In this document: positions 1 to 64,000 of the stretch, piece by piece
Layout: every line of letters starts with the position of its first letter
How positions within the stretch are numbered: position 1 is the stretch's first letter
Assembly: GCA_044344255.1 (NCBI GenBank)
Contig: JBIJDH010000001.1
Location: 1 to 64,000, forward strand
Direction: 5' to 3'
Origin: Myxococcota bacterium
GTDB taxonomy: Bacteria > Myxococcota_A > UBA796 > UBA2385
DNA length: 64,000 nucleotides
Notes under the pieces: model-generated
Seen by the model: the letters and a program-made list of their open reading frames with translations, nothing else
What the model was told of the DNA's origin: nothing
The model's database searches: none
Translations under genes and position numbers: made by a program

Positions 1-2
1 TC

Positions 3-173
3 TCCCGGGCAACCGTCGCCGGCTGGGTCGCCAACGGAGGGCTCGTCCCCACAGAGGGTGGAGGCAAGGGGATTACCCGGTGGTTCGACGACGAGGCCAT
101 CGCACGGATGGAGGCGCTCAGTGGCGATCTCGCCAATCCCGTCGTCATCAACCCATCACCGCAGAGGGGGTAG
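3..173 (+). CDS. 3' end of an ORF entering from the left; HTH-like (MerR/excisionase-type) C-terminus, possibly of a recombinase
   Basis: Open frame 3-173 reads SRATVAGWVANGGLVPTEGGGKGITRWFDDEAIARMEAL...RG*; the S-R-x-T-V-x-x-W-x-x-x-G-x-L pattern resembles HTH_17/MerR; the start lies outside the window. Confidence 0.35.
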   Translation, partial: SRATVAGWVANGGLVPTEGGGKGITRWFDDEAIARMEALSGDLANPVVINPSPQRG

Positions 174-182
174 TATGAAGCC

Positions 183-410
183 AAGCCTTCCGCGTCGTGA
201 TGCCACAGGTGCATACGCGGGCTGTTCAGCACGTACCGCCACCACCCATGCCCCCAGTCGAGGTTGGCGTGGTTCAGGTGGCCCACAGTAGAGCGCGTCG
301 CTCCACAGCCCCTTGCGGAGCACGAGCTGCGTCCGACGGGCGGGCATGAGCCGTTCGAGCACCGCGACGGCCGCGGAGGCCACAGCGAGCGCGACCGGGT
401 AGCTCCACAT
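183..410 (-). pseudogene. Sterol desaturase/fatty acid hydroxylase family remnant with internal deletion
   Basis: ATG at 410 overlaps the porin stop; N-terminus MWSYPVALAVASAAVAVLERLMPARRTQ...WSDALY, then near 287 it jumps to another frame with the late His boxes GHLNHANLDWG...VLNSPRMHLWHHD; the middle and C-terminus are missing. Confidence 0.75.
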
Positions 411-1624
411 CAGAACACCACCCCGGCCTGGAGCGAGACGCGGTCGCCCATGGACGCCGCGATGGCCTGGGCGTCCGCGGATCCCTCGGGAGCGAGGAGC
501 CAGCGCAGCTCGTAGTCGAGCATGATCCGGGCGCGGGGCGTGATCTCGACTTGGATGTCGGCGGTGGCCGTGCGGAACACGCGGAGGTCGGCCGGGGAGT
601 CGTACTGCCGCCAGAGCTCGTCGTACCGCAGGCCCCCGCCAAGGAGGCCCCGCTCGTAGTGGACGTAGGCGTAGCCGCCGAGCGCCTCGCCCTGCGCTAC
701 GACCACGACTGGCTGCCCCGGGAAGGGCGGATTCGTGCCCGCCTCGATGGCCCCCGAGCCCTGGATCGCCTCGATCCGGGCGTGCCAGCCGGCCTTCTCC
801 ACCTGAACCCCTCCGCCGCGACGGATTCGGGCGACATCCTCTTCCTCGATGGTCCGCGCCCCCTGCTGCCTGTAGCCGTAGATCCCAATCTCCTCGCGGT
901 GAGGCGCCTCGGCGCTCCCCCACACCATCGGCGCCCAGGACGCCCGCGCAGTGACGTCCTTCGCGTTGTCGATGTCAAGCGCGCCCATGCGTCCGTTGGA
1001 GAGCATCAACGCGTAGGAGAGCGCGCCGTGCCCTACCGCGAAGCTGTCGAACACCTGCACGCCTACGTCGCGGAAGCCGCTCGCGCCCGCGGTGTAGGCC
1101 CCCGACGAGCTGGGATTTTCCAGCAGGAGCTGGCTGGTCGCCGCCGAGAAGTTCACGAACTCGGCCGCGAGCGGGTTCATCTCCAGGGCCTCCTCGCCGA
1201 GCGGGAGCTTGAATTGCCCGATCCGGACGCGGGCACCGGGGATGTACGAGAAGGTCATGGAGGCGTCGGTGAGCACGACGGGGTCGAGCCGCGTGAGTTG
1301 GTTGTCACCGAACTCGGCCGCCATCAGCCAGGCGACACGGCCCTGGGTCGTCGGGATTGCGCCTCGTAGCCCCGCGCGGGCCCGGCGGATCGAGAGCCCC
1401 CACGTGGCGTCCGCCGGCCCGACGTGGTTGAAGCTGGCGAGCTCGCCGTTGAACGGTGCGAGCGTCTCCGACGTCAGCCCTTCCAACGGCGCCCCGAAGG
1501 GAATCCCCTCGCCGACCGCCTGCACGAACCCCCAGGGCCGTACCGCTGTGGGTTCGGGCCCAGATTCGGTGCCCTGGAGGAGAAGCCAGTCTGCGGCTGC
1601 GGCGGTCGCAATGAGAAAAATCAT
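410..1624 (-). CDS. Outer-membrane porin (OprO/OprP-like family)
   Basis: Motifs RRARAGLRG, RVRIGQFKLPLGEE, FRDVGVQ; alternating beta-strand pattern; C-terminal Phe. Confidence 0.75.
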   Translation of the reverse strand: MIFLIATAAAADWLLLQGTESGPEPTAVRPWGFVQAVGEGIPFGAPLEGLTSETLAPFNGELASFNHVGPADATWGLSIRRARAGLRGAIPTTQGRVAWLMAAEFGDNQLTRLDPVVLTDASMTFSYIPGARVRIGQFKLPLGEEALEMNPLAAEFVNFSAATSQLLLENPSSSGAYTAGASGFRDVGVQVFDSFAVGHGALSYALMLSNGRMGALDIDNAKDVTARASWAPMVWGSAEAPHREEIGIYGYRQQGARTIEEEDVARIRRGGGVQVEKAGWHARIEAIQGSGAIEAGTNPPFPGQPVVVVAQGEALGGYAYVHYERGLLGGGLRYDELWRQYDSPADLRVFRTATADIQVEITPRARIMLDYELRWLLAPEGSADAQAIAASMGDRVSLQAGVVF

Positions 1625-1634
1625 GGACTATCCT

Positions 1635-2546
1635 TTAGTACCGCGCGTCGCGGGGCTTTCCGCCCTTGGGCCAATCCTCGCCCTTGCGGGCGAAGTCGGG
1701 GCGGGGCTGTGTGGTGAAGTAGGCAGCGAGGTCGTAGGATTCCTGGTCAGTCAGCGTGCCACCCTGACCGAGCGGCATGTTCCAGCGCACGAACGCCGCC
1801 GCGGTGTCGAGCCGCGCCATGCCCGCGCCGATGTTGAACGAACGGTCGCCCCAGAGTGCGGGGTAGACATAGGCGCCGTCTTTCCCGCTGAGGCCCTGGC
1901 CCTCTACGCCGTGGCACGAGCTGCACTTCTGGGCGTAGAGGGACTTCCCGTTGTCGGCGTTGGGAGCAGGGGGATCCTTGATCCGCGCGAAGCCCCGGCC
2001 CTCGATGGGGACTCCAACCGGCACCCCGTCGGAGAGCCAGGTCATGTACGCGATGATGGCGGTCATGTCCTCGCCCTCCGCGGGCAACGGCTTGCCGTTC
2101 AAGCTGCGCTCGAAGCAGTCGTTCACACGATCCTGCAGCACGTTCACCTTGGCGTTTCGGGGGCGGAACTCCGGGAACACCCCCGTGATGCCCACCCACG
2201 GTCCCGCGTTGGCAACCGTACCGCCCTGCATGTGGCAGCTCGTGCAGTGCAGGCCGTTGCCTACGTGGTCGGGCAGCTCCTCGCGGGTGCGGGTGAGCAC
2301 GGTCTGCCCTCGCCGGATGGCGTCGCCGACCGGCCCTTCGGGGATCTTGGCGGGGTCCGGGGCCGTGAGCGGCCACGACTCCGGCCTGGCCCCGGCGAGC
2401 GCCGCGGTCGCTTCCGCGGCGGGCGCGACCGTGACCTCTGCGGCGGGCGCGGCCGACTCGGCTTCGTTCCGACAACCGGCCAGGGGCCAGGTGCTGAATG
2501 CTACCGTCAGGATGGTCAGCGGCCAAACGAGTGCGCGGCTGGACAT
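1635..2546 (-). CDS. tsdA: Diheme cytochrome c, thiosulfate dehydrogenase TsdA family; probable lipoprotein
   Basis: Two heme motifs CTSCH and CSSCH; RVNDCFERSLNG (catalytic Cys region), PALWG.SFNIGAGM, NMPLG; lipobox LAGC. Confidence 0.85.
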   Translation of the reverse strand: MSSRALVWPLTILTVAFSTWPLAGCRNEAESAAPAAEVTVAPAAEATAALAGARPESWPLTAPDPAKIPEGPVGDAIRRGQTVLTRTREELPDHVGNGLHCTSCHMQGGTVANAGPWVGITGVFPEFRPRNAKVNVLQDRVNDCFERSLNGKPLPAEGEDMTAIIAYMTWLSDGVPVGVPIEGRGFARIKDPPAPNADNGKSLYAQKCSSCHGVEGQGLSGKDGAYVYPALWGDRSFNIGAGMARLDTAAAFVRWNMPLGQGGTLTDQESYDLAAYFTTQPRPDFARKGEDWPKGGKPRDARY

Positions 2547-2569
2547 GTTGCCTCCGAAGCGGGTTGGGA

Positions 2570-3271
2570 TCAGCCTTGCTGCACGGCTTCACGGCCGCAA
2601 TGCAGGTTTGCGGGAACGGCGCGGTCGATCTGTTTTGGGTACGCAAGCTTCAGATTTGCCATGATCTCGATGAACTCGCCACGCGACTTCCCGCCGCCAA
2701 GGCGCGCATTCATCGCAGTCTCTTCCTTGACGGTCGAGACGGTCCGCCCCTTGTAGTCATGCGCCGGGTACACCAGGGTGTCGGCCGGCAGGCTGAGGAG
2801 CTGCTGGTGGACGCTGTCGTAGAGCCGGCCGGCGTCGCCCTGCTGGAAGTCCGTGCGGCCGCAGCCTCCGATGAGCAGTGTGTCACCCGTGAACACCCGA
2901 TCGGCGCCGACGTAGGCTACGCACCCGCTCGTGTGTCCGGGCGTCTCGCGAACCTCAAGGTCGATCGAGCCTACATGGATGTGGTCGCCGTGCTTGACGG
3001 GCATGTCCGCACACGCGGCGCCGCCATCCTGGTGGACGACGGTGCGGCTCCCGAAGCGATCGCGAAGTGCTGCGCCCGCCGTGACGTGGTCGGCGTGTAC
3101 GTGAGTCTCCAGTGTGTACTCGAGCGTGAGGTCGAGCTGGGCGAGGAGCTTCGCATACGTCTCGACGTCCTCCACGACGGGGTCGATGAGGAGCGCGCGG
3201 CGCGTGACGGCGTCCGCGAGCAGGTAGGTGTAGGTCGAAGAGACGGGCTCGAAGAGCTGACGGAAGATCAT
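2570..3271 (-). CDS. Persulfide dioxygenase (ETHE1/PDO, MBL fold)
   Basis: MIFRQLFE..SSTYTYLL start, THVHADH, TPGHT, FTGDTLLIGGCGRTDFQ, YPAHDYKG; AGGAG RBS upstream of ATG 3271. Confidence 0.9.
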   Translation of the reverse strand: MIFRQLFEPVSSTYTYLLADAVTRRALLIDPVVEDVETYAKLLAQLDLTLEYTLETHVHADHVTAGAALRDRFGSRTVVHQDGGAACADMPVKHGDHIHVGSIDLEVRETPGHTSGCVAYVGADRVFTGDTLLIGGCGRTDFQQGDAGRLYDSVHQQLLSLPADTLVYPAHDYKGRTVSTVKEETAMNARLGGGKSRGEFIEIMANLKLAYPKQIDRAVPANLHCGREAVQQG

Positions 3272-3298
3272 GGGAGACTCCTGGTTGGTGAAGGCAGA

Positions 3299-3314
3299 AG
3301 CAAAATACGTGCCA
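3299..3314 (-). promoter_or_regulatory. Sigma54 (-24/-12) promoter of the pdo-tsdA-porin operon
   Basis: Minus strand reads TGGCAC-GTATT-TTGCT, an exact TGGCAC-N5-TTGCW match about 28 nt upstream of the pdo ATG, in an AT-rich spacer. Confidence 0.8.
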
Positions 3315-3376
3315 TATCTACGAATCAGGTATAAAGCGCTATTTTCACGACAATGTTTCAAGCGTACCTGCGTGTT

Positions 3377-3404
3377 CCGTTTCGTGGCTGCCATTCTGAA
3401 ACGG
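3377..3404. promoter_or_regulatory. Inverted repeat, candidate enhancer-binding-protein site
   Basis: CCGTTTC-N14-GAAACGG about 60-90 nt upstream of the sigma54 element. Confidence 0.4.
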
Positions 3405-3498
3405 GGGCATCGCGGTCCAAGCTCGTCCCCAGCGCAGGTAGCGCCGCGCGACGATCACGAAGCGGCGACGGGTCCATCGCTCCGGGTCGCGAGCTCGT

Positions 3499-4038
3499 TC
3501 ATCCCTGTGATTCGCCCGCGATCTTCTCCTCGGCGGCGCTCCCGCCCTCGTGCGGGCACCACTCGCAGCTCTCCCGGGCGCACTCCGGGCGCGACTCTCG
3601 CTGCACGAGCATCACCGGCACATGCGCCCTTTGGGCGACGCCCTCGGCTACGCTGCCGAGGACCATGCGGGCGATGTCCGTGCGCCCGTGGGTGCCGATG
3701 ATGATCAGGTCGGACTGGGTCTCATCGGCCGCGCGGAGGATCGTGGGCACCACGTGGCCGAACTTCACGTCGAGCTCCGCCGCAGCTCCGAGCTCCCGCG
3801 CGGCCTCGGCAAATGGAGCGAGCCGCTCTGGCGCGTCCGCGACGAGGTAGTCGGACGCTGTCCTGTCCACGCCTTCGGGCCGAACGCGCGTTTCGGGGGA
3901 CACTCCAGCGGGAAGGTCGCTGACATGGAGCACCACGAGGCGCGCCCCGAGGCGCGCCGCGAGCCCAGCAGCCTGGCGGGTGACGAGCATGGAGCACACA
4001 GAGAAGTCGACCGGGACGAGGATTGTGCGGATGTTCGT
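3499..4038 (-). CDS. Universal stress protein; start codon reads ACG (probably a mutated ATG)
   Basis: IRTILVPVDFS...DLIIIGTHGRT..LGSVAE.V...A.VPV; GGAGA RBS precedes ACG at 4038-4036; Cys-rich tail ECARESCEWC. Confidence 0.8.
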   Translation of the reverse strand, partial: TNIRTILVPVDFSVCSMLVTRQAAGLAARLGARLVVLHVSDLPAGVSPETRVRPEGVDRTASDYLVADAPERLAPFAEAARELGAAAELDVKFGHVVPTILRAADETQSDLIIIGTHGRTDIARMVLGSVAEGVAQRAHVPVMLVQRESRPECARESCEWCPHEGGSAAEEKIAGESQG

Positions 4039-4262
4039 GGGGTCTCCAGAGAGTTTTTGCGGGACGCTTCCCACAGTGTGTGGCCCCACATTCCCGTGAG
4101 CATCGCGCCCGTGAAGATCAGGGTGGACGAGGCACCGGCGACGGCGGAGGTGAGCGCGCGTCCCGGGCAAAAGCCGCCGAGTCCCCAGCCGGCCCCGAAG
4201 AGCGCTGCCCCGACGAGCAGGCGCATGTTGATGTCGCGGCGTGTCGGGACGCCCCACCTCAC
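4035..4262 (-). pseudogene. YeeE/YedE (sulfur transport) family C-terminal remnant
   Basis: PTRRDINMRLLVGAALFGAGWGLGGFCPG.AL is the typical C-terminal YeeE/YedE segment; the N-terminal half is absent and the native stop is lost. Confidence 0.7.
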
Positions 4263-4298
4263 GCCCCAGAGTGGCTTCGGCAGGCGCGGGACGAGGCG

Positions 4299-4613
4299 TT
4301 AGGCCAAGACCCGTGCCTCCATGAGCACCGGCTGAAGCTCGCGGAGCAGCGCCGGATCGAGCACCCGCAGGCCGCGGGGCCGCCCGGGCCCCGCACCCGC
4401 GTCGGGGCGGAGGAGGGCCTGCCGCAGCGCCGCTCCGCACGTCTCATTCGCCCGGACCGGGAAGGTCAGGCGCATTCGCTTCGTGGCGACCTCGGCCACC
4501 AGCAGCGTCGCGCGGAGCTTCGGGTCGCCCGGGTCAGGGCGGGGAGGAAAGAGGCAGAGCTCCCAGACATCGGGGAGGAGGGGGAGCTCATGGAGGGGGA
4601 GGCTCGAGGCCAC
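4299..4613 (-). CDS. Hypothetical protein, possibly 3'-truncated
   Basis: 104-aa ORF with host-like GC3 codon usage, ending immediately before the YeeE remnant. Confidence 0.4.
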   Translation of the reverse strand: MASSLPLHELPLLPDVWELCLFPPRPDPGDPKLRATLLVAEVATKRMRLTFPVRANETCGAALRQALLRPDAGAGPGRPRGLRVLDPALLRELQPVLMEARVLA

Positions 4614-4729
4614 GGGTCTCCACGCTGCCCCGCTTCGGCTACGGGGTCACCCCGGGGTAAGGAGCAGGGTCCTTGCGAGCAACCGGCCGGTCCTCCCGAT
4701 CGGCCGGCCGGGCCTCGGTGCTGTGTACG

Positions 4730-4758
4730 TTGACCACCGATGTGGAGGCAAGTATACC
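4730..4758 (+). promoter_or_regulatory. Candidate sigma70-type promoter
   Basis: TTGACC-N17-TATACC about 70 nt upstream of the GGAGG/GTG start at 4830. Confidence 0.4.
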
Positions 4759-4829
4759 GCTCGCACCCTCGCACCGGGCGTGTGTCTCTCGGCGGGCGTC
4801 CTTCACGCCACCACCGGCGGAGGTCGGAT

Positions 4830-6083
4830 GTGACCTCGATACCCGTCGCCCAGAGCCTCCCCGCCTGGCGGGCCCGCGCTCGGGGAGAGACACAGTCCCT
4901 GCGCTGGAGCGGAGGCGGATGCGCCCTCCCCGCGGAGGACGCGCTGCTGGACGCCCTCCTCGTCAACCTCGTCACGGCCTCGGGCTCGGACTGGGCCCTC
5001 GAGGTGGCGCCGGCCGCCCGCGCGCGGGTCGGGGCGCGGCTCCAGGCCCTCGAGGCCGGGCCGGTGGGCCTGCTCCGGCGCCGGCTGCACCCGGGCACCT
5101 CGCCAAGCCTCGACGGGCCCCTCCGGCAGAGCCTCAACCGGCCCCCAGCGCCCGTGCGGCCCGCGGGGCGCCGCCCCCTGAGGTCGATCGGCGTCGATCT
5201 CGGCGGCAGCGACATGAAGGTGGTGGTGATGGAGGGCGACGCCCCGCGGCTGGAGGTGGCCCACCCCTGGGTCATCGCCCCCTGGGCCTCACCCGACCCC
5301 GCCGCCTGGGCCCCGCAGATCGACGCCATCCTGGCGGACCTCCTCGACGGCGTCGAGGCCCCGGCCCTCGGCCTCAGCCTGCCCGACGTCGTCTGGGGCG
5401 GCGTCGTGCGGGGCGGCCTCACCGGGAAGGTCGCCCCCGTGCGCCAGGCCTACGGCGGGGCCACCCCGGCCTGCCTCGCCGCCATCGACGAGGGTTGGCG
5501 CCAGCTCGCCCGGGCCCTCCAGCGCCGCGCGGGCGCCTCCGCCCTGACCCTCCTCTCCGACGGGCAGGCCGCCGCCCTCGCCGCCGCCCACGACCGCGGC
5601 GGGGACGTGCTCGGGGTCGCGCTCGGCACCAGCGTGGCCGCCGGGCGGGCGGTCGGGGCCGAAGCCTCCGAGCTCCCGCCCTACGCCTCAGGCGTGATCG
5701 TCTGGCCCGGGGAGGGCCACCCCCACGACGTCCTCGGCCTCCGCGGCAGCGCACAGCAGGGGCCCACCCAGAAGGGGCTCTGCGGCGCCGGGACGCACGC
5801 CCGCTCCCTCCGCGCCCGCCTCGAGGAGATGGGCGCGGCCGAGCTCCACGGCCTCGGGGTGCAGGTGGGCGAGCTCGTGGCCGAGCTCGTCCTGGGCTGC
5901 GGCGGGGAGCGGGTCCTGCTCATGGGCCGGGTGGTCGATGGGCCCTGGGCGGGGGCCGTGCTCACCGCGGCCCGCGGGGCCTTGGAGGCCCTCGACCTCC
6001 GCTTGCCCCTCGACGTCGGCGAGCAGGCCGCCTTCAGCCAGGCCCGGGCCGCCGCCCTCGCCGCGGCCGCGGGGGCCGGATGA
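4830..6083 (+). CDS. ROK-family-like sugar kinase/regulator (divergent)
   Basis: IGVDLGGSDMK phosphate-1 motif, LLSDGQAAALA, GVALGTSVAAG; GGAGG RBS before GTG 4830. Confidence 0.65.
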   Translation: MTSIPVAQSLPAWRARARGETQSLRWSGGGCALPAEDALLDALLVNLVTASGSDWALEVAPAARARVGARLQALEAGPVGLLRRRLHPGTSPSLDGPLRQSLNRPPAPVRPAGRRPLRSIGVDLGGSDMKVVVMEGDAPRLEVAHPWVIAPWASPDPAAWAPQIDAILADLLDGVEAPALGLSLPDVVWGGVVRGGLTGKVAPVRQAYGGATPACLAAIDEGWRQLARALQRRAGASALTLLSDGQAAALAAAHDRGGDVLGVALGTSVAAGRAVGAEASELPPYASGVIVWPGEGHPHDVLGLRGSAQQGPTQKGLCGAGTHARSLRARLEEMGAAELHGLGVQVGELVAELVLGCGGERVLLMGRVVDGPWAGAVLTAARGALEALDLRLPLDVGEQAAFSQARAAALAAAAGAG

Positions 6084-8395
6084 CGCCGCGCGGAGAGCGC
6101 CCCTGGCTCGACGCCATCGCCCACATCGAGGCGGGGGGAGAGGGCTACGACGTCGTGCTGATGGTGGTCCCGCCCGGGCTCCAGGACAGCGTGCAGGTCG
6201 AGCTCTCCGCCCTCCTCCGCCCCTCGGGGGCGCTCTGCCTCACCCTCGGCGATGACGGCCGCGGCGCCTACGGCAACCTCGGCGGCACCCTGCTCGCCTG
6301 GCGGCAGGCGCAGGCGGCGCTCGGCGACACCGGGGACCTGCGGGTGCTCCTCGTCCACGACGCCGGCGCGGCGCGGCGCACCGGCCTCCTCTCGGTCGCG
6401 CTGCCGAGCCGCGGGAGCCTCCCCCTGCCCGGCGGGCGCAGCCTCCGGACGCAGGTGCTGCGGGCGGGCCTGCCGCTCAGCGCCTCCTGCCGGCCGGGCC
6501 AGGTCGATGTGCTCTGGGGCGGCCAGATCGTGCTCCCCACCTGCGATCCGCTGTCCATCGGCGTCCCCGCGGCCGAGCTCGTGAAGCTGAGCCGCGCGCC
6601 CGAGGCGCCCCCGGGCCAGGACGAGCTCCGAGACCTGGGCTGGATCCGCGGCGAGGGCGGCCGCATCGAGGCCTTCGCGCGGCAAGGGACCTTCCCCGAC
6701 GCCGAGGCCTGGTCGGCCTGGTCCGGCGGCGCGGCGGTGGCGGACCTCGGCTCCTTCCGAGTGCGGGCGGCCGTGCTCGACGCCTGGGCCGCGGCCTGGA
6801 CGGGCGAGAAGATCGACCTCGACCCCGATCTCCTCGGTCCCCTGGTCGCCGGGGCCGCGGGTGGGGCGGGCGCCGCCCTCCTCGCCGCACGTCGGCCCAC
6901 GGTCGGCGTCTCCGCGCTCGGCGCCGCGGTCCGCTGGTGGCGCTTTCGGCGGCCGACCGAGGTGCACACGAGCCTCTGCGAGATGCTCGACGACGCACAC
7001 GGGCGCGCCCTCCTCGGCCTCTCGGCGCGCCCCGGCGGAGACGACCCCGCCCAGGGCTTCTCCCTCGGCCCCGACATCACGCTCAACCCCGATCGGCTGC
7101 GGGTCCGGAGCCCCGGCGGCGCCTGGCTCGAGGCCCCGCTGGCCGAGGCTGGCGAGCGCTGGACAGGCGGCGCCGCCCTCGCCGAGGCGCAGGTGGCTCA
7201 CGGAGAGGGGCCCGATGCTACACCACCGCTCGCCGACCCGGTCGCCGAGGTCACCGCCGCCGGGCCCCCGGGCTCGGCCTGGAGCGGGCTCGCCGGCCTC
7301 GTGGCGCTCGGGCTCCAGCCCGTCGCCGGGCTGCCCGGCACCACCACCCTCGGCCCCGTCCCCTTCACCCACCCGCCGCGCGACGACGCCCGCGCCCAAC
7401 CTCGGATCGCGGCCCGCGGCGGCGCCACCAGCGGGCGCGCGCTCCTCGACGATCTGCGCGGGCTGCTCCAACCCGGCGCCGCGCCCATCGCCGGCCCCCA
7501 CCCCTGGCGCCCCCTCCTCGGGCCGATCGACCCGGCGCGCCTCGTGTGGAGGGACCCGCGCACCGATCTCGACGCCAGCGCCCTCGCCCGCGGCCTCGCC
7601 GCCCTGCCCCTCCGCCCCCCGGGAGACGCCGTCGGCCTCCTCGCCTGGGCCCGCGCCCGCCTGATCCTCGACGGCTGGGACCAGCCCGCCCTCTCCCGCC
7701 GCCTCCACCGCGCGGACATCGCCCCCGCCGCCCTCGCCCAAGGCTTCGTCCACCTCGGCGAACAGGGGTGGTTCCCCGATCCCGGCCCCTGGCCCGGCGA
7801 GCCCGGCCGCCGTGACCCGCTGGGCCCCGTGGCCACCACCCTCGCCGAGCTCACGGGCTCCCTCGGCTCCCTCGGCTCCCTCGGTGACGCAGCCGTCATC
7901 GGCCTCGTCGGGCCCGCCGGGGCCGGAAAGACCACCACCTCCCGCCTCCTCGCGGCCGCGTTCGCCCGCCAGGGCCCCGTCCGCCGAATCGACGGCGACC
8001 CCCTCACCCGCCCCGGCCCCGGCCTCCGCTTCGTGGTCCGCGCGGGGCGCCGCCAGAGCTTCCTCCGCGGCCCCGCCATCTACGACGAGCCGGCGCTGCG
8101 CGACTCCATTCGGGAGGCCCGCGCCGAGGGGCCGGGGATCGTGCTCCTCGACCACGTCTTCCTCGGCCTCGACCCCGAGACCCGCGCCCTGCTCGACCGC
8201 CTCATCTTGGTCGACCCCGGCGACACCGCCCTCCGCATCCGGCGCAAGCTCGCCCGCGACCGGGCCGATCCCCGTCGGGAGGACGACCTCGCCACCGACC
8301 TCTGTCTCAAGGCCTATGAAGAGGTCGCCGAGACCTGGCCGTGGTTGGCGCCCGATGTCGTCTGGCGGGCCGGGCCGGCCGAGGAGGCGCCCTGA
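6080..8395 (+). CDS. Multidomain protein: N-terminal nucleotidyltransferase-like (fucokinase/Fkp N-terminus-like) region plus C-terminal P-loop kinase (uridine kinase-like)
   Basis: ATGA overlap with the upstream gene; GNLGGTL, VLLVHDAGAARR, VLWGGQ; C-terminal VIGLVGPAGAGKTT Walker A, VLLD, and R..RKLARD lid. Confidence 0.55.
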   Translation: MTPRGERPWLDAIAHIEAGGEGYDVVLMVVPPGLQDSVQVELSALLRPSGALCLTLGDDGRGAYGNLGGTLLAWRQAQAALGDTGDLRVLLVHDAGAARRTGLLSVALPSRGSLPLPGGRSLRTQVLRAGLPLSASCRPGQVDVLWGGQIVLPTCDPLSIGVPAAELVKLSRAPEAPPGQDELRDLGWIRGEGGRIEAFARQGTFPDAEAWSAWSGGAAVADLGSFRVRAAVLDAWAAAWTGEKIDLDPDLLGPLVAGAAGGAGAALLAARRPTVGVSALGAAVRWWRFRRPTEVHTSLCEMLDDAHGRALLGLSARPGGDDPAQGFSLGPDITLNPDRLRVRSPGGAWLEAPLAEAGERWTGGAALAEAQVAHGEGPDATPPLADPVAEVTAAGPPGSAWSGLAGLVALGLQPVAGLPGTTTLGPVPFTHPPRDDARAQPRIAARGGATSGRALLDDLRGLLQPGAAPIAGPHPWRPLLGPIDPARLVWRDPRTDLDASALARGLAALPLRPPGDAVGLLAWARARLILDGWDQPALSRRLHRADIAPAALAQGFVHLGEQGWFPDPGPWPGEPGRRDPLGPVATTLAELTGSLGSLGSLGDAAVIGLVGPAGAGKTTTSRLLAAAFARQGPVRRIDGDPLTRPGPGLRFVVRAGRRQSFLRGPAIYDEPALRDSIREARAEGPGIVLLDHVFLGLDPETRALLDRLILVDPGDTALRIRRKLARDRADPRREDDLATDLCLKAYEEVAETWPWLAPDVVWRAGPAEEAP

Positions 8396-8399
8396 GCGA

Positions 8400-8834
8400 T
8401 CAGGCCGCCGACCGGAGGCCCGCGCGGCGCCGCTCCTCGAGACGCCCGGCGGCCCAGGCCACGACCAGGTAGAGCGGCAGCTCGACATAGAGCCAGTCGG
8501 GCCCCCGGATGGTCAGCATGTTGAGGACCCCGCCGATCAGGCTGAGCCCACCCACGAGCAGGGCCAGGAGCAGCGGGCGGGAGCGCCCCACCCGCGCCGC
8601 CACCCAGCCGCCGAAGAAGGACTGACCGAGGTGGGCGGCCAACATCAACAGGAAGGCCGCGGTGGGCAGCGTACGGATGTAGGCGTTCATCTGCTCGGGG
8701 TTGTTCATGTCGGAGCCGGGCGGCATCGGGAACAGGACAATGCTGTTCAGCATGACAAGGGCCATGTTCCAGCAGGAGCCGACGAAGGCGCCGAGCAGCA
8801 CGGCGCCGAGATTTCGCAACAAGACAGCCTCCAC
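8400..8834 (-). CDS. Small integral membrane protein (about 4 TM)
   Basis: 144 aa, four hydrophobic segments, coding-like codon bias. Confidence 0.7.
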   Translation of the reverse strand: MEAVLLRNLGAVLLGAFVGSCWNMALVMLNSIVLFPMPPGSDMNNPEQMNAYIRTLPTAAFLLMLAAHLGQSFFGGWVAARVGRSRPLLLALLVGGLSLIGGVLNMLTIRGPDWLYVELPLYLVVAWAAGRLEERRRAGLRSAA

Positions 8835-8891
8835 TGAAGTCCAGATCCCAGGCCGAAGGTACCCGGACTCGCGACCGCCGACGAGGTCCGC

Positions 8892-9955
8892 TCACCGCAC
8901 CCGCTCCCCGCCCACCCACACCTGCTGGAGCGTGAGGCCGGTGAGCTCGGCGGGATCGACGGCGAGCGGGTCCTGGTCGTAGATCACGAGGTCGGCGAGC
9001 TTGCCCACGTCGAGGCTGCCGAGCTCCGCGCCCCGGCCCAGCGCGGCCGCGCCGCCGAGGGTGCCGGCCTCGACGGCGTCTTCGAGGTCGAGGTTCTGCT
9101 CACGCTGCTGGGTGGTGGCGGCCCAGACCTGGACGAGTGCGTCCGGCGCCGGCCAGACCGGCCAGTCGGTGCCGAGGGCCACGGGCACGCCCGCCTCGAC
9201 CATCCCGCGCAGGTCGTAGGCCGCCTCCATCCGCTCCGCCCCCCAGTCCTCCGCCACGTCACCGGCGCGGGTGCCGATCTCGTGCGCCGGCTGCATGCAG
9301 GCGACGATGCCGAGGGCGGCGAGGCGCGCGCGGTCTTCGGGGTCGATGAGGACGACGTGGTCAAAGACGTGGGGGAGGCGGAGCCCGCCGCGGCGGGCCG
9401 CGACGGCCTCGAAGGCGGAGAGGGAGGCGCCGTGTCGAGCGCGGCGTCGAGGCCGGAGGTGAGCCGCTCATCGTCATAATCGGCGAGCGCCACCTCGGAG
9501 ACGAGCGAGAGCGCCCCCTCGAGCAGGTAGCCCGTGGGCTCACCGGTGACGGGGTCGCGCACGATCTCGCCGTCGGGAGGGTCGGGGGTCTCCGCGGTGA
9601 TGCCGGTGCGGGCGAGGGCGACCCGGTTCACGAGCGCCGAGTGGCCGGAGTTGTCGACCAGCAGCACCGGCCGGTCGGTCACGACGGCGTCGAGCAGGCG
9701 GCCGTCTGGCTCGGCCACGAGCTCCCGCATCCAGCCGTAGCCCACGATCCAGGGCTCATCGGGCACGGTGGGGGCGTAGGCCTCCACCTTGGTGACCATC
9801 ACGCCCATCGAGGAGACGCCGAGCAGCAGCAGCCGATCGAGGACGAAGCTCCCGGCGAGGAGGTGGACGTGGCCGTCGGTGAAGCCCGGGAGCAGCGTGG
9901 AGCCCTGGAGATCGACCACCTCGGTGTCGGGGCCGATCCGCGCCGGTAGCCTGTT
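8892..9955 (-). pseudogene. Amidohydrolase-3 (YtcJ-like) pseudogene
   Basis: First frame: VVDLQG.TLLPGFTDGHVH, GHSALVN, GEPTGYLLE; frame switch near 9430 to HVFDH..., MQPAH, LGTDWPV, GSLDVGKLADLV; the N-terminus and central HAIGD region are missing. Confidence 0.8.
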
Positions 9956-10023
9956 CCTGTCGGTGGGGGACGATCCGGGATAACCGTGGCCCACCGCCCT
10001 CGAACCCGCACCCCAGGCTCCCC

Positions 10024-11202
10024 GTGACCGGGCTCCCCGACCTCGACGCCGCACCCTCGCCGCTGGTCGCGCTCCGCCGGGCCCTGCACCGCCTGCCGGA
10101 GCTGGCCTGGAAGGAGGAGCAGACCGCCCGCTGCCTCGAGGCGGCCCTGCAGGGCATCGGCCTCAACCCGCGGCGCATCGCCGGGACGGGCCTCGTGGTC
10201 GAGCTCCCCGGCCCGGCGGGGGTGCCGGCGGTGGCGCTCCGGGCCGACACCGACGCCCTGCCCGTCCACGAAGAGACGGGCCTCGCCTTCAGCTCGATTC
10301 ACCCGGGCGTCATGCACGCCTGCGGCCACGACGGGCACAGCGCGATGCTCTTCGGGGCGGCGATCCTGCTGCGCGACCGTCCACGTCCGGCGCCGATCCG
10401 CCTGCTCTGGCAGCCCGCCGAGGAGCAGGGGGGGGGCGCCGAGGCCCTGATCGCCGCCGGCGCCTTGGAGGGCGTGGGCTTCATCTTCGGGGGTCACATC
10501 GACGCCCGCTACCCCACCGGCACGCTCGTCGTCTCCGAGGGGGCGGTGAACGCCTCGACCGACACCTTCCGCCTGACGCTGCACGGTCGCGGGGCCCACG
10601 CCGCCCGCCCGCACGAGGGCACCGACACCATCGTCGCCGCGGCCGCGATCATCACCGCGCTCCAGACCCTGGTCTCGCGGGAGATCGCCCCCGGCGAGCC
10701 CGGCGTGGTCACCATTGGGCGCCTCCACGCCGGCGAGGCGCCCAACGTCATCGCCGGGAAGGCGGTGCTGGAGGGCACCCTCCGCGCCCTCCACCCGCGC
10801 ACTCGGGCCCGGCTGAAGGAGGGGCTCGACCGGGTCAGCCGCGCGGTCGCCGAGGCCCACGGGGCCCGCGCCGAGCTCGAGTCGCTCGGCAGCTCACCGG
10901 CCGTGATCAACGCCCACGGCCCCACCCTCCTCGCCCGGGAGGCTGCGGCGGAGGTGGTGGGGGCGCACCGCGTGGTGCCCCTGTCCGGCCCGAACCTCGG
11001 TGGAGAGGACTTCGCCGCCTACCTCGACCATGTGCCGGGGGCCTTCATCCGCTTCGGGGCCGGCGCCCCCGACCGGGCCCCCGAGCCCGCCCACTCGAGC
11101 CGCTTCGACTTCGACGAGGGCGCGCTGCCCGTGGGGGCGGCCTGGCTGGCTCGGGTGGCCGAGCTTGCCGGTGAGCGGCTACATCGGGACGCGCGCCCCT
11201 AA
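10024..11202 (+). CDS. M20 family amidohydrolase
   Basis: LRADTDALP, MHACGHDGH, QPAEE, GAHAARPH, GGEDF, AHS..FDFDE. Confidence 0.92.
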   Translation: MTGLPDLDAAPSPLVALRRALHRLPELAWKEEQTARCLEAALQGIGLNPRRIAGTGLVVELPGPAGVPAVALRADTDALPVHEETGLAFSSIHPGVMHACGHDGHSAMLFGAAILLRDRPRPAPIRLLWQPAEEQGGGAEALIAAGALEGVGFIFGGHIDARYPTGTLVVSEGAVNASTDTFRLTLHGRGAHAARPHEGTDTIVAAAAIITALQTLVSREIAPGEPGVVTIGRLHAGEAPNVIAGKAVLEGTLRALHPRTRARLKEGLDRVSRAVAEAHGARAELESLGSSPAVINAHGPTLLAREAAAEVVGAHRVVPLSGPNLGGEDFAAYLDHVPGAFIRFGAGAPDRAPEPAHSSRFDFDEGALPVGAAWLARVAELAGERLHRDARP

Positions 11203-11226
11203 GCCCCGAGCTCCGCCGAGGTCCCC

Positions 11227-12204
11227 GTGCTCTTCCTGCTCCTCTCCGGCTGCGGCATGCTGGCCGACCACTACGGCGCCGCCGCCGACCCCGCTGACCC
11301 CACCGAGCACATCTTCACGGTGCCCGCCGGCTCCACCGCCCGCGCCCTCGGCCCGGCCCTCGAGGCGGAGGGCCTCGTCGATGACGCCGATGACTTCGGC
11401 CTGTACGTGCGGCTCAGCAAGGAGGGCGGCTGCATCAAGGCCGGCCGCTTCAAGCTCCGGCCCGACATGGACGCGCCCACGCTCCTCCGCACCCTCTGCG
11501 GCACCCCGCTCCCCGAGGACGTGCCCTTCACCGTGGTCGAGGGCTGGCGGATCCAGGAGATCGACGCTGCCCTGGCCGCCAAGGGCTGGACCCAGCCCGG
11601 TGAATACAGCTCCCTCGCCCACAGCCCGGGCGAGTTCAAGGCCGCCTTCCCGCTGCCCGCCACCTCGCTCGAGGGCTACCTCTACCCCGAGACCTACATG
11701 GTCATCGAGGCGAAGTGGAGCACCCACGACTTCATCCAGCGGCAGCTCGACACGCTGGCCGAGCGCTTCTACACCGCCAACCAGGCGGCGATCGAGGCCG
11801 GCAAGCGCCCCTTCGGGGACCTCGTGATCATGGCCAGCATGGTCGAAAAGGAGGAGCCCACACCCTCCCAGCGCGCCATCGTCGCCGGCATCCTCTGGAA
11901 GCGCCTCGACGCCAGCTGGAACCTCGGGGTGGACGCCACGAGCCGCTACAAGCTGCCCGACTGGAACGACCGCAAGCCCTTCCTCAAGGCCCTGCGCGAC
12001 CCCAATGACCCCTACAACAGCCGCCTCCGACCGGGGCTGCCCCCCACCGCCATCGGCAACCCCGGCGTGACCGCCCTCGACGCCGCGCTGCACCCCGTCG
12101 AGAGCGACAACTGGTACTACCTCCACGACGCCAACCGGGTGATCCACCCCGCCCGGAACGAGGCGGAGCACGAGGCGAACCGGCGGACCTACAACGTGTA
12201 CTGA
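11227..12204 (+). CDS. mltG: Endolytic transglycosylase MltG
   Basis: LEGYLYPETY, ASMVEKE, PYNS...GLPPTAIGNPG. Confidence 0.9.
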   Translation: MLFLLLSGCGMLADHYGAAADPADPTEHIFTVPAGSTARALGPALEAEGLVDDADDFGLYVRLSKEGGCIKAGRFKLRPDMDAPTLLRTLCGTPLPEDVPFTVVEGWRIQEIDAALAAKGWTQPGEYSSLAHSPGEFKAAFPLPATSLEGYLYPETYMVIEAKWSTHDFIQRQLDTLAERFYTANQAAIEAGKRPFGDLVIMASMVEKEEPTPSQRAIVAGILWKRLDASWNLGVDATSRYKLPDWNDRKPFLKALRDPNDPYNSRLRPGLPPTAIGNPGVTALDAALHPVESDNWYYLHDANRVIHPARNEAEHEANRRTYNVY

Positions 12205-12267
12205 CGGCCCATCGTATCGGCCGGTCCGTCGACCGCCCGTGGACAGACCGGACGCGGAGCCAGCGCC

Positions 12268-14706
12268 ATGCGGAGCACCCACCTCGGGATCGACCTCGGC
12301 ACCACGAACTCCACCGCCGCGGCGTTTGATGGGGAGCAGATCACCCTCATCCGCAACAGCCAGGGTGGCCCGATCACACCCTCGGTGATCCGCTACGACG
12401 CGCGCGGCAACGCCACCATCGGCGTGCGGGCCCGGCGCTTCCTCGACTCCGACCCCGCCAACACCCGCACCGAGTGGAAGCGGCTGATGGGCTCGGACCA
12501 CCTCATCCCCTTCCCTGCCGCGAAGCTCAACAAGCGCCCCGAGGAGCTGGCCGCGGCCCTCCTGCGCTCGCTGCGGGACGACACCGAGCAGCAGCTCGGC
12601 TTCCCGCCCGTCACCGCGGTGATCAGCGTCCCCGCCCTCTTCGAGCTCCCGCAGACCCGCGCCACCGCCGAGGCGGCCCGGCTCGCCGGCTTCACCAAGG
12701 TGGAGATGATCCAGGAGCCGGTGGCCTCGGCCATCGCCGCCGGCTGGAGCGCCGAGGCGGACGACCCGCGGCCCTGGCTCGTCTATGACCTCGGCGGCGG
12801 CACCTTCGACGTCAGTCTGCTCGACAGCCAGGAGGGCCTGCTGCGGGTGGTCGGCCATGACGGCGACAACTTCCTCGGCGGGCGCGACTTCGACGGCGCC
12901 GTCGTCGCCTGGGCCTTGGACGCGCTCCAGCAGCAGGGCCACCGCCTCGACGCCGCCGATCCCGCCCTCCAGCCCGCGCTCCGCAAGCTCCGCCACGCCG
13001 CCGAGGAGGCCAAGATCGAGCTCTCCCGCGCCTCGGTCGCCGGGCTGCTGCTGCCGGAGCTGATCCCCGGCGTCGAGGTCGACCTCGAGCTCGACCGCGC
13101 CACCTTCGAGCGCCTCACCCTCCCCCTCGTCGATCGTTCGATCGAGGTCTGCCGCCGCCTGATGGCCGCCCACGGCGTCCGCGACGGGGGCATCGGCCAC
13201 ATCGTGCTGGTCGGCGGCCCCACCGCGATGGGCTGGCTGCGCGACCGGGTGAGCGGGGCCCTCGGCGCGGGCTTCCAGGCTGGCCTCGACCCCATGACCC
13301 TCGTGGCCCAAGGCGCCGCCATCTTCGCGGCCACCTCCGGCCTCGACGCCCGCGGGCCCCGCACGGCCGCGCCGCAGCCCGACGCGCCCCGCGGCCCCTC
13401 CGTCTGGCTCCAATACCCCTCGATGACGGCGGACCTCTCCCCCTTCGTGGTCGGCCGTCTGTCTCCGGCGGACAAGATCGCCCAGGTCCGGATCTTGGAC
13501 AGCGCGGGCAGCGAGGTCGGCCCGCCGGAGCCCGTAGAGGCCGAGGGCACCTTCGCGATCAGCGTCTCCTTGAAGCCGCGCGTCGTCAACACGCTGCAGA
13601 TCGAAGGGTCACGGGAGGGGCGCTGGATCGCCCTCTCACCGCCCACCTTGAGCATCGTCCACGGGCTGACCCTGCAAGACCCGCCCCTGTCGCGCACGGT
13701 GGGCCTCGCCCTCGCCGACAACCGGGTCCACGTCTACTTCGAGCGCGGGGCGCCCCTTCCCATCCGGCGCACCTTCACCCACAACACCGTCGAGACGGTG
13801 TCCCCCGGTGAGGACTTCGCCCTGAAGGTCCCGATCGTCCAGGGTGAATTTCGCGCCTCGCACCTCTGCCGCCTCGTGGGGGTGCTCGAGGTGCCCGCCC
13901 GCGGTCTCAAACGAAGCCTGCCGGTGGGGAGCCCGATCGAGGTCACCCTCGAGCTCGATCGCGGCGGCCGCCTCTCGGCCCGGGCCCGCCTCGAAGATGG
14001 GCTCATCTTCGAGCAGGTGGCGACCCTCATCGTGCCCCAGCTCTCGGCCGAGGCCCTCACGCAGATGGTCGCCGAGCTGCGGCCTCGCCTCCAAAAGGCG
14101 GCGATGGAGGCGAGCCGCCAGCTCGACCCCACCGCCGCGGCCCGCCTCGGGCGCGCCGAGTCCCTCCTCGAAGACGCCGCGCGCGGGATCCACCTCGGCA
14201 AGGGCGGCGACGCCGACGCCACCGAGCGCGCCCGCCGACAGCTCATCGAGGTGGACGAGGCCCTGGCCTCCGCAGAGGCCGACGCCGCCTGGCCCGCCCT
14301 CGAGGCAGAGGTGCAGATCCTGCTCGCCAACGCCGTCGTGCTCGTGGGTCGAACCGGCTCCCCGGCCGAGAAGGAGCTGCTGACCGACGCGCAGAGCCGG
14401 CTGCGCGGCGCGCTGCGGACCCGCAACCTCTCCGAGGTCGAGCGCCTCCGCACCCTCATCATCGAGCTGCGCCACAACGCCTTCATCCGCACCCCCGACG
14501 CCTGGCCCCACCTCTTCCGCACCGCGGTGAGCCACCAGGGCGACATGACCGACACCCGCAAGGCGGCGGCGCTCATCCGGCGGGGGGAGGACGAGCTACG
14601 GCGGGCCGATCTCCCCGCCCTGGAGGCCACGACGCGCGCCCTCTGGGAGCTCTGGCCCCCCGACGTCCAGGAGCGCCGTCGCAGCCACGGCTCGGGGATC
14701 CGGTGA
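12268..14706 (+). CDS. Atypical Hsp70-family protein (812 aa)
   Basis: GIDLGTTNS, VYDLGGGTFDVS, GDNFLGGRDFD, LVGGPT; insertion after the NBD and a long helical C-terminus; not canonical DnaK. Confidence 0.9.
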   Translation: MRSTHLGIDLGTTNSTAAAFDGEQITLIRNSQGGPITPSVIRYDARGNATIGVRARRFLDSDPANTRTEWKRLMGSDHLIPFPAAKLNKRPEELAAALLRSLRDDTEQQLGFPPVTAVISVPALFELPQTRATAEAARLAGFTKVEMIQEPVASAIAAGWSAEADDPRPWLVYDLGGGTFDVSLLDSQEGLLRVVGHDGDNFLGGRDFDGAVVAWALDALQQQGHRLDAADPALQPALRKLRHAAEEAKIELSRASVAGLLLPELIPGVEVDLELDRATFERLTLPLVDRSIEVCRRLMAAHGVRDGGIGHIVLVGGPTAMGWLRDRVSGALGAGFQAGLDPMTLVAQGAAIFAATSGLDARGPRTAAPQPDAPRGPSVWLQYPSMTADLSPFVVGRLSPADKIAQVRILDSAGSEVGPPEPVEAEGTFAISVSLKPRVVNTLQIEGSREGRWIALSPPTLSIVHGLTLQDPPLSRTVGLALADNRVHVYFERGAPLPIRRTFTHNTVETVSPGEDFALKVPIVQGEFRASHLCRLVGVLEVPARGLKRSLPVGSPIEVTLELDRGGRLSARARLEDGLIFEQVATLIVPQLSAEALTQMVAELRPRLQKAAMEASRQLDPTAAARLGRAESLLEDAARGIHLGKGGDADATERARRQLIEVDEALASAEADAAWPALEAEVQILLANAVVLVGRTGSPAEKELLTDAQSRLRGALRTRNLSEVERLRTLIIELRHNAFIRTPDAWPHLFRTAVSHQGDMTDTRKAAALIRRGEDELRRADLPALEATTRALWELWPPDVQERRRSHGSGIR

Positions 14707-14996
14707 GCGCCCCCGGCGGGGTCGGCGTCGGCGCCCGCTGGCGCGCCAACCCCTTCTTCGTGCTCGGGCTGCCACCCACCGCCAGCCGAGCCGAGGTCGA
14801 GCGGGCCGGCCAGAAGCTGATCGCCCAGCTCGAGCTCAGCGTCACGAGCGCGGCCACCTACACCACCCCGCTCGGCCCCGTCCCGCGCACCGCCGAAGGC
14901 GTGCGGACCGCCGTCACCCAGCTCCGAGATCCCGCCGGCCGGCTCCTCCATGAGCTCTGGGCCACGCCGATCGCCGAACCCGAGCGGGGCCGCTGA
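14703..14996 (+). CDS. Small J-domain-like protein lacking HPD
   Basis: NPFFVLGLPPTASRAEVERA and LRDP..R resemble J-domain helices I, II and IV; GTGA overlap with the Hsp70 stop. Confidence 0.6.
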   Translation: MSAPGGVGVGARWRANPFFVLGLPPTASRAEVERAGQKLIAQLELSVTSAATYTTPLGPVPRTAEGVRTAVTQLRDPAGRLLHELWATPIAEPERGR

Positions 14997-16328
14997 TTGG
15001 CGCCGGTGGGCCCCTTCCTCGCCCTGGCCATCGCCGCCTGGGGCCAGGCCATCCAGCGGAGGAGCCAGCAGGGCCTGCCGACGCCCGAGTGGTGCCTCTA
15101 CGACTTCGGCTTCGCCGCGCTCCTCCGCGTGGTGCTCATCCCGCTCCAGCTCATCTTCTTGTGGGGCGCGCTCGCCGAGTGGCCCTGGCACTTCACCCTC
15201 GGCGGGGTCGCGGCTCACCTTGGCCTCGGGCTCTTCAACTTCCCCGGCCCCACCCTCACCCTGCTCGGCCGGTATGGCCCACCCCGCCTCGCGGTCTTCG
15301 TGACCCGCCTCCTGGTCCCCTGGCGGGCTCGCTCCTGCCCGAGGGAGGTCGGGGTGCTCTCGGTCTTGGAGTCGGGTCGGGCGATCGACGCCCGGCTCCT
15401 GGACTCCCTCGAGCGCGAGCTCGACCGGGCCCGCAACCCCACGCCCCTGCGGGTCTACGCCTGGGCCCGGCTGGCCGCGCTCCGGGGGCGCCAGGCCGAC
15501 GCCCTCGCCCTGCTCCACCTCTCGGCCCGCCTGCCCGCCCTGCTCGACACCGTCGAGGCCCGCGCCCGCGCCCGCGGCGACCTCCAGGCCCAGGCGGAGG
15601 CCATCGGCGACCGCTGGGCGGTGGCACGCTGGGGCACCGAGCCCGGCATCCGCAAGAGCCCGCCGGATCCGGCCAGCCGGGCGCGCGCCGACCGCGCCGA
15701 CCGCCCCGTCCCCGTGCGCGAGCCCTCGGCCAGCCCGCCGGATCACGCTCCAGGGGCGGCGCTGCCCCACGCGCTCCGCTGCCACCGCGACCTCCTCCGC
15801 CCGCGGGCCGTGGACCCCGCCGCCCTCGCCGCGGCGGCGCAGGCCTGGGACGTCGCCCTCACGGAGCCCCACCTCGAAGGGATGCGCCGCGACGTGATCG
15901 ACGACCTCGCCGCCTGCACCCGCGCGCTCGGGGGCCGGCTGCCCTTGGAGGCGGCCGGCGAGGTGCTCCGAGAAGCACGACGGCGGGCGGTCGCGGCCAC
16001 GCACGAGGCCGTCGACAACGCCCTGGCCTCGCTCCGCGACCAGCAGATGGCGCCGATGGGCCTGGGCCGCCGCGAGCTCTGGACCGCCGCCGCGCGCCTC
16101 GTCGCCGAGGGCGATCGGCTCTGCCAGATCGGAGACCGCACCGACCAGCGCTTGCTCCACGACCAGACCTACCGGCCCTTGATCTCCGTCGCCAACACCG
16201 CCTTCAACGTGGGCAAGCAGCGCCTGCTCGGGCACGTTCTCATGGCCTGGCAGTATGACCTCGCCCTGCGGGTGGCCGATCCGCGCGCCGTCGAGCTCCT
16301 CGCCAAGAACCTGCTCGTGACCATCTGA
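14997..16328 (+). CDS. Hypothetical protein, N-terminal membrane segments plus helical domain
   Basis: 443-aa ORF directly after the J-like gene; hydrophobic N-terminus; start uncertain (TTG 14997 or GTG 15006). Confidence 0.6.
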   Translation: MAPVGPFLALAIAAWGQAIQRRSQQGLPTPEWCLYDFGFAALLRVVLIPLQLIFLWGALAEWPWHFTLGGVAAHLGLGLFNFPGPTLTLLGRYGPPRLAVFVTRLLVPWRARSCPREVGVLSVLESGRAIDARLLDSLERELDRARNPTPLRVYAWARLAALRGRQADALALLHLSARLPALLDTVEARARARGDLQAQAEAIGDRWAVARWGTEPGIRKSPPDPASRARADRADRPVPVREPSASPPDHAPGAALPHALRCHRDLLRPRAVDPAALAAAAQAWDVALTEPHLEGMRRDVIDDLAACTRALGGRLPLEAAGEVLREARRRAVAATHEAVDNALASLRDQQMAPMGLGRRELWTAAARLVAEGDRLCQIGDRTDQRLLHDQTYRPLISVANTAFNVGKQRLLGHVLMAWQYDLALRVADPRAVELLAKNLLVTI

Positions 16329-16411
16329 CCGGCGGGATCCCTCCGCCGAGCGAGCCCACCGATCCGTCCGCGCTGGCCGGAGATGGGCCGGCCGGCTTAG
16401 CCGGAGAGACC

Positions 16412-17647
16412 ATGCAGCTCGACGTCTTCTTCTCGATCAGCCAGACCCCGGTGGCCGGGTACACCCCCGACGAAGCCACCATGCTGCGCAACTTCTTCGA
16501 GCAGGTGCGGGCCGCCGACGCGCTGGGCTACGGAACGGCCTGGGTGGCAGAGGCCCATCTCTCCACCGAGGTGCAGCAGCGCCACCCCCGAGCGGTCGTC
16601 CCCCACTGGAAGGGGGAGATCGGCCTCAACACCGATCTGTTCCAGCTCGCCCACCACGTCTTCCGCCAGACCCGCCAGATCGAGGTCGGCAGCGCGGTCA
16701 CGAACCTGCTCTGTAACGGCGGGCCCGTCGCCCGCGCCGAGCAGGTGGCGGCCTTCGCGGCGCTGCACGGCCTCGATCCCGCCGAGCGCCGCCGCCTGCG
16801 CTTCGGCTTCTCGGCGGGGCGCTTCGAGTTCATGAACCGGGCCTACGGGATCAACCCGCGCGACGCCCTCGAGGCCGCCGCCTGGCCGGTGCTGCGGGGC
16901 CACATCTTCGCCGAGGCCTGCGAGGTCTTCCTCCGCTTGCTCAACGGCGAGGCCATCGCCGGCACCGACGGCCGAGAGACCTTCCTCGAACGCCCTCAGT
17001 TCCGCAGCGACGCCGACTGGGCCGCCGTCCAGGCGGCGGCCGGAGAGGCTGGCCACCGCGCCCTCGACCGCATTCGCGTCCCCCACCGCTACGACTTCGA
17101 GGTGCTGCGGATCGTGCCGCGGGAGTGGCGCCAGGAGCTGGTCGACCTCCTGATCGGCAGCCATGACCCCGCCCTCCAGGTCGAGGTCAACCGCTGGCGG
17201 CCCGTCAAGGTCTTCAACCTCTCGATCACCCCGCCGGCCGTCATCGACAGCACCCACGCCCGGATGAAGGCCGCCTTTCACCCCGCCGGCGGCACCTGGG
17301 CGCGCGGCCACATGCCGCGGACGGTGATGGTGTTCTTGAACGAGCAGGCCGGACTCCACCCCGCCTCGCGCCGCGCGCGGGCCCGTGAGGAGGCCACCCG
17401 CGCGCTCTCCGCCTACTGGTCGGCCCTCGAAGGCACGCTCGACCCCGCCAAGGTCGCCGAGGCCACGCACAACGCGGTGGTCGGCGACGCCCACGAGGTG
17501 GCCGCACAGATCTGCGAGCGCTTCCACCCCGATGACACCGTCATGCTCTGGTTCGACTTCTTCAACCACGACAGCGCGCGGGTCATCGAAGACATGACCG
17601 CCTTCCAGGAGAAGGTGATGCCGCTCGTCTTGGAGCGCCGCCCATGA
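16412..17647 (+). CDS. LLM class flavin-dependent oxidoreductase
   Basis: ADALGYGTAWVAEAH, IEVGSAV, RAEQVA, VVGDAHEVA. Confidence 0.85.
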   Translation: MQLDVFFSISQTPVAGYTPDEATMLRNFFEQVRAADALGYGTAWVAEAHLSTEVQQRHPRAVVPHWKGEIGLNTDLFQLAHHVFRQTRQIEVGSAVTNLLCNGGPVARAEQVAAFAALHGLDPAERRRLRFGFSAGRFEFMNRAYGINPRDALEAAAWPVLRGHIFAEACEVFLRLLNGEAIAGTDGRETFLERPQFRSDADWAAVQAAAGEAGHRALDRIRVPHRYDFEVLRIVPREWRQELVDLLIGSHDPALQVEVNRWRPVKVFNLSITPPAVIDSTHARMKAAFHPAGGTWARGHMPRTVMVFLNEQAGLHPASRRARAREEATRALSAYWSALEGTLDPAKVAEATHNAVVGDAHEVAAQICERFHPDDTVMLWFDFFNHDSARVIEDMTAFQEKVMPLVLERRP

Positions 17648-18771
17648 CCGTCCGCCACCTCACCATCCCCGAGCCCGCCGCAGGGCGCTTCCCGACGAGC
17701 CCCCTCGGCGACCGCGAGGCCGGCATCCCGACTGGCCGCGACGTGCCCTGGGAGCCCCTCGTCGACTACCGCCGCGCCGGCGTGAGCGAGACCACGATCC
17801 ACGGGGCCATCGCCTGGGCCCACGGCGGCGAGGTCATCCACGCCTTCGGCGGCGACGTGCTCTGTTACGGGCGGAGCATGATGAAGCCCCTGATGGTGAA
17901 GGCCCTGGCCGGCGTGCTCGCCGACTGTACGGACTGGACCCAGAAGGCGATCAGCGTCAGCAGCCACAACGGCACGCCCGAGCACATCCAGGCCGCCCAG
18001 TCGCTCCTGCACAAGGACGAGTGGGGCATGATGCAGACCCCCCTCGACGTGCCGTTGATCCAGTTTGGACGCCAGGTGCGACGCCCACGCCGCTGGTATC
18101 ACTGCTGCTCGGGCGAGCACGCCGCCATCCTCAAGGCGAGCCGCCTGCTCGGCTGGCCGCGCGCCGGCTACATGCTGCCGCAGCACCCCTTCTTCCAGGC
18201 CTATCTCGCCGTGCTGCGGCGCTTCCTCGGCGAGAGCTGGGAGCCCGTGCGGGTGGCGCGCGACGGCTGTGGCCTGCCCACCTCCTCGAACACGGTGAGC
18301 GAGCTCGCGGTGCTCTTCAGTCAGCTCGCCCAGACCCGGCACGAGGACTGGATCTGGGAGGCCATGACCCGCCACCCTGACCTCGTCGGCGGCTTCAACC
18401 GCCTCGACAGCAGCATCCTCAAGGCCGGGGAGGGCCGGGTGCTGGCGAAGGAGGGCGCGGACGGCCTGCTCGGTCTGTCCATCATTCACGATGACTATCC
18501 GCTCGGTCTCGGCGTCGTCATCAAGATCGCCCACGGCTGGAACCCGCAGGCGACCTGGTACATCGCCCGCTCTATCCTCGGTGTGCTCGGCTTCTCGCTG
18601 CGCAACCCCTACGCGCTGCACCGCCAGAAGGCCTTCCTGGTGCCGGGCGTGGTGCCGCCGCGCCACCTCGAGGCCCTCGAGGCCATCCCCACCTGGGACG
18701 AGTGGGATCCCGATCGGGAGCGCTACGGCTACGACTGGAGCCCCTACGCGCCGCGCTTCACCGGGGCCTGA
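17644..18771 (+). CDS. Asparaginase II (Rhizobium etli-type, class 3) family protein
   Basis: RSMMKP, SSHNG, HCCSGEHA, DGCGLP, AKEGADG; ATGA overlap with the LLM gene. Confidence 0.8.
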   Translation: MTVRHLTIPEPAAGRFPTSPLGDREAGIPTGRDVPWEPLVDYRRAGVSETTIHGAIAWAHGGEVIHAFGGDVLCYGRSMMKPLMVKALAGVLADCTDWTQKAISVSSHNGTPEHIQAAQSLLHKDEWGMMQTPLDVPLIQFGRQVRRPRRWYHCCSGEHAAILKASRLLGWPRAGYMLPQHPFFQAYLAVLRRFLGESWEPVRVARDGCGLPTSSNTVSELAVLFSQLAQTRHEDWIWEAMTRHPDLVGGFNRLDSSILKAGEGRVLAKEGADGLLGLSIIHDDYPLGLGVVIKIAHGWNPQATWYIARSILGVLGFSLRNPYALHRQKAFLVPGVVPPRHLEALEAIPTWDEWDPDRERYGYDWSPYAPRFTGA

Positions 18772-18896
18772 GCCGAGGCGCCCCCAGCTCGCGACGGCGC
18801 CCCGCGGCGGCTCCTCACAGAGGCCTAATGTGCGCGTGAGGCCGCCCGGAGAATACTAGACAGCAGGCCCAGGCGAACCCTGCCGAAGGAGGCCCT

Positions 18897-20138
18897 ATGT
18901 CTGTTCAAGCTCCCCTCCCCGCCGCCCTCCTGCTCCTCCAGCTCGTCGCCTGCGGCGGAAAGTCCGACAGCGCCTCCCCCGGCGGTGACGGCACCGACGG
19001 TACAGATGGCACCGACGGTACCGACGGCACTGACGGCGGTGGTACAGAAGAGGGCTGGTGCGCCGTGCAGTCGATCTTCAACAACGAGTGTACGAGCTGT
19101 CACAGCGCCGGGGGCCACCAGGGCGACCTCGACCTCGAGACCGCGCCCTACGCCGCCCTCGTCGGCGTCCCGAGCGCGGCCCACGCCGGCCGGACCCTCG
19201 TAGTGCCCGGAGACACCGCCGGCTCCTTCCTCCTCGTCAAGCTGCTCGATCAGCAGGAGGCCGCGGAGGGCGACCCGATGCCCCCGGGCGGCGTGCTCGA
19301 CGCCGCCTCCACCGCCCTGGTCGAGGCCTGGATCGCGGCCGGCGCCACCGAGGAGTGCACCGGCCCGATTGACACCGGCAGCACCACCTACCACCCCGCG
19401 GGCTTCGCCGATCCCACCGTGCACGGCATCGAGGCCAAGTTCCAGGAGCAGGCGTGCACGGACTGCCACGGCGCCGATCTCACCGGCGAGGGGGAGGCCC
19501 CGAGCTGTGACAGCTGCCACACGGGCGGCGACGCCTGGCGAACGAGCTGCACCTTCTGCCACGGCGGAGACGCCGACAGCAGCGGCGCGCCCCCCGAAGA
19601 CATCGACGACAGCAGCACCGACATCAGCTTCCCCGCCCACGCCGCCCACGGCGCCGAGACCATCCACCCAGCCTGGGGCTGCGAGCAGTGTCACCAGACG
19701 CCCACCGACATCTTCACCGCCGGGCATCTGTTCACCGCCGATACCACCGCGGGCGTCGCCGAGCTCACCTTCAGCGCCGGCCTCTCCACCGCGGGGAGCT
19801 TCAGCGCCGGGACCTGCTCGAACCTCTACTGTCACGGCGACGGCAAGACCGGCAGCGTCGGCAGCGCCACCGCGGACGGGGCCGCGGCCACCTGCCGCAC
19901 CTGCCACGGGGACTCCAGCTCACCCGGCAGCCTCTCGGGCGACCATGCAGACCACCGCGAGGACGGCCTCTCCTGCGACGACTGCCACGGCGACGCCGCC
20001 AGCAACACCACCTTCGATGTGCCGGCCGAGCACGTCAACGGCGAGATCAACCTCGACCTCCCGACGGGCATCACGATGGTGGACAACCACTGCACCGGAA
20101 GCTGCCACGGCGAATACCACGACAACAAGAACTGGTGA
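18897..20138 (+). CDS. Multiheme c-type cytochrome lipoprotein (CxxCH plus CxxxxCH)
   Basis: Seven CxxCH (CTSCH, CTDCH, CDSCH, CTFCH, CEQCH, CRTCH, CDDCH) plus CSNLYCH and CTGSCH; lipobox LVAC; AAGGAGG RBS. Confidence 0.88.
   Translation: MSVQAPLPAALLLLQLVACGGKSDSASPGGDGTDGTDGTDGTDGTDGGGTEEGWCAVQSIFNNECTSCHSAGGHQGDLDLETAPYAALVGVPSAAHAGRTLVVPGDTAGSFLLVKLLDQQEAAEGDPMPPGGVLDAASTALVEAWIAAGATEECTGPIDTGSTTYHPAGFADPTVHGIEAKFQEQACTDCHGADLTGEGEAPSCDSCHTGGDAWRTSCTFCHGGDADSSGAPPEDIDDSSTDISFPAHAAHGAETIHPAWGCEQCHQTPTDIFTAGHLFTADTTAGVAELTFSAGLSTAGSFSAGTCSNLYCHGDGKTGSVGSATADGAAATCRTCHGDSSSPGSLSGDHADHREDGLSCDDCHGDAASNTTFDVPAEHVNGEINLDLPTGITMVDNHCTGSCHGEYHDNKNW
18985..19037 (+). repeat. Coding 9-nt tandem repeat (DGT)n linker
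   Basis: gacggcacc/gacggtaca/gatggcacc/gacggtacc/gacggcact units. Confidence 0.75.
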
Positions 20139-20169
20139 GCCGGCAGGACGGGTGAGCCCACCCGAAGGC

Positions 20170-22548
20170 TCAGTCCGACGGCGGGAGCTCTCCGCGTTTG
20201 CCCTGCCGGCGCCGCCGCACGCTCCACAAGGCCATCCAGCCGAGGGGGACGATGGCGAGGCCGGCGACGGTCACGACGGTCTCGCCGATCATGATCATCA
20301 GGCCGAGCGAGCGCACCCCCTGGTTCACCGCGAAGGACAGGGCGATGCAGGAGAGCACGGTGGTGGCGGTGGACATCATCGACGCCCAGCCGGTGGTGAG
20401 CAGCGCCACCCGGATGCGCCCCGGCCCCTCCTCGTCGATGCGGTGCAGCAGGTGGATGATGACGTCGATGCCGATGCCGAAGGTCATCGGGATGGCCACG
20501 TAGTTCACGAGCGAGAGCTTGACGTCGAAGGCTACCAGCGCCGCGCCGGCCCAACAGGCCCCCGCCACCAGCACCGACACCGCCCACAGCGCGCGGCTGA
20601 AGCGCCGCACGTCGAGCCAGGTCACCAGGAAGATGGCCATGAGCGCGCCCATCACGATGCGCGGCGCGTCGTGGGCGACCAGCTTGTACAGCATCGCCGC
20701 CGCGAGGTACTCACCGGCCGCCTGTCGGCCCGGCAGGTAGGTGTGGACGCTCTCGAGCAGCTTCACGTTCTCGCGCAGATCCCACATGTTGCCAGCCGGC
20801 ACCAGCATCATCCGGTGGTGGCCGTCGCTGGCGCCGAGCAGGTGCTGGAGGCCGTGGGGGAGGTCAGCGGGCAGCATGACCTGCAGGTCCACCGAGGCGA
20901 GGTGCTGGAGGTTCTTCTGGATGTTGGCAGGGAGGTACCGGATGTTCTCGTGGCGCGCGAGCTCGGCGATCTCGCGGAGGAGCGAGACCCGCTCGGCCTG
21001 ATCGAGCGGGAGCACCGAGAAGATGGACACCACCCGACCGACCTGGGGCATCTTGCCCTCGGACACCGCGGCGGTGATGCGCTGTACGTCGGCAGCGAGC
21101 GACTCGCCGTTGTCGTAGCTCACCACCACCGGCGCGTAGCTGTCCGCCGCCAGGGCCCGCTGATCGGCACTCAGCTCTTCGTAGGCCATCCCCTCCTTGC
21201 GCATCTTGGACAGGTCGAACTCGAACTCCACCCGCTCGAGCAGCAGCACAGAGGCCGCGGTCACCAGCACGGCCACGACGAGGGCCATCGGGGCGAGCCG
21301 ATAGTCCGGCACCTTGCGGTGGGTGTGACCCTTGGCGTGTGAGCGTGCCACCACCGCCTTCGGGGCCTTCTCCCGCCACAGGATGAGCAAGGGGAGGGTG
21401 ACGGCGGCGGCCGCCATGCAGAGCAGGATCCCGCCCGACATGATCGTGCCGAGCTGCTGGAAGCCTTGGAAGCCCGCGAGCCAGAGCGAGCAGAAGCCCG
21501 CCGCGCAGGTGAGGGCCGCGGTGGCGCAGGGCGGGCCGGTCTTGTCCCAGGCCTTCACCACCGCGTCGCGCAGGACCGTGTTCTCTGCCCGCTCCTCGAC
21601 GTAGCGCGAGTAGAAGTGGAAGGCGTACTCCACACCCAAGCCGAGGAGCACCGCCGCGAAGAAGGAGGTGAAGGTGTTGAGCACCCCCACCGTGAGGCCG
21701 GCGTAGCCGATCGCCCAGACGCTCCCCACCAACAACGGAACAAAGATGAGGAACACCGCCCGGATGTCGCGGTACGCGATCGAGACGAGGATGAACACGA
21801 GCACGAGGGCGGAGAGGGAAGTGCCAAAGAGATCGTGGGTGATGTCCTCGATGTCTTCGACGGCGTGCCGATACGGGCCCCCAATCCACACGACCTCCAG
21901 GCCGCGGCCCGGGGCGTCGAGCTTGTCCATCTCGCCGTAGAGCCAGTCCACAAACGGAACCGAGAAGCTCGCATCAAAGGCGCTCTTCTTCGGCCGAATC
22001 AACAAGCGGGAGATGCCGTGGGCGTTGGTGAGCGACGTGCGCTGCTGCTCGGCGGCGAGCTTCTGCGTCAGGGGCCCCATGTCGAGCAGCGTCGCGGCGA
22101 TGAAGGGGTTGGCCACGCTCGGCCCCGCGGCGATGGCGAGGCTGAGGCGCTCCTTCACCAGCCGGAGCTCGTCCGCCTTGAGTTGGAGCAGCCCGAGGCG
22201 GAAGGCCAGCTCTGGATCGAGCTCGTAGAGGGCGTAGTCCACGTCAGGGTTGGCGCGGGCGATGTCGCCCAGCTCCCGCATGTAGGCGTCCACCTTGGCC
22301 TGGTCTTCTCCGCGCACCGCGATGGTGACGAGGTTGGCGCCTCCCTCCTGCGCGTTGAGCGCCTGGATCGCCTGGCTGGTGGGATCGTCCATCGGCAGGA
22401 GCTTGAGCACGTTCGGATCGACGTGGATCCGGGTCGCCAGGAGCCCCGAGAGCGCGCACATCAAGAGGATGAGGCCCACCCACCGACGCGGGTGATCCAT
22501 CACGTTGCCGGCCAGGCGACCGAAGAACCCTGGCTTGTACGCTTCCAT
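20170..22548 (-). CDS. MMPL/RND family transporter
   Basis: Two repeats of a large loop plus TM bundle; LLGLGVEYAFH and FGIGID.IIHL motifs. Confidence 0.85.
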   Translation of the reverse strand: MEAYKPGFFGRLAGNVMDHPRRWVGLILLMCALSGLLATRIHVDPNVLKLLPMDDPTSQAIQALNAQEGGANLVTIAVRGEDQAKVDAYMRELGDIARANPDVDYALYELDPELAFRLGLLQLKADELRLVKERLSLAIAAGPSVANPFIAATLLDMGPLTQKLAAEQQRTSLTNAHGISRLLIRPKKSAFDASFSVPFVDWLYGEMDKLDAPGRGLEVVWIGGPYRHAVEDIEDITHDLFGTSLSALVLVFILVSIAYRDIRAVFLIFVPLLVGSVWAIGYAGLTVGVLNTFTSFFAAVLLGLGVEYAFHFYSRYVEERAENTVLRDAVVKAWDKTGPPCATAALTCAAGFCSLWLAGFQGFQQLGTIMSGGILLCMAAAAVTLPLLILWREKAPKAVVARSHAKGHTHRKVPDYRLAPMALVVAVLVTAASVLLLERVEFEFDLSKMRKEGMAYEELSADQRALAADSYAPVVVSYDNGESLAADVQRITAAVSEGKMPQVGRVVSIFSVLPLDQAERVSLLREIAELARHENIRYLPANIQKNLQHLASVDLQVMLPADLPHGLQHLLGASDGHHRMMLVPAGNMWDLRENVKLLESVHTYLPGRQAAGEYLAAAMLYKLVAHDAPRIVMGALMAIFLVTWLDVRRFSRALWAVSVLVAGACWAGAALVAFDVKLSLVNYVAIPMTFGIGIDVIIHLLHRIDEEGPGRIRVALLTTGWASMMSTATTVLSCIALSFAVNQGVRSLGLMIMIGETVVTVAGLAIVPLGWMALWSVRRRRQGKRGELPPSD

Positions 22549-22678
22549 GAACACCGGTCGCGCGACGGGGGAGCTCGAGCGGGCCCTGTCTGGGCTCGCG
22601 GCGGGGCCGCTGGCCCCCGTCCCCCCACGCGGCCGCCCAGGTAACCAGGCCAGTTAGCCAGGCTGAAGGAGGGAGGAC

Positions 22679-23683
22679 ATGCGTCGCCCACTTGTCACAA
22701 CGCCGCTGATCCTCCTCGCCCTCGCCTGCCAGCGCAGCACGGAGCTCGACCTCGTGTTGATCTCCAGCGAGGACATCGCCGTCCGCAGCGCGCGACTCTC
22801 CGTGGACTCGCTGGTGTTGGAGGGCTGCGAGGGTGCGTCGGGCGAGTCGATCGTGCTGGCCCACACCTTCGACCTGCTGCGCCCCGAGGCCCTCCGGGTC
22901 CCGCGCGGCGACTGGTGTGAGCTCGCCCTCATCCCTGCGACGAGCGCCACCGGGGTGCTGGTGGTCGACGGGCTGACCGCCGACGGAGCCTCCTTCCGCC
23001 TTCACACCAACCCTCCCCGCGCCCGGCTCGGAGAGACCTTCACCCTCGGCCGCGCGGAGCAGGTGCTGGTCATCGACGCCGCCCGCCTCCTCGACGCGCC
23101 CGCCCTCGAGGCCCGCGCCGCCGAGCTCCGCGCCGCCACCGAGGGCGACCCGACCACCGAGGCGCTCCACCTCGAGCTCGACCGCGACGACCCCATCAGC
23201 CGGTCCGCCGGTGAGGCGCTGGGCGACGCGCTCTGGCTCGGCGAGCTGGAGGCCGCGAGCCGGCGCTACGGCGATCGCTGGCCCTTCCTCGCCGCGGAGT
23301 TCGAGCCCGAGGCCGAGCTGCCGCGGGAAGAAGGCTCTCCGGCCGACGAGGAAGACACCAATGACGACATCGATGACGACATCGATGACGACACCGATGA
23401 CGGGGCGTCCGACACCTGGCCCTCCGGCGACACCGCGAACCGCGCCACCGGGGGCGGGGCCTCCTGCGGCGGCGGCGGCTGCAGCCGTGGCTGCGGCGGT
23501 TGCGCGGGATCCGAAGACACCGCCGCGGACAGCGGAGGGGCCGATGAAGACGGCGGCTGCGACCGGGATGCGGACACCGCGGGCCTCGGCTGGCCCATCT
23601 ATGCGAGCGGCTGGATCAGCCTCCTCCACCGGCGCCGGCGCCATGCGGGCCGTCGCTCCGCGGAGAGAGGCAGCTCGACTTAG
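22679..23683 (+). CDS. Hypothetical lipoprotein with acidic/Cys-Gly linker and basic C-terminal tail
   Basis: GGAGG RBS, lipobox LALAC, (DDDI)n tract, SCGGGGCSRGCGGC, hydrophobic segment then RRRR. Confidence 0.65.
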   Translation: MRRPLVTTPLILLALACQRSTELDLVLISSEDIAVRSARLSVDSLVLEGCEGASGESIVLAHTFDLLRPEALRVPRGDWCELALIPATSATGVLVVDGLTADGASFRLHTNPPRARLGETFTLGRAEQVLVIDAARLLDAPALEARAAELRAATEGDPTTEALHLELDRDDPISRSAGEALGDALWLGELEAASRRYGDRWPFLAAEFEPEAELPREEGSPADEEDTNDDIDDDIDDDTDDGASDTWPSGDTANRATGGGASCGGGGCSRGCGGCAGSEDTAADSGGADEDGGCDRDADTAGLGWPIYASGWISLLHRRRRHAGRRSAERGSST

Positions 23684-24462
23684 ATCCCGCGAGTCCGTCC
23701 ACCATCGACCGCGATGCTCTGTCCACGAACGTAGGCGCCCGACGGGGAGGCCAGGAAGGCGATCAGCGCCGCGACCTCGTCCGCCCGGCCCAAGCGACCC
23801 TCAGGGATGACCTTCAGCCAGCCCCGTCGGACCTCCTCCACCGACTGGCCCGTGCGCGCCGCGGCGCCTGCCCCCAGGGCGTCGAGGCGCTCGGTGTCGG
23901 TGTAGCCGGGCAGCACGTTGTTGATCGTGATCCCGGGCGGCAGCTCCTGCGCCAGGGACTTCGACCAGGAGGCCATCGCCGCCCGGATGATGTTGCTCAC
24001 GCCGAGGTTCGGGATGGGCTCCCGCACCGAGGTGGAGAGCACGTTGATCACCCGGCCGAAACCTGCGGCCTCCATGCCGGGCAGGACCCGCTGCAGGAGG
24101 CCCTGCGCGACCAGGACGTGCCGACCGAAGGCCCGGAGGAGCTCATCCTCCCCGGCCCCGATCAGCGGGCCGGCCGGCGGGCCCCCCGTGTTGTTGAGGA
24201 GGATGTGCACGGCGCCCGCCTCGCCGACGAGGGCCTCGACGGCGGCGAAAGCACGGGGGCGATCGTCGAGGTCGACCACCAAGGCCCGCGCCTTGGGCGC
24301 GCCCGCCTCGATGAGCTTCGGCACCAAGGCCTCGAGCCGATCGGCGCGACGGGCCAGCACGGTGACCCGCGCCCCCATGGCGGCCAGGGCGAAGGCGGTG
24401 GCGCGGCCGATTCCCGCGCTGGCGCCACAGACGAGGGCGTGAGGGTCGAGCAGGGTGTTCAT
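23680..24462 (-). CDS. SDR family oxidoreductase
   Basis: GASAGIG, NNTGGPP, NNVLPG, AVDGG. Confidence 0.9.
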   Translation of the reverse strand: MNTLLDPHALVCGASAGIGRATAFALAAMGARVTVLARRADRLEALVPKLIEAGAPKARALVVDLDDRPRAFAAVEALVGEAGAVHILLNNTGGPPAGPLIGAGEDELLRAFGRHVLVAQGLLQRVLPGMEAAGFGRVINVLSTSVREPIPNLGVSNIIRAAMASWSKSLAQELPPGITINNVLPGYTDTERLDALGAGAAARTGQSVEEVRRGWLKVIPEGRLGRADEVAALIAFLASPSGAYVRGQSIAVDGGRTRGI

Positions 24463-24562
24463 CTGGCCCGCCTAACACCCGCCCTCCGCAGGCCGCAGCC
24501 CCCCCCTCCTACGGAGTCGAACACATGCCGAACCGTTCAGGTCCGATCACTCTCAGCGGTCC

Positions 24563-25171
24563 TCAGAGCGTCCGGGGCCCTCGACGCATCTTCTCGAGGG
24601 CCTCTTGCGCCTTCGGGGCGTCGGCGTGCCCCGGGGTCGCCGCGGCCTTCTCGAAGCAGCGGAGGGCCTCGTCTCGACGGCCGGTGACCCGCAAGAGCAC
24701 CCCCAGGTTGTAGAGGGCGGAGGCGTCGTCGGCCTTCATCTTGAGGGCCTCGCGGTAGCGCGCCTCGGCGGCGTCCACTTCGCCGTCCAAGAAGAGCTCG
24801 ATGCCCTGTCGGACGCGCTCATCGGCGTCGTGCACGAGCTCCACCTCGATGATCGTACGCGCGCCGAGGTTGACCACCAACGCTCGTAAGATGCCGGCGT
24901 ACCAGAAGGTCACGGCCTCGGTGGCGAGGAAGACCCCCATCGGGATGTCGGGCAGCAGCGGCTTGCCGCGGTACTTGATGCGGACCTTGGTGTACCGCCC
25001 TTGATCGACGAGCCGGCGCACCTGGTCGGCGAGCGACTTCACCGCCTCGTCGATCCGCTCGGGGTCGATCTCGATCCGGAGGTCGTCCAGGCGCAGGTCC
25101 TCAAAGAGGGCCTTGGCCTTCTTGCCCTCCGTCTCTGGAGCCTCTCTCGGTCCGTCCTTGGGCTCGGCCAT
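24563..25171 (-). CDS. DUF4342-like plus TPR protein
   Basis: QVRRLVDQGRYTKVRIK...LLPDIP N-domain; C-terminal TPRs (ALYNLGVLL...EALRCFEKA); GGAGG RBS. Confidence 0.7.
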   Translation of the reverse strand: MAEPKDGPREAPETEGKKAKALFEDLRLDDLRIEIDPERIDEAVKSLADQVRRLVDQGRYTKVRIKYRGKPLLPDIPMGVFLATEAVTFWYAGILRALVVNLGARTIIEVELVHDADERVRQGIELFLDGEVDAAEARYREALKMKADDASALYNLGVLLRVTGRRDEALRCFEKAAATPGHADAPKAQEALEKMRRGPRTL

Positions 25172-25216
25172 ACAACCTCCGCGATCGCTGACGTGGGCGC
25201 CTAAGGTCTTCACGGA

Positions 25217-25930
25217 TCAGAGCAGGGACAAGCCCCCATCGACCACGAGCGTCTGCCCGGTGATCCAGGCGGCGTCCGGGTGGAGGAGCAGCCGGACCGC
25301 GCCGGCGATGTCGTCGGGCAGGCCGACCCGGCCGAGCGGGGTCAGCGCCTCGGCGGTCTCCATCATCTTCTTGCCCTCCGGGAAGTACTTGAGGGCGTCG
25401 GTGTCGACGAGGCCGCCGCAGACCGTGTTGACGCGGATGCGACGCGGGGCAAGCTCGACGGCGAGCTGGCGGGTCAGGGCCTCCATCCCGGCCTTCGCGG
25501 CGCCCATCGCGGCATATCCCGGAATGTAGCTCCGCGAGCCGAGCGAGGAGATGCCGATGACGGCGCCCCCGTCTCGGAGGTGGCAGAGCTTGGTGAGCAG
25601 CCAGAAGGGGCGGAGCGAGCTCTCGAGCGTCAGATCCCAGTGGGGGGTCTTCATCTTGTCGTAGGGCTTGAGCGCGCCCACCGCCGCGTTGTGGACGAGG
25701 ACATCGACGAGGTCGAAGGTCTCGGCGAGCCGCTTGCAGTCGTCTTCAGCGCGCACGTTGCCTTGGACGACCAGGGCCTCCCCACCCCGCTCTCGGACCC
25801 CCGCCGCGGTCTGCTCTGCCGCCTCCAGGTTCTGGAGGTAGTTGACGAGGATGCGGCGCCCGGGGGCCGCGAGGTGCAGGGCGACGGCTCGGCCGATGCC
25901 CCGGGATGCGCCGGTGATGAGGATGTTCAT
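25217..25930 (-). CDS. SDR, FabL-like enoyl-ACP reductase
   Basis: TGASRGIG, HNAAVGALKP, SSLGS, Y-x6-K (YAAMGAAK), GLVDTDALKYFP. Confidence 0.8.
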   Translation of the reverse strand: MNILITGASRGIGRAVALHLAAPGRRILVNYLQNLEAAEQTAAGVRERGGEALVVQGNVRAEDDCKRLAETFDLVDVLVHNAAVGALKPYDKMKTPHWDLTLESSLRPFWLLTKLCHLRDGGAVIGISSLGSRSYIPGYAAMGAAKAGMEALTRQLAVELAPRRIRVNTVCGGLVDTDALKYFPEGKKMMETAEALTPLGRVGLPDDIAGAVRLLLHPDAAWITGQTLVVDGGLSLL

Positions 25931-26012
25931 CGGCCCTCCCTAAACCCTGCGCCCCGGCAGATCCAGTCTGGGCGCGGTAGGATGGCCGACCCTTCGCCCA
26001 CCTGGAGGCCCG

Positions 26013-27167
26013 ATGGCCCGCGCCGCGCTGCTCCTCTTCGTCGCTCCCCTGAGCTTGATCGCCTGTGCGGCCAAGTCCGAAGGGCGCGGCAGCGGGTCAG
26101 AGGTGGGCGCCGAGCCCCTCGACCTGCCCGCTGATCCCGCCGAGAACGGCGTCCCAGTAGGCGTTCAGACGGTCGAGCTCGACGGGGTCACGATCGAGGT
26201 CTGGTACCCCGCGAGCGACTCGGCGGCCGGAGATCCCACGGAGTCCGCTGACTTTATGGACTTCGTGCCCGACTCGGTCATCGAGGTGCTCGGCCCCTTC
26301 GGCTTCCCCCTCATCGAGACCGGGGCCGTTCGAGACGCCCCCCTCCGCGTCCCAGAAGCGCCATACCCGATCATCACCTTCTCCCATGGGTTTGGCGGGG
26401 CGCGCCTCCAGTCGGTCGACTTCGCCGTCCACCTCGCCTCTCGCGGCTACGTCGTCGTCGCCGCCGACCACCCGGGGCGCATGATGACCGACATCCTCCC
26501 CTGCATGTTCAGCCCAGCCCTCGAAGGCTGCGACCTCAGCGGCTTTGGGAGCGATCCGGCCGTCGAAGACATCGCGATCCTCACCGACTGGATCACGGGG
26601 CCCGCCTCCACGGACTCCTGGCTCGCCGGGGCGATCGATCCCGAGCACATGGGCCTCTCCGGCCACTCGGCCGGCGGCGGAAGCACGCTGACCGTGGGAG
26701 AGCTCGATCCCCGCTACGACGCCCTGCTGCCCATGGCCGCCCCCGGGGCCGTCGAGCGGGACGTCCCCACCCTCCTCCTCGGCGGCACCTGCGACAGCTT
26801 CGCCTCCGACGCGGCCGAGATCGCGGCGGGGGAGAGCATGGGCGCCGGGAGCCTCGTACGGGTGCAGGGCGCCGGCCACCTCGCCTTCTCCGACCTCTGC
26901 GAGCTCGACATGCTCGGGCTCGCCGAAGACCTGCTCATCGGCCGGGAGGACATCAACGAGTCCCTGCTGGCCTCGCTCATCCAGCTCGGCAGCGACGGCT
27001 GCGAAGGGGCGCCCTCCTCGGTCGAAGCCTGCGCGGAGGGCTACCTCCCGCTCGAGACCTCCGATCCGATCGTCCGCTACTATAGCACCGTCTTCTTCGA
27101 CCAGACCCTGCGTGGCGAAGGTATCGGCGTCACGGGAGGGGTCTTCGCCGAGGCCGAGCTTCGATAG
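26013..27167 (+). CDS. Alpha/beta hydrolase lipoprotein (PAF-AH/dienelactone hydrolase-like)
   Basis: FSHGFGG, LASRGYVVVAADHPG, GHSAGG nucleophile elbow, GAGHLAFSD; lipobox LIAC. Confidence 0.82.
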   Translation: MARAALLLFVAPLSLIACAAKSEGRGSGSEVGAEPLDLPADPAENGVPVGVQTVELDGVTIEVWYPASDSAAGDPTESADFMDFVPDSVIEVLGPFGFPLIETGAVRDAPLRVPEAPYPIITFSHGFGGARLQSVDFAVHLASRGYVVVAADHPGRMMTDILPCMFSPALEGCDLSGFGSDPAVEDIAILTDWITGPASTDSWLAGAIDPEHMGLSGHSAGGGSTLTVGELDPRYDALLPMAAPGAVERDVPTLLLGGTCDSFASDAAEIAAGESMGAGSLVRVQGAGHLAFSDLCELDMLGLAEDLLIGREDINESLLASLIQLGSDGCEGAPSSVEACAEGYLPLETSDPIVRYYSTVFFDQTLRGEGIGVTGGVFAEAELR

Positions 27168-27222
27168 TTCGAACGATCCTCGCCGCCCGCTGGGGCGTAC
27201 GCTCTCTGAATCGGAGGTCCTC

Positions 27223-28149
27223 ATGGCTCGGCGTCTCCCCACCTCGCTCCCCATCCCGCTCCCGCTGCTGCGTGCCTTCCGCGTGCCGGCCCTCGCCCTG
27301 TCCGGCGCCCTGCTCGTCGGCTGTGGGAGCGGGAAGCGAGGTGGCGACGTGCTGCTCGACCTGCTGGTCTCCGTCGCGACCGACCTCATCGACGTCCCCA
27401 CCGACGCCACCCCCTCCTTCGACGCGTCAACGATCTACTTCGTGACCGACGGGGACAGCGCCTCCGGCGTGTACGAGATCGGCGCTGAGGCGGACGCCGA
27501 TCCGACCCAGCTCGCGGAGGCCACCCACGCGCGCGGGGTCGTCGCGACCGAGGAGGCCCTCTTCATCGCAGACCCCGGCGCCGACGGCGTCTTTCGGCTC
27601 CCCTTCGCCGGCGGGGCCCTCACCCTGGTCGAAGGCACCGCCGGCTACCAGCCCGTCGCCCTCGACGGCACCGACGGCATCACCTTCGCCGGCACCGATC
27701 CCAGCACGGGCGAGGTCGGTGTCTTCCGCGTCTCCGCGGACGGGGGCACGCCCAGCCTGCTCGGGAGCGGCTTCGAGGGTGCGCTGAGCGGCGTGGTCGT
27801 GGCCGAGGACGGCGCCATCTACGCGACCGGGGACGGAGATGGGCTCGTCTACGCCCTCAGCGGCGCGGAGCTCACCGTGCTCGCCGAGGACGTGGAACTT
27901 GGGAGCCCCGCCGGGATCGCCCTCAGCCCCGACAAGGGAGAGGTGATGGTCTCCTCCCTCGATGGCAACGGCCGGAGCCAGGTGTTGTTGATCGACCCCG
28001 AGTCTCAGGAGACCGCGGTCTTCAACAAGGAGATCAACCAAAACACCTCGAGCGGGGGGCTCCACCGCGCCCTGGGCGCCCCGAAGGTCTTCGCTTGGGC
28101 GGACTCGGCTGGAGACAATCAAGGAAAGGTCTACAGAATCCAGTTTTGA
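27223..28149 (+). CDS. Lipoprotein, probable beta-propeller (SMP-30/NHL-like)
   Basis: GGAGG RBS, lipobox LVGC, repeated blade motifs (PAGIALSPD, DGAIYATG). Confidence 0.7.
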   Translation: MARRLPTSLPIPLPLLRAFRVPALALSGALLVGCGSGKRGGDVLLDLLVSVATDLIDVPTDATPSFDASTIYFVTDGDSASGVYEIGAEADADPTQLAEATHARGVVATEEALFIADPGADGVFRLPFAGGALTLVEGTAGYQPVALDGTDGITFAGTDPSTGEVGVFRVSADGGTPSLLGSGFEGALSGVVVAEDGAIYATGDGDGLVYALSGAELTVLAEDVELGSPAGIALSPDKGEVMVSSLDGNGRSQVLLIDPESQETAVFNKEINQNTSSGGLHRALGAPKVFAWADSAGDNQGKVYRIQF

Positions 28150-28173
28150 TGATCCTCGCGCCATCCGCGCTGG

Positions 28174-29235
28174 GTGAGCTTGAAGCAGACAGATAAGCGA
28201 CCGATACAGCCTCAAGTGACTCGCTCACCCACCTGGAGCCCCTGGAAGGCCCCCACCTCGGAGCACGATCCGGTGTCCGCCGCCACACAGACGGGCTTGC
28301 GCCTACCTGATGCTCCGGCCGCCGAGACGGCCCAGCGGCCGCTTCGTCGAGAAGAGGGGGCGGCGCCCAGGCGGCCAGCCGGCGGTCCGCCCAACCCGGG
28401 CCTGCGGGCCTACGGCGGCAGCGCGTGGGGCGGCGCCCCTGCGGCAGACCGAGGAGCGCCCGCGTCGGAGGAGCCCGACGCCGCCCCCGAAGAGGAGGCC
28501 CGCGCCGCCACCCTTCAGAAGGTCGGTCGGTCCGCGCCACGCGCCTATCGGGATCGCACGGCGACCCCTGCCGCGCAGGCCGAGGACTCACCCACGCGCG
28601 GCGGGCCTCCCGTGCCCCGCGCCCGCCCAGGCCCACCCCCCGCGGCGCCCGCCCGCCCGCCTCCGACGGCCCCCGCGGCGCGCCTGCGCGCTCCGCCCAC
28701 ACCGGCCCCGGCGCCGGCGCCGACCGCCGCCACCGATCAGCTCCGGATGGCCTTCGTCCTCCTGGGCCAGGCGATCTCCGCCCGTCGGCGCGCCGCCGCT
28801 CAGCCCCTCGTCCGCGAGCCCCTCCACCCCGAGGAGCCCGGCCCGAACCAGGAGGCGGCCCGCCGCTTCCTCGCCGGCCTGAGGCTGCTCTCCAGCGCCC
28901 TCACCCATCACCCAGTGCCCTCAGAAGAGGAGCGGCGCAGCCGATCCCTGCTCATCCGCACGATCGAGCTCTTCGCTGCCCACCCCCCCCACGTCGCGCC
29001 TCCGGAGCGGCTGCTCCGCGATCTGCGGGGTCACATCGCGACCCTGCTGCGCGCCCGGCGCCTCGCCGTCCCGCACTCCCTCGACCTGGATCAGCTCTTC
29101 GATCGCCACGGGCGGCCGGTGCGCGACCCTCTGCTCCAGCAGCCCCCCATCAGCGCCCGGCGGAGCCTGCTGTGGAGCGCGCTCTTCTTCGGGGTCATGT
29201 TCATGGCGGGGCTGCTCTTCACTGCCCTGCGTTGA
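28174..29235 (+). CDS. Hypothetical protein, Pro/Ala-rich N-region, C-terminal TM
   Basis: 3' half has coding-like bias and ends in LLWSALFFGVMFMAGLLF; start uncertain. Confidence 0.5.
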   Translation: MSLKQTDKRPIQPQVTRSPTWSPWKAPTSEHDPVSAATQTGLRLPDAPAAETAQRPLRREEGAAPRRPAGGPPNPGLRAYGGSAWGGAPAADRGAPASEEPDAAPEEEARAATLQKVGRSAPRAYRDRTATPAAQAEDSPTRGGPPVPRARPGPPPAAPARPPPTAPAARLRAPPTPAPAPAPTAATDQLRMAFVLLGQAISARRRAAAQPLVREPLHPEEPGPNQEAARRFLAGLRLLSSALTHHPVPSEEERRSRSLLIRTIELFAAHPPHVAPPERLLRDLRGHIATLLRARRLAVPHSLDLDQLFDRHGRPVRDPLLQQPPISARRSLLWSALFFGVMFMAGLLFTALR

Positions 29236-29725
29236 CGGGTCCTACCTCCTCCCGCCCGCGCGGGGTGATCGTCGCCTTCGACTCGGCAGTGTCGTAGTCG
29301 ATCACGCCCGACTCGATGAGCTGCTCCATCAGGTCAGAGAACTTGCGATGCGCGATGAAGTAGCGGCGCTCGCTGTGATCGTGCATCTCGGCGAGGGTGG
29401 ACTGTCCACCACGCTCGACCAGAAATCGAAGGACTCCGAGGCGGGTCTTCTCCAAGTGTCGCGCCACCTTCTCGGCGGAGGGCGCGGCGGGCGCCTCCAC
29501 GGGGCTGGTGCCGACCTGGGCCGGCCGCGCTGTCTGGGCAGTTTGCGCTGGCGCTGGGGCCGGCGCTGGGGCTGGCGCGGGGGCCGGAGCTGGCGCGGGG
29601 GCCAGAGCCGGTGACGGTGACGGTGACGGTGACGGTGCCAAGACCGGTACAGGCGAAGCGACGGGCGAGGCCGGTCGCCCCGCCAGGGTGCGCAGCCGCG
29701 CCTTGAGCTGACTTCGGAGCCCCAT
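29219..29725 (-). CDS. Protein with Ala-Pro linker and C-terminal winged-helix-like domain
   Basis: GGAGG RBS before ATG 29725; (SP)n(AP)n linker; LIESGVI...ATITPRGRE wHTH-type end. Confidence 0.65.
   Translation of the reverse strand: MGLRSQLKARLRTLAGRPASPVASPVPVLAPSPSPSPSPALAPAPAPAPAPAPAPAPAPAQTAQTARPAQVGTSPVEAPAAPSAEKVARHLEKTRLGVLRFLVERGGQSTLAEMHDHSERRYFIAHRKFSDLMEQLIESGVIDYDTAESKATITPRGREEVGPVNAGQ
29546..29637. repeat. Coding hexamer repeats (AP/SP linker)
   Basis: (gacggt)n run and gctggc/gccggc units. Confidence 0.7.
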
Positions 29726-29837
29726 GCTGACCTCCCGGAGGCTGCTGCGATAACCCAACCGCAGGGCGGCGCCCGACGGCGGAGCTCCCTCCGTTTGAGC
29801 GCTGGCGCCACCCACGGACCACGCGGAGCGGAGGGCC

Positions 29838-30713
29838 ATGAACCAGGAAGCGCCGGAGAGCCGCCCCCTCCCCCCATCGTCCGCGCGGAGCTGCGTGCTC
29901 CTCGTGCTCGACTCCTGCCGATTCGACAGCTTTGCCGCCGCGAAGACACCCATCATGTCGCGCCTCGGTCCGCTGCAACGCCGTCACAGCTACGCGACCT
30001 GGACCGCGCCCGCCCACTTCAACCTGCTGATGGGCCTCCTACCCCACCCCGCGCCTACCCACGTCTTCGCGAGCGACCAATACAAGCAGGACTTCCTCGG
30101 CTGGGCCGCGCGGCTCGGCCTGCCGGACCTCTGCTTTATCGGCATGCTCCCTCGCCTCTGGCTCCCCCACTACCTGCGGGCGGAGGTGGGGTACTTCACC
30201 CGCGCGCGGGTGAGCCTGCCGGTGCTGAACCCCGCCACGCCGATCAACGTGGACTTTGACGAGTTCTCCCTGATGCCGCGCCACAACGACCTCAGCGCGC
30301 TGCTCGAGGGTGTTCACTTCTCGGAGGAGCGGCCCACCTTCTGGCTGCTAAACGCCGGAGAGACCCACTACCCCTACGCCCCCGCCGAAGAGCCTGAGGC
30401 CGACTGGCCGCGGGTCCACGGGGTCAACGGGGTCTTTCGTAGCCTGGCCGCCGGCCAACCTCTCCACCAGTCGAGCGCGCCCCGCTTCTTCGATCAGGGG
30501 AAGCTCGACCACCTGCGGGCCCGCCAGGTCGAGGTGCTCCGCGCGGTCGACCGCGCCGTGGAGCGCCTCTTCGACACCGTGCCCCCCGGGACCCGGATCA
30601 TCATCACCGCCGACCACGGCGAGCTCTTCGGGGAGGGTGGCTGGTTCGGCCACGGCCCGATCCCCCACGAGAAGGTGCTGGAGGTGCCCTACCTGGAGGG
30701 CACCATCCGCTGA
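29838..30713 (+). CDS. Alkaline phosphatase/sulfatase superfamily metalloenzyme
   Basis: LVLDSCRFD, ETHYPY, IITADHGELFGE..FGHG, LEVP. Confidence 0.8.
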   Translation: MNQEAPESRPLPPSSARSCVLLVLDSCRFDSFAAAKTPIMSRLGPLQRRHSYATWTAPAHFNLLMGLLPHPAPTHVFASDQYKQDFLGWAARLGLPDLCFIGMLPRLWLPHYLRAEVGYFTRARVSLPVLNPATPINVDFDEFSLMPRHNDLSALLEGVHFSEERPTFWLLNAGETHYPYAPAEEPEADWPRVHGVNGVFRSLAAGQPLHQSSAPRFFDQGKLDHLRARQVEVLRAVDRAVERLFDTVPPGTRIIITADHGELFGEGGWFGHGPIPHEKVLEVPYLEGTIR

Positions 30714-30724
30714 GCCGCCTCCCT

Positions 30725-32191
30725 TCAGTCCGAGACCGAGGGAGTGATCGACGCCAGCTCCTCGAAGTCGTAGGCGCCGTCCACCTCGACGACGCGCCAC
30801 ACCTTGATCGAGGCGGTGGTCTCGCCGTCTGCGTCGTAGTCGAGCGGCCCCGTCGCCCCGGTGACGTCGATGCCGATGCCGGCCTTGAAGCTGCTGGCGA
30901 TGCCCGAGTTCCAGGCGTTGGGAGAGAGATCGACCGCAGTGCCCTCACTCACGCGCCGGAGCCCTCGCCCGATGCCAAGGGGGTTGACCTCCCCCTCCTG
31001 GTAGTAGCTCCAGGCCGCCCCTGCGAGGACCAGCCAAGCCGCATCATATGCGTAGACCGGGTACGAGCTGTCCTCCGGCGCCGCTCCATAGATCGAGGAG
31101 AAGGAGGTGCGGAAGTCATCGGTGACACCGCTCTCTTCAATCTGTGGCGCGGTGCCGATGATCTGATTGAACAGATCGGAGTACTGCGCAGCCTCCACGC
31201 TGTTGTAGGTGTCCGAGTTGTACCCTCCGTCTGCGAGGACGATCGGCATCTCGTCCACAACGAAGGCGTCCACGGTGTTAGCGGCCGCGAGGAAGGCCGG
31301 GATGCTCACGCCGTCCGACGAGCCGAGGAAGATCACCGCGTCGTAGGAGCCGGAGGCCACATCGGCGACCGCGCTCGAGAGCCCCGTGCTGCTCGTGTAC
31401 GGAACCGAATCGACCGTCCCTCCGCGCACCGTGGTGAACCCTTCATAAAAGCTCCCCTTCAGGCCGCGTCCGTACGCGTCATCGGGGAAGAGGAGCAGCA
31501 CCTTCGTGTAGCTCAGGGTCTCGAAGAGGTACTGCGCCATCGCCTCACCCTGGAGGCTGTCCGACGGCGCCGTGCGCCAGATCAGGCCCGGGTTCTGGTC
31601 GTCGAAGTTCACCCCGTCCAAGTTGGTGAGGGAGGGGCTGGTCGCAGCCGGCGCCATCAGCAAGGCCTGGAGCCCCTTCTCCTCCATGTGCAGCCAGGCC
31701 GACTCCGTGGCCCCCGAGCCGTCTGGACCGAGGATGGCCGGTACACCGACCTCGCCCACGAGCCACTCCGTGTAGACGGGGACCGACTCTTCGTAGCTGA
31801 GGCCGTCGGAGTAGCTCACACCATCGTCGAAGGCCCGGTCATCACACTCGATCAGCGCGAAGAGCTTGCCGTCCATCCCGCCGTTCAGATCATCCCCGTT
31901 GACCTGCCGGAGAGGGAGCTCCAGCGAGCGGACCTCGTCCACATAGCCAAGGTAGTAGAGCGACCCGAAGATGACCGCGTCGTTGTACTCCGCCCGGTTG
32001 GTCCAAAGGTCGGCGGGGTAGGTCGTCTCACAACGCTCCGGGACCGCGAGGGGCTCGCAAAATCCCTCGTCTCCGCACACAGAATCCCAGCCGAAGGCCG
32101 ACTTACACTCGTCGTTGGTCGCACACTCGGTGTAATCGAAGCGACTGAAGCTGCAGCCCGACAGGGCGAGCAGCAGAAGGGGGGCGCGCAT
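30725..32191 (-). CDS. Lipoprotein with Cys-rich N-domain and type-I periplasmic binding (LivJ-like) domain
   Basis: LSGC lipobox, C..DECK..C...GFC, AILGP, WRTAPSDSLQG, DAYGRGL, YAYDA, GATGPLDYD. Confidence 0.8.
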   Translation of the reverse strand: MRAPLLLLALSGCSFSRFDYTECATNDECKSAFGWDSVCGDEGFCEPLAVPERCETTYPADLWTNRAEYNDAVIFGSLYYLGYVDEVRSLELPLRQVNGDDLNGGMDGKLFALIECDDRAFDDGVSYSDGLSYEESVPVYTEWLVGEVGVPAILGPDGSGATESAWLHMEEKGLQALLMAPAATSPSLTNLDGVNFDDQNPGLIWRTAPSDSLQGEAMAQYLFETLSYTKVLLLFPDDAYGRGLKGSFYEGFTTVRGGTVDSVPYTSSTGLSSAVADVASGSYDAVIFLGSSDGVSIPAFLAAANTVDAFVVDEMPIVLADGGYNSDTYNSVEAAQYSDLFNQIIGTAPQIEESGVTDDFRTSFSSIYGAAPEDSSYPVYAYDAAWLVLAGAAWSYYQEGEVNPLGIGRGLRRVSEGTAVDLSPNAWNSGIASSFKAGIGIDVTGATGPLDYDADGETTASIKVWRVVEVDGAYDFEELASITPSVSD

Positions 32192-32991
32192 CAGAAGGCT
32201 CCCTGCAGGCCGAGGCCGCGGAGCGTCGGTTGGATTCGAAGGCCGCCGGGGAGGAGGGGCGCGGTGTCGAGCAAGATCGCGAGCGTCCCGCCGAGCACAC
32301 ACGCGCCGCCCACACCAAAGGAGATGTCCGCGATCAACGACGAGACCTTGTCCTTCTCCAGGGCGTCGGTCGCATCGGGAGGGCAAAAGACGAGGTCCCC
32401 CCCCGCGGCGCACATCGTCCCCGCCTCATCCCGCGCCGAGCCGGCGCGGAGCGCGAAGACGGTGCCGGTCGCGAGGCCCACCGCCCCGAGGCTGTACAGG
32501 GTGACCGGCGCCCACACAGGCTTCTTCTCTCGCGGCGGCGTGGGAACAGGCTCTGCCTTCGGGGGCGGCGCGGTGGTCGCTACTGGGGGCGGGTCGGAGG
32601 CAGGCGGCGAAGTGACCGGCGGATTTGACCTCGCCTCGTCCTGCAAGCGGCGCTCCAAGTTGACGATCCGGCGCTCCAGCGCCTCCCGCTCGTCGGCGCC
32701 CGCGAAGGCCCGATATCGGTTCAGGGTGTCGAGCGCCTCCCGCCAGTGTCCGATCCGCTCCTGAGCGTTGGCGACGTTGTAGAGCAAGGCGTGACGGTTG
32801 CTGATCCGGTAGGCCTCCTCCCAGGCCAAGATGGCGTCCTCGTACCGCCCCTCTTCGTAGAGGAGGCGCCCATTGTCATAGAGCTCCTTGGCTCGGAGGT
32901 CCGCGCTCCCATCGGTTGCCTGAGCGTACGCGTCAGAGGAGAACAAGGTGGGCAGTGTGAGCAAACCCGCGACCAAGATCAAACCCTTCAT
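32191..32991 (-). CDS. Secreted TPR protein with C-terminal hydrophobic/OM-type tail
   Basis: AKELYDNG..LYEEGRYEDA..WEEAY, LLYNVA; ends GLGLQGAF. Confidence 0.8.
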   Translation of the reverse strand: MKGLILVAGLLTLPTLFSSDAYAQATDGSADLRAKELYDNGRLLYEEGRYEDAILAWEEAYRISNRHALLYNVANAQERIGHWREALDTLNRYRAFAGADEREALERRIVNLERRLQDEARSNPPVTSPPASDPPPVATTAPPPKAEPVPTPPREKKPVWAPVTLYSLGAVGLATGTVFALRAGSARDEAGTMCAAGGDLVFCPPDATDALEKDKVSSLIADISFGVGGACVLGGTLAILLDTAPLLPGGLRIQPTLRGLGLQGAF

Positions 32992-32996
32992 CACGT

Positions 32997-34613
32997 TCAC
33001 TTCTCCCAAGGATCAACGATGTCGCTCTTCTGCTCAAAACCATCCGTCTTCGGAGGCTTGGCCACCTCGACGGGCGGAGGTGACGCGGAGGTGGCGGTGC
33101 TCGGAGGGGTCGTCGTTGGCGTGCTGGAGCCCTCCGGCGGGGCGGCCTTCGACGCCTTCTCGGAGGGGGCGGCCTTCGCGGTCGACTTCGCCGGTGGGGA
33201 AGACTTCTGCGTCTTGGCGGTCGACTTCGTCGAGGGGACCTCAGCCTTTCGGGGAGGCTCCTTCGCCGCCTTCGCATCGGTCGGCGCGGCAGCTTCGATC
33301 GGCGCGGCAGCCTCGGTCTGCTCGCCCTCCGCTGAGCCCGTGGGCCCCTCGGCCGCGTTGGCAGGGAGCCCCTCGACGTCCGCGGCCTCGTCCGAAGGCT
33401 CGACGCGCTTCGAGCGGTCGCCGGTCACGGGCTCCAACGACGCCGGGGCGGCCCCTCGGCCTCCGTCTCCGCGCGCAAACACCGCCACGATCAGCAACAC
33501 GACGAGGACTGCGAGACCGACGACGACAGGCATCAAGCGGTTCGAAGCCGCCGTTGTCACCCCGACCGTCGCTGCCCGGTCCGTGGTGACCGGCGCGGGG
33601 AGCTCTTCTTCGCCGATGTCGCCCGGGAGGCTGACCTCGTTGTGTCGCTGAAGCGGGAGGGTGCCGTCCACATAGGGCTTCAGCGCGTCCATCAGCGCGT
33701 CGACGTCGGCGTAGCGGTCCACCGGGTCCTTCGAGAGGCACTTCCGGACGATCCCCTCCAACCCACGCGGCAGGTTGAGGTTGGGGTCAATGGTGTCGAA
33801 GGTCGGCACGTCCTGGGTGATGTGCGCGGTCAGGATGGCAGTCGAATTCGGTCCGTTGAACGGGTATCGACCCACAAGCCCACAGAAGAGGAGCACGCCC
33901 ACGGAGTAAATGTCCGCTCGGTGGTCGATCTCCATCCCCTTGGCCTGCTCGGGCGCCATGAAGTGCGGCGAGCCGAGGATGGCGCCGACCTGCGTGATTC
34001 CGGGGTCATGCTCCATCAGCTTGACGATCCCGAAGTCGACCACCTTGACTCGCTCTTCCCCGTTGTCGTCCACCCGCACCATGACGTTCGAGTTCTTGAC
34101 GTCCCGGTGGATCACCCCTCGTCGGTGCGCGTATCGAAGGGCCGCGCAGACCTGGTAGAGCAGCTTGAGAGAGCGAAGCGGATCGAGGGGACGCTCCCGC
34201 AAGATCTCGCTGAACCTCTTGCCATCCACATACTCCATCGCGATGTAGAACCGACCGCCGCCCACCTCGCCATAGTCATGGACCACCACGATGTTCGGGT
34301 GATCCAGCGCCGCGAGCGTCTTGGCCTCAAGGAGGAAGCGCTCTTCGAAGGCCCTGAGCTCCTGGTCAGAAGACTCGGGAGGCGGGACCAGCACCTTGAG
34401 GGCCACGGGCCGGTTCAGGGGCTCCTGATACGCGAGGTAGACGGAGGCCTGCCCTCCCCGCGCCAGCCTTCGCTCGATCCGATACCGCCCCGCGAGGAGC
34501 TCATCGGTGGGCGGAGACAAGCTGCCGTCGGGCACGAGGAGCCCTGGGGCCAGGACTCCGCCTGTCCCTTCAACGCGCGCATCAATTCTGGGGTCGGGTA
34601 CGATGTCAGCCAT
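32997..34613 (-). CDS. Membrane Ser/Thr protein kinase
   Basis: VALK, HRDVKNSN, DFG, GSPHFMAPE, DIYSVG; TM helix then low-complexity tail ending VDPWEK. Confidence 0.93.
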   Translation of the reverse strand: MADIVPDPRIDARVEGTGGVLAPGLLVPDGSLSPPTDELLAGRYRIERRLARGGQASVYLAYQEPLNRPVALKVLVPPPESSDQELRAFEERFLLEAKTLAALDHPNIVVVHDYGEVGGGRFYIAMEYVDGKRFSEILRERPLDPLRSLKLLYQVCAALRYAHRRGVIHRDVKNSNVMVRVDDNGEERVKVVDFGIVKLMEHDPGITQVGAILGSPHFMAPEQAKGMEIDHRADIYSVGVLLFCGLVGRYPFNGPNSTAILTAHITQDVPTFDTIDPNLNLPRGLEGIVRKCLSKDPVDRYADVDALMDALKPYVDGTLPLQRHNEVSLPGDIGEEELPAPVTTDRAATVGVTTAASNRLMPVVVGLAVLVVLLIVAVFARGDGGRGAAPASLEPVTGDRSKRVEPSDEAADVEGLPANAAEGPTGSAEGEQTEAAAPIEAAAPTDAKAAKEPPRKAEVPSTKSTAKTQKSSPPAKSTAKAAPSEKASKAAPPEGSSTPTTTPPSTATSASPPPVEVAKPPKTDGFEQKSDIVDPWEK

Positions 34614-34673
34614 TGCGGGCAAAATATACCACGAGATCGGAGGGCAAGGTCAAGAGCGCGGTCCAACCTCACC

Positions 34674-35126
34674 TCAAGTGGGAGCGGTCGGCGACGGGCG
34701 GGGTGCGAGGGTGGCCATGATCTCGGCCTCCGCAACTCGCTTCTCATCCACTTCGGCGAACGCCGAGAACTTCCAAATAGATCGGCGCTCGTAGGTCTTC
34801 TCGCAGGTGATCCGGACGCGATCACCCGGGACGACTGGCCTCCGAAAGCGCACTCCATCCAAACCCATCAGGTAGACCGCGTCGCCGGCGCGATCGAGGT
34901 GCGCAGAGAGCGCGATCACCCCGGCGAGCTGCGCGAAGGCCTCCATGATCAGAACCCCGGGCATGATCGGCATGCCGGGAAAGTGGCCTTGAAAGTGCGG
35001 CTCATTGACGCTGACGCATTTGATTCCAACCGCACGCACCCCGGGCTCGAGCTCCGTAATGCGATCGATCATCAAAAAGGGATACCGGTGCGGTAGCAGG
35101 CGTAGGATCTCGGCGGCGTCCATCAT
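34674..35126 (-). CDS. fabZ: 3-hydroxyacyl-ACP dehydratase
   Basis: LPHRYPFLMID, FQGHFPG.PIMPGVL. Confidence 0.95.
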   Translation of the reverse strand: MMDAAEILRLLPHRYPFLMIDRITELEPGVRAVGIKCVSVNEPHFQGHFPGMPIMPGVLIMEAFAQLAGVIALSAHLDRAGDAVYLMGLDGVRFRRPVVPGDRVRITCEKTYERRSIWKFSAFAEVDEKRVAEAEIMATLAPRPSPTAPT

Positions 35127-36202
35127 GTCGACTCCGGATCGGAGAGGTTGGGCGAGGGCACCAAGGCAGCCTCGAGCGCCGCCACCTTGGCTTCCAGCTG
35201 GCGGGTCCGGCGCAGGAGCTCGGGGAGCTCAGCGAAGGCCGCGGAGGCGCGCAGCCAACGGTTGTGCTCGATCGCAGGGGTCCCCGTCACCCGCGCGCCG
35301 GCGGCCTGATCATCGCTCACCGCGCTGCCGACGCCGACATGGACACCGTCTCCGAGCTCGATGTGGCCGAGGACCGCGGCGCGGGCCGCGAGGACCACGC
35401 CTCGCCCGAGGCGCGCGCTGCCCGCCACCCCGGAGAAGGCGACGAGCAGCGAGCGCTCACCGACCTCAGCGGCGTGGCCCACCTGAACGAGGTTGTCGAG
35501 CTTGGCGCCCCTCCGCACGAGCGTCTCCCCCAGGGCCGCCCGGTCGATCGTGGTGTTCGCGCCGACCTCGACGTCATCCTCGACGCGCGCCCGCCCCACC
35601 TGCGGGATCTTCTGGTGGCCGGCGGCCGAGGAGGCGAAGCCGAAGCCCTCGGCGCCCACGACCGCCCCCGGGTTCAGCCAGACCCGATCCCCGAGGACGC
35701 AGCCCGCACACAGCACCACGCCGGCCATCAAGCGGCAATCGGCGCCGACCACGGCGCCGGGGCCCACATATGCGAAGGGCTCCACCTCGCTGCCCGCCCC
35801 GACCCGCGCGCCCGGCCCTACCCAAGCGAACGCGCCGATGGTGGCACCCTCGACCTCGGCGTCCGCCGCTACGAAGGCCCGCGGATCGACGCCTGGCACC
35901 TTCGGAGATGCCGGGTGGAACAAGGTCAAGACCTGAGCGAAGGCGAGGTAGGGGTCAGCGATGCGGATCACCGTCCGCCCCCCACAGCCCCCCTGCTCCG
36001 GCGCGACCAGCACCGCCCCCGCCCGCGTGTCGCGAAGCAGGCGCGTGTAGCGCCGATTGGCGAGGAAGCTCAGGTGCTCCGGGCCCGCCTCGGCCAGCCC
36101 GCGCACGCCGGTCAACCGCCGCTCGCCCCCGGATGGATCCTCACCCTCAACCCGACCGCCGAGCCGCTCGGCGAGCTCGGAGACGGTGAAGGGCCCCACC
36201 AC
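35123..36202 (-). CDS. lpxD: UDP-3-O-acylglucosamine N-acyltransferase
   Basis: Hexapeptide repeats, GAEGFGF, GANTTIDR, KLDNLVQVGH. Confidence 0.95.
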   Translation of the reverse strand: MVGPFTVSELAERLGGRVEGEDPSGGERRLTGVRGLAEAGPEHLSFLANRRYTRLLRDTRAGAVLVAPEQGGCGGRTVIRIADPYLAFAQVLTLFHPASPKVPGVDPRAFVAADAEVEGATIGAFAWVGPGARVGAGSEVEPFAYVGPGAVVGADCRLMAGVVLCAGCVLGDRVWLNPGAVVGAEGFGFASSAAGHQKIPQVGRARVEDDVEVGANTTIDRAALGETLVRRGAKLDNLVQVGHAAEVGERSLLVAFSGVAGSARLGRGVVLAARAAVLGHIELGDGVHVGVGSAVSDDQAAGARVTGTPAIEHNRWLRASAAFAELPELLRRTRQLEAKVAALEAALVPSPNLSDPEST

Positions 36203-36205
36203 GGA

Positions 36206-36739
36206 TCAGCCCGGGTGCGCGGCGTCATACCGCTTGATGAGCTCATCCGTCAGATCGGTGGTGCCACCCGCGTAGACCACGGCCCCCTGGCTGACCTCAA
36301 GGATGAGATTGTAACCCTTCTCCTTACCGATCTGCTCACAGGTCACCTTCATCTGCCCCACGAGGCGCTCCATCAGCCCGGCGTACGCAGACTGCATCTC
36401 CTGCTCCGCCTGGCCGGCGGTCTGCTGGTAGACCGCCTCGGCCTGCATGATCTCCTGCTCCTTTTGTTTCTTGGCGGCGTCTGACAAGAGCAGCGCCTGC
36501 TTTTGGTAGTCGGTCTGCATCCCGCCCAGCTTCTTCTCCATCTGGTCGATGGCGGTCTTCTTCTGCTCGTAGAGACCCTTGAGCTTGGCCTGCGCCGTCA
36601 CGCCCTCCTTGACCGTGTTGATCGCGCGCTGAAAGTCGACCGTCGCGATCTTGGGCGCGGCCTGAGCGTGGGCGGTCTGGAAGACGCCCGCAATGGCGAA
36701 GACCCCGAGCAACAGGGCCAGCAGACGGAAGAACCGCAT
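36206..36739 (-). CDS. skp: OmpH/Skp periplasmic chaperone
   Basis: KIATVDFQ, coiled coil, DLTDELIK; lies between bamA and lpxD. Confidence 0.9.
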   Translation of the reverse strand: MRFFRLLALLLGVFAIAGVFQTAHAQAAPKIATVDFQRAINTVKEGVTAQAKLKGLYEQKKTAIDQMEKKLGGMQTDYQKQALLLSDAAKKQKEQEIMQAEAVYQQTAGQAEQEMQSAYAGLMERLVGQMKVTCEQIGKEKGYNLILEVSQGAVVYAGGTTDLTDELIKRYDAAHPG

Positions 36740-36879
36740 GAACGCTCCAAGATGAGACGGATCAAGAGTGATCGTATCGAGACGGGGCGGCCGCCCCAAG
36801 GAGGACCGCCGAGAAAGTGAGATTCAAGGGAGATTCGTGCGGCCGCACGGGGCCGCCGAGGCGGGGCCCGGCCTCCGCC

Positions 36880-39537
36880 TCAGAACAGAGAGCCGATCGA
36901 GAAGTCGAAGACCGCCTTCCGCTCGTCCTCCTTCGGGTTGATGGGGAAGCCCCACTCGAAGCGGAGCGGCCCCATCGGGCTGAACCAGCGAAGGCCGAAG
37001 CCATAGGAGGCCCGAAGATCGAGCAAGCTGACGTGGCCGTTGCCCCAGGGATCACCGAAGGCGTTGCCCGCGTCGAAGAAGAGCACCGTGCTGATGCCCG
37101 CCGCCTTGATGATCGGCTCTTCGAGCTCGAAGTTGTTGATCCAGGTCTCGGTCCCGCCAACCACCAGACGATCGTCGGGCGCGGTGGGATCGTCGGAGCC
37201 CGTGAAGATCGAGCGCTGCGCCGTCTTGAAGCCCGTCGCCCGCACGGCCGGACCGAGCGTGTACCAGTCGTAGCCGCGCACCGAGTTGATGCCGCCGGCC
37301 CGAAAGCGCTGGATGTAGGGGACCATCGTGCCGTCGGTGCTGCCGATTCGACCCAGCGTCCCGTTGTACTTGAAGATCACCCACTCCTTGCCCGGGATGA
37401 CCGGGTGGAAGGCTCGGAAGTTGATCTTCGTCTCGTAGTAGTTGAAGTCACCGCCGAAGACCTGCACCAGCGTCTCTTCGTCGGAGCGGAACCCACCGGC
37501 CAACGAGGCCGAGGCCGTGCCGTAGATGCCACGGGTGGCCTGGATGCGGTTGTTCCGCTTGTCCACCACGAGCGAGAGGCCACCCGAGCTCGAGAGGCCG
37601 TTTCGGTACAGCTCTCCGCCGAACAGGCGCTCCTTGTAGGCGTCGAGGTTGTTGAGCCCCGTGTCTTCGAAGGTGTAGGTGAACTCCATACGCATGTCGT
37701 CGCGCCGGTCGAGGTAGCGACCGATCGAGATGTCGCCGCCGCGCTGGTACTCGTCCTCGATGAACTGCCGGGCGATCGAGTAACCGTCGATGCGGGCGGT
37801 CCAGCGGGAGTCGAGGAAGTAGGGGTCGTAGAGCTGAAGGTTCCACTGCTGACGGCTGCGGGAGACGTTGGCCGCCGCGCTCATCACGTAGCCGAGGCCG
37901 AGGAAGTTGTTCTTCGAGACGTTCAAGGTGAGCATGAAGTTCTCGATGTTCGAGAAGCCCGCGCCCACCGAGAAGGAGCCGGTGGGCTGCTCGGTGACGT
38001 CCACCTTCATGTCGAGCGAGTCGGGCATCGAGGCCCGCGGGGTGCTGATCTTCACCTCTTCGAAGTAGCCGAGCCGGTCGAGGCGCTGCCGGGCGTCCTT
38101 GATGGCGCTCCCCGAGTAGATGTCACCCTCGTTGATCGGGATCTCGCGGCGCACCACCTTGTCGTAGGTGGGGTCGTTGCCGGTGATGTCGATCCGGTTG
38201 ATCCGGACCTTGTCGCCGCGCTGGATCACGAAGGTGATGTCCACCGTCTCCGAGGCACCATCGGGCTGGGTGTCGGGGATGACGTTGGCGAAGGCGTAGC
38301 CCTGATCGCCGTAGAGATCGGTGATCTCCTGCATCGTGGTCTGCAGGGTGGTCAGCTTGAACCAGTCGCCCGTCTTCATCTTGGCGTTGTCGGGCTCAAA
38401 GTCGAAGCGGAGCTTACCGCCCTCTTCCCAGCCGTTGGGCAGGGGCTGTCCCTCCCCGACCTCTTCGCGTGCCTTGGCCCATCGACTGTGGAGGACCTTC
38501 GCCTTCTTGCCCTCCAGCACCTGCCGAACCGCGGACTCCGTCAGCCCCTCTTCTTCGACGAAGTCACCGGAGATCTTCAGCTTCCCGATTCGGTACCGCG
38601 TCCCTTCGGTGACGTTCATCGTGATGTAGATGTACCGCTTGTCCGGGGACAGGAACACGCTCGGCTCGTCCACCTTGACATCGACGTAGCCCTCCTCGAG
38701 GAAGACGCTCCGCACAACGTCGGCGTCCTCCCGCAGGGAGGCCTCGTTGAAGGCCCCCTTCGAGGAAAGCCAGGGCAACATCCCCGCCTCTTTCGTCTTG
38801 AGGTAGCGGGTGATCTTGCGATCGGCGAGGTGGTCGTTGCCGGTGATGTCGATCCGCTGGACCAGCACCTTCCGGTGCTCGACGATCTGGAAGGTGAGCT
38901 CGACCAGCCCGTCGCCGGTGTCTCGGAGCACGGGCTCCACCTCGGCGAGGTAATAGCCCTTCTCGATGTACTTATCGCGGATCTGTCGGATGTTCTGCTT
39001 GACGTCCGACTCATTGAGGACGCTGAAGGCGGTGATGTCGATCACCTCAAAGAGCGCGTCGTCATCCAGCTTCTTGTTGCCCTCGAGCTTCACCTCGCGA
39101 ATGGCGGGCTTCTCCTTGAGGTCAAAGACGAGGATGACCGAACCCGGCTCGTCGGGGGCCGGGATGGAGTCGACCCGCACGTCGTCCACGAAGCCGGTGC
39201 CGTACACCGCCTTGACGTCGCGCCGCACGGCCCAGTCGCTGAGCTCGTCGCCGGCGCGCAGGCCGATCGCGGCGAGGATCGCCGCCTCCTCGACCCGCTT
39301 GAGGCCGCGGAGGCGAACCGCGGTGATGCGCCCCTTGGCCGCGAGGGGCTCCTCGGAGAAGGGCGCCTCCGCCGAAGCGCTGGAGGCCGGGGCCACCCCC
39401 GACGGGGCGGCCGGGGGAGCGGCCTCGGGGACCGCGGATGGGGGGACCGCGGGTGGTGCGCCCGCGGCGGGCTCCTCGGCCCAGGCCGTGAGCCCGGCCG
39501 TGAGGGCCAACAAACCGAACAAGGACCGCTGGATCAC
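36880..39537 (-). CDS. bamA: Outer membrane protein assembly factor BamA
   Basis: Five POTRA units, VRGY motif, WFSPMGPLRF, C-terminal FSIGSLF. Confidence 0.96.
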   Translation of the reverse strand: MIQRSLFGLLALTAGLTAWAEEPAAGAPPAVPPSAVPEAAPPAAPSGVAPASSASAEAPFSEEPLAAKGRITAVRLRGLKRVEEAAILAAIGLRAGDELSDWAVRRDVKAVYGTGFVDDVRVDSIPAPDEPGSVILVFDLKEKPAIREVKLEGNKKLDDDALFEVIDITAFSVLNESDVKQNIRQIRDKYIEKGYYLAEVEPVLRDTGDGLVELTFQIVEHRKVLVQRIDITGNDHLADRKITRYLKTKEAGMLPWLSSKGAFNEASLREDADVVRSVFLEEGYVDVKVDEPSVFLSPDKRYIYITMNVTEGTRYRIGKLKISGDFVEEEGLTESAVRQVLEGKKAKVLHSRWAKAREEVGEGQPLPNGWEEGGKLRFDFEPDNAKMKTGDWFKLTTLQTTMQEITDLYGDQGYAFANVIPDTQPDGASETVDITFVIQRGDKVRINRIDITGNDPTYDKVVRREIPINEGDIYSGSAIKDARQRLDRLGYFEEVKISTPRASMPDSLDMKVDVTEQPTGSFSVGAGFSNIENFMLTLNVSKNNFLGLGYVMSAAANVSRSRQQWNLQLYDPYFLDSRWTARIDGYSIARQFIEDEYQRGGDISIGRYLDRRDDMRMEFTYTFEDTGLNNLDAYKERLFGGELYRNGLSSSGGLSLVVDKRNNRIQATRGIYGTASASLAGGFRSDEETLVQVFGGDFNYYETKINFRAFHPVIPGKEWVIFKYNGTLGRIGSTDGTMVPYIQRFRAGGINSVRGYDWYTLGPAVRATGFKTAQRSIFTGSDDPTAPDDRLVVGGTETWINNFELEEPIIKAAGISTVLFFDAGNAFGDPWGNGHVSLLDLRASYGFGLRWFSPMGPLRFEWGFPINPKEDERKAVFDFSIGSLF

Positions 39538-40235
39538 GCCTCCTCCCGCATCTCGTGGAGCCGCCCGTCCGCGAGCACGAAGCGCCGATCGAGGCGCTTC
39601 GCCAGCTCATGGGAATGGGTGACGATGACCAGCGTGCTGCTGAGCTCGGCGTTCAACGCGAGCAGCAGATCGAAGACCTCACCTGCGGTGGTGGGGTCGA
39701 GGTTCCCGGTGGGCTCGTCGGCGAGCAGGAGCCCCGGCCGCCGAACCAGCGCTCGGGCGATGGCCACCCGCTGCTGCTCACCGCCCGACAGCTCGCCTGG
39801 GCGGTGCTTCAAGCGGGCGCCGAGGCCCACCCGGACAAGGAGCTCTCGCGCCGCCCCTTCAGCCTGCTTCGGCGGCTCTCCCGCGATCAGCGCTGGGATC
39901 ATCACGTTGTGAAGCGCGTCCTGATCGGGGAGCAGATGATGAAACTGAAACACGAAGCCGATCTCACGGTTGCGGAGCGCGTCCAGCTCCGAGGGAGACC
40001 GGGAGAAGAGGTCGCGGTCGGCGAACCATATCCTCCCCGCCGTCGGCCGGTCCAATGTGCCGAGCAAGTGGAGCAGCGTGCTCTTGCCGGAGCCCGACTG
40101 CCCGAGGATGGCGATCCGCGAGCCCGGATCGAGGGTGAGGTCTACCCCCCGGAGGATGTGCAGGGCGCTGCCCCCCTTGCGGAAGGTCTTCTCCACCCCC
40201 TCGAGGCGGATCTGGCCGATGCCCGACTTGTTCAT
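39534..40235 (-). CDS. lolD: Lipoprotein-releasing ABC transporter ATPase
   Basis: GQSGSGKST, FVFQFHHLL, LSGGEQQR, DEPTGNLD. Confidence 0.92.
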   Translation of the reverse strand: MNKSGIGQIRLEGVEKTFRKGGSALHILRGVDLTLDPGSRIAILGQSGSGKSTLLHLLGTLDRPTAGRIWFADRDLFSRSPSELDALRNREIGFVFQFHHLLPDQDALHNVMIPALIAGEPPKQAEGAARELLVRVGLGARLKHRPGELSGGEQQRVAIARALVRRPGLLLADEPTGNLDPTTAGEVFDLLLALNAELSSTLVIVTHSHELAKRLDRRFVLADGRLHEMREEA

Positions 40236-41542
40236 TCGTACCGCAGCCCCTCGATGGGATCGATGCGCGCCGCCATCGTCGAGGGGTAGAGCGTCGCCAC
40301 CCAGGAGATGAGCACCGCCAGCGCCGCCACCACCACCACCGTCATCGGCTCCACGATGACCGGGAGCTTGTCTACGAAGTAAATATCGGTATCAAGGGGA
40401 AATTCGTAGCGCGCCAGCGCCCAACAGCCTGCGAGGCCGAGCACGGTGCCGATGCTCGTGCCCACGAGGCCGATGATCAGCCCCTCAAGCTGAAAGATCG
40501 CCCGGATCGCCCCTGTGCTGGCCCCCATCGCGCGAAGGATCGAGATCTCGCGGGTCCGGGACACCACGACGATGATCAAGAAGCCAAAGATGTTGAGCGC
40601 CGCCACGACGACGATCAGGGCGAGGATGAGCCCCATCACCACCTTCTCCAGCTTCATCGCGGAGAACAGGCTCTTGTTCAGGTTCTTCCAGTTCTTCACG
40701 ACGAAGGAGGCGCCGAGCGCGTCTTGCACCCGCTCCGCGATGGGCTCGACCCCGTCGATGTCCGAGACCTTGGCCTCGATGCCGGTGGCGACGTCGCCGC
40801 TCTCGAGGAAGACCTGCGCCCCCTCGATGGTCACGTAGGTCCACTTGCTGTCGTACTCGTACATCCCCGAGTGGAAGACGCCGGCCACCCGGAAGGGCCG
40901 CACCTTGGGCACGGGCATGCCCATCGGGCCCGTGCCGCCGCCGATGGGGTTGATCACGAAGAGGCGGTCACCGACGAAGACCTTGAGCTGATCAGCGAGC
41001 TCCTGGCCGATGACGATGCCGGGGATGACCTCCTTGTCGTCAGGGTCTTGCGAGATGGAGACGGCGGGCGTCGAGAGGCCCTGGAGCAAGGCCAGCTTGG
41101 CCTCCGCGTCTTCCTCCCCGCCGAGGAAGGGCCCCTCCGGGCCGACGGTGAGATCCTGCACGATGTGGGTGACCTTTGGGGTGCGCTCGGGATCGATGCC
41201 CTTGAGCACCACCCCCGCGCTGGCCCACTCGCTCCGCACCATCACCTCGGTGTAGACGAAGGGCGCCGCGGCGGCCACGCCTTCGCTGGCCTCCACCTTC
41301 GCCACCTCGGCCGCATAGTCTGGGATCCCGGCGCCGTACTGCAGCACCACGATGTGCGCGTTGCTGCCGAGGATCTTGTCCCGAAGGTCAATCTCGAAGC
41401 CCTCCATCACCGCGAGCACCATGATCAGGGCCGTCACGCCCACCATCACCCCGATCATCGAGATGAAGGTGATGGCCGAGACGCCCACGTCGTGGCGACG
41501 GGAGCGGAGGTGGGACAGGGCGACCAGCAAGGCGAAGCGCAT
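40232..41542 (-). CDS. lolE: Lipoprotein-releasing ABC transporter permease LolC/E
   Basis: GVTALIMVLAVMEGF, REISILRAMGA, ends AARIDPIEGLRYE. Confidence 0.88.
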   Translation of the reverse strand: MRFALLVALSHLRSRRHDVGVSAITFISMIGVMVGVTALIMVLAVMEGFEIDLRDKILGSNAHIVVLQYGAGIPDYAAEVAKVEASEGVAAAAPFVYTEVMVRSEWASAGVVLKGIDPERTPKVTHIVQDLTVGPEGPFLGGEEDAEAKLALLQGLSTPAVSISQDPDDKEVIPGIVIGQELADQLKVFVGDRLFVINPIGGGTGPMGMPVPKVRPFRVAGVFHSGMYEYDSKWTYVTIEGAQVFLESGDVATGIEAKVSDIDGVEPIAERVQDALGASFVVKNWKNLNKSLFSAMKLEKVVMGLILALIVVVAALNIFGFLIIVVVSRTREISILRAMGASTGAIRAIFQLEGLIIGLVGTSIGTVLGLAGCWALARYEFPLDTDIYFVDKLPVIVEPMTVVVVAALAVLISWVATLYPSTMAARIDPIEGLRYE

Positions 41543-41576
41543 CAGGGCTGAGCATCCCCCCGAGGGCCTTCCTTGT

Positions 41577-41620
41577 TCCCCTCCGCGACGCTGCTCCCCT
41601 CCGCGACGCTGCTCCCCTCC
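41577..41620. repeat. Intergenic 18-bp tandem repeat (about 2.4 copies)
   Basis: tcccctccgcgacgctgc repeated directly, upstream of lolC/E. Confidence 0.75.
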
Positions 41621-41763
41621 ACGAGGCTTCTCCCGCACCCTCGCCCACCGGTGGCGCGGAGGCCCAAGCCGACGCGGCGCGTTGGAGCGCGGCGACAACC
41701 CTCAAGGGCGAGGGAGGCGAGGAGCGGGGTCATCGGAGCTTCGACCTCGGAGGGGCCGCCGGC

Positions 41764-42930
41764 TTAACCGGGTTCTTGCGCGCTGGCGTCCCCCGCCGCG
41801 GCGTTGACCCGCGCGAAGCGGGGCCGATAGCTGAGCTCGACCATCAAGCGGCGGAAGACCTCAAGCGGCATCGAGGACCGGCCGTGAGCGTCGATGACCT
41901 CGGTCTCGGCGCCCTCCATCCAAGGGGAGACCGGATCGAGCGGGTCTTCGAAGTACACGCGCCCAGCTCGAAGATCGTAGACCCGCACCTTGTGAGGCAA
42001 GGTGCGAAGCGGGTCCTCACCCACCCGTCGCACCGTCCGGTCGCGGCTGGTCTCGGTCTCCAGCGTGACAAAGACGCTCTCGCCGGCGCGAGCCGAACGC
42101 TCCACGATGGAGAGCCCATCGCGAAAGATGTCTGGGAGCGAAGAGGTGTCGAGGCCGAGCGCCGCCAACCGCTCGGCGACGCGGCTCTGCTCGACGGAGA
42201 GGGTCTCCCAGGTCTCACCGGTGACGGCCTCCAACAGGCGGTCGAAGGCGCCGAGCCCCACCCCGCTGCCGGTGTTCCGGTCGCCGCCCGCGGCGCCGGC
42301 TGGGCCGAGGTCCGTGGGTGCCCCCGGCGCCGCGGAGACGGGCTCGAAGTGCCCATCGTCGAGGTTCCGATAGTCCAGGTTCGGGTAAGCGAGCTCCATC
42401 AGCGCCACCTGAAGCAGGCGGCTCACCGGGCTCCGCCGCGCCTCCGCCACCGTCCAGCGTAAGGCCTCTTCGTCGCGCAGCAGCTCCACCCCGGGGCTGA
42501 GCTCGACCGCACCGGTCGGGCCGGCGAGGCCCACCACGAGTCGCGCGTACTCGGCCGGATGGCGGAGGGCGAGGTGAACCTCGACGCAGGTCACGGCGCA
42601 GGTGCCTTTGTGCCCCTGGTTGATGCGCCCGGGCTCGGCGAGGTTGCGCAGCAGCTCTCCCAGGAGGCGGACGGCGCCAGGCTCGAGGGCGAGGGAGGAC
42701 GCCACACCGCCGATCAAGAGCCGATCGACGCTCTGCGCGAGGGTGTCCCCCCGACGATCGGCGCGGACCCAGAGCTCTCGCTCGCAGATCGTGTGGAGCG
42801 CCTCCGCGCAGCGCTGCCGCCAAGTCGCGGCGTCTTCTCCCGGCGGGAAGGGGTACACCCCGACCAGGGGGCCGTCGAGGACCCGAAGGGCCCGCGCCAC
42901 ACAGCGGTGCTCCACGGCCGCCGGGGCCAT
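41764..42930 (-). CDS. Hypothetical protein, candidate papain-like cysteine peptidase
   Basis: INQGHKGTCAVT and LPHKVRV...VYFEDP. Confidence 0.55.
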   Translation of the reverse strand: MAPAAVEHRCVARALRVLDGPLVGVYPFPPGEDAATWRQRCAEALHTICERELWVRADRRGDTLAQSVDRLLIGGVASSLALEPGAVRLLGELLRNLAEPGRINQGHKGTCAVTCVEVHLALRHPAEYARLVVGLAGPTGAVELSPGVELLRDEEALRWTVAEARRSPVSRLLQVALMELAYPNLDYRNLDDGHFEPVSAAPGAPTDLGPAGAAGGDRNTGSGVGLGAFDRLLEAVTGETWETLSVEQSRVAERLAALGLDTSSLPDIFRDGLSIVERSARAGESVFVTLETETSRDRTVRRVGEDPLRTLPHKVRVYDLRAGRVYFEDPLDPVSPWMEGAETEVIDAHGRSSMPLEVFRRLMVELSYRPRFARVNAAAGDASAQEPG

Positions 42931-43066
42931 CAGGGAGCCAGCCCCCGGCCCGGCGGCCGGAGAAGATCGGTGAAAAGAGCGGGGCGATAAGGGGGAGACA
43001 TGGAGGCCCCGGCGGGACGCGCGTGCGATGGTGGTTCCGGGTTAAGCCGCCCGCCCGGAGTCTTCC

Positions 43067-43594
43067 ATGCCAACCTCCCTCGTCGGTCACCCCTCGCCTC
43101 CCTCTTCACCTCCCTCTTCGCCCCGCCCCTCGGCCTGGCCCCTCCTCATCAGCCTCGTTGGCCTCCTCGCCGCCGTCGGCTGCGACAAGGCCGAGACCGC
43201 AGACGCCTGCACCGAGATCGGCTGCGAGGACGGCTTCGCCCTCGAGATCCAGCGCGTCGGCTGGGAGGAGGGCAGCTACACCCTCCAGATCACCGCCGAC
43301 GGCCGCCAGACCAGCTGCAGCGTGACCATCCCGCTCCCCGCCGAGGGCGGCGCCTGCGATCGGCCCGGCTACCTCTTCGAGACCTCCGGCTCCGAGCTCG
43401 ACGTCTCCGAGCAGGCGATCACCGGCCTCTTCGTCGCAGGCGCGGACTACGCCTCGCTCACCACCATCCTTTCGCTCGACGGCGTCGAGCTGGCCTCGGA
43501 GACCTGGACCCCCACCTTCGAGGAGGTCCAGCCGAACGGCCCCGACTGTGAGCCCACCTGCGAGAGCGCCGACGACACCTGGACCGTCCCCTGA
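43067..43594 (+). CDS. Hypothetical lipoprotein
   Basis: Lipobox AVGC, CTEIGC, C-terminal PNGPDCEPTC. Confidence 0.7.
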   Translation: MPTSLVGHPSPPSSPPSSPRPSAWPLLISLVGLLAAVGCDKAETADACTEIGCEDGFALEIQRVGWEEGSYTLQITADGRQTSCSVTIPLPAEGGACDRPGYLFETSGSELDVSEQAITGLFVAGADYASLTTILSLDGVELASETWTPTFEEVQPNGPDCEPTCESADDTWTVP

Positions 43595-43633
43595 GCCGCC
43601 CGCGGCGGCCTACAGGGCCCCGCGCGCAGCCCC

Positions 43634-44713
43634 TCAGAGCCAGCCGCGGCGGCGGAAGCCGTAGATCATCGCCAGGGAGAGCGCCAACATGAGCAGCATC
43701 ACGTCGAAGTAGCCCGATCGCCACTGGAGCTCAGGCATATGTTCGAAGTTCATGCCGTAGATGCCGACGATGAAGGTGAGCGGCATGAAGACGGTCGAGA
43801 CCACCGTGAGCACCCGCATGACGTCGTTCATCCGGTGGCTGGCCATGGCGAGGTGGAGGTCCAAAGCCCAGGCCGCCGCCTCCCGATAGCTGTCGACCGA
43901 CTCGGCGACACGGATCAGGTGATCGTGTAGATCTCCGATGTAGGGCTGCGTCTCGGCACGAATGAGCTCATCGCCGGTACGGTGGAGCGTGCCCACCACG
44001 TCCCGCAGCGGCGCCACGTCCTTCCGGAACCGTTGGATCTCTCGCCGGAGGCGGTAGATGCGCTCCGCCTGATCGGCCGCCGATCGATGGAGCACCTCCT
44101 CTTCGAGGGCCTCGACACAGCCAGCGAAGTGCTCGAGCACGAGGAAGTAGACGTCCACGATCGAGTCGACGAGCGCGTAGGCGAGGTAATCCGCGCCCGA
44201 CCGCCGCACCCTCCCCGTGCCCGCTCGGATCCGCTCGCGGACCGGATCGAAGACGTCACCGGGCAGCTCTTGGAAGGTGATCACGAAGTCTGCCCCCAGG
44301 ACGAGGCTGATCTGCTCGACCCGCGGGGAGGTGCCCTCTCCTTCCGGCGGCTGGATGATCTTCAAGACCATGAACAGATAGTCACCGTAATCTTCGAGCT
44401 TGGGCCGACTGGACGGGTTGAGGACGTCCTCGCCCACGAGCGCGTGAAGACCGAAGGCCTCGCAGACCGCGCTCACCATCTGCACGTCGTGCAGACCGTC
44501 CACGTCCACCCAGAGGACTCGCCCCCCTCCCCTCGACTCCGCGGCCCGGGACGGTGTGATCTCTCGCTCTTCGCGCACGAACCCGTGGTCGTAGACAAAG
44601 CGGTTGACCGCCACTGGGGTCCCCGACCGCTCGCCCGTGTACACCGCCGAGCCGGGCGGCAGCCCGACGTGGATCCCCGCGTGCTTGGCGTGAGCTCTTC
44701 GTTTGGCGCTCAT
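43634..44713 (-). CDS. corA: Magnesium/cobalt transporter CorA
   Basis: GLPPGS N-terminus, YGMNFEHMPEL signature. Confidence 0.95.
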   Translation of the reverse strand: MSAKRRAHAKHAGIHVGLPPGSAVYTGERSGTPVAVNRFVYDHGFVREEREITPSRAAESRGGGRVLWVDVDGLHDVQMVSAVCEAFGLHALVGEDVLNPSSRPKLEDYGDYLFMVLKIIQPPEGEGTSPRVEQISLVLGADFVITFQELPGDVFDPVRERIRAGTGRVRRSGADYLAYALVDSIVDVYFLVLEHFAGCVEALEEEVLHRSAADQAERIYRLRREIQRFRKDVAPLRDVVGTLHRTGDELIRAETQPYIGDLHDHLIRVAESVDSYREAAAWALDLHLAMASHRMNDVMRVLTVVSTVFMPLTFIVGIYGMNFEHMPELQWRSGYFDVMLLMLALSLAMIYGFRRRGWL

Positions 44714-44752
44714 GCGCTCACTCCGCGGGCTGCGCGTCGGGGTGCTTGGGGT

Positions 44753-47221
44753 TCATTTGGCGCTGGACCTCCGTCGGCGGGGCGGAGATCGCTGGTGCAA
44801 GGGAGGGAACTCGCCGAGCGGGCCCGCCTCGGGAGCGGCACCGACAGAGAGGAGGCTGCGGGGCACCGAGCCCCGGGGCAGGCCCACCCACTGATCGCCC
44901 CACGGCAGGAGGACCGCCTCGTCGGGGATGGGGAAGCGGGCCCCCGCCTCCTCACCGAGCACGGCGACGATCTCCAGCCAGGCCGGCAGGGCCGACTTCC
45001 CGCCGGTCTCTTTGTCCCCGAGCGAGGCCTGGCTGTCCGATCCGATCCAGACGGCGACGGTGTGCTTCGGCGTAAAGCCCACGAACCAGGCGTCGATGTT
45101 GTCATTGGTGGTGCCCGTCTTCCCCGCCCGGTCGTGGAGGGGGTCCCACGCGCGGCGCGCGGTGCCCTTGCGCACGACCTCCCGCAGCATGTCGGCCAGC
45201 TCGTAGGCGACCCCCGCCGGGAGGGCTCTCGGGAGGGGGCCGCCGGGCAGCCGGCCCCGGCGGACCCCGTCGATGAGGATCGGGCCCCCCGCCCGCCCGA
45301 GCTCCACCCCGGCGCTGTCCCGCAAGAGGTCGATGAAGACGGGATCGGTGGGCACGCCCATCCGAGCGATGGTGGCATAGCCGAGGGCCTGATCCATCGG
45401 CGTCACCTCGCTCGAGCCCAGCGCGATGGTGGGGTCGCGCCGGAGCGGCGACCGGACCCCCATCTGCCGCGCGAGGCGACCCACGGCCTCAGACCCCACC
45501 TCGAGGCCCAAGCGCACGGCGACCGTGTTCAGGCTCTTCGCCAGCGCGCTGCGCATCGGCAGCGGGCCGTCGTAGCTCCCGTCGTAGTTCTGGGGGCTCC
45601 AAATAGCGCCGTTGCCCGCTGGGAGGGAGAGGGGCGCGTCGAGCACAGTGTCGATCTGGGTGTGGCCGCCCAAGAGCGCCGCGCCGTAGACATAGGGCTT
45701 GAAGCTGCTCCCCGGCTGCCGGCGGCTCTGGGTGGCGCGAACGAAGCCCTCCAGACCCACCTCGTAGCCCCCGACCAGGGCCACGACCCGACCGGTCTCG
45801 TTCTCGAGCACCACCGCTGCCCCCTCTCCCCAGGGCCGGGTGTCCAGGCGCAGCCGCTCCCCCTCCTCCACGCAGACCCGCAGCACGTCTCCGGCGAGCG
45901 CGACCGCCGAGAGGGGCGCAACGGTCGGCTCCGGACCCGCGCCCCGCACCTTGAGCGCGCGGTCCGCCTCGCGGAGGGAGAAGCGGAAGGGGCCCGCGAG
46001 GAGGGTCCCGAGGTCTGCAGGCCCCCTGTCCCCTCCGGCCGCTCCGACGACGGCCTCGAAGCAGTGACCGCCCGGGGGCCGGAGGACCGCCCCGCTGCTC
46101 AGGCTGCGAGGGAGCCCGGGGGCCTCGACGAGGAAACGATCCCGCGCCCCGGCGGACAGGTTCCGCGAGGTGGCGCGGAGCCCCTGCCGCTCGTCGAGCG
46201 CGACCAGCGCCCCCCGCACCGCCTGCTCGGCCGCCGCCTGCACCGCCGGATCGAAGGCCGTGTAGACCTGGAGCCCCGCCTCATAGACGACCGAGTCGGG
46301 CAGCAGCCGCCGGAGCTCACGCCGCACCTCGGTGATGTAGGAGGCGTCGGTCCCCCGGGGCGCCTCGGTCCGCCCGCGGAGGGTGACCGGCTCCCGTTGG
46401 TAGGCCTCAGCCGCCTCCGCCGTCACATAGCCCTCCTCGACCATCGCCCTCAGCACGATGGCGCGCCGCTCGGCCGCCCGCTCGGGGCTCCGGCGCGGGG
46501 AGTAGCGGCTCGGAGACGGGATCAGCCCGGCGAGCAGCGCCGCCTGGCCGGGGTCAAGGTCACGCGCAGGGATCCCGAAGTAGTCCTGCGCCGCCGCCTC
46601 GACGCCGTAGTTTCCTGCTCCGAGGTAGATGTAATTCACGAAGAGCTCGAGCAGCTCGTCCTTGCTGAGCTCCCGCTCCAGCCGGAGGGCGAGGGCGGCC
46701 TCCTTGAGCTTTCGCTCGTAGCTGCGCTCGTTGCCCACGAGGATGTTCTTCACGAGCTGCTGCGTGATGGTCGAGCCGCCTTGCGCGACCCCGCCGGCCT
46801 GCAGGTTCGTCCAGAGGGCCCGGGCGATGCCCTGATAGTCCACGCCGTGGTGGCGGTAGAAGCGACGGTCTTCGGCGGCGATGAAGGCGCGCTGGGTGAC
46901 CGTGGAGAGCTCGGACAGCGGGACCCAGATCCGGCGCTCGAGGTAGAACTCGTCAATGAGGGCGCCGTCGCTCCCATAGACCCGGGCGGAGGTCGGCGGC
47001 CTCCAGGTGCGGAGGCTGCTCAGGTCTTGCGGGAGATCGACGAGGATGTTCTGTTTCACCCACCAGCCCGCCCCGAGCGCTCCCAACAGCCCGAGCAGGA
47101 GCAGCACCATCCCCGCCCGCAGCCACCACCAGACCGCACGACCGCACCAGCGGAGCGCGCGTCGAAAGCGGCTCCCCTCCGCGCTGCTCACCCTCGGCTT
47201 GTCCTGCGGCTCCTGGCTCAC
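44753..47221 (-). CDS. Class A penicillin-binding protein (PBP1A family)
   Basis: EDRRFY.H.G, GGSTITQQL, RKLKE; SSFK, SLN, KTGT; start uncertain (47221 or 47110). Confidence 0.9.
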   Translation of the reverse strand: MSQEPQDKPRVSSAEGSRFRRALRWCGRAVWWWLRAGMVLLLLGLLGALGAGWWVKQNILVDLPQDLSSLRTWRPPTSARVYGSDGALIDEFYLERRIWVPLSELSTVTQRAFIAAEDRRFYRHHGVDYQGIARALWTNLQAGGVAQGGSTITQQLVKNILVGNERSYERKLKEAALALRLERELSKDELLELFVNYIYLGAGNYGVEAAAQDYFGIPARDLDPGQAALLAGLIPSPSRYSPRRSPERAAERRAIVLRAMVEEGYVTAEAAEAYQREPVTLRGRTEAPRGTDASYITEVRRELRRLLPDSVVYEAGLQVYTAFDPAVQAAAEQAVRGALVALDERQGLRATSRNLSAGARDRFLVEAPGLPRSLSSGAVLRPPGGHCFEAVVGAAGGDRGPADLGTLLAGPFRFSLREADRALKVRGAGPEPTVAPLSAVALAGDVLRVCVEEGERLRLDTRPWGEGAAVVLENETGRVVALVGGYEVGLEGFVRATQSRRQPGSSFKPYVYGAALLGGHTQIDTVLDAPLSLPAGNGAIWSPQNYDGSYDGPLPMRSALAKSLNTVAVRLGLEVGSEAVGRLARQMGVRSPLRRDPTIALGSSEVTPMDQALGYATIARMGVPTDPVFIDLLRDSAGVELGRAGGPILIDGVRRGRLPGGPLPRALPAGVAYELADMLREVVRKGTARRAWDPLHDRAGKTGTTNDNIDAWFVGFTPKHTVAVWIGSDSQASLGDKETGGKSALPAWLEIVAVLGEEAGARFPIPDEAVLLPWGDQWVGLPRGSVPRSLLSVGAAPEAGPLGEFPPLHQRSPPRRRRSSAK

Positions 47222-48785
47222 GGTCCCTTCCTGCGCGCAGCCGCCCCCTGGGGAGGAGGCACAGCCCCCTCCGGAGGGCGCCGCTGGCGAAGATACTCCG
47301 TCTACCGTCGCCGCGGGGCCGACCCTCCCCGCCGGGCCGCGCACCGTCCTCTTGCTGAAGCTGGATCCCGCAGAGGTCGTCGGGTCCTTCTCCCGCGAGC
47401 CCGAGCTCCGCGGCCTCACCACCGTGCTGATCGAGCTCGGGCTCGCCGATCTCCCCGACGTGGTGCCCCTCGTCACCGGGGCGCCCATCTCCCCGGGCTT
47501 CAAGTACGACCTCGCCGAGGGCCGACAGACCTGGACCGGCGCCCTCCGCCTGGAGGGCCACGACGCCGATCTCCGCCTCGTGCTCACCGTCTGCACCCCC
47601 GAGGGCCCCTGTCACCCCTCCGAGGCCAGCGCCAGCCGCGACCGCCTGGAGGTCGCCGTCGCCGAGGTGCTGGGCGAGACCGCGACCCACCTCGGGCGCA
47701 CCCCCGCCGCGGCGATGCAGGCCGACTGGGCCTCCCCGGTCTCCACCGACCCCTACGCCACCCTCCTCACGGGGCGCTCGGCCGCGGTCTGGTACGGCCT
47801 GCTCCCCGCCGCCCCGCTCGAGCAGGAGGGCGACGTGGGGCGTGATCCCATGGATCGCGCCGCCCACGTCGACCCCGAGATGGAGGCGGCGTGGTGGCTG
47901 CTCGGTCGCCGCGCGATGTCCCGCGGCGACGCCTCGGGCGCCCGCCAGTACGCGGCCCTCGGCCTCGATGCCAACCCGCGCCGCGTCGCGCTGCTCGCCG
48001 ATCAGGCCGCCTCCGTCAGCGGGAGCGGGCGCCCGATCGAGGCCGCCGCCGCCTGGGAGCTCGCCGCCAAGGCCTCTCCCCGCGATCCCCGCTTCCTCAT
48101 CCCCCTGGCGCGGGCCCGGCTACGCGCCGGGCGCCCCGCGGAGGCCGGGGCGGCGCTCGACGCCCTCGCCGCCGTCGCCGATCAGGAGCCCGCCGTCGCC
48201 GAGCTCCGCGTCGCCATCGCAGACCAGCTCTCGGCCGAGGGGGCGAGCGACACCCTGCTCACCCGCTGGCAGGAGGTGGCGGCCGACGACCCCGAGCCCG
48301 TGCGCCGCCGCATCGAGGACCGCGTGACCACCCAGCGATACGAGGAGGCCCTCCTGCTCGTGCCTCTGCTCGTCGCCCGCGGGGAGCTCCAGGCCGGGCG
48401 GGAGATCGAGCTCGCCCTCGCCGTGGCGGTCGCCGACTGGGGCCGCGCCGCCGCCACCGCTGAGGCCCTCGACGACCCCCGCACCGCCGACCGGGTGCGG
48501 GCCCGGGCCGCCCTCGAGTCCGGCGCCGCCACCCCGCCGGCCGAGCTCGACCACGTCGAAGATCCCGTCGCCTTGGTCGTGCGCGGCCGGGCCTGGCTCA
48601 ACGACGGCCACCCCGGCCCCGCCCTCAGCGACGCCCGCGCCGCCCTCGCCCTCGACCCCTGGATGCCTGAGGCCCTGGCCCTGGAGGCAGACGGCTTGGA
48701 GGAGCGCGGGGACGCCGCGGGCGCCGAGGCCAGCCGCGCCCGCCTGCGCCGTGTCGATCCCGACTGGCTCTCCGCGCAGCCCTGA
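47199..48785 (+). CDS. TPR-repeat protein
   Basis: Ala-rich helical TPR-like repeats (AWWLLGRRA..GD, ALALDPW.PEA); start uncertain. Confidence 0.65.
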   Translation: MSCGSWLTVPSCAQPPPGEEAQPPPEGAAGEDTPSTVAAGPTLPAGPRTVLLLKLDPAEVVGSFSREPELRGLTTVLIELGLADLPDVVPLVTGAPISPGFKYDLAEGRQTWTGALRLEGHDADLRLVLTVCTPEGPCHPSEASASRDRLEVAVAEVLGETATHLGRTPAAAMQADWASPVSTDPYATLLTGRSAAVWYGLLPAAPLEQEGDVGRDPMDRAAHVDPEMEAAWWLLGRRAMSRGDASGARQYAALGLDANPRRVALLADQAASVSGSGRPIEAAAAWELAAKASPRDPRFLIPLARARLRAGRPAEAGAALDALAAVADQEPAVAELRVAIADQLSAEGASDTLLTRWQEVAADDPEPVRRRIEDRVTTQRYEEALLLVPLLVARGELQAGREIELALAVAVADWGRAAATAEALDDPRTADRVRARAALESGAATPPAELDHVEDPVALVVRGRAWLNDGHPGPALSDARAALALDPWMPEALALEADGLEERGDAAGAEASRARLRRVDPDWLSAQP

Positions 48786-48796
48786 GGGCCTTCGGC

Positions 48797-49621
48797 CTAC
48801 CGCCCGCCGGTTGGCGGGGCTCCAGCGGGCGGAGGCACGGGCGGGGGAGCCGGTGCGACCACGGGCGGCGGCTCCGGGCGCGCGGGCGTCGGTGGCGGGC
48901 CGAGCACGGCCGCGGGCTCGACGGGCAAGGGGGCGCAGTCGCAGGGGCCCGGGCTCCAACAGGCGGCCCCGAGGACCAGCAGGGCCCGCCCGTCGGCGAT
49001 CTCTCCACCAGGGCAGACATGACCTCCGCCGACCCCGAGGATCGCGACCCGCGCCGTCCGCTCGGCGGGGGGTCGCGGGGAGGGCTGGGAGAGGCCAGGC
49101 GCCACGCTCAAGGTCACCGGGCAGCCGCCCCAGGGCGACAAGAAGCGCTCCTGCCAGGCGACGAGCTCCTGGTAGCCCTGGCCCCCGGCCTCGACCCGCG
49201 CGTGGAGGCCCTCGACCGCCATTCGGAGCTCCCCGTCGACGAGGGCCCGCACCGTGGGGGCTTCCGCGATCACACCCACCCGCGCGCGCTCCGCCTGCGC
49301 CGCCTGCACGCGGTCTCGGGCGAGGGCGCCGAGGGCGGGCGTCCGCGCGAGGAGGGAGGCCGCGGCCCCGTCGACACAAGGGTCGAGCCCCCGCTGGAGC
49401 TGGACGGCGAGGGCGTTGTGGACCCGCCGGAGGGCCGACAGGGCGGCCTCCGCCGCCTCGACCCGGCGCTCGAGCTCGGTCACCTCCGCGAGCAGCTCCG
49501 CCGGGCCCGGCGCCAGCGCCGCCGGCCCATCATTGGCCCCTGCGGCCTCCGCATCGTCGCCCACGAGCCCGCCGAGGGGGCCGATCAGCCAGAGGGCCAG
49601 CGCGCTCAGGGGGAGGGTCAT
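48797..49621 (-). CDS. Hypothetical secreted protein
   Basis: Signal-like N-terminus, coiled coil, Cys-containing C-domain, Pro-rich tail. Confidence 0.55.
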   Translation of the reverse strand: MTLPLSALALWLIGPLGGLVGDDAEAAGANDGPAALAPGPAELLAEVTELERRVEAAEAALSALRRVHNALAVQLQRGLDPCVDGAAASLLARTPALGALARDRVQAAQAERARVGVIAEAPTVRALVDGELRMAVEGLHARVEAGGQGYQELVAWQERFLSPWGGCPVTLSVAPGLSQPSPRPPAERTARVAILGVGGGHVCPGGEIADGRALLVLGAACWSPGPCDCAPLPVEPAAVLGPPPTPARPEPPPVVAPAPPPVPPPAGAPPTGGR

Positions 49622-49699
49622 CCGGGGAGGATATCACCGCGCCCCCGCGGCCATCGACCACCCGCGCCGCAGGGTAGGGAGGGACCGGGAGGCCTCACC

Positions 49700-51040
49700 G
49701 TGCCCAGGCTCACTCCGCGCCGAAGCGCGCTCCTCGCCGCGCTGCCCGCCCTGCTGCTGGCCCGCCCCGCCGCGGCCTGGCAGGACCACTATCTGCTCAC
49801 GGAGGCCGCGCTGCAGGCCGACTGGGCGAGCTGGGCCAACGAGCCCGTCACCGTCGAGCCTCTCGAGCCGCTGCTGCGCGGCGAGGAGGCGGCCCTCCGC
49901 GGTCTCTTCGAGGGCTACTACGCCTGGCTCAAGCAGCGCGGGAAGGGCCGCTGCCGCGTCCAGCGCTTCGAGGGCCCGACCGTGGAGGCCTTCAACCGCG
50001 CCGCGCGGCTCCACCCCGACACCCGCTACGCCCTCGTCGAGCGCGCCCTCCCCGGCGAGCCGGTGCCCGGAGCGCCGGTGCGCGCGGCGGAGGTCTCCGC
50101 CTATCTGCCCGACGACCCCTCCCGCGCCACCTTCGTCGACAGCACGCAGGGCACGCTGCCGGCGCGGATCGTGCTCGCCACCTTCTCCGACGAGCCCGAC
50201 TGGGGGATGGACATCGACCTCTGGGACCCGAGCCCCGGCGAGGGCGTCCTCTCCCCCGGCCCGCCCCTCGGCTACGGGTACGGCCCCCAACCCTACGGCC
50301 GGCGGTGGGGACAAGCCACCCAGGCGCCCTTCCACCAGCTCTTCCTCAACGAGCCGGAGGCCCTCCGCTTCGCGGAGCCCGACCTCGTGGTAGGCATGCC
50401 CGAAGAGCGGATGGAGCTCTTCCGCCGCCTCTCCCGCCTCGCGATGGAGACCGGACACCCCTACTGGGGCTGGCGCTTCGCCGCCTGGTACGTCCATTAC
50501 GCCCAAGACCTCGCCGAGCCCTACAACGGCAACGCGCTGCCGGGCGCGGACACCGCGACGCTCAAGCGCGTGGGCCGCTCGCCCGACGCCCCTTGCCTCC
50601 TCGCGTGCGCGTTCACCCTACGGGAGAACCGACAGACCCTCTATGAAGAGTTCGTCTCCCGCTGGCTCGAGGCCGCGCACCGCGCCGGAGCCCCCGTCAC
50701 CGACCCCCTCCTCTCCGCGCTGCACCAGGGGGCTACGACCTTCCCGGACACCACGGTGGGCGAGCTGCTCGCCCGCCTCGGGGCCCTCGCCCTCGTTCAC
50801 GGCCCCGCCGTAGACGCCGCCATCGTCGCGGCCTTCCCCGCCGCCCTCCACAGCGCCCCCGACATCGACCTCAGGGAGGACCCCCGCTACACCCCCGAGC
50901 GAGCCCTCGCCAGCCTCTCCGAGCCCGCCACGAAGGCCCTCCTCACCGAGGCGGGGGCCGACCTGCAGGCGGCGGGGGTCGCCACCCGCACCGCGCTCGC
51001 CCTCCTGCTGGCCGACCTCCCCTCGTCTCCTCCGCCCTGA
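49700..51040 (+). CDS. Phospholipase C/P1 nuclease-like Zn-dependent protein
   Basis: GGAGG RBS, RR-containing signal ending AAA-W, DEPDWGMD, APFH, HYAQDL..PY. Confidence 0.65.
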   Translation: MPRLTPRRSALLAALPALLLARPAAAWQDHYLLTEAALQADWASWANEPVTVEPLEPLLRGEEAALRGLFEGYYAWLKQRGKGRCRVQRFEGPTVEAFNRAARLHPDTRYALVERALPGEPVPGAPVRAAEVSAYLPDDPSRATFVDSTQGTLPARIVLATFSDEPDWGMDIDLWDPSPGEGVLSPGPPLGYGYGPQPYGRRWGQATQAPFHQLFLNEPEALRFAEPDLVVGMPEERMELFRRLSRLAMETGHPYWGWRFAAWYVHYAQDLAEPYNGNALPGADTATLKRVGRSPDAPCLLACAFTLRENRQTLYEEFVSRWLEAAHRAGAPVTDPLLSALHQGATTFPDTTVGELLARLGALALVHGPAVDAAIVAAFPAALHSAPDIDLREDPRYTPERALASLSEPATKALLTEAGADLQAAGVATRTALALLLADLPSSPPP

Positions 51041-51056
51041 CGGCCCGGGCGGGCCG

Positions 51057-52487
51057 CTACTCGGGATCGGGGATGTTCCCGCCGTACGACGAGCTGCCCC
51101 CCCCGCCGCCCCGTCGGTACCGCGGGCCGCTCGACTCGTGGCTGTGGCGATCGCGGCTGGAGATGGCGAAGGCCCCGTCCAGGCGGGCCATCGCCTCGCG
51201 GGTGGCCGGGTCACTGCGCAGGAGCTGCTCCATGTCGTACGCGAGGCGCACTGGCCCCTGGGCGGGGACGTGGCTGCCCTTCGGCAGGATGATGAGCCCA
51301 CCCTCGGAGATGAAGGGGAACCGAGCCCGGTCTGCCTCGTCGTCCCAGCCGATCACGGCCCCGGGGGCGACGCTCGTGTTCTTGTCGAAGATGACGTTGC
51401 GCACGCGCGAGCCGGCGCCGATGTCGCAGCCCGAGAGGATGACCGAGTTCTCGATCTCGGCGTCTACGTGAACAAAACAGTCGTAGCCGAGCAGCACCTC
51501 GCGCAGCGCCGCGCTCTGCACGATCGAGCCCTCGCAGACGAGGGAGTCTACGATGTCGACGGCCCGGTGGCCGCCGTGGCGCACGAAGCGCGCAGGCGGG
51601 TAGTCGCGCTGGGCGGTGCGGATGCGCCAGCGGCGATTATACAGGTTCAAGGTAGGGAGCGCGCTACGGAGCTCCATGTTGGCCTTGAAGTAGCTGTCCA
51701 CCGTCCCGACGTCGCGCCAGTAGGGGACGGCTCCCTCGGGGTCGCCCGGGATGACGTTCTGGCCGAAGTCATAGGCGAAGACCCGATCTCCGGCGGCGAT
51801 CATCGCCGGGATGATGTCCTTACCGAAGTCATGGGAAGATGTGTCGTCGGCCGCGTCCTCGTTAAGCACCCCTTGCAGCACGTGGGACTTGAAGAAATAG
51901 TTGCCCATGCTCACGAAGGCCTTGGTGGGATCACCGGGCATCGGGGCGGGGTTCTTGGGCTTCTCCTGAAATCCGATGATACGACCGTCGGGGGCACACT
52001 GGATGACGCCGAACTGGGTGGCCTCCTCGATGGGCACGGGCCAGGCGGCGATGGTCAGATCGGCGGACTGCTCGACGTGGAAGGTCTCCATCTGGTCGAC
52101 GGAGAACTTGTAGATGTGGTCCCCGCCGAAGACCGCGACGTGCTCGGCCCGCGCGTCGCGCACGAGGTTGAGGTTCTGGTAGACAGAGTCGGCGGTGCCT
52201 CGGTACCAGTGATCTCCGGTGCGCATCTGCGCCGGCACGATCTCGATGAACTCGCCCGGCCCGGAGAGGTGCCAGTTCCGGTTAAGGTGCTTGATCAGGC
52301 TCGACGCCATGTACTGCGTGAGCAGGAACACCCGTCGGTAGCCGGAGTTCACCACGTTGGACAGGACGAAGTCGATGATTCGATACCGACCGCCGAAGGG
52401 CATGGCCGGCTTACAACGATGACCGGTCAGCGCGCTTAGCCGCGAGCCCTTGCCGCCGGCCATGATCATCACCAGGGTGCCGCTCAT
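51057..52487 (-). CDS. glgC: Glucose-1-phosphate adenylyltransferase
   Basis: AGGKGSRL, KPAMPFGGRYRIIDF, WYRGTADS, EKP, DFGKDIIP, YWRDVGT. Confidence 0.95.
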   Translation of the reverse strand: MSGTLVMIMAGGKGSRLSALTGHRCKPAMPFGGRYRIIDFVLSNVVNSGYRRVFLLTQYMASSLIKHLNRNWHLSGPGEFIEIVPAQMRTGDHWYRGTADSVYQNLNLVRDARAEHVAVFGGDHIYKFSVDQMETFHVEQSADLTIAAWPVPIEEATQFGVIQCAPDGRIIGFQEKPKNPAPMPGDPTKAFVSMGNYFFKSHVLQGVLNEDAADDTSSHDFGKDIIPAMIAAGDRVFAYDFGQNVIPGDPEGAVPYWRDVGTVDSYFKANMELRSALPTLNLYNRRWRIRTAQRDYPPARFVRHGGHRAVDIVDSLVCEGSIVQSAALREVLLGYDCFVHVDAEIENSVILSGCDIGAGSRVRNVIFDKNTSVAPGAVIGWDDEADRARFPFISEGGLIILPKGSHVPAQGPVRLAYDMEQLLRSDPATREAMARLDGAFAISSRDRHSHESSGPRYRRGGGGGSSSYGGNIPDPE

Positions 52488-52587
52488 GGGATGCCTCCGA
52501 GCTGCGCATGCTACCTGAAAGGTGGCTCCCGCGCCGCGCCCCGCGGCCGATCGCCGACACGAAGGCGGCCGGCCACCGAAGATCGCC

Positions 52588-54465
52588 CTACTCGGGAGAC
52601 ACCGCCGTGTTCGCCTCGAGGATGCTGAATTCCACCCGGCGGTTGAGGGCGCGGTGCTCCTCGCTGTCGTTCGGCTCGACGGGGCGGGACTCGCCGTAGC
52701 CCACCGGCACGAGGCGCTCGCCGTCCACGCCCTTGGCGACGAGGTAGCCGACCACCGCGTCCATCCGGCGCTGCGAAAGCGCGAGGTTGAAGTCGTCCGG
52801 GCCCTGGTCGTCGCTGTGGCCGCCGATCTCCACCTTGCGGATGCCCACATTGTCGCGGAGGAGCTGCGCCACATCATCCAAGACGTCGAGGCTCTCGCCC
52901 TTGATCGAGGTCTCCCCGGACTCGAAGTACACGGCCTCGGTGATCACGATGCGCCGGGCCTCCACTCGGGCCTGCAGCGGCTCGAGCACGACGTCCTGGT
53001 CGCGGCGCTCCCCCGCGCCGAGCTCGAGCGTGACGGCCTGATCGCGGTAGCCGGGGGCCCGCAGGCGGAGGCTGTGCGACCCGCCGCCGACCGGCAGCTC
53101 CACGCCCGGAGACGGGTGGCGGGCGGCGCAGGCGGGGTCGGGCGAGCTCCACTCAATCTCCACCCCGGCCACCAGGGCGCCCTCGGGATCGACCACCCGC
53201 AGCCGTACGCGGGCGTCGAGGGCGGGCTGGAGGGGCAGGCTCAGCGTGTTCTCACCCGGCTGGATGTCGAGTGCCCCCTCGGCCGAGCGGCAGCCGAGGC
53301 GGGCGGAGGCGGTCCACCGGGAGCCGGGGCGCGGGTTGATCACCACCGGCTCCGAGCCCTGCTGCTGCTCCACCTTGCGGCCGTTGCCCTCGGCGAGGAT
53401 CGCGGCGCCATCTGCGATCTCGCCGTCGAGCGTCGCCTGGAGGCGCAGCTTGGCGGTGTCGGGACAGCCGTCCTCGTCCTGGTAGCCGTTCTTGGTCTCC
53501 CCCTTGTCGGGGCAGCGGTCTCGGGCGTCGGGGACGCCGTCACCGTCACGATCGCGCCCCATGTCGCCCACGGTGCCGAAGCCCACCCCCACAAAGACAC
53601 GGTAGGCCGCCGCAGAGGCCGCCCCGTTCATCGGGAAGCCCGCCCCGAGGAGGGCCAGCACCCCGCGCTCGGCCCGATAGCGGAGGCTGAGGATGCCCTC
53701 CCCCGGCGAGTCCCCCAGGGTGCGGTCGCTGAAGGGCGTGTCGAGCATCGCCTCGAGGTTGACCGCGAGGTCGGGCCGCAGCCCGTAGCCGACCTGGAGG
53801 CCGAGCTGGAGCTCATCGGCGCCCGGGTAGGCGGCGGAGCGGGTGGCCGGCCGGAGGTAGGCGCCGAGGTTGGCGGAGGCCTCGAGCTTCTCGCCGGTCC
53901 AGCCGCCGACGAGACGCCCGCCGCCCGCCACCCGGCCGTTGCCGAGGTAGCGGCTGGCGTCGCCGGTCGGCAGGTCGAAGAAGGGCACGACGCCGAAGCG
54001 CAGCCCACCCTCGCCCTTCGGCTCGACGAGCTGCACCCCCGCCCCGAGTCGGAGGTCGCCGAGGCCAGCCCCCGCGGTGGCGAGGCCCGATGAGCTCAGG
54101 AACACCGGGAGGCCGAGGTCGAGGCGGACCCGTCCATGGGGCATCCACCCCGCCGATGTGTTGAGCACCAGCAGATCATCGACGAGGACCTCGCGCGCCG
54201 ACTCCTCGCCGGCTGCGTTCTGCCAGACCGAGACGAGGGGCGACTTCGCATACTCGAGCACGCCGCCCACGAAGGCGTCGTTCCGCTCCCAGTCGGCCAG
54301 GCGGTCGACGGCGAGGCCGCCGCGGGGATCGTCGGTGAGGGGGGCGAGTCGAAAGCCGTGCGCGTCGAAGCCCGCCTCCTCGGCCTGGGCGAGGCCGGGC
54401 AGCAGCAGCAGGAGGGCGACGGCGCGGAGGCCGGGGGCCGAGCTCATCTCGAGTCCTCTCTTCAT
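52588..54465 (-). CDS. OmpA family outer-membrane protein (barrel, TSP3 repeats, OmpA C-domain)
   Basis: DRDGDGVPDARDRCP, DEDGCPD, IGGHSD, LSQRR, NRRVEF. Confidence 0.88.
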   Translation of the reverse strand: MKRGLEMSSAPGLRAVALLLLLPGLAQAEEAGFDAHGFRLAPLTDDPRGGLAVDRLADWERNDAFVGGVLEYAKSPLVSVWQNAAGEESAREVLVDDLLVLNTSAGWMPHGRVRLDLGLPVFLSSSGLATAGAGLGDLRLGAGVQLVEPKGEGGLRFGVVPFFDLPTGDASRYLGNGRVAGGGRLVGGWTGEKLEASANLGAYLRPATRSAAYPGADELQLGLQVGYGLRPDLAVNLEAMLDTPFSDRTLGDSPGEGILSLRYRAERGVLALLGAGFPMNGAASAAAYRVFVGVGFGTVGDMGRDRDGDGVPDARDRCPDKGETKNGYQDEDGCPDTAKLRLQATLDGEIADGAAILAEGNGRKVEQQQGSEPVVINPRPGSRWTASARLGCRSAEGALDIQPGENTLSLPLQPALDARVRLRVVDPEGALVAGVEIEWSSPDPACAARHPSPGVELPVGGGSHSLRLRAPGYRDQAVTLELGAGERRDQDVVLEPLQARVEARRIVITEAVYFESGETSIKGESLDVLDDVAQLLRDNVGIRKVEIGGHSDDQGPDDFNLALSQRRMDAVVGYLVAKGVDGERLVPVGYGESRPVEPNDSEEHRALNRRVEFSILEANTAVSPE

Positions 54466-54481
54466 CAGGGGCACGCCCAGC

Positions 54482-57400
54482 TCAAACCGACCCGGCCGGG
54501 GCCCGGCGTCGCCGGAGCCCGATGGCCGCGACCAGGGCCAGCGCGGCGAGCCCACGGGCGCCGAGGGGCCCCGACGCCAGGGTGGGCACGGCGCTGCAGC
54601 CCCCCTTCAGCTCTTGAGAGGCGCGGTCGTCCAGCGCCTTCCAGGGGTTCGTCCCGTCCGCGACCTCCTCGCCGTCGGTTGCGCCGCCGCCGTCGGTGTC
54701 CGGGTCATTCGGATCGGTGCCCAGCGCCGCCTCCTCGAGGTCGGAGAGGCCGTCGCCGTCCGAGTCCAGGCCCACATCATCGCCGACGCCGTCACAGTCG
54801 TTGTCCTGACCATCCTCGAGCTCCGCCGCCCCCGGAAACACCGTGTCGTCCTGGTCATTGCAGTCGCCATCGGGATCGGTGGCCGAGCCCTCTCCCCCAT
54901 CGACACAGTCGAGGTCCGTCGACTCCACCGTGCCGGTCCCGTCGGCGCGATAACCGTCGCCGTCCTCATCGAGGAAGCAGACCTCACCCCCGTCGCAGTC
55001 CTGGTCTCGACCGTCGTCGACCACCTCGTCGGCGCCGGGGTGGACGTCGGGGTCGGAGTCATTACAGTCGCCGCGCGGCACGCCCGCGGCCGCCTCGTCG
55101 TCGTCGACACAGTCGGCGTCGAAGGAGGTGACAGTGGTATCGACCCGCCAGAGATCGCCGTCGCCGTCGCGATAACAGAGCTCGCCGCCGTCACAGTCCT
55201 GATCGATCTCGTCACCGACAAGCTCGGTGGCGCCGGGGTGGACATCGGCGTCGGCGTCGTCGCAGTCGCCGCCCTCGACGTCGGTTAGGGCCTCGCCAGG
55301 GTCGGTGCAGTCGCCGTCCGCCGAGGGGATGAAGGTGTCGTTGCGGTAGCCGTCTCCATCCGCCTCGCCGTAACAAGCCTCGCTGCCGTCACAGTCCTGA
55401 TCGATCCCATCCCCCACCACCTCGGTGGCGCCGGGGTGCACGGCGGGGTCCCCGTCATCGCAGTCGCCGTTCGAATCGGAGGCGCGGCCCTCTCCGCTGT
55501 CGCTACAGTCCTCGTCGAGGGAGGGGAGCGTGCTGTCCAGACGCCAGGAGTCATTGTCGAAGTCAACGTAACAGAGCTCGCCTCCGTCACAGTCCTCATC
55601 GATCTCGTCGCCCTCGATCTCGAGGGCCCCGGGATAGACCGCGCCGTCGGCGTCGTCACAGTCATCCGCGGGATCGGCAGAGAGGGCCTCGCCGGAGTCA
55701 CTGCAATCCGCATCGGTGGAGACCATCGTGGCCGAGACCCGGTAGCCGTCATCGTCGCCGTCCCGGTAACAGAGCTCGCCGCCGTCGCAGTCCTCATCGA
55801 CGGCGTCACCGGGGATCTCCACGGCGTAGGGGTGGACGGTGGCGTTGGTGTCGTCACAGTCGCCGGAGGGCTCGCTCCCCCGCGCCTCCCCCGAGTCGCT
55901 GCAGTCGCTGTCCGACGAGGAGACGGTCGAGGTGATCCGATAGCCGTCATCGTCGGCGTCGGCGTAGCAGGTCTCCTTGCCGTCGCAATTCTGGTCGAAG
56001 CCGTCGCCCGTGGTCTCGGTGGCGCCGGGGTTGACGGTGGCGTCGTTGTCGTCGCAGTCCCCGGAGGGGTCGGCGCTCGTGGCCTCGCCGGAGTCGGTGC
56101 AGTCCGTGTCGGTGGAGGTGCGCCAGGTCGAGACGCGGTAGCCGTCATTGTCGGCGTCGGTGTAACAGGTCTCCTTACCGTCACAATTCTGATCGACGCC
56201 GTCCCCCACCGTCTCGGTGGCGCCGCTGTAGATTGTGGCGTCGCTGTCATCACAGTCATCGCTGCCGCAGTAGCCGTCTCCGTCGGCGTCGGCGCAGCCG
56301 CTGAACACATAGACGGCGCCCGCGTTGCTGCTCACGCCATAGGCGCCCACCGCCACGTCGTCGTAGCCGTCTCCGTCGGCGTCGCCGAGGCCGTCGCACG
56401 ACGCGCCGAGGAAGCCCGAGCCGGAGATGGTGGTCATGTCGGCGCTGCTCAGGCCGGAGGCCGAGCCCGACAGGACGTAGGCCTCGTTCACCCCCGAAGA
56501 GCCGGCGATGATGTCGGCGTAGCCGTCCTGATCGACGTCTCCTGCGTCCCCGAGGCAGGTGCCGAGCTCGGTCGCCGAAGCGCCCGAGTAGCTCACCGCG
56601 GCTGCGCTCTGGATGCCGGCGCTGCTCCCATGGTACACCGCGAAGTAGCCGGCGTTCGCACCATAATCGGGAGCCGCGGCCAGGATGTCGTCGTAGCCGT
56701 CCCCGTTCACGTCGCCGGCCGGAGAGACCACCGCCCCGAAGTTGCTGGCCGCCTCCGGCGAGCTGAGGCGGACGGCCGCGGTGGTGCTGAGGCCCGAGGC
56801 GCTGCCGTGAAAGAGCGAGACCCGCCCCGCCTGCGCGCTGTAGTCGCCGTTGCCGACCACGAGGTCGTCGTAGCCGTCCCCGTTGACGTCACCGGCGCCC
56901 ATCGCCGCGCAGAGCGGGCCCGACGTGAGCGTGAAAGAGGCGTGCACCGAGGTGCTCACCCCGGTGGCGGTGCCGAGGTAGGCGCGCGCGTAGGCGCCCT
57001 GGCAGATCCCCAGCACCACGTCGCCGCGACCGTCGCCGTTGACGTCACCGGCGTGCCCGACCGAGTAGATCCAGGACGTGGCCGTCAGGGTGGTGGTGGC
57101 CGTCGTGGAGACGCCGCTGGCGCTCCCGAGATAGACATAGGCCGTATAGGGGCTGGCGTTGCTGGTGCCGACGATGACGTCGTCGTATCCGTCATTGTCG
57201 ACGTCTCCCGCCGTATCGACGGAGTAGCCGAACCAAGCCGCGGTGTGCGAGGCCGACAGGGTGGTGGCCGCCGAGGTGCCCACCCCGCTGGCGCTCCCAT
57301 GATAGACCCAGGCCCGACCGTTCTGGGAGCCGTACATGAACGACCCGACGATGAGGTCGCCGTAGCCGTCGTTGTTGACGTCACCTGCCCCCGCGAGTGA

Positions 57401-58291
57401 GATGCCGAGCCAGGCCCCGGCGCTGCCGCTGATGGTGGTGGTCGGGGAGCTGTAGAGGGGATCAACCTCAACCGGATAGACCGCGCCCGCGTCGTCGACC
57501 ACGACGCGCAGCGTGTCGCCCTCCGCCTCGAAGTGGATCGGCAAGGGCGCACCCCGGGCGTCCCAGGCGGAGAGGTCACCCACGTCGAGGAGGGCGCCCC
57601 CGGCGCCGAGCAGGCTCGCCCGCTGGCCGGCCTCTTCCAACTCAAAGGTCCCGCCAGGCGCCCGCGTGTCGAAGCGCAGCGGACCCGACCCCGCGGGGGG
57701 CTCTTCCACCGTCCAGCCCTGCTGGAGCCCGGTGTCGTGACCGCCCCACCAGGCGATGAGGCCGTCCTGCGCGTACTCGAGGCGGCGGACGCAGTCGCCC
57801 GACGGATCGAGGGCTGGGCCGAGGCAGGCCCCGAGGGCGGGCGTGGCGGCGGGCAGGGCGATCGCGCGGTCGAGCCGGCCCCAGGCGACGAGCTCGAGGT
57901 CGAGCGCCTCGTCGTCTACAGACAGCGTGGGCCCGCGCCCGCCGAAGCGCGCCGCCAGCCCCGCGGCGGGGAGGCTCACCCGGGCCACCCCATCCAACAC
58001 CTCGATGGCGCTCCGCCCCGCGCTCACCCGCTGGAGGAGCTCCGCCCGCCACACCGCAGCGCTGGAGGGGGCCTGGAGGGAGGCCGGCGCCGGGGCCCCT
58101 TCGCCGAGGTGCGCGGTGTCGTCGCCCTCTCCCGCCCCGCCTGGCGCCCCGCAGCCCGCGAGCAGCGAAGCGCCGACCCACAACAGCAGGCCGCCGGGCC
58201 TCACGCGCCCCTCCCCGGCGAGGCGACAACCGGCGGAGGCGCGCCGGGAGCGGGGCGGGAGGTCGGTCACCGGGCGTCCACTCGCGGTCAT
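54482..58291 (-). CDS. Large surface protein: 7 FG-GAP (integrin-alpha-like) repeats, 8 Cys/Asp metal-binding repeats, MYXO-CTERM-like tail
   Basis: Seven GDVxxDGYxD-type motifs; eight DCDD..A.V.PGA.E..DG.DQDCDG units; tail GGCS...LAALALVAAIGLRRRR. Confidence 0.88.
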   Translation of the reverse strand: MTASGRPVTDLPPRSRRASAGCRLAGEGRVRPGGLLLWVGASLLAGCGAPGGAGEGDDTAHLGEGAPAPASLQAPSSAAVWRAELLQRVSAGRSAIEVLDGVARVSLPAAGLAARFGGRGPTLSVDDEALDLELVAWGRLDRAIALPAATPALGACLGPALDPSGDCVRRLEYAQDGLIAWWGGHDTGLQQGWTVEEPPAGSGPLRFDTRAPGGTFELEEAGQRASLLGAGGALLDVGDLSAWDARGAPLPIHFEAEGDTLRVVVDDAGAVYPVEVDPLYSSPTTTISGSAGAWLGISLAGAGDVNNDGYGDLIVGSFMYGSQNGRAWVYHGSASGVGTSAATTLSASHTAAWFGYSVDTAGDVDNDGYDDVIVGTSNASPYTAYVYLGSASGVSTTATTTLTATSWIYSVGHAGDVNGDGRGDVVLGICQGAYARAYLGTATGVSTSVHASFTLTSGPLCAAMGAGDVNGDGYDDLVVGNGDYSAQAGRVSLFHGSASGLSTTAAVRLSSPEAASNFGAVVSPAGDVNGDGYDDILAAAPDYGANAGYFAVYHGSSAGIQSAAAVSYSGASATELGTCLGDAGDVDQDGYADIIAGSSGVNEAYVLSGSASGLSSADMTTISGSGFLGASCDGLGDADGDGYDDVAVGAYGVSSNAGAVYVFSGCADADGDGYCGSDDCDDSDATIYSGATETVGDGVDQNCDGKETCYTDADNDGYRVSTWRTSTDTDCTDSGEATSADPSGDCDDNDATVNPGATETTGDGFDQNCDGKETCYADADDDGYRITSTVSSSDSDCSDSGEARGSEPSGDCDDTNATVHPYAVEIPGDAVDEDCDGGELCYRDGDDDGYRVSATMVSTDADCSDSGEALSADPADDCDDADGAVYPGALEIEGDEIDEDCDGGELCYVDFDNDSWRLDSTLPSLDEDCSDSGEGRASDSNGDCDDGDPAVHPGATEVVGDGIDQDCDGSEACYGEADGDGYRNDTFIPSADGDCTDPGEALTDVEGGDCDDADADVHPGATELVGDEIDQDCDGGELCYRDGDGDLWRVDTTVTSFDADCVDDDEAAAGVPRGDCNDSDPDVHPGADEVVDDGRDQDCDGGEVCFLDEDGDGYRADGTGTVESTDLDCVDGGEGSATDPDGDCNDQDDTVFPGAAELEDGQDNDCDGVGDDVGLDSDGDGLSDLEEAALGTDPNDPDTDGGGATDGEEVADGTNPWKALDDRASQELKGGCSAVPTLASGPLGARGLAALALVAAIGLRRRRAPAGSV
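54789..56290 (-). repeat. Coding tandem repeats of about 200 bp (Cys/Asp-rich units)
   Basis: Recurrent gccgtcacagtcct../cgcagtcgcc motifs at about 198-nt spacing. Confidence 0.8.
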
Positions 58292-58378
58292 GCTTCTGCT
58301 CCTCCCGACACAAGGGTGGATCCGTAAGGCGGCGCGGGCGGGATGTCGACGGATCGGGTAACCGCGCCGATGCCACCG

Positions 58379-59254
58379 ATGAACGCCTCAACTGTCGCCG
58401 GGGTGCTGCTCGGCCTCCTGGCCAGCGCCGCGTGGGGCTTCGCCAACATCGTGATCAGCCAGACCGCGCGCGCCCAGGGGCCGGTGCTGCCCCTGCTCTG
58501 GGGGCAGGCCTTCGGCTTCGTGCTGCTCGGGCTCGCCTCGCTCCGCTGGCCGGCCACGGGGCCCTTTGAGGCCTGGGGCTGGCTGCTGCTGGCCGGCGTC
58601 TCCTGCGCGGTCGCCTACACGGGCATGTTCCGGGCCTTCGCCGGAGGGCCGGTCTCGGTGGCGAGCCCGATCATCGCCGGCTGGGCGGCGGTGAGCGCGC
58701 TGCTCGGCGTCGTCCTCTTCGACGAGTCGATGCCCCCGCTCCGCCTGCTCGGGGGCGCCCTCGCGGTGGGCGGCGTCGTGCTCATCGCCAGCCGGTCCGG
58801 CGGGCCCTCGAACCCCGGTGACTGGCGCGCCAGCCGGGCCGACGTCCTGCTCTCCGCCGCCGCCAGCGCCCTCGGCTTTGGCCTCGCCGTGACCGCCACC
58901 CGCCCGCTCGCCGAGAGCCTCGGCCCCATCCTGTCGATCGCCGCGATGTGGCTCGTCCAGTGGGTCTTTGTGGTGCCCTACGCTGCCAGCCGCCCCGAGC
59001 GGCGCGTGTGGCCGGGGGCCCGAGCGCTGCCCCTGATCCTGCTCTTCGGGCTGCTCGAGACGGTGGGCTTCATCGCCGTCACCCTCGGCGCACAGGTCTC
59101 TCCGCTCTCGGTGGTCTCCCCGGCCGCGAGCCTGGGCTCGCTGTTCAGCGTGCTGCTCGGGCGGCTCCTGCTCGGGGAGCTCGTCGCGCCCGCGCTCTAC
59201 GGGTGGAGCATCGTGGTCGTCTCGGGTGTCATCCTCCTGGGGATCTCCGGATAG
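58379..59254 (+). CDS. DMT/EamA family transporter
   Basis: About 10 TM in two repeats; GPVSVASPI, SVVSP...LLGE. Confidence 0.85.
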   Translation: MNASTVAGVLLGLLASAAWGFANIVISQTARAQGPVLPLLWGQAFGFVLLGLASLRWPATGPFEAWGWLLLAGVSCAVAYTGMFRAFAGGPVSVASPIIAGWAAVSALLGVVLFDESMPPLRLLGGALAVGGVVLIASRSGGPSNPGDWRASRADVLLSAAASALGFGLAVTATRPLAESLGPILSIAAMWLVQWVFVVPYAASRPERRVWPGARALPLILLFGLLETVGFIAVTLGAQVSPLSVVSPAASLGSLFSVLLGRLLLGELVAPALYGWSIVVVSGVILLGISG

Positions 59255-59287
59255 ACCCAGACACCGTCGTCCCCGGGAGAGGTGTCC

Positions 59288-60673
59288 ATGCCGCGCGCCC
59301 CCGATCCCGCCTGGGTCGCCACCACCCGCTTCGGCCTCGGGGCCCGCGGCGGCGAGCTCCGCGCCGCGCGGGCCGATCCCCGCGGCTGGCTGCTCGCCCA
59401 GCTCGACCAGAGCGCCGATGAGGCGGGCCTCAGCACCCTGTCCGGCACCCGCGATCTCCTCGTCCAGGTGGGGGATGTGCGACGCGAGGCTGACCCCGAC
59501 ACCGCGCGCCGCGAGGCCCGCCAGGCCGCGGCCGCCGTGCTCCAGGCCGAGGCCGAGGCCCGGATGCGGGTGGCCGGCACCACCACCACCCCCTTCCGCG
59601 AGCGCTGGCTGCGCTTCTGGTCGAACCACTTCACGGTCTCGGCGCAGCGGCTGCTGGTCACCGCCTTCTCCGGCGCCTTCGAGCGAGAGGCCATCCGCCC
59701 CGCCGTGCTCGGCGCCTTCTCCGAGCTCCTGCTCAGCGTCTGTCGGCACCCGGCGATGCTCGTCTACCTCGACAATTCGAGCTCGATCGGCCCTCACTCC
59801 GAGGCCGGCCTCCGGCGGGGCAAGGGGCTCAACGAGAACCTCGCCCGCGAGATCTTGGAGCTGCACACCCTCGGGGTCAACGGCGGCTACAGCCAGGCCG
59901 ACGTGATCGCGCTGGCGCAGATCCTCACCGGCTGGGGGGTCGTGCGCCGCCCCGACAAAGACCAGGGCCGGGTCGGGCCCTTCGTCTTCAACCGCGACCG
60001 CCACGAGCCGGGCACCAAGCGCCTGCTCGGCCGCGACTATGTCGAGCAGGGCGAGCTCGAGGGCCGGGCCGCCCTGCGAGACCTCGCCGCCCACCCGAGC
60101 ACCGCCCGCTTCATCGCCACCAAGCTCTGCCGGCACTTCGTCCATGACACGCCGCCCGAGGCCGCGGTCGCCACGCTGGAGCGCCGCTTCCTCGACACGG
60201 GGGGCGACCTCCGCGAGCTCGCGGTGGCCGTGGTCGGCCTGGAGGCGGCCTGGACCCGCGGCGGCAGCAAGGTCAAGACCCCCGACGAGCTCTTGATCTC
60301 CACCGCGCGCGCGCTCCAGCTCGGCGGCGGCGAGACGGGGTCGAGCGGCCGCTGGGGCGAGCGCGACTGGGCCGCCACGGCGGTGACCGAGTGCGCCGCC
60401 CTCGGGCAAGCCGCCTTCCAGGCCCCCTCCCCCGCCGGCTGGTCCGAGCTCGCCCGCGACTGGGCCGGGCCGGGGCAGGTGCTCCGCCGGGTCGAGCTGG
60501 CCGAGGCCGTCGGTCGGCAGGCCCGGGCGCGGGTCACCGACCCCCTGAGGTGGGCGGGCGAGGTGCTGGGCGCCGAGCTCGAGGGCCCCCTCACCGAGGC
60601 CGTCCGCGGCGCCCCCGACACCGCCGCCGCCATCACCTACGTCCTCGCCAGCCCTGCCTTCCAGCGGAGGTGA
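59288..60673 (+). CDS. DUF1800 family protein
   Basis: FWSNHF, PAMLVYLDN, NENLAREILELHTLG, ends ASPAFQRR. Confidence 0.9.
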   Translation: MPRAPDPAWVATTRFGLGARGGELRAARADPRGWLLAQLDQSADEAGLSTLSGTRDLLVQVGDVRREADPDTARREARQAAAAVLQAEAEARMRVAGTTTTPFRERWLRFWSNHFTVSAQRLLVTAFSGAFEREAIRPAVLGAFSELLLSVCRHPAMLVYLDNSSSIGPHSEAGLRRGKGLNENLAREILELHTLGVNGGYSQADVIALAQILTGWGVVRRPDKDQGRVGPFVFNRDRHEPGTKRLLGRDYVEQGELEGRAALRDLAAHPSTARFIATKLCRHFVHDTPPEAAVATLERRFLDTGGDLRELAVAVVGLEAAWTRGGSKVKTPDELLISTARALQLGGGETGSSGRWGERDWAATAVTECAALGQAAFQAPSPAGWSELARDWAGPGQVLRRVELAEAVGRQARARVTDPLRWAGEVLGAELEGPLTEAVRGAPDTAAAITYVLASPAFQRR

Positions 60674-60676
60674 CCC

Positions 60677-61957
60677 CTGCTCGATCGACGCCGCCTGCTC
60701 ACCGGGATGCTCCACGGTGCCGCGCTGCTCGGCGGCGCCTCCCTGCTCGGGCTGCCCGCCCTCCACCCGGGCCGCCTCGCCTTCGCCGCCGGGGCGGGGG
60801 ATCGCCGCCTGCTCGTGCTGATCAACCGAGGGGCGATGGACGGGCTCGGCGCCGTGCCCGCCCACGGTGACCCGGCCTATCGGAGCGCGCGGGGGGCGAT
60901 GGCGCTGGACCCGGTCGGCGGCGGCCCCGGCGGGGTGCTCGATCTCGACGGCCACTTCGGCCTCCACCCCGCGCTCGCCCCCCTCCACCCGTGGTGGGCC
61001 AGCCGCGAGCTCGGCCTCGTCCACGCCGTCGCCCTCCCCTGCCGCACCCGCTCGCACTTCGACGCCCAGGACGCCCTTGAGGGCGGCGCCGCCACCCCGC
61101 ACGGCGCGCCCGACGGCTGGCTCAACCGGGCGCTGGGCCGAATGAAGCCCCGCGGCGCCACGCCCACCGCGATCGGCCCGAGCCTCCCCCTGCTCCTCCA
61201 GGGGCCCGCCGCCGCCACCTCGGTGGACCTCGCCCACGACACGGAGCTGTCCGACGACCTCCTCGACGTGATCGCCGCGCTGTACGCGGGTGACCCGCTG
61301 CTCGGCCCCGCCCTCCAGGAGGGGCGGGGGAGCATGCCGGTAGCGCAAGAGCGGATGCAGGAGGAGCCGGCGACGATGGGCGGAGGGGGACTTCGGCGGC
61401 GCCAGGCCTCCCTCCGCTCGGTGGCCACCGCCGCGGGGGCCCTGCTCGGCCGCGCCGACGGCCCGAGGGTCGCCGTGCTCGAGACCGGGGGCTGGGACAC
61501 CCACAGCGGCCAGGGCACCACCGTCGGGCGCCTCGCCCGCCAGCTCAGCGGCCTCGCGGGGGGCCTCGAGGCCCTCAAGGCCGGCATGGGGGCGGCCTGG
61601 TCCGACACCATCGTCGTCATCGTCTCGGAGTTCGGGCGCACCGTCGCCGGAAACGGCACCGGCGGCACCGATCACGGGACCGGCGGCGTCGTGATGCTCT
61701 GCGGCGGTGCCGTGGCCGGCGGGGTCGTGCGCGGGGAGTGGCCGGGCCTCTCCCCCGACCGCCAGTTCGAAGGACGCGACCTCCTGCCCACCACCGACCT
61801 CCGCGCGGTCTGGAAGGGCGTGCTGCGCGACCACCTCGGCCTCGACGAGGCGGCGCTGGCCGAGGTCGTCTTCCCGGACAGCGCCGCGGTGCAGCCGATG
61901 GAGGGTCTCTGTCGGGACGGCGCGCTCAGTCGGCCAGCTCCGCCTCGATCACCGTGA
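60677..61957 (+). CDS. DUF1501 family protein (Tat-like signal); probable CTG start
   Basis: RGAMDGL, RSHFDAQ, GGWDTH, SEFGRT, GTDHG; DRRRLL lies upstream of the first ATG (60707). Confidence 0.88.
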   Translation: MLDRRRLLTGMLHGAALLGGASLLGLPALHPGRLAFAAGAGDRRLLVLINRGAMDGLGAVPAHGDPAYRSARGAMALDPVGGGPGGVLDLDGHFGLHPALAPLHPWWASRELGLVHAVALPCRTRSHFDAQDALEGGAATPHGAPDGWLNRALGRMKPRGATPTAIGPSLPLLLQGPAAATSVDLAHDTELSDDLLDVIAALYAGDPLLGPALQEGRGSMPVAQERMQEEPATMGGGGLRRRQASLRSVATAAGALLGRADGPRVAVLETGGWDTHSGQGTTVGRLARQLSGLAGGLEALKAGMGAAWSDTIVVIVSEFGRTVAGNGTGGTDHGTGGVVMLCGGAVAGGVVRGEWPGLSPDRQFEGRDLLPTTDLRAVWKGVLRDHLGLDEAALAEVVFPDSAAVQPMEGLCRDGALSRPAPPRSP

Positions 61958-63824
61958 CCATCTCTTCAAGCTCGAACGCGTTGTTCGCATAGACGACGAC
62001 CCCGTCCGTGCCGATGATCCAGTCTTGCGGATAGGCGGCCGACGGAAAGGCCATGAGCTGGTTGTAGACCTCCGAGACCTCGCCGTCCGCATCGACGAGG
62101 ATCGGGAAGCTCAGCCCATACGCGTCGCGGAAACGCTCGAGCGCGTCCACGGGCTCATGGCTCGCGATCCCCCAGACCACCACGCCCTGCTCTTGATACC
62201 GCTGCCACACGCTCAGCTCGATGTCCGAGACCTCGGACGGACAGGCTGGTCACCAGGTAGCGAAGTAGACCAGCACCACCGGCACCCCGGCCTGGAGGGA
62301 GAGCTGGTGGACCTCGCCGTCGAGGTCGGGGAGCGCGAAGTCGGGCGCGACCTCTCCCAAGGCCACACCCACCCCCCGCTCCTCGGCGACGACCGCGATC
62401 TCGCGCTGGGGGTCGTCGGGATCGTCCGTGTTGAGCCGAACCGAGGCGGACACGGGCTCCCCCGCGGAGAGGGTGAGGCGGAGGTGACCCTCCCCGCCCG
62501 GCGGCACGGTCTCGGCGGTGGACTCGACGGTCAGGCGCTCGCTGCTCGGGCAGACCCCGCGCAGCGACAGCGCCGCGCCGCCGAGGTTGGCGAACGCGAT
62601 CTCCACCGAGCCCCCCTCCGGAGAGAGGTGCAGCGTGTCGGCGCCCAGGCGGAGGTCGGGGCCGGAGCGGCCGAGCGCGGCCTCCTGCACCTCGAGCCAC
62701 CCCCAGGCCGCCACCACCGCGCGGTCACCCTCCGCGGCGAGCCCCATCGCCCACTGATCGGTCCCCTCCGTGCCGATGGGGGTTGGGAGGAGGGGGTCCG
62801 CGAGGTCGAAGGCGACCGTGCCCTGGAGGTCGGCCACCCAGAGGAGCTCCGCGGTGGCCCCCAAGCCGACCGCGCTGCCAAGGATGGACAGGGCGCCCTG
62901 GCTGTCCGGGGCGTCCGGGTCTGACAGGTCAAAGACCTCGACCCCCGCCCCGCCCTCGGCGGCGTAGAGCGCGCCGCCGTCTGCCGACAGGGCGAGGTCC
63001 ATCACCGCCCCAGCGGTGGGGAGCGTGGTGAGCACGGAGAGGCCGCCCGCCGAGCTGTCGAGGACCGAGAGGCCGGCGGCCCCACCCGCGACGTAGATCC
63101 GATCGCCCCAAGCAACCAGCTCCCAGATGTTGCCGAGCCCCGCTACGCTCCCCGCCTCGACGGCGCGGCCCTCGGCGTCCACCTCGAGCCGCAGCACCCG
63201 CCCGTCCAGCCCTCCGACGAAGAGGCTGTCCCCCACGGCGGCCATCCCGGACAGGCCGGGCTCGAGCCGCAGGGGTGAAGTGCGGAGCGCCGCAGGGTCA
63301 CGCGCGTCGATGCGCCACAGACCGCGGTCGCGGTGGGTCGCATAGACCACGGCGTCCGGGCCCCCCGCCTCGAGGTGATAGTAGCGGCCCTGGGCCTCCA
63401 CCGCGTCGTCGTATCCGATCAGGGCCGGGGCCTCGGGCACGGAGAGGTCCACGACAAAGAGGCCCCCCTGTCCGACCAGATAGGCCACCTGCCCGTCCGG
63501 GGAGAGCTCCACCTCCAGGACCTCGGCCAGCACATCCTCTTGAAGGAAGAGGGAGCCGACCGGCCACAGCGGATCGCGCGCGGGGTCCGGCGCCGACTCG
63601 GCCGAACAGTCCGTCGGCAGGGGAACCCACTCGGCCGCCGGCGCGCCGGTGTCGGGGGCGTCGGCCTCGTCGGCCGGCCCATGCCCCTTCCCGCCGCCAG
63701 GGCGGTCGTGGCCGCAGCCGACGAGCGAAGCGCCGAACACGAGCGCCGACAGGCCGGGGGCCGCGCCAGAGCCAGCGGGAGCACAACGGCGAGAGAGAGC
63801 ACGAGTGCGTGGGCGGGAGGTCAT
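61926..63824 (-). CDS. Probable selenoprotein: lipoprotein with LVIVD-type propeller, Ig-like domain and TlpA/AhpC-TSA redoxin domain (UxxC)
   Basis: APDFALPDLDG...VVLVYFATW-TGA-PAC continues in frame into the 61926-62210 ORF (FPILVD, YP.DWIIGTDG); hairpin 11 nt after the TGA; lipobox LVGC. Confidence 0.85.
62214..62249 (-). promoter_or_regulatory. Candidate bacterial SECIS element
   Basis: After the UGA: 11-nt spacer, then GUCCGAG-GU-CUCGGAC (62238-62223); lower pairing CAGC/GCUG. Confidence 0.7.
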
Positions 63825-63946
63825 CCGGTCTCCTGACCGCCCATAGCCGAGCCGGCGGCGTCGGCAAGGGAGCCGCCGGACACGGCCGGCCCAGCGACGG
63901 CGCCCCCCCCGCGGCGCAGGCGGGGGAGCCGCGATAGCAGCCGAGC

Positions 63947-64000
63947 ATGCCGACGCTCAGCCCCCTCCTCCTCTCCCACCTGCTCCTCGTCCGCTCCGCC
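63947..64000 (+). CDS. Possible 5' end of a secreted protein running off the window
   Basis: ATG then MPTLSPLLLSHLLLVRSA, signal-peptide-like. Confidence 0.3.
   Translation, partial: MPTLSPLLLSHLLLVRSA

Follow-up and report, generated by a model that had tools for sequence, protein, structure and literature searches.

A predicted propeller–Ig–redoxin lipoprotein of a Myxococcota bacterium with an in-frame TGA that is almost certainly read as selenocysteine

Thioredoxin-fold redoxins with a UxxC motif are a known context for selenocysteine (Sec, U), as the preliminary description of the present DNA had noted—Table 1 of the 2026 catalogue (PMC13188914) includes a Prx-like thiol:disulfide oxidoreductase (PF00578), a protein of thiol-disulfide isomerase-like type (cd02966), and a Redoxin family (PF08534) among its predicted UxxC selenoproteins, and exported bacterial selenoproteins are also catalogued there. 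Two NCBIfam models describe related selenoproteins: the ResA-like, WAxxUGC proteins (NF041054), which are TlpA-like, and the OS_HP2/DUF1573 proteins (NF041425), which have an Ig-like domain. The pneumococcal Etrx proteins are lipoproteins fed by CcdA (PMC3914529). NHLRC2 and SOQ1 combine a Trx-like domain, a propeller, and a beta-sandwich in a single polypeptide, and the CCINC motif of NHLRC2 looks onto a conserved cleft formed with the propeller (PMC6107167).

Here we describe a gene in a 64,000-nucleotide stretch (the window) of contig JBIJDH010000001.1 from a Myxococcota bacterium (assembly GCA_044344255.1). The gene is a member of a widespread family that is mostly truncated in protein databases. 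The preliminary description had read a 524-aa ORF stopping where the first Cys of a FATWCxxC motif belongs, with an open frame beyond it to about 632 aa, and both readings hold: from the ATG at 63824 (minus strand) the ORF runs for 524 aa to ...VLVYFATW and a TGA at 62252-62250, and with this TGA read as U (FATW-U-PAC) the frame goes on (UPACPSEVSD...) for 107 codons to the TGA at 61928-61926, for a total of 632 aa. The Pfam AhpC-TSA (PF00578) match runs across the TGA, covering residues 490-612 (E 1.3e-23; 83.7 bits against a gathering threshold of 26). A 98%-identical database protein likewise stops at FATW, as do most database homologs; some database entries for the gene are 496 aa, a length that would fit a start at the GTG of codon 29. 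The features of the locus are as follows.

63830..63834, minus strand: SD-like AGGAG, 5 nt ahead of the ATG, as read from the sequence
61926..63824, minus strand: full gene, 632 codons followed by the stop TGA; a single TGA inside it is read as Sec
63714..63824, minus strand: predicted lipoprotein signal peptide, residues 1-36, followed by the lipobox Cys37 (63716-63714), putatively lipidated
63606..63608, minus strand: Cys73 of the N-terminal arm, in a probable structural disulfide with an Ig-domain Cys
62670..63578, minus strand: seven-bladed LVIVD-type beta-propeller, about residues 83-385, from the model and structure match
62385..62654, minus strand: Ig-like beta-sandwich, about residues 391-480, HYDIN/ASH/DUF1573-like
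62552-62550, minus strand: Cys425 of the Ig-like domain (most homologs have a Cys at position 463 instead)
61929..62366, minus strand: ResA/TlpA-like thioredoxin-fold redoxin, about residues 487-632
62250..62252, minus strand: in-frame TGA, putative Sec525
62223..62238, minus strand: candidate bacterial SECIS hairpin (consensus model of PMC13188914), 6-bp stem, loop GGUC (62232-62229)

The gene shares with the UxxC redoxins of PMC13188914 the Pfam domain, the UxxC motif (U-P-A-C), an in-frame UGA, and a canonical bacterial SECIS; it differs from them in the lipobox, seven-bladed LVIVD propeller, and Ig-like domain fused in front. The terms LVIVD, propeller, and lipoprotein have 0 occurrences in the text of that catalogue. 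Our literature search found no paper on a lipobox-propeller-Ig-UxxC fusion; PMC13326102 gave 0 matches for Myxo, redoxin, or fusion, and a term search of PMC12013277 also gave 0. The homology searches of BSepDB may list the redoxin portion by some generic label. The protein reaches no NCBIfam cut-off. ResA is the best NCBIfam match for 37/37 family members and heads the PDB profile matches, with 67.9 bits here against the ResA (NF002854) cut-off of 170, and the redoxin resembles ResA 1su9 (TMt 0.90, rmsd 1.8). The matches to NF041054 (29.7 of 300 bits, no UGC motif) and NF041425 (16.3 of 100) are weak, and here the Sec belongs to the redoxin rather than to the Ig domain. Like Etrx (PMC3914529), our protein is a predicted lipoprotein redoxin; in contrast to Bacillus ResA, TlpA, StoA, and Etrx, it has Sec for the first Cys, a 6-residue insertion, and two extra domains. 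The order propeller-Ig-Trx also differs from the Trx-propeller-Ig of NHLRC2/SOQ1, as do the seven LVIVD blades (versus six NHL) and the UxxC motif (versus CC(I/V)NC); at 13% identity, and outside the group defined by that order and motif, the resemblance is probably a convergent analogy.

Several lines of comparative evidence indicate that the TGA at 62252-62250 almost certainly encodes Sec. The preliminary description had seen no sel genes in the window and proposed looking for them in the genome; selA (E 5e-144), selB (2e-79), and selD (1e-76), each above its cut-off, and a tRNA-Sec with anticodon TCA are present there. Its doubt about a read error is answered by two other public runs, both of them runs not marked as possible sources: one contig (X13 record 2) covers 61759-62883 with 0 differences, TGA included, and another (X9 record 20) covers 61822-64000 with 9 differences, 0 of them at 62250-62252. 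Since both carry the same TGA, sequencing error is unlikely. An alternative genetic code was ruled out: of 2707 long coding-like frames in the genome, 2164 stop at TGA, which as the main stop is therefore not reassigned. The available RNA is a single contig of 239 nt (depth 4.4) outside the TGA and does not count as evidence of expression.

Whether homologs hold Cys or TGA at this column was also raised beforehand, and the answer is both, with TGA far ahead: 92 of 96 related loci have TGA, 3 have CxxC, and 1 is degenerate. The first set contributes TGA in 61/64 family loci (own genome plus 30/40 relatives) and the further set TGA in 31/32 additional loci; these counts leave out 7 of 71 first-set redoxin hits, which were short lipoprotein redoxins without a propeller, and 5 of 37 second-set hits, which were neighbouring CxxC redoxins. 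The TGA is thus not unique to one strain, and it is kept at its column even where loci share as little as about 25% identity. In the 3 DNA-verified CxxC genes and in 7 full-length database CxxC proteins the column holds Cys. All 35 family carriers have selA, against a base rate of 190/301 in a 301-genome sample of the phylum.

The hairpin lies 17 nt after the UGA, inside the SEVSD codons, and satisfies a simplified test built on the consensus SECIS model of PMC13188914 (loop GGUC, 6 bp, 17 nt), with an energy of -7.6 kcal/mol in that test and -9.1 in a local fold. Across the family a hairpin of 6-7 bp lies 17 nt 3' of the TGA. A perfect stem is found in 58/61 TGA genes, where codon-usage-weighted synonymous recoding predicts 1.78, and in 0/3 Cys genes; among the further 31 TGA loci, 23 pass the published-model test versus 1.03 expected. 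The loose test is failed by 7/61 and 8/31 TGA genes, and the Cys gene L050 passes it at a different spacing. The hairpin is conserved with compensatory changes: the Ser codon pairs are TCC/TCG (22), TCG/TCC (7), and TCT/TCG (1), with none else among 30. The TCG/TCC swap is confined to one clade of the FastTree phylogeny, and because the family sequences are related these counts overstate independence. In three further TGA redoxins of the genome the hairpin measures 7-8 bp and places its loop G at the same position.

Two broader tests of the RNA were set aside. Folding of the 103-nt region does not surpass that of its shuffles (z 0.52), and whole-region folding (z 0.52, 1.11, 0.20, and -0.81) is uninformative in 71% GC DNA. 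A single family-wide hairpin was also rejected: RNAalifold on all 61 sequences at once gave no consensus structure, and the 6-bp register pairs 66.4% of cells while a slide by -1 scores higher (75.6%, covariation 0.312). Half of the family sits in a register shifted by one base, hence the mixed pair counts and the lack of a single consensus; the two registers code for different peptides, SEVSD and LEVPD.

The domain order foreseen from the sequence—lipobox, propeller, Ig, UxxC redoxin—is confirmed by profiles and by an AlphaFold model (pLDDT 93, pTM 0.93), and the preliminary description's view that this architecture was not a characterised one agrees with the 2026 catalogue text and NCBIfam. 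The lipobox reads LVG-C37, with the Cys invariant in 37/37 database homologs at 8-38 residues from the start; the product is very probably an exported, membrane-anchored lipoprotein. The claim of LVIVD-like repeats stands in part: the model gives a propeller (WDR61 3ow8: Z 33.7, rmsd 2.0, 277 aligned) and 28/37 family members match LVIVD, but the protein itself falls below the cut-off (E 0.0056). Among 69 homologs the non-repeat propeller residues E101 (0.84), R147 (0.78), R165 (0.81), and W374 (1.0) are conserved, and strand topology and DSSP would place them on the top face; mean conservation is nearly equal on the top (0.46) and bottom (0.43) faces. The Ig-like domain appears in the model as expected. 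Cys73 and an Ig-domain Cys occur together in 34/69 homologs, neither occurs in 28, and only one in 7, which together with the model suggests that a disulfide probably staples the N-terminal arm to the Ig domain. The redoxin has the thioredoxin fold, beta-hairpin insert, UxxC (U525-P-A-C528), and Pro at the cis-Pro position of the ResA/TlpA type; this Pro599 is invariant in the family and follows the 6-residue insertion relative to ResA, which is itself conserved and family-specific. Glu531 lies three residues past the second Cys, a position that we take to be that of ResA Glu80.

The three domains keep their order throughout the family, with at least 380 open codons upstream in 61/64 first-set loci and the other 3 cut by contig ends; at one locus (L085) the redoxin is absent at a contig end. 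Genomes carry up to nine paralogs; a search of our own genome found no paralog of complete architecture. The same genomes also encode short UxxC redoxin lipoproteins that have no propeller, and in two full-length homologs neither catalytic residue is retained. The trees (FastTree and a 37-row LG tree) have no outgroup, so the Sec-to-Cys direction is given by parsimony only; a 2026 review describes such reversion as rare in prokaryotes. Of the 7 database CxxC proteins, one clusters with the L050-type gene.

The gene's neighbours in the window are a DUF1800/DUF1501 pair in convergent orientation and, divergently oriented, a gene without a Pfam match. No neighbour is conserved family-wide in flanks of about 1.5-2 kb, recurrent ones being confined to 2-4 close relatives, so the substrate is not readable from context. 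No ccdA, resB/C, or msr was seen among the neighbours; a single subclade has four loci where a small CxxC redoxin gene adjoins the family gene, as one also does at L061. A full DsbD/ScsB-type ORF (G000:C36) has N-terminal Cys pairs, a transmembrane domain, and a WCLTC motif.

The best overall explanation, and one that we consider reasonably probable, is that the protein acts as an extracytoplasmic Sec disulfide reductase, with a DsbD/ScsB-type protein feeding it and the propeller selecting its substrates. SelB with Sec-tRNA almost certainly decodes the UGA of codon 525, the hairpin 17 nt further on serving as guide, and the product would be exported, anchored through Cys37, and folded into a compact propeller-Ig-redoxin unit. 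U525-x-x-C528 would then form a ResA/TlpA-type extracytoplasmic reductase or isomerase site, its selenolate attacking an oxidised thiol target (a disulfide of some envelope protein being the likeliest), and a membrane protein of DsbD/ScsB type, whose gene lies elsewhere in the genome, may re-reduce the Se-S bond. The conserved propeller top face most likely binds the target or caps the active site; we rate the propeller-guided protein-disulfide-reductase role itself at slightly better than even. A bolder version is tentative: top face and Sec site would form one composite active site, and the family would be substrate-selecting extracytoplasmic selenoenzymes that reached the NHLRC2/SOQ1 design convergently with permuted domains, with up to nine paralogs per genome of different specificities and several Sec-to-Cys reversions.

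A distinctly less likely alternative is a genuine selenoprotein that acts on a small molecule (a peroxide, sulfoxide, organohalogen, or Se/S compound), with two versions—a ligand in the propeller top pocket, or a SOQ1-like relay to a second in-chain site. The conserved polar and aromatic top-face residues would suit a pocket, Foldseek lists SOQ1 (7djl, 510 columns, TMq 0.32), the C-terminal domain of SOQ1 is described as a Trx-fed methionine sulfoxide reductase (10.1101/2024.11.01.621559), and weak matches to PrxQ and deiodinase-related models point the same way. However, 28/69 homologs lack the extra Cys pair, which makes an essential relay unlikely; the peroxidase and deiodinase models score far under their cut-offs, and the peroxiredoxin PxxxT/SxxC(U) motif, present as PAAATGGU in the genome's other selenoprotein L100, is replaced here by LVYFATWU.

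It is rather improbable that, in a genuine selenoprotein, the propeller and Ig domain serve as surface scaffolding or as a spacer of a generic, LVIVD adhesin-like kind, the redoxin being an ordinary ResA/TlpA-type electron relay independent of both. LVIVD propellers and such Ig domains are common in giant repeat proteins, the propeller-less redoxins of the same genomes show a UxxC lipoprotein on its own, and the conservation gap between the propeller faces is small; against this stand the fixed three-domain order, the conserved insertion ahead of the cis-Pro position, and the pTM of 0.93, which suggests a defined domain arrangement. Finally, a sequencing error, a nonsense mutation, a pair of separate genes, or decoding of TGA as Trp or Gly would fit the fact that most database homologs stop at FATW, but is already refuted by comparison, in our judgement with hardly any residual probability, given the shared column, natural Cys homologs, covarying hairpin, Sec machinery, agreeing runs, and the role of TGA as chief stop.

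The protein belongs to a large multi-paralog selenoprotein family outside the text of the 2026 catalogue and outside NCBIfam. Its members are stored mostly as truncated 'hypothetical' propeller proteins, and selenoproteomes are therefore under-counted, here in bacteria of an aerobic (freshwater) habitat. Sec, Cys, and catalytically dead natural versions on one scaffold offer a test bed for why bacteria keep Sec, and the two registers one for the constraint that a coding-region SECIS places on protein sequence. As a bacterial, soluble, and well-modelled Trx-propeller enzyme, the protein could be a tractable analogue for the NHLRC2-type substrate question.

The gene under study is a real selenoprotein gene, which the preliminary description had rightly read as an ORF broken by TGA at a UxxC site, with a frame open for about 632 residues:

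61926-63824, minus strand: full selenoprotein gene, from start ATG 63824 to end TGA 61928-61926, with TGA 62252-62250 read as selenocysteine (U)

The ATG is preceded by AGGAG 5 nt to its 5' side (sequence inspection) and followed by 524 codons up to TGA 62252-62250, right behind VLVYFATW; with TGA read as U, the protein continues with UPACPSEVSD and 107 more codons to 632 residues. Two Pfam models span the TGA codon, AhpC-TSA at 83.7 bits and Redoxin at 60.8 bits. Sequencing error, raised earlier as an alternative, is argued against by contigs of two public runs not marked as possible sources (X13 record 2 and X9 record 20), in which the codon is identical. The window sequence is present in lake, river, and freshwater metagenomes, with at least half of its words in 19 of the 24 matches listed (8 of the 19 being possible sources). 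A DUF1800-DUF1501 pair lies at 59282-61957 (plus strand); the DUF1501 ORF runs convergently into the selenoprotein gene and shares 32 bp with its 3' end.

The TGA is a property of a whole family of propeller-Ig-redoxin fusions rather than of one strain. A search of 40 relatives, with paralogs fetched, gave 71 redoxin matches; exclusion of 7 short lipoprotein redoxins left 64 family loci, drawn from the own genome (G000) and 30 of the 40 relatives. The choice between Cys and TGA at this column, left to homologs by the preliminary description, falls to TGA in 61 loci and to TGT/TGC in 3, with 104-114 codons then running to a stop in each; 32 further loci have TGA in 31 cases and a degenerate CxxA in one. 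The family occurs in at least 35 of 301 phylum-sample genomes (single query, E 1e-22, four candidates scored per genome), reaching nine copies in relative G022 and six in G002, and tandem pairs are found at L063 (G019:C161) and L139 (G151:C35). Most database records of the family are truncated: every one of the 18 homologs that span 75-81% of the query terminates in FATW, and among 39 family-sized profile-search matches, 29 stop at the Sec position, one stops three residues earlier, 7 are full-length CxxC proteins, and 2 lack both catalytic residues. Names, where any, are 'hypothetical protein' and once 'peroxiredoxin'. The organism is probably a member of the Myxococcota: among Atlas clusters of comparable length, the nearest consists mostly of this phylum, and the label Deltaproteobacteria is attached to one homolog. 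Fidelibacterota-dominated Atlas clusters score 0.95 with the N-terminal part. Full-length homologs P0082, P0162, and L134 are without one or both active-site residues, suggesting a non-catalytic role; the three-domain architecture and W374-type conservation persist in the first two.

A nonsense mutation would leave no conserved hairpin. The window hairpin (17 nt past the UGA, 6-bp stem, loop GGUC) fits the bacterial SECIS model as given in the text of PMC13188914 (3-9-nt loop, G first, 16-37-nt spacing) in loop size, first G, and spacing; by itself it is unremarkable, the 103-nt region having a folding z of 0.52. Joint analysis of the family fails—RNAalifold gives no consensus structure, and the 6-bp register pairs 66.4% of cells, less than the same count slid by -1—because in about half of the family the register is another one, with a 7-bp stem and a 3-nt loop. 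Against a background of 2000 synonymous recodings per gene, drawn according to that gene's codon usage, and with either register allowed, a perfect stem was present in 58 of 61 TGA genes (1.78 expected) and in none of 3 Cys genes. In the SEVSD group (n=30) the Ser codon pairs are TCC/TCG (22), TCG/TCC (7), and TCT/TCG (1), with no others. In L030 and L074 a stem pair is C-G in place of G-C, a swap that changes Asp to Glu in the peptide; L041 has A-U. The Cys genes L051 and L052 still encode SEVPD, like L079, their Sec sister, but have no such stem. A simplified test of the published model is passed by 54 of 61 TGA genes, by 23 of 31 held-out TGA genes (1.03 expected), and, at a different spacing, by 1 of 3 Cys genes. 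Decoding of codon 525 as selenocysteine is shown comparatively, on sequence evidence.

The machinery sought in the genome is there: selA, selB, and selD each exceed their TIGRFAM cut-offs, and a tRNA-Sec exceeds the Rfam gathering score, with anticodon TCA (ARAGORN). A changed genetic code is rejected; TGA terminates 2164 of 2707 long coding-like frames and is thus a normal stop, so that TGA 62252-62250 is a site-specific recoding. selA is present in every one of the 35 family-carrying genomes, compared with a rate of 190 of 301 for the phylum sample, kin among the carriers not being independent; in G014, which has a TGA family gene, selA was not found in the 78%-complete assembly. The selD gene (L010, G000:C52:342596) itself carries Cys (CGGCAAK) instead of Sec and, by eye, an NADH-dehydrogenase-like domain fused in front. 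Among the 31 further AhpC-TSA matches of this genome, three likewise contain TGA, all with a 7-8-bp hairpin whose loop-first G is at the same position, and are probable further unannotated selenoproteins, each with its hairpin at the same UGA distance:

G000:C18:120695-121048 (L100): lipoprotein peroxiredoxin, PxxxTxxU
G000:C59:223192-223482 (L113): lipoprotein WUGSC redoxin
G000:C51:89204-89488 (L115): SelL/AhpC-like GUTFC protein

Relatives have short U-x-x-C lipoprotein redoxins (L082, L083, L086, L087, L088, L089), in several of which Asp-rich repeats resembling calcium-binding ones can be made out by eye, and a CxxC version adjoins the family gene in L061.

On a FastTree of 98 rows without an outgroup, the 9 Cys rows require 5 changes among 87 Sec rows, and well-supported branches force no fewer than 4 of these. 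An AU test on 37 rows rejects a single Cys clade (p 0.0004). For six of the nine Cys rows, which come from protein databases, Cys was read at the protein level. On trees without an outgroup, repeated Sec-to-Cys reversion is the reading favoured by parsimony, and its direction is presumptive; such changes are described as rare in prokaryotes in the text of PMC13188914.

The predicted architecture also held. All 37 database homologs have Cys at the lipobox column, and across 37 family members Pfam finds LVIVD in 28 and AhpC-TSA in all. An AlphaFold model (residues 60-632, 37-sequence alignment; pLDDT 93.1, pTM 0.93) has the strands of a seven-bladed propeller, then an Ig-like sandwich, then a ResA-like domain. 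The propeller's best structural match (Z 33.7, rmsd 2.0, 277 aligned) is a tie among WD40-type folds. The redoxin domain is of the ResA/TlpA type: it matches ResA 1su9 (TMt 0.90, rmsd 1.8), and ResA is the best NCBIfam match in 37/37 members, the window protein itself scoring below every NCBIfam cut-off. It differs from ResA in a six-residue insertion before Pro599, which holds the cis-Pro position; Glu531 presumably corresponds to Glu80 of ResA. E101, Q119, R147, R165, M360, and W374, which are conserved and not part of the repeats, lie on the propeller top face (by strand topology), whereas the residues conserved on the bottom face are mostly repeat Asp; mean conservation of the top and bottom faces is nearly equal (0.46 versus 0.43), so the pattern is suggestive only. 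UxxC selenoproteins of PF00578, PF08534, and cd02966, and exported selenoproteins, are already catalogued in the text of PMC13188914. These share the redoxin domain and UxxC; the fusion with a propeller and Ig-like domain belongs to this family and, as the preliminary description supposed, turned up neither in that text nor in the literature searched.

The lipobox implies that the selenoprotein would be exported and lipid-anchored. A peroxiredoxin role failed the motif test (PxxxT/SxxC(U), where this protein has LVYFATWU). An electron relay within the chain, of the SOQ1 type (10.1101/2024.11.01.621559), is weakened because the extra cysteines are dispensable: Cys73 and the Ig-domain Cys occur together in 34 of 69 sequences and are both missing in 28. 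The Ig-domain partner is at position 463 in 32 sequences and at 425 in the window protein and its nearest relative, and the co-occurrence points to a dispensable structural disulfide in an oxidising compartment. An extracytoplasmic reductase role would instead follow by analogy with ResA and with Etrx lipoproteins, reported as fed by CcdA (PMC3914529); on the same analogy, the redoxin may be recharged by a DsbD/ScsB-type protein:

G000:C36:419746-422490 (L121): DsbD/ScsB-type protein, apparently two N-terminal Cys-pair domains, then transmembrane and WCLTC thioredoxin domains

Neighbourhoods of family loci indicate no substrate, the exception being small CxxC redoxin genes beside five loci. 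Those of AGWCxPC type adjoin the family gene in L133, L137, L141 (two), and L149, all of one subclade, and are possible relay partners. The window also encodes (54482-58291, minus strand) a 1269-aa exported protein in which inspection by eye shows FG-GAP-like repeats, a large number of Cys-rich repeats of the form 'DCDD...PGA.E..D..D.DCDG', and, at the C terminus, a tail resembling a sorting signal; Cys-rich envelope proteins of this kind are a candidate substrate class. Most likely the propeller would select the target of the redoxin, a role proposed for the cleft between Trx domain and propeller in NHLRC2 (PMC6107167).
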